From IMG/VR virus record IMGVR_UViG_3300020414_002119, positions 1 through 30,007 of that record: a DNA stretch of 30,007 nt; one strand, 5' to 3'. Source of the DNA: a virus. Lineage: Duplodnaviria > Caudoviricetes. The notes beneath the pieces are model-generated. The model was given only the letters and a program-made list of their open reading frames with translations. It had not been told where the DNA came from and ran no database searches. This document shows, one piece after another, positions 1 to 30,007 of the stretch. The position numbers and the translations under genes were made by a program. Numbering within the stretch: the stretch's first letter is position 1; each line of letters opens with the position of its first letter.

Positions 1-40
1 ATGGATTAGATGCGAAGGACAACTCTCAGAGAGAGCACAT

Positions 41-67
41 AAAAAAAGACCCCCCGTAAGGGGGGGG
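41..67 (-). terminator. Rho-independent terminator for the leftward small-gene cluster
   Basis: Minus strand reads CCCCCC-TTAC-GGGGGG-TC-TTTTTTT, just downstream of the 90-263 (-) ORF. Confidence 0.8.
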
Positions 68-89
68 AATCAAGTCAGTCCGGCGATGG

Positions 90-263
90 TCAGTCAACCT
101 CTGCTTGGCGCAGGGTGAAATGCTGCCTGGCACTATCTACGCTTACTAAGGTGCTTTGCGGCCAGAGCTTCGATCCCTTACCGGGGAAGAAGGTGATTAC
201 CGCTCCGTTATCACGGATGTCATAGGTGTAAGAACCTTTGAGCGTGGTGATGTTGAGTGTCAT
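90..263 (-). CDS. Small hypothetical protein, 57 aa (MTLNITTLKGSYTYDIRDNG...RQAEVD); not in the ORF track
   Basis: Translated by hand: ATG at 263, TGA at 90-92, GGAG 7 nt upstream, followed by a terminator and preceded by the repeated element. Confidence 0.7.
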   Translation of the reverse strand: MTLNITTLKGSYTYDIRDNGAVITFFPGKGSKLWPQSTLVSVDSARQHFTLRQAEVD

Positions 264-280
264 CTGGAACTCCAGATTAG

Positions 281-315
281 GAACACCCGAAGGAACCCCC
301 GGCGTAAGCCGGGGA
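281..315. repeat. 35-nt direct repeat copy 1 (16-nt motif plus CCCCGGC-GTAA-GCCGGGG hairpin)
   Basis: gaacacccgaaggaacccccggcgtaagccgggga; 34/35 identical to 536-570. Confidence 0.95.
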
Positions 316-323
316 AGCAGGGA

Positions 324-521
324 TCAAGCAACGAAGACAGAACAACCACGCGGGTCAAGCCGAAGCCACCAGAAGGCAAAGACGAACGGAACGAAAGGCA
401 GAGCCACCCGACGAGCGCAGACGACATGGCACCCGGAGGGAGCCTCGGCGAAGACCGAGGGACGGGGAGCGAAAGCGAAGCAGAAGCCAACGAGGAACGA
501 GGCGAAGAAAAGCGCGAGCAC
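324..521 (-). CDS. Small hydrophobic hypothetical protein, 65 aa
   Basis: Fills the gap between repeat copies; GTG start 14 nt after the conserved motif, the same spacing as the 579-809 gene; F/V/A-rich. Confidence 0.45.
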   Translation of the reverse strand: MLALFFASFLVGFCFAFAPRPSVFAEAPSGCHVVCARRVALPFVPFVFAFWWLRLDPRGCSVFVA

Positions 522-535
522 GAGACACGAGCACA

Positions 536-570
536 GAACACCCGGAGGAACCCCCGGCGTAAGCCGGGGA
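536..570. repeat. 35-nt direct repeat copy 2
   Basis: gaacacccggaggaacccccggcgtaagccgggga. Confidence 0.95.
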
Positions 571-578
571 GGTCGGGA

Positions 579-809
579 TCAGAAAGGGAACTCAGGTTCC
601 ATGGGGATTTGAGGAAGCGCATGCTCGAAATAGCCAGCCTCCCGCGCCCGTTGACGCAAACGTTTAACAGCGGCAAGAGCCTCTGCATCTGACGTGAAGC
701 AGTAGCGAGGCCGGTTAGCTGTTAGCCACGATTCCAGTCGGTCTGCTTTGATTTCAATACCGTTGAAGCGCAGAAGTGAAGCAGCACATTGAAGTTGAAA
801 CTTATTCAT
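579..809 (-). CDS. Small hypothetical protein, 76 aa (MNKFQLQCAASLLRF...EPEFPF)
   Basis: Part of track ORF 579-878. The ATG at 809 is preferred because it lies 14 nt after the conserved motif. Confidence 0.7.
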   Translation of the reverse strand: MNKFQLQCAASLLRFNGIEIKADRLESWLTANRPRYCFTSDAEALAAVKRLRQRAREAGYFEHALPQIPMEPEFPF

Positions 810-823
810 GGTGAACAAGTGAA

Positions 824-839
824 GAACACCCGGAGGAAC
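824..839. repeat. Partial repeat copy 3 (16-nt motif only)
   Basis: gaacacccggaggaac, identical to 536-551, without the hairpin. Confidence 0.9.
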
Positions 840-1691
840 AGCGAGCGCAAGCGAGCGAGGCTGTTGATGAGCGCACACGAAGGAGGAGCGATGCGAATGA
901 GATGTGACGAGCGAAGCCCTGCTTCTCTAGAGCGTGGATAGGAGCAAGGGGCCTCCCTTGGGAGGACCTTTGTGACATGGATAACTATGAGGGCGAGCGA
1001 CCCCTCTGGGGCGGCACATTGAATGAAGCGAAGCGACGACGCAGTGCGTGAATCCCTAACAGATGTCTGAGCTGAGGTAACACTGAAGTAGAAACTTATG
1101 TAGCGCCAGAGTATGCATTAGTGTAAACATACATGTAATGCAAACGTGAATTACGGTGGTTATCTAAGGTGATAACATTGTGATTACAGTAGTTAGCTCT
1201 AGGATAGAGCATACGTATCGCGAGGATACGTGAGTGAAACGAAAGCGAAGCTTGAGTTGAAACGAACGGAACAAATGCAAACACGAGTGTGAAACACTCG
1301 TTTGCTTCCGTTGATTAAAACTAAAGTTGCTTACGTAAAACCTACGTTCAAACAAAAGCAAATAACATTTGCAAAGCTGAAGTACTTACAAACGTAGAAG
1401 CTAACGGAGTTAACATTCAAACGAAGCAGGCAACTGTTGCTGCACTTATTTTTTTTGTTCGAGCGACCAGTCGGTCTAGTAGGTAATTTAACCCGTCACA
1501 AATTTTGTAGCAATTTTAGGGTTATATAGGGGTTTTTATTGTTGAGAAGTATTTGCAATTAGCTATTAATGTGCAATAGATTTGTAGGCTGTGTAAATAT
1601 CAACACATAAGTGACAAGTCTCAACAGTTTTTGTTAAAAATAACGTCAAACAAGTTTGTACGATAGTTATAGGTAGTTTTCAAGTCGTGAC

Positions 1692-2393
1692 ATGAAAGTC
1701 AAATATATGAATGTTGTTTATGATCTAAACAATGATTTTGATAGAGAGCAGTTAGAAATATTTGCGCGTATAGCAGGTAAAGGAGAATCCCTAGAAGAAT
1801 ACCTATTGAGAGAAACTGGCACAAATATTGCACAACCTGCTTCTGCTGATCAGCCTGAGGACTATGGTCAAAGGTATAAACAAGCCATTGAAAGAAGCGT
1901 AAGGGCGAAACAAGAGTTGGACAAACGCAAAAAACCCGAGGTTGTGGACAAAATTGACATGAATGCGCCACTTCCAGAGTATGTAACGCCGGAAGCGCTT
2001 GCGTATTACCAGATGAAAGACGATATGGCCCCCAAAGACAATGTCAATCAGTCGGCTCTAGCGGAATGGGCGGCGAATTTTGGAGATCTAGCCAACAAAA
2101 ACTACGAATATCAGGTAAAACGAGGGCGTATTACTCCTGAAGAAGTCGATAAATACTTGAATCCAGGTAATTATGCACAGGCTTTCAAGGATGACAAGAT
2201 GATGACGAGGATCGAAAGGATAACAACCCCTGCTTCTAGAGCTCAAGTACCAGAATTCGATGGATCCAGCATGAATCAGAATATTGGTATTGATGAGCAA
2301 GAGCAAATAGCGCCTGAAGTAGAGAATTTCTCACGAAACAACACTAATCCCGTAGAAGTAGAGGAACATCCCCTCTCTAACTTCTATAGATAA
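1692..2393 (+). CDS. Hypothetical protein, 233 aa
   Basis: Long ORF with ATG start, preceded by a TACGATAG box at 1659. Confidence 0.8.
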   Translation: MKVKYMNVVYDLNNDFDREQLEIFARIAGKGESLEEYLLRETGTNIAQPASADQPEDYGQRYKQAIERSVRAKQELDKRKKPEVVDKIDMNAPLPEYVTPEALAYYQMKDDMAPKDNVNQSALAEWAANFGDLANKNYEYQVKRGRITPEEVDKYLNPGNYAQAFKDDKMMTRIERITTPASRAQVPEFDGSSMNQNIGIDEQEQIAPEVENFSRNNTNPVEVEEHPLSNFYR

Positions 2394-2411
2394 TAGATAT
2401 CGAGGGTTAAT

Positions 2412-2419
2412 TACAATAG
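2412..2419 (+). promoter_or_regulatory. Putative -10-type promoter box TACAATAG
   Basis: The same 8-mer recurs 31-40 nt before five start codons. Confidence 0.6.
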
Positions 2420-2442
2420 ATCTAAGTATATAGAGTAATATT

Positions 2443-4464
2443 GTGGAGTTAAATCAGCGATATAGCGATAATCCTTTGATTCGTGGTGCTGAAGTGATTA
2501 ATCACTTTAGAGAACAAGGTAGAGGCTTGACTGAAAAGCAGATTGAACGCGCAATTATCGATAATGCTTATGCACGAGAGCTAGTACAGTCTGGTCAAAT
2601 TACAAAGCAGGAAAGAGCACGTCTCAGGGCACAAGCTAGCGATAATTTACGCCAACGAGAGCCACTATCTGAGCTGAAAGGCGTTGGATTCGCTCAAGAG
2701 TATGACGTGACTGCTGATGCAGCTCTTGAGAACGATAATGAAAGCCTTAATCTCAAAAAACAAACCGATGATCAGCGATATCGTCGCCAAATCCAGATTG
2801 CATCTGGTCAAGGCACTTCACCAGGCATTAGAGGAGATATCGATGGACAACTGAAGGAAAGAATCAGGTCACGACGAGCTCAGATTGCAGAAGATCGCTA
2901 TAAAAAACCGGACGGTATCAGAAGAAAAGTATATGAACCGGCACGGCCTGGATTCGACTACGAAGATATCACCTTAGCCCCTGCTTCTGGTGTTCGTGGT
3001 ACGACAGCACAGCAGATTCTGGGTGCAACACGCGCTGGTGATGCTGCACGGTCTGAACGACAGGCTATGCAGGATGAAGTCAAGAAGATGATCGCTGCTG
3101 ATGAAGCTCGATTGACTGATGAAGGTAGAAAGAAGCGAATCGTCAACGAAATGATTGCTAGGGGTGCCTATACCAAGCAACACCTTCGTTCACCAGTGAA
3201 CCCGGTTCTGTCAAATCCGAATTCACTCTTTGAAGCTCCTCCAGTAACGGCAAATGCTCTGCAGCTAGTGAGTACTGCACCTCCATTCCTCGCCCCAGGG
3301 GGTGGAGTTGTTGGTTATGCAGATCAAAATCTCCAATCTTTCTTAGGTGGCGTTCCAGACGATGTAGGAGTGGCAAATAAGTTGGGAATGCGGACTAAAG
3401 CTGAGTTAGCCGCAATGAGCGATCCGGCTTATGTTCAACAATTTAGTGGACTGACCGCACAACAGTTTATTGATAACTTCAACACTACAGGAGAGTATGG
3501 TAAACAGGTCACGATTGATGCACCGCTTGAGCTATCTAATTTTGTGCAAAAGCTGAGGCAAATGGCAGGTTTAAATGTCCTGCCTACAACATTCAGTGAT
3601 ATTAGAACCGCTAGTGAACTTGATAAAGCAGTAAATAATGCTGTTGGAGCATTACAGGCTGAGAAAAAGAATTTGTTTCTTGCAAAACCGCAACAAGGTA
3701 TAGATCAAGCTGCCAATATTTATGTCAAACCTAATGAGGCTGGGGTATTAGAGATTTTGGACAAAATGAGGTATGAGGACGCAGAAAAACGTTATTTGGC
3801 AATGGCATTGGATCAGCTTCAGCAAGCAAGAAGCAATCAAGTCAATGCTGCTCAAAAGTATGCATACTTCAAACGTCAACCAATGCAAGGTCCGGCTGAT
3901 CCGAGGAGGGGGACCATGTTCACTGGGGCTGGTGAGGCAATTGATGAATTTAAGAAATCAAGAATTAACTTGCAACAGGATTCTCGTATGAGAGTCGATG
4001 ACGATGCTTCTATCGGAGCGTTACCCACCGATAAGCCAGCAAGTCAACAAAGAAGCCTGCTGAGGAGAGGTCCTTTTTACAGCCGACAGACAGGTGAGTC
4101 CCGTGGACCAATTAAGGCCAGAGAACACAATATGAATGCCCTCAATGCAGAGCGACAGAGAAGGCAACTGTCTGACAATCCAATGACAAGAGACGAATAT
4201 GTGGCCGGAGTGCAGGACACCAGGGAAAAACAGGTTCAAAACTATGTAACGCAAGTAAGAGCATCACGAGATCGAAAACGTCGCGCTCAAAAGCAGCAAG
4301 ACGTACTTAATCGCAGAGGAATGCCCCCTGCAGAGCCGACTGTTCCAAGTTCTGTGGGTTATGGGGATGATCTAAGGCAGGTTCAGCAAGCTGCAGCTGA
4401 TCAAACATCAGATATGGCTCTATCGGATCTTATTCGCCGCCAACGTTCACGCAGAGGTGCTTAA
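2443..4464 (+). CDS. Large hypothetical protein, 673 aa (Q/R/A-rich; possible internal virion protein)
   Basis: Long ORF with no recognised motif; role inferred from context only. Confidence 0.8.
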   Translation: MELNQRYSDNPLIRGAEVINHFREQGRGLTEKQIERAIIDNAYARELVQSGQITKQERARLRAQASDNLRQREPLSELKGVGFAQEYDVTADAALENDNESLNLKKQTDDQRYRRQIQIASGQGTSPGIRGDIDGQLKERIRSRRAQIAEDRYKKPDGIRRKVYEPARPGFDYEDITLAPASGVRGTTAQQILGATRAGDAARSERQAMQDEVKKMIAADEARLTDEGRKKRIVNEMIARGAYTKQHLRSPVNPVLSNPNSLFEAPPVTANALQLVSTAPPFLAPGGGVVGYADQNLQSFLGGVPDDVGVANKLGMRTKAELAAMSDPAYVQQFSGLTAQQFIDNFNTTGEYGKQVTIDAPLELSNFVQKLRQMAGLNVLPTTFSDIRTASELDKAVNNAVGALQAEKKNLFLAKPQQGIDQAANIYVKPNEAGVLEILDKMRYEDAEKRYLAMALDQLQQARSNQVNAAQKYAYFKRQPMQGPADPRRGTMFTGAGEAIDEFKKSRINLQQDSRMRVDDDASIGALPTDKPASQQRSLLRRGPFYSRQTGESRGPIKAREHNMNALNAERQRRQLSDNPMTRDEYVAGVQDTREKQVQNYVTQVRASRDRKRRAQKQQDVLNRRGMPPAEPTVPSSVGYGDDLRQVQQAAADQTSDMALSDLIRRQRSRRGA

Positions 4465-4466
4465 TC

Positions 4467-4736
4467 ATGGCTAACTACCAACCAGAAGAGATCATTCAAG
4501 GTACACAGAATAGAAGAGAGCGAGAGGAGACTCCCCAAACCTTCCATGGCAATAAAAAGCGCATGGCAGGAGAAATGGGTGAGTTTGCATTGCAAATGAT
4601 GGGTAACCCTGAAGCCATTCAACAAAACAAGATGTGGATGAATGCCTTCGGTATGAGTAATCAAGGTATGCAATGGAATCAAGCTAAAATGATGATGATG
4701 GGTGGTGGAGAACCACCACAAAAAGAGGGCGAATAA
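4467..4736 (+). CDS. Hypothetical M/Q/G-rich protein, 89 aa
   Basis: Starts 2 nt after the previous stop, with GAGG upstream. Confidence 0.7.
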   Translation: MANYQPEEIIQGTQNRREREETPQTFHGNKKRMAGEMGEFALQMMGNPEAIQQNKMWMNAFGMSNQGMQWNQAKMMMMGGGEPPQKEGE

Positions 4737-4737
4737 A

Positions 4738-5340
4738 ATGCTTGGTTTAGCAACACGGACTATTCCTTATGTAACTGGTCTCTTACGTGGCAAGAAGGCT
4801 GTAGATGGCATTTTGAAAGCCAAGCAAGCAACACAAGCCGCTAAGTCCGCAATGAATGCGGGTGTGGCCACTAGGGGCGGTGTGAAGAGCGGATTGGACC
4901 TGCTTATCGGGAAAGAGCTAATGCGGAGGCCTGGACAGCTTGCTTGGCGGGTTGGTCCTGATGCGGCTTTCGCTGCGTTTAATGCAGCATCAATGCCTGG
5001 TGACCCATTAGATAAAGGCCTGGCTTTCGGAACCGAGTTTGGGATAAGTGCTTTACCAGGCCTGAGTCTTTCCAGGGCTGCAAAGCGGTTTGGTGCTGAT
5101 GAGGGTATGCAAATTGGATTGGACATGCTCGGAAGCTATGGAGGAGCCTTTGCTTCATACCCAGCTACTGATGCCCTGCTTCGGATGAAGGGTGGTGGCA
5201 TGACCCCCTACGACAAGTTGGCCCTCCAACAGCAACAAGAACTGGAAGAGCAGCTCCGCCAGAAGTTCATGATTGAGTACGGCCTATCTCCCTACAGCGG
5301 AACCGACCCATACATGGTCGCTAACGGATTGTCGGCATGA
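4738..5340 (+). CDS. Hypothetical G/A-rich protein, ~200 aa (possible ejection protein)
   Basis: Track ORF 4702-5340; the ATG at 4738, right after the previous TAA, is the more likely start. Confidence 0.75.
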   Translation: MLGLATRTIPYVTGLLRGKKAVDGILKAKQATQAAKSAMNAGVATRGGVKSGLDLLIGKELMRRPGQLAWRVGPDAAFAAFNAASMPGDPLDKGLAFGTEFGISALPGLSLSRAAKRFGADEGMQIGLDMLGSYGGAFASYPATDALLRMKGGGMTPYDKLALQQQQELEEQLRQKFMIEYGLSPYSGTDPYMVANGLSA

Positions 5341-6587
5341 ACTTAGAAGACCTAATTGGCCAAGAACGAGCCAATCGACTGCAGAGTCAGGGACGTCGTC
5401 TTAAACAGGGTTTTAAAGATTCCTTTGGTGAAGGTCGAGAGGATTCGATCAAAGCCCTGCATCTAGCGAGGGAGTTAGAAGGTAAGGACGCGAACGCTGT
5501 CCGGGCAAGCTCACTGTTAGGAACCACCCCACTGTTTACACGGACCAGGGATCTACTTGGGTTGTCGAATCCAACGCATCGAGAGGTTCGGAGGAGCATG
5601 GGCATGGGCCTGAGTGATGACCGGGCCGTCAAGACTGGTCAGATCATGGGAACCATCGCCAATGATCTGGTGAATGATTCCACTCGCTCAATTTGGTGGT
5701 TACTGAATGCACCCCAGGCGACTGCCAATGTCCTGAATGAGCTTGCACTCAAGAGTGGGAATAACAAGCTGTATTCAGCAAGCATGGTGCGGGACAACTC
5801 CCGATACCAAAAGGGAATGCCTGTTCTGAAGACAGATCCAAAGACAGGTGAGGTTTTAAAAGACAATCGTCAATTTGATGATGCTGTGCGTGCCGGAGTT
5901 GTGGACTACAACACAGGACGTACGAAAAAAGGCATCAGCGTCAAAGGGGGTAAGTACTACAGGCGTGACTATGAACCGACAGATGTCGCTGCCCTGGGGA
6001 TCCTTCCTGGTGCTGCGATCAACTTTGGTTTGGGACTAATGACTCCCTTTGGTGGAGCAGAAGGTTATGAAGCGGCTGTTCCCTCAGCGGCTGATCCAAG
6101 CAAGACGGACAACGTTATTGCAGAGGTGGCTTTGAAGTACTTCCTAGGAAGGACAGGCAACCTGCTTCCTTACGAGGAGTTCAAGAAGGTCAGGCCAGAC
6201 GTCAGCAAGGGTGAGTACAACGCTTACAAGGCGTTCAAGTGGGATAAGGAGACCGATCTCGATCTGCGTGATGGGGACTTCACTCTCCCTGCTGGAATCC
6301 TGAAAGGAACCACAGAAGGTATCCACGGTCCAGAGATCCAGTTCTTAGGCAGAAGCATGCCTTTGACAACTGCATTGATTCCATATGCCTCAACAGTGGC
6401 AGGAACCGTTGCAGGCGTACGTACAAAGCGTCCGATCCGTCAGGGATTGCGAGGTGGTCTTGCGGGCTTCGTAGGTGGACAAGCTTTAGGACAAGGATTA
6501 GAAGCACTTCGTAGAAGTCGTAACATGGAAACAAGTGCTCCAGTTACACAAGCATTAGATCCAGAATCAACAACAGTGGGACTTTGA
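5337..6587 (+). CDS. Hypothetical protein, 416 aa, with glycine-rich hydrophobic segments (possible ejection protein)
   Basis: ATGA overlap with the upstream gene; segments AALGILPGAAINFGLGL and GGLAGFVGGQALGQG. Confidence 0.8.
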   Translation: MNLEDLIGQERANRLQSQGRRLKQGFKDSFGEGREDSIKALHLARELEGKDANAVRASSLLGTTPLFTRTRDLLGLSNPTHREVRRSMGMGLSDDRAVKTGQIMGTIANDLVNDSTRSIWWLLNAPQATANVLNELALKSGNNKLYSASMVRDNSRYQKGMPVLKTDPKTGEVLKDNRQFDDAVRAGVVDYNTGRTKKGISVKGGKYYRRDYEPTDVAALGILPGAAINFGLGLMTPFGGAEGYEAAVPSAADPSKTDNVIAEVALKYFLGRTGNLLPYEEFKKVRPDVSKGEYNAYKAFKWDKETDLDLRDGDFTLPAGILKGTTEGIHGPEIQFLGRSMPLTTALIPYASTVAGTVAGVRTKRPIRQGLRGGLAGFVGGQALGQGLEALRRSRNMETSAPVTQALDPESTTVGL

Positions 6588-6588
6588 T

Positions 6589-7002
6589 ATGGCCGTAGAT
6601 CGACTAGCTACAAGTATCTTTGATTTTTATCCAGATTCACCAAACTATGGTTTGCAAAATACAGCTGGGGCACAGCAAGAAGCATTCACTCGGATGTCTG
6701 ATCGAAACAACGAAGCAGCACTGAAGGAAGCTGAGTTAAGAGCAAAGATCTCTGCATTGCAAACTGCATCACAAGTCAATCAAATGGACAATAGATCAAG
6801 CAATCAATTGTTCAGTGATATTGGTAGTGCTGTTCTGGCTCCAACAATGGCGTATATGGGTACCATGGGTTCTGGTAATATTAGTCCAACATTAGATGGC
6901 TTATCACCTACAGCATATAATGACTTTACCCCTCCAAATATTAGTGACTATGGGGGCTGGGAACAGGACTTCTCTTCCTTTGGGTTTGGCATATCACCCT
7001 AA
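6589..7002 (+). CDS. Hypothetical protein, 137 aa, sharing a 38-aa module with the muramidase N-terminus
   Basis: SPNY...RNNEAALKEAELRAKI aligns with the 8864-9979 product. Confidence 0.75.
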   Translation: MAVDRLATSIFDFYPDSPNYGLQNTAGAQQEAFTRMSDRNNEAALKEAELRAKISALQTASQVNQMDNRSSNQLFSDIGSAVLAPTMAYMGTMGSGNISPTLDGLSPTAYNDFTPPNISDYGGWEQDFSSFGFGISP

Positions 7003-7047
7003 GTAAAACTGATGATAAAATGAATAAAGGATATTAGTCAAAAGTAA

Positions 7048-7719
7048 ATGGCAACAAGCAATTATCCGAATAATTTTGATCCAAATAGTTTCCGATTTGG
7101 ATTGTCGCGAAGTGCTGGAGGTGATATTGGTAGTGCTTCGGGACTAAGCACCCTGCCAGAAGCGTTTGGCTTGGTCGAAAGTAAGGGTACTGCCTGGGAT
7201 GAATTTAATACTGAATTTCAAAAGTTAAAGGCTGCCGAGCAAAGAGCATTGGATCAGGCAGTCACAAGAGAAGAGGCAATGCAGATTGCTTATGAGCAAG
7301 CCAAAGAAAATAATGACAGACTAGAAAGTCAAGCCGATAAAGATTCTTTTCGGTCCAAACTAGGTACGGGCCTGAAGTTGGCGGGGACGATTGGCGCTGG
7401 TCTGATTATGGCAAGCGATGAAAGGACGAAGAATACAATTGAGACCTTAGAAGATGCTTGCAAGATTCTCAATGCATTGAAGCCTGTCAGCTATTACTAC
7501 AACGAGGAATATACCGCGAACCCAGAAAGAATGCATTACGGGTTTATTGCACAACAATACGCTCATGTGATGCCTGATCAAACATACTACGATGAAAGCA
7601 TTGATAAACTATGTATAGACACCAGCGATCTTATTGCTGTACTTGTAAGAGGGTATCAGCAGTTAGAAAGCAGGATTCAGCGCTTAGAACTATCACACAC
7701 GATTCTTGGAGATAAATAA
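7048..7719 (+). CDS. Virion protein with C-terminal intramolecular chaperone (peptidase S74-type) domain
   Basis: ASDERTKN...LKPVSYYY...GFIAQQ...IDTSDLIAVLVRGYQQL matches the SDxRxK / GFIAQ pattern. Confidence 0.8.
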   Translation: MATSNYPNNFDPNSFRFGLSRSAGGDIGSASGLSTLPEAFGLVESKGTAWDEFNTEFQKLKAAEQRALDQAVTREEAMQIAYEQAKENNDRLESQADKDSFRSKLGTGLKLAGTIGAGLIMASDERTKNTIETLEDACKILNALKPVSYYYNEEYTANPERMHYGFIAQQYAHVMPDQTYYDESIDKLCIDTSDLIAVLVRGYQQLESRIQRLELSHTILGDK

Positions 7720-8162
7720 TGTCAGTAGCGATTGTCAAGGCAGTCACAGGAGCAAATCGGGGTCGTGGAGCTGCGCTGCTTGACCTGATTAAGCGTGGGC
7801 TAGCTAATGCGGATAAATACGTCTCAGGACTGGACTACAACCGTGGGGCTCAGATCCTGCTTGGTAATGACGCCAATGTGCAGCGCTCTCTGCGTCGTGG
7901 TACAGCAAAAGCCCTGGAAGCAGGTATGGGAATAGCTAACAAGACACCGTTCTATAGCGCTACTCCTGAAGCAATTAGAGAAGCCGCTTATCGGACTGCA
8001 CTTGGTCCAACCTCTAGCAACATTCTCCGTGCAGCACCGGCAACAGCGGCACTGGGAACACTGGCATTAGGTGGAGCTGCAGTTGATGCAGTCACTGAGT
8101 CGGAGGATGAGCGCAACCTGCGTCTGGCACTGGAGTTACTACAGCAGAGAGGATATTCATGA
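7719..8162 (+). CDS. Hypothetical A/G-rich protein, 147 aa
   Basis: TAATG coupling; hydrophobic segment AALGTLALGGAAV. Confidence 0.75.
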   Translation: MSVAIVKAVTGANRGRGAALLDLIKRGLANADKYVSGLDYNRGAQILLGNDANVQRSLRRGTAKALEAGMGIANKTPFYSATPEAIREAAYRTALGPTSSNILRAAPATAALGTLALGGAAVDAVTESEDERNLRLALELLQQRGYS

Positions 8163-8863
8163 TTGATTTACTTGCCATTGCACAATTTGCATTACCAGCA
8201 TTAGGAGGCGCTGCAGCCTTATCTAAGGCTGGAGCAATTGCAACAGGATTAACTAAAGCAGCACTAACCGGTTTAACAGCTTACGAAGGAGCCAAAATGA
8301 TTCCATATTTCACAAACCATGAAGACGTCTTAAGGGATCTCGCCACAAATAAGAAGCGGGACCCGATGACCGGAAATATGAACTTGAATTGGTTGGACAG
8401 ACTGAGAGCTGGTGGAGCAAACCTTGGAGGACTCAATGATGACGGAAAGATTACCAATGAAGAATTACAAGAATATCTTATTGGGGTACAAAGGAATGCT
8501 AAGTTAACAGATCAAGCAGAGCAAATTGCCGACGCGGAATTTGGCGTCAGGCTAAAAGATGCAGAGACTCCAAAGCATGTCAAAGATGAAAGGAAAGCCA
8601 ATATAGATTTTCTGGATGCACAAACAAAAGGAATAGGGAGTAATTTTGAATTAAATAAAACAAAAACTTTAGGAGATATTTCAAGGGCAGCAGCAGAAAT
8701 AGAATTGGCTCGTCAACAAGGAATTGGTGCCAATCAAGTGGCTCTTGAACGTCTTGGACTTGAAGAGCAAGCCATGCTTATCAATAGTGCTGAGCGTGAG
8801 CGGGTTAGAGCAGATGACCGTCGTCAAGCCATCTTTATGGCACTCATGGCCTTGATGAACTGA
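8159..8863 (+). CDS. Hypothetical protein, 234 aa, hydrophobic N-terminus and helical C-terminus (pilot/ejection-like)
   Basis: ATGA coupling; N-terminal LLAIAQFALPALGGAAAL. Confidence 0.75.
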   Translation: MIDLLAIAQFALPALGGAAALSKAGAIATGLTKAALTGLTAYEGAKMIPYFTNHEDVLRDLATNKKRDPMTGNMNLNWLDRLRAGGANLGGLNDDGKITNEELQEYLIGVQRNAKLTDQAEQIADAEFGVRLKDAETPKHVKDERKANIDFLDAQTKGIGSNFELNKTKTLGDISRAAAEIELARQQGIGANQVALERLGLEEQAMLINSAERERVRADDRRQAIFMALMALMN

Positions 8864-9979
8864 TCAAATCATCCCAGGTGGATAAGGGGGGTTCTTGAGA
8901 GCGTCTTGGTACACCTCATAGAGCTCCTGAATGGATTTGACAGGCTGATCGTAATAAGACGCACCGCCCTTGTAAGGCAGAGATGCCCACTCAGGAGAGA
9001 AGTTCGTCATCACATCAGTGAACTGATCGATGTTGCTGATCGGTGCAGAAGGATCTACGCCACGACGATTAGCTAGGAAATCGAAGGCGCGTTCTTGGCT
9101 TTCAGGACTGAAGTCACGGATATTGGGATTGGCTTTTGTGATGTCCTGCCAAGTATTATTCATGAACTGGTAAGCACCAGCTGCTTCTGAACTCGTGCCC
9201 CATGGAGTGGGATATGGGCTATTAGGGTGTCGAGAAAAGTCGTTAAGTAGACGAGGATTAGATTGACTATGACCAAACATCATGCGGTATGCATCAGGCC
9301 CTCGTGTTCCTTCTGCATGCTGCACAACCTGAGACAAGGCATATCTATTTGGATTAGTCATATCTGGTCCAGGACTATATCCAACATTTTGATAGGGATT
9401 ATTACCGCTAACTGGATATAACGCTTGTTTACCTCCTCCAGATTGTGGACTAACTGGATAAAGAGATTGCTCGCCATTTTGTTCAGGCATAGTCATGGTA
9501 GGAGATTGGAGTTGTTCAACTTGCTTACGTAGAGTTTCAAGGTCCTTCAAAATAGGGTCGTAGCCTGAAGTGTTCCCACTTTTGATAAGCGCTTCTCTGA
9601 GGCGAGAGTAATCAAGCTTCGGGATCTCCTTATCCTTCCTAAAGGCTTCAGCCAATGTATAGCCTGCCAAAGCAACCTTTCCGGCAAACTTTTTCCGATC
9701 CTCAATTTGCTGCCTAGTGCGATCTAATTTGTACTTGGTGTTGATATTGTCAATTTTAATTTTGCCTTCAAGCTCAGTTGTCTTTAATAAAGCTTCGTTG
9801 TTTCTCTTAGCAGTTCGCTCAAGAGAGACATTCTCAGCACCACTTAAAATTTGCTGAGCATAATTAGGACTACCTCGATCTACAGCCTTTTGAAGATTAA
9901 GTGCGTCTTGTCCTGCCTCTCGCCCAGATTGAACATATTCACCAGGGTTGGCACTTTCGGCTAAAGCAAAACGGTACAT
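8864..9979 (-). CDS. Lambda-R-like lysozyme / lytic transglycosylase (GH104-like) with ~200-aa N-terminal extension
   Basis: Motifs HAEGT, DFSRHP, SEAAGAYQF, DFSPESQ and EWASLP in the C-terminal half. Confidence 0.88.
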   Translation of the reverse strand: MYRFALAESANPGEYVQSGREAGQDALNLQKAVDRGSPNYAQQILSGAENVSLERTAKRNNEALLKTTELEGKIKIDNINTKYKLDRTRQQIEDRKKFAGKVALAGYTLAEAFRKDKEIPKLDYSRLREALIKSGNTSGYDPILKDLETLRKQVEQLQSPTMTMPEQNGEQSLYPVSPQSGGGKQALYPVSGNNPYQNVGYSPGPDMTNPNRYALSQVVQHAEGTRGPDAYRMMFGHSQSNPRLLNDFSRHPNSPYPTPWGTSSEAAGAYQFMNNTWQDITKANPNIRDFSPESQERAFDFLANRRGVDPSAPISNIDQFTDVMTNFSPEWASLPYKGGASYYDQPVKSIQELYEVYQDALKNPPYPPGMI

Positions 9980-10000
9980 TTACAACTTCCAGTACTAATC

Positions 10001-10027
10001 TAATTGTAATGAAGTCCAATACAATAG
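10001..10027. promoter_or_regulatory. Back-to-back promoter boxes: TACAATTA (-, 10001-10008) and TACAATAG (+, 10020-10027)
   Basis: Located between the divergent starts at 9979 (-) and 10060 (+). Confidence 0.6.
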
Positions 10028-10059
10028 ATAGAATAATAGAAGAGTGAGAAGTTAGGTTA

Positions 10060-11109
10060 ATGCGTCCTTTATACGACCCTGCTAAAGAAGCTACAGATCG
10101 TGCGGATCAGTATAAGAATAATGCTGCCAATACTCTCAAAGAGTTGAAAGCACAAGGTGGTTATAAACGTGGTGATGCTGACAATAACAACTCAGCAGCA
10201 GGTACAACAGCACAACAAGGACAAACACCAGGAGCAACAGGCGGGTATGGCGGTGTAACTAACTATGCTCAAATATCCCAGCAGTTCCAAAATTGGAAAC
10301 CAACCAGTGATTGGGGTAAGGCGCTTCAAGCAACTTACATGACTAATACGCTGCAAAGTTATAACGACATGCAGCAGGCTCAGTCCATGGCGTTTACAAA
10401 CGCTGGCATCCAAATGGACATGATGACAGCAACGGCTGCATTGGAGCTAGCTAACAAAGGAGCGCTATTAAATGAGGAGCAGAAAGCGGCACTGAACATG
10501 ATGGGTGCTCAGTTTGACTATGAGTCTCGTTTTGCTCAAGACGAATACAACCGGGATGTAGGAAAAGCTTCTCTAGGTACAGATTTGCAGATTCAGTTGA
10601 TGCAAGCGCAGGGTGATCAGACCCGAGCCAATTATCAGGTTCAAGGTTTTGAAAACCGTATGTCTGATATGGAAAAAGGTAATCAGCAGCGTTTGACTCA
10701 GGCACAAAGCAATATTGAGAAACAGCAACAGGCTCAGCAAGCCAATGAGCTGGGTAAGGATTCCGCCTCCTTTGCACAGGGTCTACAGAAAGACACAGCT
10801 GGTTATATGCAGGGGTTACAGAAAGACACTACGCAGTTCAATCAGGCTCTCGAAAAAGACTCTGCTGCATTCGGCCAAGCTTTGGGCAAAGATACAGCTG
10901 GATACCAGAGCGGCTTGCGTAAAGATGAAGCTCAGTTTGGTAGTGGGATTCGTAAAGATGAAGCTAGCTATGGAAGTAATATCCGTAAGTCAGAGCTGAC
11001 ACTCGAAAGTGATCTGCGAATGAAGGAAGCAGATTATGCAAACCGTCTTGAAGCAAGGACGCGAGCAGATCAGTCGAAGCGCTCCATTGGACGTGCGAGG
11101 GGCTTCTAA
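10060..11109 (+). CDS. Q/A-rich helical protein, 349 aa, with 11-residue repeats (candidate DNA-ejection/pilot protein)
   Basis: FAQGLQKDTAG / YMQGLQKDTTQ / FNQALEKDSAA / FGQALGKDTAG / YQSGLRKDEAQ / FGSGIRKDEAS. Confidence 0.8.
   Translation: MRPLYDPAKEATDRADQYKNNAANTLKELKAQGGYKRGDADNNNSAAGTTAQQGQTPGATGGYGGVTNYAQISQQFQNWKPTSDWGKALQATYMTNTLQSYNDMQQAQSMAFTNAGIQMDMMTATAALELANKGALLNEEQKAALNMMGAQFDYESRFAQDEYNRDVGKASLGTDLQIQLMQAQGDQTRANYQVQGFENRMSDMEKGNQQRLTQAQSNIEKQQQAQQANELGKDSASFAQGLQKDTAGYMQGLQKDTTQFNQALEKDSAAFGQALGKDTAGYQSGLRKDEAQFGSGIRKDEASYGSNIRKSELTLESDLRMKEADYANRLEARTRADQSKRSIGRARGF
10738..11040 (+). repeat. Degenerate 33-nt (11-aa) tandem repeat, about 9 units
   Basis: Periodic [FY]xxx[LI]xKD motif in the translation. 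Confidence 0.85.
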
Positions 11110-11648
11110 TGACAACCAAGGCAAAGCAAAGTTCCAAGGTATATCTGAGTGTTGTCGATAATTGGTTAGACACCCTACCGGCTGCAGACAGTGAGGATTT
11201 TAAAGAGTTTGCAGAAATTACTCCATCAACAATTGAAATCTGGGTTTATGCAGGAATTCTCGGATTCCAAGGGGGATTTAATGATTTGGCCCGATGGGTC
11301 AAAATGAAGTATAAGAAGCTCAATCGGCGTGAAATACTTAATAGCGAAATTGCAGCACTGCACTCTGATATCCAGGACTTACGAATGGCAATCACCTCCG
11401 GGGAGATTAAAGGTGACAATGGTTGTGCGAGGCTGGCCGCGCTTGAAAAAGAACTTAGATCGCATATTGAAACATCTGATCGGATGAATCGAATGACTGA
11501 CAAGCGTGGTCTGATCATGGCTGGTGCTGATCGAGTTATGCGTGAAATGACATCCATTTTCAAAGATGATCCACAGTTCTCTGAACCGATCGAAAATGCA
11601 ATGAATGCTGTATGGGCAAAGATTTATAGTGAGTTAAGTAATGGCTAG
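11109..11648 (+). CDS. Hypothetical protein, 179 aa; candidate terminase small subunit
   Basis: Helical/coiled-coil protein two genes upstream of TerL; function is a positional inference. Confidence 0.6.
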   Translation: MTTKAKQSSKVYLSVVDNWLDTLPAADSEDFKEFAEITPSTIEIWVYAGILGFQGGFNDLARWVKMKYKKLNRREILNSEIAALHSDIQDLRMAITSGEIKGDNGCARLAALEKELRSHIETSDRMNRMTDKRGLIMAGADRVMREMTSIFKDDPQFSEPIENAMNAVWAKIYSELSNG

Positions 11649-12045
11649 TCTTTATAATCCAGGTTTACCAGCAATCCCAGTAATACAAAGCGTATCGTCA
11701 GGTGACCTGAAAGCGGGTCTAGATTATTCATTACGTACACCCACTTCATCATTACAGTCAATATCGGCTCCACTAGATATCGGTGGTGTTAATTGGAAAG
11801 CAGTTGACGCAGCTGAGTTATTAAATGCGATTGGATATGTTTATGCACAAGATCGGATGCGTAATAAGCTCGCAAGTCAGCTTTCAAAAGCTGAAGAGCG
11901 TAGAACAGAAAGACGAGTAGCAGTGGGTCCTAAAGAAGCTAAGAAAGCACGAAAAAGAGTTGAGAGAGTTAAGAGAAAAGCAGCAAGTGGGTTGTTCAGG
12001 AATATGGCTGAGATTTTAAGGTTGAAGCAACAAAACCTATACTAA
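11641..12045 (+). CDS. Hypothetical protein, 134 aa, basic C-terminus
   Basis: 8-nt overlap with the upstream gene; K/R-rich helix. Confidence 0.7.
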   Translation: MASLYNPGLPAIPVIQSVSSGDLKAGLDYSLRTPTSSLQSISAPLDIGGVNWKAVDAAELLNAIGYVYAQDRMRNKLASQLSKAEERRTERRVAVGPKEAKKARKRVERVKRKAASGLFRNMAEILRLKQQNLY

Positions 12046-12064
12046 AAAGACAGTAAGAGGATAT

Positions 12065-13603
12065 ATGGCAATTCCTAGTGCCGCATTAGCATATAAACGG
12101 TCAGCTTTAATGACCGCCACAAAGATTACTGCAAAACCTCCTAGTCCTGAGGTTTTAAAAGCTAGGGATAACTTCCAAGATTTCTGTAAGTATATGGGTA
12201 AGGCTCCAGCCAAACATATGTTGGAGTGGCACAATGAATTATGTACAGGAGAAGATAGTGAATGTCTAATAGGAATCGGGGGACCAAACACATCGATCCT
12301 CGCACCCCGAGGATCTGCGAAGTCCACTGTCCTTGGTTTATTCGCTGCCTGGATGATTGGGAGACATGCAGCTGCGAAGCAAATGCTGCGAATTCTCTAC
12401 ATCGCATACATGGTCGATATTAGTCGTGCCAAATCGGCAACGATTAAAGGGATTCTTACATCAAATAAATACCGTGAGATCTTCCCAATGGTCCGACTCT
12501 CGAAGATCAAGCGGAGTGACGAGTATTGGAGTATTGATTACGAATTTGCAGAGATCGATACGGCAGGAGAAGAGGCATTCACAATTGCGTGTGGAGGTCT
12601 GAAAGGTGCAATTACCTCTAAACGATCACAGCTAGTTCTGATTGATGACCCTATTAAATCTGCGGCATCAATCAACAACCCAGACATTCGACGTGAAATG
12701 GAACAAACATGGAGCAACGTCATCGCTCCGACGATGTTTCAAGGTGCAAGAGCTATTTGTCTAGGAACGCGTTTCCACTTCGACGATATCCATGCAACCC
12801 TGTTTGTCCCTAAAAATGATTGGCGACAGATTGTACAGAAAGCGGTAATAACAGACGCAGACGGAAAGCAGCGTTCTTATTGGCCAGAATTCTGGTCAAT
12901 GAAGTATCTCAACGCTCGAAAGAAAGAGGATCGAGTTGCGTTTGCTTATCAGTATCTGAACACTGCAGTCAAATCAACAGACGTCGGCATTTCACCAGAG
13001 CTCATCATCAAAAATGTTGTACCTGAAGAGTACGACTGTCTTGGCGTTGGAATTGACCTGAGTGCAGGCTTGAGCGAGAAAAACGATTGGACAGTATTTA
13101 CTCTTGGAGGAATCAAGGACAACAAGATCTATTTGATCGACCAGCGTAGAGAGAGGACCATGGGGAATCTACAAAAAATGGATTCACTCTGTCAGATGCT
13201 TTCTGATTGGAACATCTTATTAGAGAATGAGGAGAACCAGTTTTTCCCAACAATGTCACCATGTGTCATTTGGCCTGAAGCTGTTGCATATCAGACATCG
13301 TTTGAAGGTGACTTTAAAAGAATCATGTTTGAAGATCGTGGCTTATACAACCTGACATGTTCTCCAGTCAAAGGCTTTAAAGGAGACAAACTAGCGCGAC
13401 TGAGAGGCGTATTAGGGTTGTACGAGCACAAGAGAATCGTATGGAACAAATGGAGAAAGTGGGATGTACTGGAAGAAGAGCTACTTAACTTTGGCCACTC
13501 TCAACACGATGATGCTGTTGACTCAATGGTGCTTACTATTGGAGGTCTTCTAAGGAGAGGCAATCTTCAATTAGACTACAATAGTAATAGTTTTGACCTA
13601 TAA
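12065..13603 (+). CDS. terL: Terminase large subunit
   Basis: Walker A APRGSAKST, Walker B LVLIDD, coupling motif LGTRFH, RNase H-like nuclease motifs GIDLS and HDDAVD. Confidence 0.93.
   Translation: MAIPSAALAYKRSALMTATKITAKPPSPEVLKARDNFQDFCKYMGKAPAKHMLEWHNELCTGEDSECLIGIGGPNTSILAPRGSAKSTVLGLFAAWMIGRHAAAKQMLRILYIAYMVDISRAKSATIKGILTSNKYREIFPMVRLSKIKRSDEYWSIDYEFAEIDTAGEEAFTIACGGLKGAITSKRSQLVLIDDPIKSAASINNPDIRREMEQTWSNVIAPTMFQGARAICLGTRFHFDDIHATLFVPKNDWRQIVQKAVITDADGKQRSYWPEFWSMKYLNARKKEDRVAFAYQYLNTAVKSTDVGISPELIIKNVVPEEYDCLGVGIDLSAGLSEKNDWTVFTLGGIKDNKIYLIDQRRERTMGNLQKMDSLCQMLSDWNILLENEENQFFPTMSPCVIWPEAVAYQTSFEGDFKRIMFEDRGLYNLTCSPVKGFKGDKLARLRGVLGLYEHKRIVWNKWRKWDVLEEELLNFGHSQHDDAVDSMVLTIGGLLRRGNLQLDYNSNSFDL
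13577..13584 (+). promoter_or_regulatory. Putative promoter box TACAATAG inside the terL 3' end
   Basis: 36 nt before the ATG at 13613. Confidence 0.5.
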
Positions 13604-13612
13604 AGTGAAATA

Positions 13613-14767
13613 ATGGCTAGAAACTTAGTTGGTAAGAAATATAAGGATATGCCTGCAGGGTATCGCAATAGGAACAGTCGGGCAGACTTTAGAGAGGATC
13701 GCCGTAGTCAGCGTAATACGATGAAAGATGAGGCTTTAGCTTCTCCTGTCGCTACCAATAAGCGAGGTGAGCCTCGAATGGCAGGTGATGAAGTCTTCAA
13801 TCTTGTTCGTGGTGAGAGCTTCGGTCAAACACGTAAACGTGCTCAGCAAGTTGATGAGCGCATTGAAAGAATGCAACGGCGACAGGATCGTGGGAGAAAT
13901 ATTAATGAGGAGCGTCTAGAAAATCGTCTTGCTAAGCAAGAGAGGCTACAGGACAGAATTGCTGCTCAAGAAGAGTTTGATGGCAGCATTGATTCGTACA
14001 ACTATTCTTCGTTTGGTGGTGAAGGTGCTGGCTTGAAGGATATTGAGTATCTATCAAAAGCTGGTTTTAATCCAAATGAAATTAAAGAAAATCTTGAAAG
14101 CCGAGGAATTAATAGGAGCAGTCGTGTTGATCAACTCCTGTCCAAGTACATGAATGAGAACATGCCTGAGGGCATTAAGCAACCAGTAACGGATGAACCT
14201 TCTATGGAGGCTCCTTCTGCTGAAGTGATTGAAGAAGTGCCAGATGAAGGAATTGCATTTGAGCCGCCATCGATTACAGACATTGATGTCAACCCAATGC
14301 CAATCAACCCTGGCGGTGGCGGTGGTGGGGGAGTAAGCCCGACGATCGCTACAGGCGTGATTGGTGGAGATACTGGAGCGGTTTCGCTGACAGATTCTTC
14401 TAATTACGGAACTATCAATACCGGAATCATCAATGATGTCCGTAATTATGGCGGTGGCTACTCAGCAGGAAGTAACAACACCGGTTTGGCTCAGGCTTAT
14501 GTGGATCTAATGGAAGAAAACCTCGATAAGTACAGTGGTGATAAGTATGGAATGTATATCACCGATTCACGAGCCAAGAAGGCGGATGATCTGCGGTCGA
14601 TCAATAGCAACGCGATTTATGGAGCGATGAACCAATTTGCGGGCAATATGTACGACCGTGGTCAAATCGTTGCTTCTAATCTCTACGGCGATCCTTACCG
14701 CTTCCCCACTGCACAGTACGGTGGATTCCAAGACTTTAGTCCAGCAGAAGAGAAAGAAAAGGCTTAA
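13613..14767 (+). CDS. Hypothetical protein, 384 aa (R-rich N-terminus, P/E/G-rich linker)
   Basis: Long ORF between terL and portal; no recognised domain. Confidence 0.8.
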   Translation: MARNLVGKKYKDMPAGYRNRNSRADFREDRRSQRNTMKDEALASPVATNKRGEPRMAGDEVFNLVRGESFGQTRKRAQQVDERIERMQRRQDRGRNINEERLENRLAKQERLQDRIAAQEEFDGSIDSYNYSSFGGEGAGLKDIEYLSKAGFNPNEIKENLESRGINRSSRVDQLLSKYMNENMPEGIKQPVTDEPSMEAPSAEVIEEVPDEGIAFEPPSITDIDVNPMPINPGGGGGGGVSPTIATGVIGGDTGAVSLTDSSNYGTINTGIINDVRNYGGGYSAGSNNTGLAQAYVDLMEENLDKYSGDKYGMYITDSRAKKADDLRSINSNAIYGAMNQFAGNMYDRGQIVASNLYGDPYRFPTAQYGGFQDFSPAEEKEKA

Positions 14768-14797
14768 ACTATAAATATATAGTGAGCAGCCAAGATA

Positions 14798-17032
14798 GTG
14801 CAAAAGTCTAATCATCTAGAACAGATCCTCTCTGCAGCTAAAGATCGTAGAGGGGATCTTAATGTAGACACTATGATCGTTTCATCCCATCTTGCACAGA
14901 TGCGGATGTTTATGCTCCGTCGTGGGTTGGAGTTCTTTTGCGAACAAGACAGCTACGGAAAAAGGGATGAGTTTCTAGCAAAAGTTGTTGAAGACAACAT
15001 GCTGGAGATGAAGCTGGATTCAATAGTTGACTATTTCTTGTGTGACGGTCAAGGCTTGTTTTACTTCCGTCCGTCCGGCGACACCTATCAATTACTTTAC
15101 TTCCCTAAAGATAGTTATCGATGCTATCGGGATCAGGCTGGTGATATTGACACGGTTGAACTGATCTACAGCTTCAATGTACGCGGCTCTAATCAGTTGG
15201 ACATGATGCCAACTCCAGATGGCAAGAAAAAGAAGTACATCCGGCTGCGTGTCTTTAAGGACAAAATCGAACAGACAGTATCGAACGAAAAGATTGAATT
15301 TGATGATACGAGTGGTTTCTTCCAAAATATGCAACAGGGTACTACTGAAACCCTTACAAATAGCTTGGGCTTTATTCCAGCAGTTGAAATTTTCAACCAT
15401 ATGGATTGCACAGGCGAATCCACAGGTAATGGAGAGTTTGATTGGTTAGCTAATCAGATCTTGTATCACGATGAGTTGGTTAGAAACGTAAGGAAAAACC
15501 TGCGCTTCTTTGGTAATCCAACACTGATTACAAGTCGTCCGAAGCACGACATTACTGAGTCAGGGGATGAGACCACCTTCCGACCAACCATCAGTTCTCA
15601 GGCTGGGTTTGTGGGAATGGGTCAAGCAAGTACTCGGATGTCGAGCCCATTTGGAGCTCCGTCTCCACTGGATGGTCAGATCAAGGTGCCTCGTGTCATT
15701 GCCAACCTTGAGCCAACTGACCGTATCAACTACCTGACGCCAGACAGCGTGTCCGGTGATCAGAACATGTATGTCAAGCAGTACCGCTCTGAGATCCGAC
15801 TGGCCCTGGGTGGAGTTGATGACATCGATATCGGACAAGCTTCAACTGCCTATGAAATTAAAAGTCTGTATGGAAGGGTCGCTGCAACTGCAGAAAAGAA
15901 ATGTCGAGCACTATTTACTTATGGGCTATGCAGGATCTTTTCAATGATGGTCACGCATGAGGAATATCTCTTCATGACGTCCTTTGCAACTGCAAGTGGT
16001 CTTCTTAAACCAGATCCACCATTAGTAGAAGATTTCAATGGTGATGTCGAAGCTTTGTCAGAAGCTCAAGTCAAATATGGCAAGGCTATGGCTAAGTTTT
16101 CAAAGGAACGTGATGAATTATTGCGTGCTACACTTGAGTCAGGCGAAATGCCTCCTGGAATTACAGGATTAGTCCCAGACGGAAGCACTAAAGTTTCCTG
16201 GCGTTGGACTGGTGAAGTATTTGAGGAACAATCACAAGACATCCTGAATAACAGTATTGTTGTTCGGAACCTTCAAGAATTAGGCGTCGACTCAGTCGAA
16301 GCACTCAAATACCTATTCCCCAGCAAAACCGACGAAGAAAGGGCAGGCATGTTGAGTGGCTATCCATTCCGAATGGTCAAAGAAACTCAGCAGTCTCTCG
16401 GGACTTTTATAAGTCTTCTCGGCAACATGTATCAGTTGCCTCACCCTCAGACGCCCAACCTACCGCTTGCGTCTGATCCCAATCTCGATATTACTCAATT
16501 CCTATATCGATCACTTGAATTTTTACGTAAGGAGCTAAGTTACAGTGGAAGGTACAAGTCAAACACCGACGATCCAAGCCCCGTCAAGCTCAGCGATGCC
16601 GACCGCATCCGTGCCGAGCGTGGCACCGAGCCAAGGGATGTCCGCACCTATCAGTTACCAGGCCTCACCGACAACGGCTTCGGTGGACCAGGCAGCATCA
16701 ATCCCAACCAGCCAAACCCCGCAGGCTTCAGCTCCTCAGGGGAATCCATGGCAGCAGGCGTTTCAGGCGCTGAGCGCAAGTCTGAATACGAGCAGCCCAT
16801 CCCAAGCCCCGGCAGCAACTTATCAATCCCAAGTAACGCCGACACCCCAGGCGGTGTACGCGGATCCTTGGGCTTCACAGGTGCCTTCAGCCCAAATCCA
16901 GGCAGCCCCGATTTCCAGTCCCCAAGCTACAACCCGGACATTCTCGGAACAGGAAGTAGCCCATCTGGTGGGTCAGGCTCAGGCACAAACAACCGACGCG
17001 TATCTAAGTCAAGTAAGCGACGAAAGTCTTGA
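14798..17032 (+). CDS. Probable portal protein with ~160-aa low-complexity C-terminal extension
   Basis: Size and position between terminase and capsid; portal-like segments (NSLGFIPAVEIFN, LRFFGNPTL). Confidence 0.75.
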   Translation: MQKSNHLEQILSAAKDRRGDLNVDTMIVSSHLAQMRMFMLRRGLEFFCEQDSYGKRDEFLAKVVEDNMLEMKLDSIVDYFLCDGQGLFYFRPSGDTYQLLYFPKDSYRCYRDQAGDIDTVELIYSFNVRGSNQLDMMPTPDGKKKKYIRLRVFKDKIEQTVSNEKIEFDDTSGFFQNMQQGTTETLTNSLGFIPAVEIFNHMDCTGESTGNGEFDWLANQILYHDELVRNVRKNLRFFGNPTLITSRPKHDITESGDETTFRPTISSQAGFVGMGQASTRMSSPFGAPSPLDGQIKVPRVIANLEPTDRINYLTPDSVSGDQNMYVKQYRSEIRLALGGVDDIDIGQASTAYEIKSLYGRVAATAEKKCRALFTYGLCRIFSMMVTHEEYLFMTSFATASGLLKPDPPLVEDFNGDVEALSEAQVKYGKAMAKFSKERDELLRATLESGEMPPGITGLVPDGSTKVSWRWTGEVFEEQSQDILNNSIVVRNLQELGVDSVEALKYLFPSKTDEERAGMLSGYPFRMVKETQQSLGTFISLLGNMYQLPHPQTPNLPLASDPNLDITQFLYRSLEFLRKELSYSGRYKSNTDDPSPVKLSDADRIRAERGTEPRDVRTYQLPGLTDNGFGGPGSINPNQPNPAGFSSSGESMAAGVSGAERKSEYEQPIPSPGSNLSIPSNADTPGGVRGSLGFTGAFSPNPGSPDFQSPSYNPDILGTGSSPSGGSGSGTNNRRVSKSSKRRKS

Positions 17033-17531
17033 AGTTCTTCAGCACTTCGGAGCAGAAGCTCCGGCTTTGTTGAACAACTACGCTTGCGCGGTTGAAGACG
17101 CATTGATTGAGCAAGTTCAGAACTTCCAACAGCAGGAGATGGTTCTGAAAGCCATGGGCGATCAGAACGGCGCAATGAACGTAATGCTGACCGATCCCGA
17201 TGTTCTCGCTGACTATGTCAATGAGTTCTATGGTCCAGAAGGTCCTTATCCGACTGAGACTGAAGCTGAGGAAGCTACACGTCTTCAAACAGAAGCACGC
17301 GCCCAGTTCGAGTCTGAGATTCAGGCACAAGAGCGATCCACTCAAGTACCTGCTTCATTCCAGCGTCCTCAGATGGACATGCCTACTCCCGGTCGCCAGG
17401 CAAGTGCCTCTGGTGATTTCTGGGGTGGCTTCAGCCAGTTGATGGATAACAATCCTGAGCAAGCATGGCAGTATCTGTCCTCTGCTCCTAATGGAGCACT
17501 TCAGGGCAAGCTCCTGGTCCAGGATTCCTGA
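16545..17531 (+). CDS. Probable capsid scaffolding/assembly protein, 328 aa, overlapping portal by 488 nt
   Basis: AAGGAG at 16529-16534, 10 nt before the GTG; Q/P/A/S-rich N-terminus, acidic helical C-terminus; followed by a hairpin. Confidence 0.7.
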   Translation: MEGTSQTPTIQAPSSSAMPTASVPSVAPSQGMSAPISYQASPTTASVDQAASIPTSQTPQASAPQGNPWQQAFQALSASLNTSSPSQAPAATYQSQVTPTPQAVYADPWASQVPSAQIQAAPISSPQATTRTFSEQEVAHLVGQAQAQTTDAYLSQVSDESLEVLQHFGAEAPALLNNYACAVEDALIEQVQNFQQQEMVLKAMGDQNGAMNVMLTDPDVLADYVNEFYGPEGPYPTETEAEEATRLQTEARAQFESEIQAQERSTQVPASFQRPQMDMPTPGRQASASGDFWGGFSQLMDNNPEQAWQYLSSAPNGALQGKLLVQDS

Positions 17532-17553
17532 TTAGTTAACTGATCAGTTCGAT

Positions 17554-17577
17554 AGGGGGTGTTTATTCACCCCCTTT
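17554..17577 (+). terminator. Putative terminator hairpin
   Basis: AGGGGGTG-TTTATT-CACCCCCT followed by TT (short U tract). Confidence 0.55.
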
Positions 17578-17584
17578 ACAATAG
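17577..17584 (+). promoter_or_regulatory. Putative promoter box TACAATAG
   Basis: 31 nt before the ATG at 17608. Confidence 0.6.
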
Positions 17585-17607
17585 ATATATAAAGTATTGG
17601 AAATACG

Positions 17608-18057
17608 ATGTATAGAGAAAGCGCATATCCAGGCCCCAACGCTCTTGATAGCAGCAGTTATACAAACCTCAATGGAGACCCACAGGGTGCACTAAAGCAG
17701 CAGCAGGCCGACCAAACAATCGTTGCTGATATCAATGCAGCTGGATCCCAAGATGCTGTTGATTCACTCAATTCTGTCAGAGAATCTTCTCGTGCAGAAT
17801 CACAAAGCCAGTATGACAGCAATAGGTTCCTAGCCACGTTTATGGCTGACCGGCTCGAAGCCAATGGAGGCGGCGCGAATCTTGCAGCTCTTGCCTATGA
17901 ACTTGCAGGTACTCCATCATTTGATGTCAATGTCCCATATATTCCTGGCAAGAATCTGGAAGGCGTTCCCAATGCAGACACCATGAGGGAACGGATCAAA
18001 CGCAAGTATTTGAAGAACCCAGGTGGTCAAATTCTTCCTCAGATCCCCCGTGCTTGA
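17608..18057 (+). CDS. Hypothetical protein, 149 aa
   Basis: ORF with upstream promoter box. Confidence 0.7.
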   Translation: MYRESAYPGPNALDSSSYTNLNGDPQGALKQQQADQTIVADINAAGSQDAVDSLNSVRESSRAESQSQYDSNRFLATFMADRLEANGGGANLAALAYELAGTPSFDVNVPYIPGKNLEGVPNADTMRERIKRKYLKNPGGQILPQIPRA

Positions 18058-18118
18058 TTAAGCTCTAATCATATTTAATTTGAGTACAATAAGAATATAT
18101 AGTTGGCTCTGAGATATT

Positions 18119-18424
18119 GTGCGCTTAGCTGCTAGTCAGATTAAAGATGATCCTGAAATTTTTCAGGCAATCTGGAAACATCTAAAAACTGATGGGATGC
18201 CAGATCAGGCAGCTAACCAGCTTACTGCTGAGATGATGACCCATGGGGATGATATTGAGACTTCTATTGAAAAATATGAGTACTACTATGATCTCTACAA
18301 AGAAAAGGGATTTAACGAGCATGCTGCCCAAGCATTAGCAGTTGAAGCATTGGAGGGTCGCGAAGAACCAGAGCCTTCAAAACGGTTCGCGATGATGCGA
18401 GAAGATTCAGATAATTGCATGTAA
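18119..18424 (+). CDS. Hypothetical acidic protein, 101 aa, with an internal duplication
   Basis: HLKTDGMPDQAANQLTAEMM resembles LYKEKGFNEHAAQALAVEAL; TACAATAA box at 18085. Confidence 0.7.
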   Translation: MRLAASQIKDDPEIFQAIWKHLKTDGMPDQAANQLTAEMMTHGDDIETSIEKYEYYYDLYKEKGFNEHAAQALAVEALEGREEPEPSKRFAMMREDSDNCM

Positions 18425-18470
18425 ATAGTCAGATTGCCTCCTATAATTCTGTTGGGAGAAATCCAGATAT

Positions 18471-19430
18471 ATGGCTACAACAAAGATGACTGGCGATTCT
18501 GTTCGTGCATACCTCCGAGAAATCGGACGTGTGCCTCTTCTTGAGCACGCAGATGAGATCCTGCTTGGTAGACAGGTTCAGCGCTTGATGGAGCTTGAGG
18601 AAAAAAGAAAAGAGCTTTCAGAACTCCATGGTCACAGCATTGACGATCAAAAGCTTGCAGAGCACTACAACCTCGACCGAAAGAGCCTGAGGCGTGAGTT
18701 ACGGGCTGGGAAGAAAGCGAAGGACACAATGGTTACGGCGAATCTCCGTCTCGTCGTCAGTGTTGCCAAGAAATACACGAAGCGGAATATGGAGCTGCTT
18801 GACATTATTCAGGAAGGAACCATTGGCCTAGTTCGTGGGGTTGAGAAATTTGATCCAGGTCGTGGATATAAATTCAGCACTTATGCATATTGGTGGATTC
18901 GTCAAGGCATCACCAGAGCTATTGCTGAGAAGAGCAGGGCAATCCGTCTGCCAATTCACATCACAGAAAATTTGAATCGTCTGAAGAAAGCTCAGAGGGA
19001 CTTGTCTCAGAAGAATGGTTATATGCCGACAGTAGATGAGCTGGCAAAGGAGCTTCAGCTCAAGCAAGATGAGATCAAGGATCTGATGTGCAAAGCCAGG
19101 CACCCTACGTCGCTAGAGGTCAAGATTGGGGAAAACAGGGATACTGCATTGATCGATCTTCTAGAAGATGAGACGCAGCTACCAGACATGCTTTTAGAGC
19201 GTGCTTGTGTGAAGGACGATATTCATGAGCTATTGAATAGCCTGCCCGAGATGCAGTCGACAGTTCTTTGTATGAGATATGGAATTGGAGAAGAAGTACT
19301 TGAGCCGATGTCCATGACGGCCGTAGGTCAAGCGCTAAACATGAGTAGAGACCGCGTTAGAACATTAGAAAACAATGGTCTTAAAGGCCTCAAGGATCGA
19401 AGCAATTCGGTGTCTGAATACTTAGCATAA
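18471..19430 (+). CDS. Phage-encoded sigma-70 factor, RpoD/SigA family (cyanobacterial group-2-like, no region 1.1)
   Basis: Region 1.2 DSVRAYLREIGRVPLL; region 2 ANLRLVVSVAKKY...GYKFSTYAYWWIRQGITRAI; region 4 HTH MSRDRVRTLE. Confidence 0.95.
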   Translation: MATTKMTGDSVRAYLREIGRVPLLEHADEILLGRQVQRLMELEEKRKELSELHGHSIDDQKLAEHYNLDRKSLRRELRAGKKAKDTMVTANLRLVVSVAKKYTKRNMELLDIIQEGTIGLVRGVEKFDPGRGYKFSTYAYWWIRQGITRAIAEKSRAIRLPIHITENLNRLKKAQRDLSQKNGYMPTVDELAKELQLKQDEIKDLMCKARHPTSLEVKIGENRDTALIDLLEDETQLPDMLLERACVKDDIHELLNSLPEMQSTVLCMRYGIGEEVLEPMSMTAVGQALNMSRDRVRTLENNGLKGLKDRSNSVSEYLA

Positions 19431-19457
19431 AATAAGGATAGGTAGAGGGTTTGTCAG

Positions 19458-20129
19458 ATGGCTGATGTCACCAATTCAATAAGTGAGTTTTACGATTCAT
19501 ATGGTGGCAGCAATCTGTCGAACCCTTCTTACTATTCCAGCAGCAAAAGACTAGATCTAAGCTCTGCAACGAACAGCATTATCAATGCCATAGGCCCAGT
19601 TATTACGACAGTGCCGTTTACGCTGAAATACGAAGATAGCGTTGGCTTATTCGGTTCAGAGAACTTCTATGTGAAAATAATGCTGGACATCATCGATACT
19701 GGCAATACACACACCATCATCAACCAATACGCAGGTCTGACAGTATCCGCCGATGCTGCACTTGAAAATACCTATTACATGGCATTTGAGGATGAAGCAT
19801 CAGACTTGACTACCGTAAATACTTATGAGCCATCAGAACGTGGAGCAGGGTTTGCCGATTTAGTTGAGCCAGTCATTAGTCTCGATTTAGAGAATCTCGG
19901 CACTGGCAATATGTATGTTGACCGCCACGTTGACGCTCGTTTATATGACAAGCATTTTAATGAGATAGATGAAGGCACTCAATTAATCGGCAAGCAGGGT
20001 GAGTTTTACCTAGGAGTGCATGCAAGGAATTCAAGACGTCTGCCATACAACATCAATGTAGTCATTGGCAACGCTGTCACATTGAGGAGTGAACTGAGTT
20101 CTGAGCTCGACAGTTCAATCCTTCCTTAG
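19458..20129 (+). CDS. Hypothetical acidic protein, 223 aa
   Basis: ORF with TAAAATAA box at 19428 and GAGG upstream. Confidence 0.75.
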   Translation: MADVTNSISEFYDSYGGSNLSNPSYYSSSKRLDLSSATNSIINAIGPVITTVPFTLKYEDSVGLFGSENFYVKIMLDIIDTGNTHTIINQYAGLTVSADAALENTYYMAFEDEASDLTTVNTYEPSERGAGFADLVEPVISLDLENLGTGNMYVDRHVDARLYDKHFNEIDEGTQLIGKQGEFYLGVHARNSRRLPYNINVVIGNAVTLRSELSSELDSSILP

Positions 20130-20517
20130 CTGTAGAGCGTGGGTCAGAAACCTTCACCCAAAACAAATTATCAAGGAAGCAGTTCATTGAGTCTCCATCC
20201 TTGAAGCCCACCATCGAGCATCCTTTTGTGCGACCGATTGGCGTCATTGGTGGTGGAAGGAAAGCAAGGGCCACAAGACTATGGACATAGGCAGAAATTG
20301 CATTCTTGCGCCCAATGCGCTGTGTCAGATTAACCGTCTGATAGCGACTGCGTTTGACCTTAGGCTTGAGAATTTGATCCTTATTGCGCTTAGTACTCTT
20401 CACTTGCCCCTGCCTATTTACATAGTATTCAATGCAACATTCATAGCCAGGAAGAGAGTGGATCGGAACCCACTCATGATTATCGATAAATTCTTGTACC
20501 ACAATATATTGGGGCAT
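20077..20517 (-). CDS. Free-standing NUMOD4/HNH homing-endonuclease-like protein, catalytic motif degenerate
   Basis: NUMOD4-like EWVPI..PGYE...YYVNRQGQVKS; VHSLVALAF; VGFKDGDSMNCFLDNLFWV in place of the canonical V[DN]HKDGNKxNNxxxNLxWV. Confidence 0.85.
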   Translation of the reverse strand: MPQYIVVQEFIDNHEWVPIHSLPGYECCIEYYVNRQGQVKSTKRNKDQILKPKVKRSRYQTVNLTQRIGRKNAISAYVHSLVALAFLPPPMTPIGRTKGCSMVGFKDGDSMNCFLDNLFWVKVSDPRSTAKEGLNCRAQNSVHSSM

Positions 20518-20595
20518 CTGTAAATATATTCTAGCTTAAGTTTTAATATCTAGATATGTGGCTCAGTCGAAAGTCACAATAAACCATTTAGCTTT

Positions 20596-20600
20596 AGGAG
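20596..20600 (+). promoter_or_regulatory. Shine-Dalgarno site of the capsid gene
   Basis: AGGAG 10 nt before the ATG at 20611. Confidence 0.75.
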
Positions 20601-20610
20601 TTATCCATCC

Positions 20611-23274
20611 ATGTGGATCGATAGAGTGAAAGCTCTCCTGTCGATCTAAAACCGGGTGAATTCAGGGAAGCCGTAACGTATAGACGACGGTAATCCTGAG
20701 CCAAGCCCCTCACGATCTTGAGGGGAAGGTGCAGAGACTACTGGGGGAATCAAGCGTGATTCGTAAAACCAGACCAGCGCCCGGCAACAAGAAATACATA
20801 CCTTGTTGAAGAGATAGTCCGGCCCTTATCGAAAGATTTGGATACGCTGAATGATTTTCCGAAGCTCCTTGGTGCTGAACTCTACAGGCCCCACCCTGCT
20901 TACATCATTGAGATGGCAGTTGAGCCCGTAGTTGTTCACGACTTAAACGCTTGAGTCGTAACTGGGTGAATTCAGGGAACCCCTCCCAACCTTTTTAATT
21001 CGACAGAACCTAGACAAGGAAAACCGGTGACAACCGGAAGTATATTTTTTGGGGAATCCTGAGCCAAGCTCTCCCGACAGGAGAGAAGGTGCAACGACTA
21101 GGTCCCGCGTGGAAACACAGTAATGGACCCAAGAGCGCCCAGCTCCATTTTGGATGATGAGATAGTCTGAACAATACCGATGGGAAAGGTATTGAAGGTA
21201 AAGATAAAGAGCTTTACCGGTAACACAATTGCAGCAAGCAACCCGGTCAAACTGTTCAGTTGGACCGTTATCGCTTCTGGGGTAAACCTGGCACTAAGGA
21301 GTCTCGTGAGCGCACCGCAGATCAAACTCTGGGTAGCGCATCTGCTCGCAACATCGTCAAAGACAAGGTCCTGGTGACGCTAAAATCTCCATTGGCGTCA
21401 CGATAATAAAGAGGGTGAATTGCTGGAAGGCCACCATTAAAGGTTAATCAGCAGCCAAGCTTTTCTACAAGAAAGAAGGTTCAACGACTAGATCCCGAGA
21501 GGTAACTCAGTAATGGATCCACGAGCGCCCTCCACCGTAAAGGTGATGATATAGTCTGATCTATACCAATGGTAAAGGTATAGAACCAAGAGATAAAGAG
21601 CTCTTGGGATAACAACAATGCAAGGAGTACACCGGTCCTGCTGATTCTCGCGATTCTGCACAACCATCCACCTTCAAGGTGGCCCGCGAAACTCTGATCA
21701 CTGCTCAGCGTCTGCTTCTGGACACTGGCAACCTCAACGTCTTCCACCAGTCAATCGGTTCTCTGACACTGCTGGACGACTACCGTCGCTGGCGTAACAC
21801 TGATTGCGCCGCCATTGTGTGAGCAATGGGCAATAACTGGGTGAATTCAGGGAACCCCACCATCAACGGGGAATCCTGAGCCAAGCCAGGCCAACAGCCT
21901 GGAAGGTGCAACGACTAGATCCCGAGAGGAAACTCAGTAATGGATCCACGAGTGCCCAGCATCTCAAGTCTGAGATGAAGATATAGTCTGACCTATAGCG
22001 ATGGCAAAGCTATAGAACCAAGAGATAAAGAGCTTTTGGGATAACATTTGGATCGTGTGTTCGCCAACGAACTGCTTAAGGCCGAAGCCAACGGCCAAGC
22101 TGACTCTGACAAAGGTGGTTATTACCTGCCTGGTGGCAAAGCCAAAGGCGCAACCGGTGGCACCCTCGGTGTTACTTATGCCTCTGGTGAATCCGCCAAG
22201 TTCAGCGTCAAAACTGACCTCCTCGAAGTGGTCAAGGACATGCGTAAGCGCAACGTCCCCACTTTCGCTTAATACCATGGGCGCTTACTTGAGTAATCAA
22301 GTAATGAGCATTCCGTGAATTGCTGGAACCCCTCCATCACTATGGGGAATCAGCAGCCAAGCCAGACCAACAGTCTGGAAGGTTCAACGACTAGGCAAGC
22401 GTGGAAACACGACGAGCCCACGAGCGCGGAACACCCTACTGGGGTGAAGATATAGTCTGAACTACACCGATGGAAAAGGTATAGAAGGAGCGGATAAAGA
22501 GCCGCTTCGATAACAATTTGGATGGTTATTACCGCTGCATCGTGGATCCGACCGCGATGATGCATCTTCGCCAAGACAGCGACTTCCGTAGTGATATTGC
22601 GGCCTTAGTTGGTAACAACTAAGTGAATAAAAGGGTGAATTGCTGGAACCCCTTCAATACATTGGGGAATCAGCAGCCAAGCCAGACCGACAGTCTGGAA
22701 GGTTCAACGACTAGAAGCCGAGAGGAAACTCAGTAATGCTTCCACGAGTGCCCTTCATCCGTTATGGATGGTGATATAGTCTGAACTCAATCGATGAGAA
22801 AGATTGAGAGCCAAGAGATAAAGAACTCTTGGGATAACAATATTGGAAATCGCTCGTTATCCTGGCGCTGGAATGGTGAATCCGATGAACCCCGCTGCGG
22901 GTCCTTCGGCTAACTTCTTCCAAGGTATGGGTCCTGCTTACGGCCAGGCTGGTTTCGTAGCAGGCGCTCCACAAATGCCAACCGGATTTCTCTTCGAAGG
23001 CGTCAGGTGGTTCGAATCTACGAATTTACCTGAAACCTCCTACAACCTCGTTGTGACCTCTGCTTCCTCTAGCGCTGCTGATTACGGTGCCGCTCAGTTG
23101 ATCTTCTTTGGTCCTCAGGCTGTTGGCGTTGGTATTGGTGGTAACAACGCTCAGATTCTGCTCAACAACAACGATGATTTCTCTCGTTTTGTGATCATGA
23201 TCTGGTCCCTGTTTGCTGGCTTTGAAAGTCTGAATTCAGACTTCGTCACAGTCGGATACTCTTTTGTTTATTGA
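20611..23274 (+). CDS. Major capsid protein, 382 aa after splicing; join(20611..20622,20850..20944,21232..21381,21621..21795,22051..22269,22521..22589,22846..23274)
   Basis: Exons of 12+95+150+175+219+69+429 = 1149 nt give a stop-free frame: MWID|NDFPKLLGAELYRPHP...VVHDF|SKQPGQTVQLDRYRFWG...VLVTL|KEYTGPAD...YRRWR|DRVFANE...NVPTFA|DGYYRCIVDPTAMMHLRQDSDFR|EIARY...GFLFEGVRWFESTN...GYSFVY. Capsid identity comes from size, position, strong SD and HK97-fold-like motifs (GQTVQL, FEGVRWFESTN). Confidence 0.9.
20623..20849 (+). ncRNA. Group I intron 1 (227 nt, phase 0)
   Basis: P1 GAUCGAU/GUCGAUC with U.G; P3 CCGGGUG/CGCCCGG; P4 UUCAGG/CCUGAG; P7 GACUA/UAGUC; terminal G. Confidence 0.93.
20945..21231 (+). 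ncRNA. Group I intron 2 (287 nt, phase 2)
   Basis: P1 ACGACUU/GAGUCGU; P3 CUGGGUG/CGCCCAG; P4 UUCAGG/CCUGAG; P7 GACUA/UAGUC; ends CAAUUG. Confidence 0.93.
21382..21620 (+). ncRNA. Group I intron 3 (239 nt, phase 2)
   Basis: P1 GUGACGCU/GGCGUCAC; P3 GAGGGUG/CGCCCUC; P4 UUGCUG/CAGCAG; P7 GACUA/UAGUC; ends CAAUG. Confidence 0.93.
21796..22050 (+). ncRNA. Group I intron 4 (255 nt, phase 0)
   Basis: P1 GGCGU/GCGCC; P3 CUGGGUG/UGCCCAG; P4 UUCAGG/CCUGAG; P7; ends CAUUUG. Confidence 0.93.
22270..22520 (+). ncRNA. Group I intron 5 (251 nt; boundaries may be shifted by +1)
   Basis: P1 CGCU/GGCG; P3 UUCCGUG/CGCGGAA; P4 UUGCUG/CAGCAG; P7; ends CAAUUUG. Confidence 0.9.
22590..22845 (+). ncRNA. Group I intron 6 (256 nt, phase 0)
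   Basis: P1 CCGU/GCGG; P10 AGUGAUAUU with exon GAAAUCGCU; P3 AAGGGUG/UGCCCUU; P4 UUGCUG/CAGCAG; P7; ends AAUAUUG. Confidence 0.93.
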
Positions 23275-23290
23275 TAGGAGGTATCTAATA

Positions 23291-23890
23291 ATGTCTGTGA
23301 TTTTCCCCGGTAACTACGTTACCCATCTGAACGCATATAACAACCAGGGCGTTCTCTCCATCCCCGGTATCGAGTTCTACCGCCTCGTCGGTGCAGCTGT
23401 GATTCCGGCAACCACTGCCGCCTCGGTTCAGACCCTCACTCTGAAGGTTCTGTCCCCAGACATGCGTGGTGACGACAAGCCTCGTGCTGACAAGAACCTT
23501 GTCATCCCAACTGGTGCTGCTATCTATCGCACTGCTATCAGCACTGTGAACCTGTCCGCACAGGGTGCATCTGACACTCTGACCGTGACTGGCGTCTCTC
23601 CTGCTGCAGTACTGACTGCTGCGAACAACCTGTTCCCAGCCGCTGGTGCAACCACGACCTTCAACGGTCTTGGTGATGCAGGTGGTAGTGCATCCATCAC
23701 CCGTCTTGCTTCTGACACCACCGTGACTGCTGTCACTGGTGCTAGCGGCCTGACTGTGGTTGAGCCTAAGTCTGGTGCAGAAGGCGAAAGCCAGTCTGCC
23801 GTCATTGTTGAAGTTTGCTTCTTCATGGACGGTGGTGCTCCTGATGCAGGTGATGTCCACCTCCCCTACAAAGTTGCAGCTGGCGCTTGA
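23291..23890 (+). CDS. Probable capsid decoration / minor capsid protein, 199 aa
   Basis: AGGAGGT at 23276-23282 supports the ATG at 23291 (track start 23264); A/T/V/G-rich; lies between the capsid gene and the terminator. Confidence 0.7.
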   Translation: MSVIFPGNYVTHLNAYNNQGVLSIPGIEFYRLVGAAVIPATTAASVQTLTLKVLSPDMRGDDKPRADKNLVIPTGAAIYRTAISTVNLSAQGASDTLTVTGVSPAAVLTAANNLFPAAGATTTFNGLGDAGGSASITRLASDTTVTAVTGASGLTVVEPKSGAEGESQSAVIVEVCFFMDGGAPDAGDVHLPYKVAAGA

Positions 23891-23913
23891 TCGTCATAGT
23901 CAACTTGTGAATG

Positions 23914-23937
23914 AAGCGTCCTTCGGGGCGCTTTTTT
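23914..23937 (+). terminator. Rho-independent terminator of the capsid operon
   Basis: AAGCGTCC-TTCG-GGGCGCTT followed by TTTT; cUUCGg tetraloop. Confidence 0.88.
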
Positions 23938-23973
23938 CATGTCTATAATTAGTAAAGATGAATAATATTTATA

Positions 23974-24405
23974 ATGAGCAAGTTATTCCAAGACAAGAAT
24001 ACAGGTAAACTCGTTGAGTTCATCAGTAAGCATGACAAAGAATTCGCGATGATTCGTGATTCTGGTGGACAAGTGAGTTACGTAAGCTTGGATCAATTGA
24101 TTCCTTACGATCGGGAAAAGGGTCGTTTAACCAATGTTGTTGCTCCTGAAATCACTCCTGAACCTGAAGAACAGCCACCTGAAACCGTGGTGCCTATGGA
24201 AGATACCCGCTTGAATCTAAATTCAGCTACTGCTGAAATCATTCAGAAACGTCTTCCAGGCGTTGGTTATGCGACGGCTAAAAAGGTTGTCGAACTTCGG
24301 ATGTCGCTCTCAGGTGAAAGGTTCACTAACCTGAAGCAACTTGAGAATATTCCCCGCGTCAATTGGGAACAGTTCATTGAGGATGATCTAATCTTTATTA
24401 GTTAA
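23974..24405 (+). CDS. Protein with C-terminal helix-hairpin-helix (ComEA-like) domain
   Basis: LNLNSATAEIIQKRLPGVGYATAKKVVELR...FTNLKQLENIPRV. Confidence 0.8.
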   Translation: MSKLFQDKNTGKLVEFISKHDKEFAMIRDSGGQVSYVSLDQLIPYDREKGRLTNVVAPEITPEPEEQPPETVVPMEDTRLNLNSATAEIIQKRLPGVGYATAKKVVELRMSLSGERFTNLKQLENIPRVNWEQFIEDDLIFIS

Positions 24406-24432
24406 AATAGAATTATTGAATAGCGAGAGCTG

Positions 24433-24927
24433 ATGAATACTGCCGCTTTAGAGCAAGCCTTATATCTGGAAGCTCTCAGACGAGATGAAGAACGATTACC
24501 TATGGAAGCTGCCGTACTACCAGCGGCAGCTATTGGTGCTTATGCGGGTTATCAGGCAGGTCGCCCCCTCCAGGCTGCTGCTGAACTGGTCAACAAAGGG
24601 CTGGATAAAGTTTCCCCATACCGTCCTGTTACTAAGAGAGTAGAAGGTAAACCAGTTGCAGTCAGACGTGAACCTATTCCACGAGGTGGACGTTTTGGAA
24701 AAGCGTTACCAGGCTTCAAGCTTGCTGGAAGTTTAACCGGATTCCTGCTTGGTGGAGGTGCTGGTGCTGCTGTGCGTCAAGCAATGATTGATGAATCACC
24801 TGAAGCACGACTATTAGCAAAGATTCAAGTTGGAGAACAGCTTGATAGTTATGACATGGCATTACTTGAGGATATTGCAACCAAGCACTACGACAACCAA
24901 TCTCGATTCAGCAGAGGTATGGGCTGA
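24433..24927 (+). CDS. Hypothetical protein with glycine-zipper-like segments, 164 aa
   Basis: AAAIGAYAGY and LAGSLTGFLLGGGAGAA; TAAAATAG box at 24403. Confidence 0.7.
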   Translation: MNTAALEQALYLEALRRDEERLPMEAAVLPAAAIGAYAGYQAGRPLQAAAELVNKGLDKVSPYRPVTKRVEGKPVAVRREPIPRGGRFGKALPGFKLAGSLTGFLLGGGAGAAVRQAMIDESPEARLLAKIQVGEQLDSYDMALLEDIATKHYDNQSRFSRGMG

Positions 24928-25424
24928 TGCAGTTAGACGAATACTACAAATCAAAAGTCAGATATCACCTAGGGTTTAATGCTGGGGCACAAATTCCTGC
25001 TGGAGACCGTGCTCGGTTGGAAGAAGCAATGGCTCTGGTGCCTGACCAGATTTGGTATGACGAAATCATTTATCACGTCAAACGCTGCGACATTGCATGG
25101 CGAGCAAGCGCTGCTATTCCTGATGATTATTTTGACCCTAATGGTAGCCAGACTCTGAACCCATCACGGCAAGAAGTCATCGCTGGTGACGTGCAGCGGA
25201 CAATCAATACTTCTGATCCACTAAAAGGTGATGAGTACTTTCGAGAAATTTATTTAAGGGAATGCGATCGACTGGCCGAAAGTCTTTATGTACCTAACTA
25301 CCGAAGGCCGGAAGTAAGGCGATATGCATTTAGTCGTTCTGGAGCAGAGTTTATATTGGCAGTACCTGGACCAGCTGATACTGCAGTTGGAACCAGAATA
25401 TATTTAAACGAAAAGTGGCGTTAA
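24927..25424 (+). CDS. Hypothetical protein, 165 aa; candidate head-tail adaptor
   Basis: TGATG coupling; N-terminal KSKVRYHLG helix and position after the capsid genes (inference). Confidence 0.65.
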   Translation: MQLDEYYKSKVRYHLGFNAGAQIPAGDRARLEEAMALVPDQIWYDEIIYHVKRCDIAWRASAAIPDDYFDPNGSQTLNPSRQEVIAGDVQRTINTSDPLKGDEYFREIYLRECDRLAESLYVPNYRRPEVRRYAFSRSGAEFILAVPGPADTAVGTRIYLNEKWR

Positions 25425-25459
25425 GTGTAGAATAGTTTTAGTAGAAGATAACTAAAACT

Positions 25460-25810
25460 ATGTCGTGGCACACCCATAGAACTAATAGTGGTGAGCGTGA
25501 GTATCTGTCAACCAGAAACTCAGTAACTGCACAGGCGCAAGACAACCCATTTTTGACGGGTATTCGCCCCGATCCAAAGTATGGAGCAGTTGATCCTGAA
25601 CTGGATAAGAGCCCGACATTTGCACAGCCTGATAGCGCTGGAAATATCGCCCCTAAGACCATCACTACCGGTGATGCCGATGAGGGAAGTTCAGGAACAG
25701 CCGATCCTAACGAGGCTCAAGATTTTGCTTCGAGGAAGGTAATGGAAAGAATGCAAATGATTGCCAATGGCGAAAACCATAACCTTAACGACCATTCTCA
25801 GATTACTTGA
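25460..25810 (+). CDS. Hypothetical protein, 116 aa
   Basis: TAGAATAG box at 25428. Confidence 0.65.
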   Translation: MSWHTHRTNSGEREYLSTRNSVTAQAQDNPFLTGIRPDPKYGAVDPELDKSPTFAQPDSAGNIAPKTITTGDADEGSSGTADPNEAQDFASRKVMERMQMIANGENHNLNDHSQIT

Positions 25811-25818
25811 TATTTAAA

Positions 25819-26364
25819 ATGTCTAATTCCAAACGCCAACGCGCAGAAGCTGCAGAACCAAACCGGTTTAAGGAAGCTAAGCAAATGTCCGTCATGCCTG
25901 GCGGTCCTATGAACAACACTCCTCAGAACGTTGCTTCTATTGGAGAACAGCGGATGACGCTTGATGGGTCTCCTCCGATGTACCCCTATCAAGACTCGGC
26001 AATGGATGCAAATGATTTCAGAATTCGTGCACCTATTCCTAACGAAAATAGTGGTATGCCTCAGTTCATGGCAATGGGAACTGGATTGAATCAAAACCCT
26101 TATGGAATGCAGGCCCAGCCAGATCCAATTGCTCAAAGCAATATGGATGGTTCCTACTTAGGCACACAAGCACAAAACAGAGGTTTGTATGCATCAATGA
26201 TGGGACCAACTGGGATGCCTGCTCAGCCAGCCCCTGGAGGTGAAATGCCTCAGCCTCAGCAAAGTGCTCAGGCATTGCCCCTACAAGGTACGCAGAGCGC
26301 TGAAATTCAGCCTAAATCCAAAGGCACAGACATGAAGTCTGGAAGCCGCACTAAAACTGCTTAA
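25819..26364 (+). CDS. Hypothetical M/P/Q/G-rich, probably disordered protein, ~181 aa
   Basis: Track ORF 25807-26364; first ATG at 25819. Confidence 0.7.
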   Translation: MSNSKRQRAEAAEPNRFKEAKQMSVMPGGPMNNTPQNVASIGEQRMTLDGSPPMYPYQDSAMDANDFRIRAPIPNENSGMPQFMAMGTGLNQNPYGMQAQPDPIAQSNMDGSYLGTQAQNRGLYASMMGPTGMPAQPAPGGEMPQPQQSAQALPLQGTQSAEIQPKSKGTDMKSGSRTKTA

Positions 26365-26372
26365 TCAATATC

Positions 26373-26846
26373 ATGGCATCAACTTCAACTAACAAGCAAC
26401 CACTGCTCGTTGATCATATTTTTCATTATTTGATCGACACCAATAACACGGTTGTATCAGCACTTGATGTTGGCGGTACCAACTCAGCTGCTGTTGTTCT
26501 CGATTCAACAACTGCTGATGGTGCAATTGTCGAAGCAATTTACGTTATCTCAAGAGGTACTACAGCTCACACTTGTAACTTCTACCTTTCGACTGCTGCA
26601 GACTTCTTGCGGCCAACACAGGGATTGTTCTTAGGAAGCATCACCTCTGGAACATCAGCAAAAGCAAGAACGAACTATGACGCATTCCCCAAGGTTCTAG
26701 CTCCCCTTGCAGCTACAGGATCGGAGCCCCAAGTAGGTGCTTTGTACATTCCTAAGGGATATGCATTGTGGGTCGCCAGAGAAAATGCAAATGCCGCAGC
26801 TATTTCGGACGGTCCAATTTTCGGTGTTCAGGGTGGTTGGTATTAA
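26373..26846 (+). CDS. Hypothetical beta-rich structural protein, 157 aa
   Basis: T/A/S/V-rich ORF in the structural module. Confidence 0.75.
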   Translation: MASTSTNKQPLLVDHIFHYLIDTNNTVVSALDVGGTNSAAVVLDSTTADGAIVEAIYVISRGTTAHTCNFYLSTAADFLRPTQGLFLGSITSGTSAKARTNYDAFPKVLAPLAATGSEPQVGALYIPKGYALWVARENANAAAISDGPIFGVQGGWY

Positions 26847-28639
26847 TGGCTAAAAAGCAAAATGGCTTTGGAAACCCTAAGTCGTTAGCTTTTAACAAAG
26901 TCAATACAACAATCACACGAGGAAAACATAAAAAAGCTGCCGGTTACTATCCGAGTGACCGGAGCTTCGGTAGCTCTGTACATCGTTCTGTCATTGAGCA
27001 ATATGATATTGCAAGTGACTGGGTTAAATGGCGCAAAGGATTTGAGTATTACAATAAAGCTGCTTGGTATGAGTTAGAAGAATACAATCCAATAACGAAA
27101 GAGCATACGCCACAAAAGATTGACTCTAAGCTTTATCAGGGCACTCCATATGAAGTTGATGTGGAGTTTACTGGATATCGTTTTGCAACACAGAATGCTG
27201 ACAGCAGCAATCACTATGTGATGAAACGGACGCCTAAGTCCCAACCAAATATCGGCAACATAACATCAGTCCAAAATGATGATCTTGTATACGTTACAAA
27301 TAAATCGTACAAGGAAATCTGGTGCCAAATAAATACAGCAAGCGATCATCGTTTGCTATATCAGATGCTTGGGGAAAGACTGACAGATGGTACGACAACT
27401 GCAACATTGAAAAACGTATTAACTAGCTCAGGAAGGCCTGGCATATATAAGGGGAAAAGTTCTATTGTTGATGGAACCATAATCACGGCATCTGTACCAC
27501 TTGCTTCTGTTCTTTCAAGTCCTTATATACAGGAACGTAACGGAGATGTGCAAGCACTGGTTGGCAAGATTGCATACACGCCAGACTTCTACGTAGATAA
27601 ACTAATCAGCGCAGTTGGAACCAAAACGTTTGTTGATGACAATGAATTTTTCTATGTAAATGTTGAAGACACAAATATTGGAGTAGACTTGCAGATCCTT
27701 GATGTCACAACTGAGCTCCCGCCATCTCTTTACGACATAAGCAGTCTGACAGCTATATACCAGACATCAGCTGCAGATGTTGCGATTAAAAGCAATTACA
27801 AATATCAAAAGGATAGTTATCAGAGATTCTTTGGAAAGCAGTATATGACTGCGGATGTAGTAGAGAGCGAGGTTAGCCGTGTTAATTACAGCGTACTGCC
27901 ATATCTGATCAACTCGGTTCGGATTGATGGAGCTACTTTGTTCATTGAATCGACGTCTTTTGAGTCAGAATTTAAGCTTCATGCCGACATTGAAACAGGT
28001 ATTCTAGTTTTCGCGGACAATAGCTTTACTCGACAAGAAGTCGACTTGGTCAATGGGGAGTACTTCCACACACTTGGTGATCCGAATGAACCGCTATGGC
28101 AACGGCTCATCACAGATATCAATCCATGGATGGATGAGGTCTTCGCAACAACTAACGGACTACAGCCTGCCGTAACGTATGCGTGTAGTTGCCCTAATTT
28201 TTCAAGTGCACAACTAAGGATGCCGCAGTCATCGCAGAGTGACAGCGAACGTATGAATAACAGACAGGAGCGTTATCCATTACCTACAGCTCTTGGTCCA
28301 TCAACGTACGATAAGCAGGGTCAGGTTGGTGCTGCAGGTTATATCCAAAGCTGGGAGCGTGAGGAGAGGCGATTGGGCTTCAAAATGTGCAAACATACAA
28401 TTGCCGCCATGTTTATTGATGAATTAAAAGTGCAAGAGCCTAATACATATCCAAGTTACGAATCAAGATTAAAGTTTGAGGAGAAACTGGAAAAGGAAAT
28501 TGAGGAGGTTGGGAATAGGTTTGTCGATTCATACAAGAGAAGTGGCATCACAACATTGGAAATCATTTTTGCACTGGCGCAAGGACTAAACCTTGATGAC
28601 ATCGAAATCGCAATGGTATTACTGGGAAGTTCATATTAA
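26846..28639 (+). CDS. Large hypothetical protein, 597 aa, with a split SWIM-like zinc-finger motif
   Basis: TAATG coupling gives the start at 26846 (track start 26768); YACSCPNF ... KMCKHTIAAM. Confidence 0.8.
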   Translation: MAKKQNGFGNPKSLAFNKVNTTITRGKHKKAAGYYPSDRSFGSSVHRSVIEQYDIASDWVKWRKGFEYYNKAAWYELEEYNPITKEHTPQKIDSKLYQGTPYEVDVEFTGYRFATQNADSSNHYVMKRTPKSQPNIGNITSVQNDDLVYVTNKSYKEIWCQINTASDHRLLYQMLGERLTDGTTTATLKNVLTSSGRPGIYKGKSSIVDGTIITASVPLASVLSSPYIQERNGDVQALVGKIAYTPDFYVDKLISAVGTKTFVDDNEFFYVNVEDTNIGVDLQILDVTTELPPSLYDISSLTAIYQTSAADVAIKSNYKYQKDSYQRFFGKQYMTADVVESEVSRVNYSVLPYLINSVRIDGATLFIESTSFESEFKLHADIETGILVFADNSFTRQEVDLVNGEYFHTLGDPNEPLWQRLITDINPWMDEVFATTNGLQPAVTYACSCPNFSSAQLRMPQSSQSDSERMNNRQERYPLPTALGPSTYDKQGQVGAAGYIQSWEREERRLGFKMCKHTIAAMFIDELKVQEPNTYPSYESRLKFEEKLEKEIEEVGNRFVDSYKRSGITTLEIIFALAQGLNLDDIEIAMVLLGSSY

Positions 28640-28644
28640 ATAGA

Positions 28645-28652
28645 TACAATAG
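28645..28652 (+). promoter_or_regulatory. Putative promoter box TACAATAG
   Basis: 35 nt before the GTG at 28680. Confidence 0.6.
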
Positions 28653-28679
28653 ACATATCAAGTAGCGACATGGAAAATT

Positions 28680-30007
28680 GTGACTTATAATCCTCAGTCT
28701 GGAACAAATTGGCCTGCGGGTTTAGATACTGGAACGAGCTTTGCAGGTATCATTGCTGCTTTTAATGATATTCGCGTTCAAAGAGGTCAGGTTCCAAAAG
28801 AATATCAAGACAACTTTGCGGGAATTATTGCTGGCATTCAAGATCTGCTTGACCTGGGAAACGTCACATTGAGTGAGTTTCCACCAAACTGGGACTTGAC
28901 TTACGACAATGGCAATAATATTACTGGTGGCGGTTTTACATATACACCACCAAATGGGCATCTTTGGTTCGATACTCGTACCGGTCGGCTCATGGTATGG
29001 GATACCGATGCTTATTACCAAACCAATGGAGCTGATGGTCTAACAGCTGTTGGAAGCAACCAGCCGACGCGTGAAGTAGAAGGTGCTCTTTGGTTCAATA
29101 ATCAAAACCTGAATCTATACATTTACTACTCTGGAACATGGAACCTTGCAATTGCAACTAACGCAGTTTCATTGCCCGCACTCACATTAAGTGCAGCCAC
29201 GCAAACTTATTATGGAACGGTGAATCCGTTGCTAGTAAATGTTTCACAGTTTGCTCCAGCAACAGCTTCTGATCGAAACCAATCAGTCTTGAATCGATGG
29301 ATCATTCAAGCTGTGAGGGAATTGGATGCAGCAATTGAAACCAATGAGGCAGCAGCAATTGCACCAGCAGCTGCTTCTGCACCGACAACGTCATTGCAAG
29401 AAGGAGACCTGTACTTCAATACAGGAGATCTGAATCTGTATGTCTATAACACGATCAGCGGAACTGCAGCATGGCGTCACGCCATCAACCCAACCAACTT
29501 CTCTGATGATCGACTCAAGGCTAAGGATGGTGTACTGACTGAGACGCTAGATAAACTTGGCTCGATCAACGCTTTCTATTATTACGAGAACGATTTAGCT
29601 AAGGAGCTTGGTTTCCGAAATGGAGATCGACAGTTGGGTCTTTCAGCACAGGAGTTGAAGGAAGTACTCCCTGAAGTAGTCAGCATTGCGGCATTCGATA
29701 GGGAATTAGATCCAGAGACAGGTAAGTTTAAATCCAGGTCATCGAAGAACTACTTGACAGTTGATTATGAAAAGCTGTCAGCATTTACATTACAAGCCAT
29801 TAAAGAGTTGGCTGACAAAGTTGATCACAAAGCAAGTCAGGTAGATCTGGATATCTTTAGCCAGGATCTACTGTCAAAAACAAATGAAGCAAATGCACAG
29901 ACTAATCGACAAGTAAATGAGCTTGCTGCTTATATTGGGGATGTTGATGACTATGCCAAAAAGGCTGATCTGAGTGAGGCTAACGATGCAATCAAAACTC
30001 TTCAAGA
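28680..30007 (+). CDS. Tail fibre/spike-like protein with an internal peptidase S74-type chaperone domain (3' partial; not in the ORF track)
   Basis: Open from GTG 28680 to the window end (MTYNPQSGTNWPAG...). Three G[HAD]L[WY]F[DN] fibre-like repeats; FSDDRLK at about 29500, LGLSAQELKEVLPEVV, YLTVDYEKL. Confidence 0.85.
   Translation, partial: MTYNPQSGTNWPAGLDTGTSFAGIIAAFNDIRVQRGQVPKEYQDNFAGIIAGIQDLLDLGNVTLSEFPPNWDLTYDNGNNITGGGFTYTPPNGHLWFDTRTGRLMVWDTDAYYQTNGADGLTAVGSNQPTREVEGALWFNNQNLNLYIYYSGTWNLAIATNAVSLPALTLSAATQTYYGTVNPLLVNVSQFAPATASDRNQSVLNRWIIQAVRELDAAIETNEAAAIAPAAASAPTTSLQEGDLYFNTGDLNLYVYNTISGTAAWRHAINPTNFSDDRLKAKDGVLTETLDKLGSINAFYYYENDLAKELGFRNGDRQLGLSAQELKEVLPEVVSIAAFDRELDPETGKFKSRSSKNYLTVDYEKLSAFTLQAIKELADKVDHKASQVDLDIFSQDLLSKTNEANAQTNRQVNELAAYIGDVDDYAKKADLSEANDAIKTLQ

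Follow-up and report, generated by a model that had tools for sequence, protein, structure and literature searches.

The gene that stands head-to-head with the major capsid gene in the window (the whole 30,007-nt stretch of phage DNA analysed here) is likely derived, through domestication, from a homing endonuclease of the free-standing kind. Its product is predicted to bind DNA where the capsid gene begins and is likely to adjust how that gene is transcribed; we give this reading a probability of about 0.5. The HNH-like feature itself is real, and it is most probably not a maturase. The life cycle of homing endonucleases usually ends in decay and only rarely in re-use as a maturase or a regulator. 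In the present marine phage group, which is a common one, a single slot holds armed as well as disarmed forms: the armed form has a target predictable down to one synonymous base, and the disarmed form is under strong selection. Collaborative homing and domesticated endonucleases are already known; our literature survey (few subscription papers, no supplements) returned nothing on this family, on capsid introns of this phage group, on a dead HNH acting as a shield or on an HNH tamed by its own phage. Should the dead form regulate or shield its own capsid gene, it would exemplify the taming of an I-HmuI-type HNH by the phage that carries it; short proteins and a 40-bp substrate would suffice to test domestication directly.

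The HNH-like gene and its catalytic positions

The first-pass annotation had described an intact 146-aa frame transcribed divergently from the capsid gene, with a NUMOD4-like N-terminus, an HNH scaffold and a lost active site, and each of these points is borne out. The ATG that opens the frame is separated by 93 nt from the capsid start codon (ATG at 20611; Table 1), the longer span reported at first (20077–20610) being this frame plus the intergenic stretch. NUMOD4 scores above the Pfam cut-off (24.3 vs. 23.4 bits) and HNH_3 below it (15.5 vs. 24.8), while the protein matches PHROG 959 (“HNH endonuclease”, E = 1.3e-16). Searching the PDB with the single window protein gave no match, whereas a profile of 54 relatives matched I-HmuI only (1U3E, E = 1.1e-9); likewise, 1U3E is the only Foldseek match at E ≤ 0.001 of the AlphaFold model (E = 4.7e-6, TM 0.57; mean pLDDT 85). 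Pfam, profile and predicted model thus agree on the NUMOD4 plus beta-beta-alpha-metal fold of the I-HmuI family. The window protein shares this layout with 1U3E, but the C-terminal part of I-HmuI has no match in it, and the gene is free-standing and conserved across a phage clade, whereas I-HmuI is encoded within an intron.

Table 1. Features of the window around the HNH-like gene and the capsid gene.
Feature	Positions	Strand	Evidence
Phage sigma-70 factor gene, conserved neighbour	18471..19430	+	Pfam, PHROG
Conserved 223-aa gene, function not assigned, convergent	19458..20129	+	53-nt overlap with 3' end of HNH-like gene
NUMOD4-HNH (I-HmuI-like) gene	20077..20517	-	ORF call, Pfam, PHROG, profile, fold match
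Divergent intergenic region, 93 nt, both promoters putative	20518..20610	.	position
7-bp hairpin, capsid leader	20557..20578	+	paired changes across relatives
Major capsid gene, seven exons, 382 aa spliced	20611..23274	+	intron borders fitted
Capsid exon 1, 4 codons	20611..20622	+	intron border fit
Group I intron 1, 227 nt	20623..20849	+	RF00028 match, border fit
Group I intron 2, 287 nt	20945..21231	+	RF00028 match, border fit
Group I intron 3, 239 nt	21382..21620	+	RF00028 match, border fit
Group I intron 4, 255 nt	21796..22050	+	RF00028 match, border fit
Group I intron 5, 251 nt	22270..22520	+	RF00028 match, border fit
Group I intron 6, 256 nt	22590..22845	+	RF00028 match, border fit

D74, H75 and N96, which the accessible part of PMC12724721 names as the catalytic residues of I-HmuI, align with G104, F105 and P126 of the window protein (counted along the profile alignment to 1U3E), so that the window protein lacks all three; according to the available portion of PMC3384342, H75 is the general base and the helix Asn a metal ligand. 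The protein also lacks the C-terminal basic extension seen in intact alleles (defined below) and departs from its relatives at the near-invariant positions G44, G58 and K110. Among 82 unique relatives, residue 105 is His in 76, Phe in five and a gap in one, while N117 and N/D112 are each found in 81. H20, C27, C28, H79 and C100 are conserved and, judging from the sequence, might form a metal (Zn) site or account for the retained His105. A tblastn search of the window protein against cultured phages recovered just distant HNH genes (34–37%), and RNA contigs from four runs did not cover the HNH-like gene.

Capsid introns and the maturase reading

Within the capsid gene there are six RF00028 matches, whose borders were fitted against an intron-less relative. 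Each intron (227–287 nt) is preceded by T and ends with G, and the spliced frame is stop-free; its product agrees with that of L077, whose capsid gene has no introns, at 368 of 383 positions. As first reported, the introns appear to encode no protein, the longest stop-free frames within them reaching 45–95 aa; both P7 strands are retained in 6/6. Introns 2–6 are 69–78% identical to one another, hence not recent copies of each other, and 60–68% identical to intron 1. The latter occupies the same site as the introns beside intact alleles and beside the allele of L009, to which it is 83–94% identical; the site of intron 2 is occupied by other introns in phages without an HNH-like gene in the slot, and an intron of L293 matches intron 6 with 86% identity over 243 nt. 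Capsid introns are reportedly known in mycobacteriophages.

DNA contigs were drawn from four public runs of four other studies. One piece, possibly from the source sample, spans 19400–21767 with four differences, and others cover 20391–20743 and most of 21316–22589 with 0–6 differences per piece. Since these contigs span both the junction between the gene and intron 1 and introns 3–5, the layout is not an assembly artefact. One 94-nt RNA piece (four RNA runs) terminates at the 3' end of intron 6. RNA contigs skipping introns 2–5 were considered as splicing products and rejected, because some of their junctions differ in sequence; they most likely stem from intron-less relatives. For intron 1, base pairing of the P1 helix with the four-codon exon 1 beside the start codon is predicted (20611–20650); splicing of this intron may gate capsid translation.

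In the divergent intergenic region, a promoter scan gave three sites vs. 1.5 expected, which is not above chance. The leader hairpin shows paired changes in 50 of 53 clusters, with a loop that is often conserved, and is likely a 5' mRNA element. It was rejected as a specific ligand of the HNH-like protein, given that hairpins of other sequence fold in most leaders of the LAGLIDADG clade described below. A Pfam scan of the 31 ORFs of the window found no other endonuclease; a gene for a HHH_3 (helix-hairpin-helix) protein lies two genes past the capsid gene (23974–24405).

The first-pass annotation had offered the gene as a candidate trans-acting maturase or regulator serving the intron set. A maturase or RNA chaperone acting in trans on the six introns would suit a basic protein that adjoins six ORF-less introns, the more so as L009, of the same His>Phe clade as the window, also carries intron 1. 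The distribution of the gene across relatives nevertheless makes this reading highly improbable. Its closest allele, in L001, has undergone the same change (Y-F at 104–105) and lies beside an intron-less capsid 96% identical to that of the window; the loss of His is therefore not tied to introns. Searches with the HNH-like protein and the last capsid exon yielded 154 loci (some contigs twice), in which the two genes are head-to-head wherever both were found. The span from exon 2 to exon 7 is 1047–1140 nt in all 141 loci where both matched (13 were not measurable), which indicates capsids without internal introns. Among 54 clusters of alleles lacking the metal ligands (ligand-less), 51 + 1 face a capsid gene without a 5' intron, against the proposed service to an intron set. 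Complete genomes tell the same story: in a set of 26 records, six of them at least 90% complete, the only near-complete record with RF00028 matches is G008, which has an intact allele, while G001, G003 and G004 carry open ligand-less alleles without any RF00028 match; G005 and G006 have broken alleles.

Conversely, capsids without the HNH-like gene form a sister clade (support 100), in which the same slot holds a LAGLIDADG_2 gene in 75/75 loci vs. 0/107 HNH-bearing loci. Interrupted capsids amount to 13/68 in this clade vs. 2/58 beside ligand-less alleles, one without intron motifs. Of nine interrupted sister loci scanned, seven are above the Rfam cut-off, three of these loci having the interruption at the intron-2 site of the window. 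In the complete sister genome G027, RF00028 matches the capsid gene four times (two over the cut-off), and the HNH-like family profile has no match; G028 was not counted as devoid of HNH-type genes, owing to two weak profile matches (E = 8e-7 and 2e-5) far from the capsid gene. With open alleles facing intron-less capsids and multi-intron capsids lacking the gene, the protein is neither tied to introns nor needed for them, and the six introns of the window themselves keep both P7 strands; the maturase reading should be dropped. As side observations, one interruption of the G027 capsid is about 960 nt (L431; G027 45374–44412), long enough for an ORF, and the sister slot holds a head-to-head pair of LAGLIDADG-like genes (L233:35–1217, L280:20–1208, L431), the first of which keeps the acidic motif residue while the second appears to be without it, possibly a parallel domestication.

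Allele states, capsid codon 4 and selection

Alleles were called intact when position 104 is D, N, H or E, position 105 is H and position 126 is N or H. After adding loci found with intron-junction patterns and an intact query, 162 of 191 were usable and formed 53 clusters at 90% identity (L158, L161, L163 and L166, pattern matches with neither capsid nor HNH match, were dropped as unrelated, as were L072–L074). In this set, intact clusters have an intron after capsid codon 4 or 6 (12) or GAC at codon 4 (five) and never a plain GAT, while ligand-less clusters have GAT in 32 cases, an intron in two (the window and L009) and GAC in two. Extending the set to 74 clusters gives 20 intact ones (12 whose capsid is interrupted by an intron behind codon 4 or 6, eight with the silent GAT>GAC change, none with plain GAT); 47 of the 54 ligand-less clusters lie beside the predicted sensitive GAT site and 2/54 have a 5' intron. 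All four 5' introns scanned exceed the Rfam cut-off. The two states also differ in median length (168 aa for intact, 121 aa for ligand-less alleles) and in median net charge of the core (+4 vs. +9); at the catalytic positions, ligand-less alleles have mostly K, R, T, A, L or S at 104, and at 126 mostly S or a position beyond the stop codon.

In a held-out test, capsids were chosen by codon 4 alone (the GAT scan took 120 of about 250, with flanks for 80 per scan), giving 205 loci (201 from the scans and four others), of which 57 were too short or broken and 75 had no HNH-like gene. Among the scored loci, intact alleles face 12 GAC and 0 GAT, and ligand-less alleles eight GAC and 53 GAT; limited to unique, previously unseen loci, the counts are 5/0 and 6/25 (p = 0.0012). 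Elsewhere in the capsid gene, Asp is encoded by GAC about half of the time in both allele groups, and the sister clade has 51 GAC and 24 GAT at codon 4 as sampled. On clusters, Fisher's test gives 7e-7, 0.004 and 1.0 at 90%, 80% and 70% clustering, respectively, but it ignores kinship and is not proof; only three phylogenetically independent pairs lie on well-supported branches of the protein tree, for which the sign test is not significant. Moreover, the codon-4 base and the HNH-like gene are about 120 nt apart, and the association is therefore partly due to linkage. Intact relatives are never beside an uninterrupted sensitive site and show no Mantel correlation with their neighbours (small n), and we infer that they represent a mobile endonuclease aimed at the capsid codon 4–6 site. 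The collaborative homing suggested in the first pass thus holds as an association for intact relatives, but not for the window allele, which has no active site and belongs to a set of clusters mostly devoid of 5' introns; the predicted target corresponds to the junction 20622|20850, split by intron 1 in the window.

Once the tree of the 74 clusters is rooted, its scored outgroup rows and early branches carry the intact state (few columns, long outgroup branches), and the window falls within a ligand-less clade of 46 clusters (SH-aLRT 94; 31 clusters at 97/97 in another tree). Among the 20 intact clusters, at least six switches between intron and GAC took place, none yielding plain GAT. Pooled dN/dS is 0.038 for ligand-less alleles (21 disjoint pairs, maximum 0.11), among them two His>Phe pairs of another lineage (0.03–0.05 in the L103 group), and 0.028 for intact alleles (two pairs). 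For the window vs. L001, pS is saturated (0.75) and pN is 0.20, so that the dN/dS of the window's own branch is not computable; their protein distance is 0.29 at a sigma-factor distance of 0.20, compared to a mean of 0.35–0.39 (range 0.12–0.55) for other ligand-less pairs at similar sigma distance. The window lineage therefore evolves no faster than others and gives no sign of relaxed selection, insofar as a saturated branch allows it to be seen. These values lend no support, for the family, to the decaying former homing partner proposed at first and fit the other option, that of a domesticated nucleic-acid-binding factor. Of the refuting outcome named in the first pass, the first part, presence beside intron-less capsids, is observed.

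Ligand-less alleles correlate with four neighbour genes (Mantel rho 0.20–0.39, p = 0.002–0.04), whereas for intact alleles rho ranges from -0.24 to 0.17 (n = 9–13, low power). Intact alleles are dispersed over the tree of capsids (seven changes for nine rows; 41/500 shuffles as low). Catalytic loss, purifying selection and inheritance with neighbours, as awaited from a domesticated regulator, are thus all found in the ligand-less family, the branch of the window being saturated. Codons 3–12 of the capsid gene are unusually constrained in ligand-less genomes, with a top-codon share of 0.85 vs. 0.67 for the rest (rank 2 of 292 windows, a later capsid window also reaching 0.85); another computation gives 0.89 vs. 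0.70 and makes them the most or second most conserved window. In the LAGLIDADG sister clade, the same codons reach 0.62 vs. 0.59 (rank 79 of 226). As the dead genes are synonymous-saturated across the clade, this points to constraint rather than to a recent sweep, and it could act on DNA or RNA.

Proposed history, rival explanations and known systems

Under the preferred reading of domestication, an intact ancestor would have cleaved capsid codons 4–6 at their uninterrupted GAT-AAT site, its own genome being protected by an ORF-less intron there or by the silent GAC (collaborative or intronless homing). Loss of two metal ligands and of the C-terminal extension would then have abolished cutting, while the basic NUMOD4/beta-beta-alpha DNA-binding surface was kept and the gene became tied to its neighbours. 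The dead protein would bind at or just upstream of the ancestral site and would thereby repress late capsid expression or set its timing. The introns of the window would be passengers, intron 1 having likely been acquired through homing, the nuclease gene being left behind, from a donor that carried an intact allele. Because intron 1 splits the predicted site in the window and in L009, the protein would have no action there unless the promoter region is bound; for the window protein itself, both promoter binding and a relic state are thus conceivable from its sequence. Finally, if the protein did nothing but bind, the retention of His105 in most relatives would have no explanation.

Some of these observations would also suit other explanations. 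A dead protein sitting on the GAT site might keep the intact endonuclease brought in by a co-infecting relative from cutting there, homing endonucleases being possible weapons in co-infection (PMC11620839, in its accessible part). The sensitive site beside most ligand-less clusters, compared to the mixed sister clade, and the scatter of intact alleles over the capsid tree, which suggests that they circulate in the same population, are consistent with such a shield; yet a one-base silent GAC would protect equally at no cost and ligand-less genomes keep GAT, while the window and L009 already have a protective intron and still keep the gene open. We regard the shield as doubtful, and hold just as tentatively the wider idea that a single slot provides weapon and shield, with disarmed majority alleles blocking armed relatives as a decoy immunity against homing that is built from the endonuclease itself, and with LAGLIDADG genes having come in parallel to occupy this slot in the sister clade. 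The near-universal His105, N117 and N/D112 would rather suit short alleles that are still nucleases (weak nickases, or enzymes with other ligands or a partner), only the His>Phe alleles being truly dead. This is unlikely, considering the residues found at 104 and 126, the same level of selection on L103-group alleles with His>Phe and the plain GAT that ligand-less alleles tolerate and intact ones avoid.

The family may also be functional elsewhere and the window allele a relic, relaxed since intron 1 split the site. The additional loss of His105, the departures at G44, G58 and K110 and the long branches of the window, L001 and L009 (0.17–0.44 vs. a median of 0.13) go in this direction, but the frame is open in all three, the distance to L001 is below the mean of comparable pairs and pN is low against a saturated pS, which leaves a relic slightly less probable still than residual nuclease activity. 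As for a terminase-associated HNH cofactor of DNA packaging, conserved packaging HNHs do exist (PMC12724721, same partial source) and the gene is a conserved HNH-type gene of the head module; however, it is of the I-HmuI/NUMOD4 type with catalytic residues missing, 6.5 kb separate it from the terminase gene and a LAGLIDADG gene takes its place in the sister clade, which makes that role very improbable.

Collaborative homing is established (PMC6083498, PMC3984707, in the portions available). In its classical case, that of F-CphI and the ORF-less psbA intron of cyanophage S-PM2 (PMC6083498), a free-standing nuclease gene adjoins a conserved gene whose group I intron at the target is ORF-less, an arrangement that intact relatives would fit in 12 of 20 clusters, with a predicted target. 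Unlike F-CphI, they encode an I-HmuI-type protein, with cutting only predicted, at the start of a capsid gene and with two alternative intron sites plus a silent-base option, and the allele of the window itself is dead. Domestication has its own precedents, described here from the accessible parts of the sources. CapR of the Vibrio phage satellite PLE (PMC8096241), a DNA binder on the capsid operon promoter, derives from the DNA-binding domain of a T5orf172 homing endonuclease and represses the helper phage in trans, acting on capsid expression (PMC10448857), whereas the window gene keeps a whole disabled HNH core and would repress, as predicted, in cis beside its own capsid gene. I-TevI autorepresses at its own promoter (PMC2988022). 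WhiA/DUF199 (PMC3384342) is likewise a homing endonuclease fold that has no metal ligands and has been retained for regulation, but it is LAGLIDADG-derived and chromosomal and has a helix-turn-helix domain, unlike the window protein.

The capsid exon matches a single cultured phage, Synechococcus phage S-EIVl (KJ410740), whose uninterrupted capsid is 68% identical over 381 aa; in its 12-kb region, tblastn found neither the HNH-like gene nor a LAGLIDADG gene. We infer a cyanobacterial host, as far as such likenesses allow. Matches to genome contigs at 50–62% fall in four marine MAGs whose taxa differ or are unassigned; a host assignment from them was rejected, these contigs being probably binned phage DNA. 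In many relatives, one or two extra genes (starting with MADSL) follow the HNH-like gene (L025:6392–6880, L078:3095–3757, L097:3178–4393); the window and L001 are without them. The capsid start codon appears to be ATC in L129, L274, L291 and L302, and GTG or TTG in L069, L106 and L126. In KJ410740 (L191:5290–6420), an antisense ORF and a 3' piece are annotated over the capsid gene, which is likely a mis-annotation.

Follow-up and report, generated by a model that had tools for sequence, protein, structure and literature searches.

Six predicted ORF-less group I introns in one phage major capsid gene and their recurrence across its gene family

Introduction

In the textbook view, phage group I introns lie in DNA-metabolism genes, a bias left unexplained (PMC12350094; this and the other articles are cited for the parts covered). 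The mycobacteriophage LittleE shows a probable group I intron in its major capsid gene, with a U before the intron and a G as its last base, as in the gene described here; RT-PCR and protein sequencing demonstrated that this intron is spliced, and an intron is thus compatible with capsid expression at a high level (PMC3706429). The lactococcal phage Tuc2009, as cited in the same article, also contains a capsid-gene intron. LittleE differs in having a single intron, which carries an antisense endonuclease gene, versus six ORF-less introns and 31 to 36 sites in the family described here. The crAss-like Delta and Zeta phages show group I introns in the major capsid protein gene, one Zeta gene being split into five fragments (PMC7886860), but these were found via endonuclease domains and infest many genes, whereas the introns reported here are ORF-less and, within 30 kb, confined to the capsid gene, with terminase and portal genes intact. 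The Jug gut jumbo phages contain numerous group I introns of small size (~206 nt) with metatranscriptome-supported splicing, but show 18.5 introns per genome, distributed over terL, nrdD and other genes, with no concentration in capsid genes in the parts of the article covered (PMC12880540). Bastillevirinae and Twort contain IA-type introns, up to three per gene and with exon skipping, but located mostly in DNA polymerase, terminase and RNR genes, and 32 of 45 introns contain a nuclease; orf142 of Twort is the gene of a structural (tail tube) protein (PMC11878797). The psbA intron of cyanophage S-PM2 is also a small ORF-less group I intron, but it is single and has an active free-standing partner nuclease, F-CphI (PMC5931967, PMC3984707).

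The window analysed here is the whole stretch of 30,007 nucleotides of the virus record IMGVR_UViG_3300020414_002119. Its major capsid gene contains six introns. A capsid-gene intron is reportedly also found in a Chlorella virus. A preliminary description of the window had considered this arrangement extreme: six introns in one capsid gene remain so, but introns in capsid genes are less unprecedented than it held (PMC3706429, PMC7886860). In the literature covered, largely main texts of open-access articles, no case was found of at least six introns in one phage gene, of introns in S-EIV1-like capsid genes or of a capsid-biased intron clade, although such cases may be contained in the PMC11878797 intron table or in the data that accompany PMC7886860 and PMC12880540; the parts covered of PMC10286775, PMC10580990, PMC3653736 and PMC11835236 contain nothing on capsid introns.

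Organization of the split capsid gene

The major capsid gene (20611..23274, plus strand, as are all features of this section) shows seven exons and six group I introns, and 1515 of its 2664 nt (56.9%) are intron. A Shine-Dalgarno-like AGGAG (20596..20600) is located 10 nt upstream of the ATG. Exon 1 contains only four codons (20611..20622) and is followed by intron 1 (227 nt, 20623..20849, 101.5 bits with the Rfam model RF00028), after codon 4 (site 4.0). Exon 2 (95 nt, 20850..20944) precedes intron 2 (287 nt, 20945..21231, 51.7 bits), within codon 36 (site 35.2), and exon 3 (150 nt, 21232..21381) precedes intron 3 (239 nt, 21382..21620, 76.9 bits), within codon 86 (site 85.2). The following three introns are between codons: intron 4 (255 nt, 21796..22050, 71 bits) after codon 144 (site 144.0), downstream of exon 4 (175 nt, 21621..21795); intron 5 (251 nt, 22270..22520, 72 bits), with an in-frame stop at its start, after codon 217 (site 217.0), downstream of exon 5 (219 nt, 22051..22269); and intron 6 (256 nt, 22590..22845, 70.9 bits) after codon 240 (site 240.0), downstream of exon 6 (69 nt, 22521..22589). 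Exon 7 (22846..23274) has 429 nt including the stop and by itself matches the capsid family (PHROG 1357 major head, E 2e-4). Every intron has a T just before it and a G as its last base. The six inserts score 51.7 to 101.5 bits (E 1e-10 to 2e-25; gathering score 50) and all matches lie between 20600 and 22808; a search of the whole 30 kb window with RF00028 shows nothing else of note. Downstream of the capsid gene, an ORF of 199 aa without family match (23291..23890) is likely on the same transcript, and a terminator-like hairpin, by consensus match only, lies 3' of both (23913..23934).

Joining of the exons, which were assigned from the spliced frame and a spliced alignment, gives 1149 nt, that is, 382 codons and a stop. 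The lengths of exons 3, 5 and 6 are divisible by three, and skipping of any of them would preserve the frame. The junctions were fixed independently by dynamic-programming alignment of the raw window with each of the intronless proteins L003, L006 and that of phage S-EIV1 (67-96% identity), constrained only by T before the intron, G at its end and a length of at least 170 nt; each gave the same six junctions, exact to the base. The spliced product shows 82-96% identity to the 80 closest loci of IMG/VR, in most cases over the full length and free of gaps; at 89-96% identity it is collinear with them with no or almost no gaps. An ORF scan of the region yields only fragments of 74 and 143 aa, and when the introns are retained one at a time, translation stops at codon 13, 39, 94, 153, 218 and 251 for introns 1 to 6, respectively. 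The preliminary description thus gave exact figures for the six inserts (227-287 nt) and the intron share, and correctly anticipated a clean 382-aa frame and a gene that standard callers would miss; all six inserts pass the curated covariance-model cut-off, and the alignment to intronless homologues, set beforehand as a check, is collinear across the six junctions.

Gene product and phage identity

The assignment of the 382-aa product as a major capsid protein with a predicted HK97 fold comes from a profile and a fold match, both obtained with the intronless, 96% identical L003 protein. This protein matches the PHROG 1357 major head protein (E 4.7e-19), and its AlphaFold model (pLDDT 78) finds only phage capsids among the matches listed by Foldseek, the best being those of cyanophages Pan3 (E 2e-12) and P-SCSP1u (E 4e-12); a sequence search of the capsid protein against the PDB gave no match. 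No other capsid gene was found in the 30 kb, which also encode an uninterrupted terminase, portal-like protein, sigma factor and lysozyme. The only cultured match for the capsid (67%) and portal-like (49.5%) proteins is Synechococcus phage S-EIV1 (KJ410740), whose mostly unannotated capsid gene, in contrast to that of the window, has no intron. A related marine lineage, to which the window might belong, has been described in a preprint (bioRxiv 10.1101/325100), the main text of which does not contain the word "intron". The window phage is likely S-EIV1-like and, from this kinship, would infect a cyanobacterium. The DNA runs that best contain the window sequence are marine metagenomes. Capsid matches among genome contigs are limited to 12 MAG contigs of mixed taxa, which are probably misbinned phage and give no host information, and a scan of genome contigs with the intron module pattern gave no match; a sigma-factor search gave no indication of the host either.

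Predicted structure and state of the introns

The exon contributes 9, 7, 8, 6, 4 and 4 base pairs to P1 in introns 1 to 6, respectively, ending in a U.G pair, and an adjacent P10 is clear for intron 4 only. The splice-site U paired with G in a site-specific guide, and the terminal G, had been claimed for all six introns and are present in all, but the 4-bp P1 of introns 5 and 6 is within the range of chance, being no better than mismatched exon-intron pairings (up to 6 bp). Core helices were scored in 98 distinct short introns that belong to the main clade in the capsid family, with helix registers defined manually on intron 4; the core of intron 1 was assessed from the Rfam alignment. Pairing is complete or nearly so in P3 (582/588 cells), P4 (588/588), P6 (196/196), P7 (490/490), P7.1 (466/490), P8 (370/392) and P9.1 (672/684), values inflated by the choice of part of the loci by core motifs, which does not affect the two-sided compensatory changes found in all seven helices. 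The guanosine-site G-C, the first pair of P7, is present in 98/98 introns. The claim of P3, P4 and P7 helices with compensatory changes is well borne out by these counts. Introns of subgroup IA are marked by one or more additional helices, such as P7.1, located between P7 and P3'. Between these elements the introns show a P7.1 stem (5/5 pairs with two-sided change) capped by a further stem, whose loop is in most cases GNRA, and the two form a single stacked hairpin rather than two side by side (P7.1 and P7.2 are named in PMC3984707); the extra hairpin taken earlier as a sign of subgroup IA is therefore real.

The longest stop-free stretch is 95 codons in intron 2 and 45-59 codons in the other five, versus 153-348 in the long ORF-bearing introns of relatives, so the six introns are ORF-less, as had been stated. 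Judged from these features, they are group IA-type introns with cores apparently under selection, and they are predicted to self-splice. A stop in the exon frame is found 5' of the core in 153/159 introns, at 29/30 sites, versus 186/318 for the other frames, which would fit a need to exclude ribosomes from the folding core. Intron 1 represents a separate lineage, with a core 48-54% identical to those of the other five, which are 69-78% alike.

Presence of the array in independent sequencing runs

At least half of the window words are present in nine runs from three studies, one of which may be the source of the window (runs with a small share of the words were left out). All six introns are represented in contigs of run X3, with 0-1 differences. 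Run X11, from a different study and dated 2024, contains introns 1, 3, 4 and 5 nearly unchanged. One X11 contig with intron 5 joins 22589 straight to 22846, that is, it shows no intron 6, but this is a single contig with 30 letters on its short side. Introns 1-3 recur together in locus L404. Repeated intron sequence wrongly assembled, or decayed introns in a pseudogene, could also produce such an array; the six introns share stretches of up to 52 nt, which may confuse assemblers, and RNA runs X19 and X21, examined for splicing, contain no reads of the window allele. The recurrence in nine runs and in L404, the intact frame and cores, and the absence of another capsid gene in the window make an artefact or dead gene exceedingly improbable. 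Some RNA contigs of X19 join exons at or near the predicted junctions, with several other letters changed; since the same joins are present in DNA runs X3 and X11, they were rejected as spliced forms and are most likely from intronless relatives.

Distribution of introns in the capsid gene family

A sample of 70 full-length genes collected by last-exon similarity contains 64 without intron and six with one (four after codon 4 and two after codon 6), none with more. Pattern scans placed 25/119 loci (P4-P6 pattern) and 107/167 loci (P7.1-module pattern; 44/74 viral and 63/93 metagenome) in the capsid family of the window and the P9 pattern few; junction-targeted scans, with patterns that were too strict, gave one locus for site 144 and none for site 217. 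Excluding 12 loci that were duplicates, fragments or too distant, 125 family loci represent 73 distinct alleles. These contain 168 introns, for which 36 sites were called, or 31 if five doubtful ones are dropped. Among the 52 full-length intron-bearing alleles, 14 contain one intron, 13 two, 14 three, seven four, two five, one six (the window) and one eight (L418, all eight over the Rfam cut-off). Each of the six window sites recurs in other alleles. The capsid gene is thus a family-wide intron sink. In the ~377 kb that flank the family loci outside the capsid gene, the core motif shows only seven matches, at truncated gene ends.

Long introns with an ORF account for 37/168, and the five whose ORF type was tested contain four LAGLIDADG_2 and one antisense HNH_3 genes. 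Such genes include a LAGLIDADG at site 35.2 in L143 and at site 144 in L437, and an HNH at site 4 in L127. Both long, endonuclease-bearing and short forms are present at three of the six window sites (4.0, 35.2 and 144.0), while sites 85.2, 217.0 and 240.0 show no endonuclease-bearing version among the 2, 3 and 2 introns seen, respectively. None of the six window introns encodes an endonuclease of its own, the mark of an autonomous homing intron. In a deep alignment, the protein is more conserved where intron sites lie (0.42 vs 0.35, p 0.001), as reported for homing introns (PMC2814812), but nucleotide conservation at the sites is not raised among close relatives (p 0.13). The idea that the introns break up conserved nuclease targets, raised in the preliminary description, is partly supported by the former result.

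The same description had also proposed that the introns act as a timing or GTP/Mg2+-dependent gate. Capsid synthesis would then await six splicing events responsive to light, GTP, Mg2+ or translation. The psbA intron of S-PM2d, with a splicing ratio that depends on light (PMC5931967), the P1 of intron 1, which spans codons 2-4 beside the ribosome binding site, and the early end of translation from any retained intron are consistent with such a device. However, 64 of the 70 sampled relatives have no intron and none has more than one, intron combinations vary freely with no fixed set in 73 alleles, near-identical alleles differ by single introns, and at three of the six sites introns with an endonuclease gene are also found. 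A tuned gate is consequently very unlikely, although timing is possible as a side effect without selection for it.

Intron movement

L470 shows exons only 78% identical to those of the window, yet its intron 1 differs at 2/227 nt, and its exon differences are few in the first bases (7/107) compared with elsewhere (248/1039). L418 contains copies of window introns 4 and 6 with 0 and 1 nt different, in an exon tract with four differences in 338 nt vs 85/808 elsewhere, and has no intron 5, whose site is in mid-tract. As the limits of both tracts were set after seeing the data, their p-values (8e-6 and 2e-9) are inflated. For 94/115 intron cores the nearest neighbour occupies the same site, and for none does it lie in the same genome, so the six introns are not local duplications. 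Introns at one site are not always of one clade, and intron 2 is a mosaic: its 5' end and P3 are as in site-35 introns, and P4 to P7.1 as in the site-48 intron of L418, with which it shares a ~60-nt insertion in the P5 loop (63 nt, three mismatches). Tests of module homogenisation within genomes, with 96/131 short introns parsed, were not significant for P6a (2/74 pairs, p 0.24) or P7.1 (8/74, p 0.09), and concerted evolution is therefore not claimed.

The endonuclease versions at three of six sites and the near-identical introns within exon-conversion tracts favour homing with later loss of the endonuclease, together with recombination, over a GTP/Mg2+ gate. The six introns are probably selfish passengers rather than a regulatory device, and would have spread through homing endonucleases and through recombination in co-infections. 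The window allele shows introns with intact cores, site-matched guides and a G as last base, an in-frame stop 5' of every core, and a clean frame once the exons are joined. Guanosine would attack each U.G splice site, with ligation of the exons afterwards, and the full capsid protein would be made only from mRNA freed of all six introns. In a mixed infection, the LAGLIDADG or HNH endonuclease carried in introns of relatives would cut an intronless allele, into which the intron would be copied with flanking exon; the endonuclease gene would later be deleted, leaving the small ribozyme. We infer that the small intron persists because only its exact loss would be tolerated and its site would be shielded from cutting. 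Recombination would then stack small introns from different donors in one allele, with occasional swaps of core segments between sites. Against this account, plain recombination also yields such tracts, and neither the origin of new sites nor the capsid preference is explained by homing alone.

A divergent NUMOD4/HNH-like ORF of 146 aa (20077..20517, minus strand; PHROG HNH, E 1e-16; Pfam NUMOD4) is located ~95 nt upstream of the capsid start and could drive the introns by collaborative homing, as F-CphI does with the psbA intron. The histidine usual in the H-x-D-G motif is replaced by Phe in the window, L418, L470 and the intronless L003. Homologues are present in 67/80 loci picked by exon similarity and mostly intronless, and one nuclease aimed at six unrelated sites is implausible. 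As a conserved family gene with the motif His replaced, this neighbour is hardly credible as the driver; it looks inactive and not linked to the introns, and an intact adjacent nuclease tied to intron presence, as in collaborative homing, was not found.

Capsid bias beyond the family

Sixty loci of the P7.1-module scan belong to other families; their introns are 71-85% identical to those of the window and represent 34 distinct introns, 30 of them with a testable downstream frame. In 24/30 this frame matches a major head protein (PHROG 247 or T7-like 267) and in 6/30 it has no match, so that all assigned frames (24/24) are capsid genes. As controls, the P4-P6 pattern shows capsid in 17/37 assigned frames (60 tested, 73 distinct introns), with psbA (six), helicase, RNR, rIIA and others as further host frames, and the broader P9 pattern in 7/39 (59/93 frames tested). 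These counts are to be read with the caveats that the patterns derive from the window's own introns, that the rows cannot be counted as independent and that the frame following an intron may belong to the next gene; in favour of the bias, the pattern carries no host-gene information, and terminase and portal genes are equally viral hallmarks. The comparison suggests a capsid-specialist clade across unrelated phage families, and the bias by itself, irrespective of how it arose, is likely to hold. Capsid-gene introns as such are already published; new is the presence of introns 71-85% identical before capsid exons of unrelated families.

Reverse splicing into the abundant capsid mRNA, with rare copying back to DNA and free of endonucleases, would explain this bias. 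It is consistent with 31-36 sites within one 1.15-kb gene, with the 24/24 capsid assignments among similar introns of unrelated families, with flanks nearly devoid of core motifs and with same-site introns that are sometimes of different clades, but no direct support was found in the literature covered and it appears distinctly unlikely as the main route. A broader model, tentative and rather unlikely in its entirety, combines it with the clade: capsid-specialist IA introns would make capsid genes an intron sink, comparable to rDNA in the case of eukaryotic group I introns, move between unrelated phages that share hosts, take dozens of sites, swap cores while keeping guides, and reach new sites without endonucleases by reverse splicing into abundant late mRNA.

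In the loci compared here, phage introns apparently of one clade cluster in the structural gene with the highest expression, in at least three unrelated capsid families and with 0-8 introns per allele. This series offers a natural test of selfish homing against regulation, of the cost of serial splicing and of ORF-less spread to new sites, and together with the capsid clade makes the long-standing question of what determines the location of phage introns directly testable. Split capsid genes, fragmented in gene calling, are lost from capsid-based virus surveys. The psbA intron of S-CBWM1 is 72% alike to window intron 4 over 150 nt.

Distribution and structure of related introns

Introns closely akin to those of the window capsid gene are found in major capsid genes of the T7-like type (loci L361, L367, L385, L401, L391 and L339) and of PHROG 247 (L324, L345, L335 and L449), and these intron-bearing genes belong to phage families unrelated to the window phage. 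The relative L418 shows a capsid allele (L418:2987-6174) containing eight group I introns, all without an ORF, two of which are almost exactly those of the window; L417, L418 and L419 are one contig. Intron 2 of the window carries an insertion in the P5 loop (20985-21050) that is shared with the L418 intron at site 48; within it, a short stretch rich in T comes directly after a small hairpin, and this combination gives a terminator-like score. Introns of L351, L394, L431 (site 285) and L433 (site 88.1) have an altered P7, with GAUCA/UGAUC replacing GACUA/UAGUC, a double compensatory change adjoining the guanosine site. Long introns show a LAGLIDADG-like ORF on the opposite strand in L437 (L437:3127-3981 and L437:4565-5533) and at sites 139.1, 285, 292.2 and 30.2.

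Genes and regions outside the introns

A NUMOD4/HNH-like gene (20077-20517, minus strand) is head-to-head with the capsid gene, an order fixed throughout the capsid family, and in the sub-lineage of the window, L418, L470, L423 and the intronless L003 its motif His is replaced by Phe. Between a scaffold-like gene and the capsid gene lies a gene encoding a full RpoD-type sigma-70 factor, regions 1.2-4 (18471-19430). The portal-like ORF (744 aa, 14798-17032) and the scaffold-like ORF (328 aa, 16545-17531) have about 490 nt in common, read in different frames. The contig start (1-1000) is purine-rich, with a repeated segment, 56% GC and an AT skew of 0.31, and is perhaps a genome end or origin. 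In the cultured Synechococcus phage S-EIV1 (KJ410740), the major capsid gene is L081:8290-9420, which is not labelled as such in the record; at this locus the record shows an ORF on the opposite strand and a C-terminal fragment.

Follow-up and report, generated by a model that had tools for sequence, protein, structure and literature searches.

The major capsid protein gene encoded in the window, by which the whole 30,007-nt stretch of viral DNA analyzed here is meant, is interrupted by six group I introns that contain no open reading frames (ORFs) and are predicted to be self-splicing. Comparison with introns of related phages reveals incongruence among the intron domains, some of which are closest to those of introns at other sites. 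The reading that we consider probable, from these sequence comparisons, is that each intron belongs to a lineage tied to its site, that such lineages pass between related phages through homing or recombination, and that they trade internal domains with lineages of other sites through gene conversion.

Structure of the Interrupted Capsid Gene

The features of the capsid gene region are collected in Table 1, in which intron sites are named by codon and phase (codon.phase); the window sites are 4.0, 35.2, 85.2, 144.0, 217.0, and 240.0. Removal of the six introns yields a coding sequence (CDS) of 1149 nt that specifies 382 aa with no internal stop, and the product aligns with the intact homologue P0002 at 92% identity with no gaps. 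Identities of 85-92% were obtained with 96 full-length homologues. P0002 itself resembles phrog_1357, a major head protein (E 1e-17), and returned no match in a sequence search of the PDB. The longest ORF left across the split gene is at most 143 aa, and gene callers overlook capsid genes split by such introns. A promoter scan of the window gave a signal no higher than that of shuffled sequence. The sole cultured relative found with a capsid homologue was Synechococcus phage S-EIVl. Given this S-EIVl-like capsid gene, together with the terminase, virion structural protein, and sigma factor also encoded in the window, the source of the DNA is likely to be a cyanophage.

Table 1. Coordinates of the capsid gene, its introns, and associated features in the window
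Feature	Position	Strand	Description
NUMOD4/HNH-like ORF	20077..20517	-	free-standing, 146 aa, divergent from capsid gene; NUMOD4 and PHROG HNH matches
Major capsid protein gene	20611..23274	+	seven exons with ORF-less introns between; homology, restored frame
Exons	20611-20622, 20850-20944, 21232-21381, 21621-21795, 22051-22269, 22521-22589, 22846-23274	+	
Intron 1	20623..20849	+	after codon 4 (site 4.0), 227 nt, RF00028 101.5 bits
Intron 2	20945..21231	+	codon 35 phase 2, 287 nt, RF00028 51.7 bits
Intron 3	21382..21620	+	codon 85 phase 2, 239 nt, RF00028 76.9 bits
Intron 4	21796..22050	+	after codon 144, 255 nt, RF00028 71 bits
Intron 5	22270..22520	+	after codon 217, 251 nt, RF00028 72 bits
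Intron 6	22590..22845	+	after codon 240, 256 nt, RF00028 70.9 bits
Tract recently common to window and L357 (approximate)	21787..22866	+	spliced CDS nt 424-741 and introns 4 and 6

Intron bounds were set with a U preceding the 5' splice site and a G ending the 3' side, and in all six cases the exon ends in U and the intron in G. The span of introns 2-6 given in an earlier, sequence-only reading of this DNA was borne out: intron 2 starts at 20945 and intron 6 ends at 22845. The introns are 227-287 nt long, and each scores above the Rfam gathering score for RF00028 with the covariance model (51.7-101.5 bits against 50). Both strands of P3, P4, and P7 could be placed in every intron, and the P4-P6 domain is present. 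A z score of -2.9 was obtained for the fold of intron 4. A core pattern gave five matches in the window and none in 100 shuffles; the long P5 extension of intron 2 overruns the gap that the pattern allows. Intron 1 is of a short-P9 subfamily, apart from introns 2-6, and is 82-85% identical to the same-site introns of L006 and L055.

The sequence-only reading had each P1 guide matching its own exon end. A P1 closed by the U.G pair is indeed available in six of six introns, but the match is not unique for introns 5 and 6: P1 ranges from 4 to 9 bp across the six and is just 4 bp in these two, for which at least one other of the six exon ends pairs with P1 as well or better. P10 pairs best with the own 3' exon in all five of introns 2-6, although not in intron 1. 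Each intron would be expected to self-splice from the late transcript via its own P1 and P10.

Contigs from RNA libraries alone (three RNA runs, 5-8% of words) join exons at sites 2, 3, 5, and 6, mostly with other base differences, in a setting where intron-less alleles are common. A single 418-nt contig from RNA library X1 joins 21795 to 22051 with four differences in 357 nt and may represent either spliced RNA or an intron-less allele. RNA library X4 yielded nothing. If the introns splice as predicted, a highly expressed capsid gene would tolerate six to eight such steps.

Intron Sites and Their Occupancy in Related Phages

Relatives were collected with one protein scan and four productive motif scans, giving 134 capsid loci including the window, on motif-selected metagenomic contigs. 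Junction calling produced 102 intron calls, 69 of them distinct; removal of three mis-bounded rows (the site-4 introns with a long insert in L084 and L095, and L378) left 66 at 21 site labels. The intron at site 35.2 of L207 was left out as ambiguous with 36.1. Identity and tree tests leave out 17 long ORF-bearing introns; 48 short introns were compared, and the tree tests also omit sites 4.0, 6.1, and 138.0, which are of another subfamily, and four near-duplicates (40 reduced to 36).

An intron core was found in 7 of the 80 best capsid loci from the protein scan, a ranking that favors intact genes, and most genes are intron-less. The introns are accordingly polymorphic in presence and absence among capsid loci, and lateral exchange together with flanking exon is seen. 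Sites 1, 2, 4, 5, and 6 of the window are occupied in other phages; the capsid gene of L357 carries eight short introns. Site 85.2 (intron 3) is occupied only in the window and in L353, a contig that matches the window at 99.6% identity over 3870 nt spanning introns 1-3, with an identical copy of intron 2, and that perhaps derives from a sample that is not independent. Intron sites lie in conserved segments of the protein (0.983 versus 0.908, p 0.0003). Pattern scans for the motif of introns 2 and 5 and for the P5 extension of intron 2 each recovered no viral contigs, and a scan with the site-217 guide recovered no contig beyond those already in the sample.

The clearest case of exchange involves L357. 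Intron 4 is identical to the intron at site 144.0 of L357 in 255 of 255 positions, and intron 6 to that at site 240.0 in 255 of 256. The exons mismatch at 3 of 318 nt within the tract, as compared with 29 of 423 before it and 57 of 408 after it, and the low divergence of the tract was significant in a permutation of third positions (p 0.0005). The upstream flank of the two phages is 70.9% identical. Judged from this distribution of differences, the tract bounded near introns 4 and 6 represents a recent exchange with the L357 lineage. Given that intron 5 lies inside the common tract yet is absent from L357, it must have been gained or lost recently.

The statement in the sequence-only reading that no endonuclease is encoded by the introns is correct for this genome but does not extend to the family, in which long forms of the introns carry HNH or LAGLIDADG ORFs at 8 of the 21 site labels, 2 of the 6 window sites among them. 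LAGLIDADG_2 ORFs occur in relatives' introns at sites 48.0, 107.0, and 88.1, antisense LAGLIDADG_3 ORFs at sites 30.2, 139.1, 144.0, and 285.0, and antisense HNH_3 ORFs at site 4.0 in L084, L095, and L203. Introns 1 and 4 therefore have same-site relatives with the endonuclease ORF typical of a homing intron, an example being the form of intron 4 in L366, which has an antisense LAGLIDADG ORF. At sites 35.2, 85.2, 217.0, and 240.0 no endonuclease-bearing form was present among the sampled relatives' introns, which weighs against homing there.

Probable Exchange of Domains between Introns at Different Sites

The motifs from which a mosaic had been proposed are all present in the introns for which they were listed. 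The P4/J6-7 type UUCAGG-CCUGAG-GUGCA is found in introns 1, 2, and 4 and the type UUGCUG-CAGCAG-GUUCA in introns 3, 5, and 6, and the P6 motif is present in introns 5 and 6. The insert following P7 has the form CCGAGAGG(A/U)AACUCAGUAAUG in introns 3, 4, and 6; given that this is the most frequent type in the whole intron family, it is no mark of local copying. The alternative GCGUGGAAACAC does occur in introns 2 and 5, but only a 12-nt hairpin is common to these two, and the whole insert of intron 2 is closer to that of intron 4 (0.82 identity) than to that of intron 5 (0.67).

Domains differ in how faithfully they follow the site. The nearest neighbor was exclusively a same-site intron in 37 of 41 cases for P1P2 (the guide), in 30 for P9, in 26 for P4-P6, and in 8 for the P7 insert, the last count being low largely because of ties. 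The guide is thus the part truest to its site, and the proposal that guides had been retargeted is not supported.

In intron 2, a guide and a P3 (both strands) that belong to the site-35 lineage are combined with a P4-P6 domain of the site-48 type. Its P1P2 is 0.88 identical to that of L354 at site 35.2, and its P4-P6 is 0.90 identical to that of L357 at site 48.0 as compared with 0.45 for the best same-site intron (triplet tests, p 0.0006 and 0.0002). Similarly, P1P2 of intron 5 is 0.83 identical to that of L222 and L364 at site 217.0, and its P4-P6 is 0.92 identical to that of intron 6 as compared with 0.84 at the same site (triplet p 0.012). The site-217 intron of L222 has a guide like that of intron 5 and a P7 insert and P9 like those of intron 4. 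With gap runs collapsed, p values of 0.0002-0.012 were obtained in five of five triplets, which were hand-picked after inspection of the data and in which both helix strands were counted. A sixth triplet, on intron 3, gave no signal of recombination (p 0.15).

Incongruence was also evident across the sample as a whole. For 36 non-redundant introns, stripped of the 3' strands of those helices that are paired in the consensus fold, the mean Spearman coefficient between domain distances was 0.164, as compared with 0.405 ± 0.07 in clonal simulations with per-column rates, none of 300 of which was as low. Incongruence length difference (ILD) tests, which may be anticonservative, gave 0 of 200 for guide versus P4-P6 and for guide versus P9 and a marginal 6 of 200 for P4-P6 versus P9. 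The introns are incongruent at the level of domains, and the claims that they form one family and are mosaic are supported. On the sequence data, this mosaicism is best explained by recombination or gene conversion across sites. Given that the nearest neighbor of the intron 5 P4-P6 is in the adjoining intron 6, part of the exchange may have taken place between neighboring introns of one genome; likewise, in the clade of L219 the site-48 intron has P6 and P8 in common with the adjacent site-36 intron (p 0.0012). Selection for unlike P3 in adjacent introns, by which cross-pairing and exon skipping might be avoided (an idea taken from PMC10136302), was not apparent, since 2 of 31 pairs share P3 as compared with 3.1 expected (p 0.38).

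The steps by which such introns would arise can be outlined. Endonuclease-bearing alleles may enter a site and then lose the ORF. The short forms would travel in tracts of co-conversion or ordinary recombination during co-infection, and arrays would grow site by site. Homing with co-conversion of flanking markers and gene conversion within a group I intron are both described in the available text of PMC3984707 and PMC4059233, respectively. The near-invariant core joints J4/5, J6/6a, J6/7, and J8/7 could provide short stretches of homology at which introns of different sites cross over. Because the gene is essential, a swap would be expected to survive only when the guide and both P3 strands remain matched, giving chimeras of the form guide-a/core-b/P3-a. 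Natural chimeras of this kind reveal which domains can be swapped (P4-P6, the P7 insert, and P9) and which are linked (the guide and both P3 strands).

The Founding of New Sites

The 21 site labels and the sister-site pairs with matching exon ends bear on the still open matter of how group I introns come to occupy new sites. An exon end of at least 5 nt is common to 5 of 210 site pairs, and the introns of these pairs are closer in post-guide sequence than others (0.64 versus 0.48, permutation p 0.01); those of sites 214.0 and 285.0 are identical post-guide, and those of sites 35.2 and 351.2 are mutual best matches. Such likeness implies that a new site is often one at which the existing guide could pair from the outset, the reverse of guide retargeting.

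These observations can be accommodated if new sites were founded by guide-directed transposition at the RNA level (reverse splicing, reverse transcription, and recombination), with subsequent spread between phages. We regard this route tentatively, as a possible supplement to domain exchange and site-by-site spread. P1 targeting by 4-6 nt is described in PMC3984707, the accessible text of which also states that direct evidence for a reverse-splicing route to new sites is lacking. On the other hand, selection alone predicts the same pattern, given that, the gene being essential, an ectopic insertion made at the DNA level would be lost unless its guide paired there from the start. Moreover, two of the five pairs that share an exon end are not close post-guide (0.25 and 0.54), the overall Spearman coefficient is -0.10, and the effect is absent from the core and P9 (p 0.15). 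No excess of common exon ends was found among sites on the window's own CDS (one pair versus 0.55 expected, p 0.42), and no reverse transcriptase was recognized among the 30 window ORFs scanned.

It is conceivable, although we would put it no more strongly, that the capsid-specialist cyanophage intron family constitutes one recombining gene pool, in which sites are founded by RNA-level transposition into exon ends that P1 already reads, introns spread between phages without an endonuclease of their own, and domains are reshuffled between sites. If so, reverse-splicing transposition and ribozyme domain shuffling would be on record in a natural population. The family renders both transposition and ribozyme modularity testable with short RNAs.

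Alternatives to Exchange between Sites

The mosaic pattern might instead have arisen clonally, without recombination, if short helices had mutated convergently or in a compensatory manner. The P4 type amounts to three coupled short motifs, and many of the modules are hairpins, 12-33 nt in length, that take few states, for which such convergence can be envisaged. However, long variable tracts held in common already contradict it: intron 2 and the site-48.0 intron of L357 share the long P5 extension as well as P6 at 0.90, and the 62-nt P9 region of intron 4 is 0.97 identical to that of L222 at site 217.0 as compared with a mean of 0.66 for other-site pairs. Given also that the clonal simulations were never as incongruent as the observed introns, we consider convergence very improbable.

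Local proliferation, for example by reverse splicing within this lineage, followed by retargeting of guides and homogenization of the copies in place, was the origin favored in the sequence-only reading. Introns 2-6 do have in common a family-specific P7 insert and P9 extension, the intron 5/6 and L219 patterns link adjoining introns, and site 85.2 has been seen in no other phage. Nevertheless, copies made locally should be closer to each other than to introns of other genomes, and the mean identity among introns 2-6 is 0.667 (10 pairs) as compared with 0.672 (167 pairs) to other-site introns elsewhere. For all of introns 2-6 the best full-length match lies in a different phage contig, that of intron 3 being site 35.2 of L357 (0.80, against 0.72 for the best neighbor), and five of the six sites are common to other phages. 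In the core, introns 3, 4, and 6 are as much as 0.79-0.81 identical to introns from the unrelated phrog_247 and phrog_267 capsid families, as compared with a maximum of 0.79 between neighbors. Greater closeness to introns of unrelated genes than to neighbors, which the sequence-only reading had named as counting against it, was largely what was found: introns 3, 5, and 6 are as close or closer to such introns and intron 4 ties, with only intron 2 more distant from them. Local proliferation is thus largely refuted for introns 2, 4, 5, and 6, with site 85.2 as its last remaining case, and is very unlikely overall. It is likely, from these identities, that the introns arrived site by site from relatives and did not multiply inside this genome.

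Collaborative homing would require the free-standing NUMOD4/HNH-like ORF, which lies 94 nt upstream of the capsid gene and divergent from it, to mobilize the ORF-less introns in the manner of F-CphI with the cyanophage psbA intron. In a pair of the S-PM2 psbA/F-CphI type the endonuclease is tied to the intron and has an intact active site, and the window does not present such a pair. The ORF occupies the same position in many relatives with no intron call, is missing upstream of many intron-bearing capsid genes, and in the window carries Phe at a position that is His in 53 of 58 aligned copies. It was rejected as the mobilizer of the introns, being kept in place regardless of them and altered from His to Phe, and we consider this form of mobilization highly improbable.

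Equally improbable is an origin of the mosaics through mis-joining of similar repeats during assembly, since, although every contig is an assembly, the introns have identical stretches of 30-60 nt, and intron 5 is known from the window alone, the near-identical L353 contig runs through introns 1-3 (with the doubt noted as to its independence), introns 4 and 6 were found again in L357 and the site-217 chimera in L222, L364, and L379, and chimeras with both P3 strands of one parent and the right exons would need two crossovers.

Comparison with Known Systems

Late genes with multiple introns, introns in capsid genes, and mosaic introns at a single site are already in print. Among the titles and abstract openings surveyed, a coverage that is incomplete, no description of cyanophage capsid intron arrays or of cross-site exchange was found; such genes may be included in the supplementary intron table of PMC11878797. 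The orf142 gene of Staphylococcus phage Twort is similar in that several group I introns, two of them highly similar, interrupt one late structural gene with short exons (PMC10136302, PMC11878797). It has three introns, however, as compared with six here and eight in L357, and the text available for these sources reports exon skipping and contains neither cross-site domain exchange nor a survey of intron sites across a population.

Mycobacteriophage LittleE and lactococcal phage Tuc2009 resemble the present case in having a group I-type intron in the major capsid gene. According to the accessible part of PMC3706429, an endonuclease ORF lies antisense within the LittleE intron, a 156-bp part of which is 98% identical to a tail-gene intron of related phages. 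In these phages there is one intron per capsid gene, with splicing proven by RT-PCR, whereas here there are six ORF-less introns for which splicing is predicted. In the crAss-like Zeta group, a metagenomic phage capsid gene likewise lies in five fragments with several group I introns. As far as the text at hand of PMC7886860 goes, those introns were found via protein domains, mainly endonucleases; the introns described here are ORF-less and ~250 nt long and are missed by protein-based searches.

The group I homing cycle of phages, including collaborative homing, also provides for endonuclease-bearing and ORF-less forms at one site and for co-conversion of flanking markers, as set out in the part of PMC3984707 available. 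The window differs in having no identified partner endonuclease, and endonuclease-bearing forms are missing from the sample for four of the six sites. Finally, the omega intron of yeast mitochondria parallels the mosaicism proposed here, in that group I introns transferred horizontally have become chimeric by gene conversion, in some cases between a form that has the endonuclease gene and one that lacks it. In the omega system, as presented in the available text of PMC4059233, conversion takes place among alleles of one site, whereas in the cyanophage capsid introns it would run across the sites of one gene, with the resident guide and P3 kept.

Distribution of the introns among genes

The intron family looks specialised for capsid genes in unrelated phages. 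Motif scans located the P7-insert motif of this family at 57 loci (L203-L223 and L347-L382), 39 of which belong to the capsid family of the window. A further 11 of the 57 lie within capsid genes of other families, including phrog_247 and phrog_267 types and L363, for which a Gp10A-like match was obtained. At the remaining seven (L215, L349, L368, L371, L374, L376 and L380), a short acidic ORF is split; a Pfam search with the 3' part of that in L349 returned no match.

Location of features in the window and in related contigs
Feature	Location	Strand	Detail
Phage-encoded sigma-70 factor	window 18471-19430	+	regions 1.2, 2, 3 and 4
Terminator-like hairpin	window 23913-23944	+	3' of the gene next after the capsid gene
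Endolysin/lysozyme-like ORF	window 8864-9979	-
L357 short introns	L357:2100-5089		sites (codon.phase) 35.2, 48.0, 132.1, 144.0, 240.0, 285.0, 292.2, 351.2
LAGLIDADG ORF of site-88.1 intron	L366:5215-5673	-	apparent frameshift

The sigma-70 factor gene lies two genes upstream of the window capsid gene. The endolysin/lysozyme-like ORF is found inside the structural module, on the opposite strand.

Intron sites, endonuclease ORFs and probable exchange between introns

Eight short introns interrupt a single capsid gene in the phage contig L357, where the shortest exons measure 23 nt. Sites 35.2, 36.0 and 36.1 are all separated by 2 nt or less, and site 35.2 is occupied by two distinct guide lineages, one in L170, L213 and L216 and the other in L354, L357 and the window; one of the two is sister to the introns at site 351.2.

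In the HNH-like gene upstream of the capsid gene (window 20077-20517, minus strand), a conserved His is replaced by Phe in 5 of 58 copies. These belong to the two most intron-rich phages (the window with its near-identical contig L353, and L357) and to L007 and L051, for which there was no intron call. The apparent frameshift in the LAGLIDADG ORF of L366 possibly represents a stage of endonuclease decay.

Within the clade of L207, L210, L219 and L372, introns of site 36, site 48 and site 107 have P8 and P9 sequences in common, suggesting that neighbouring introns have exchanged sequence by conversion, ORF-bearing with ORF-less forms included.
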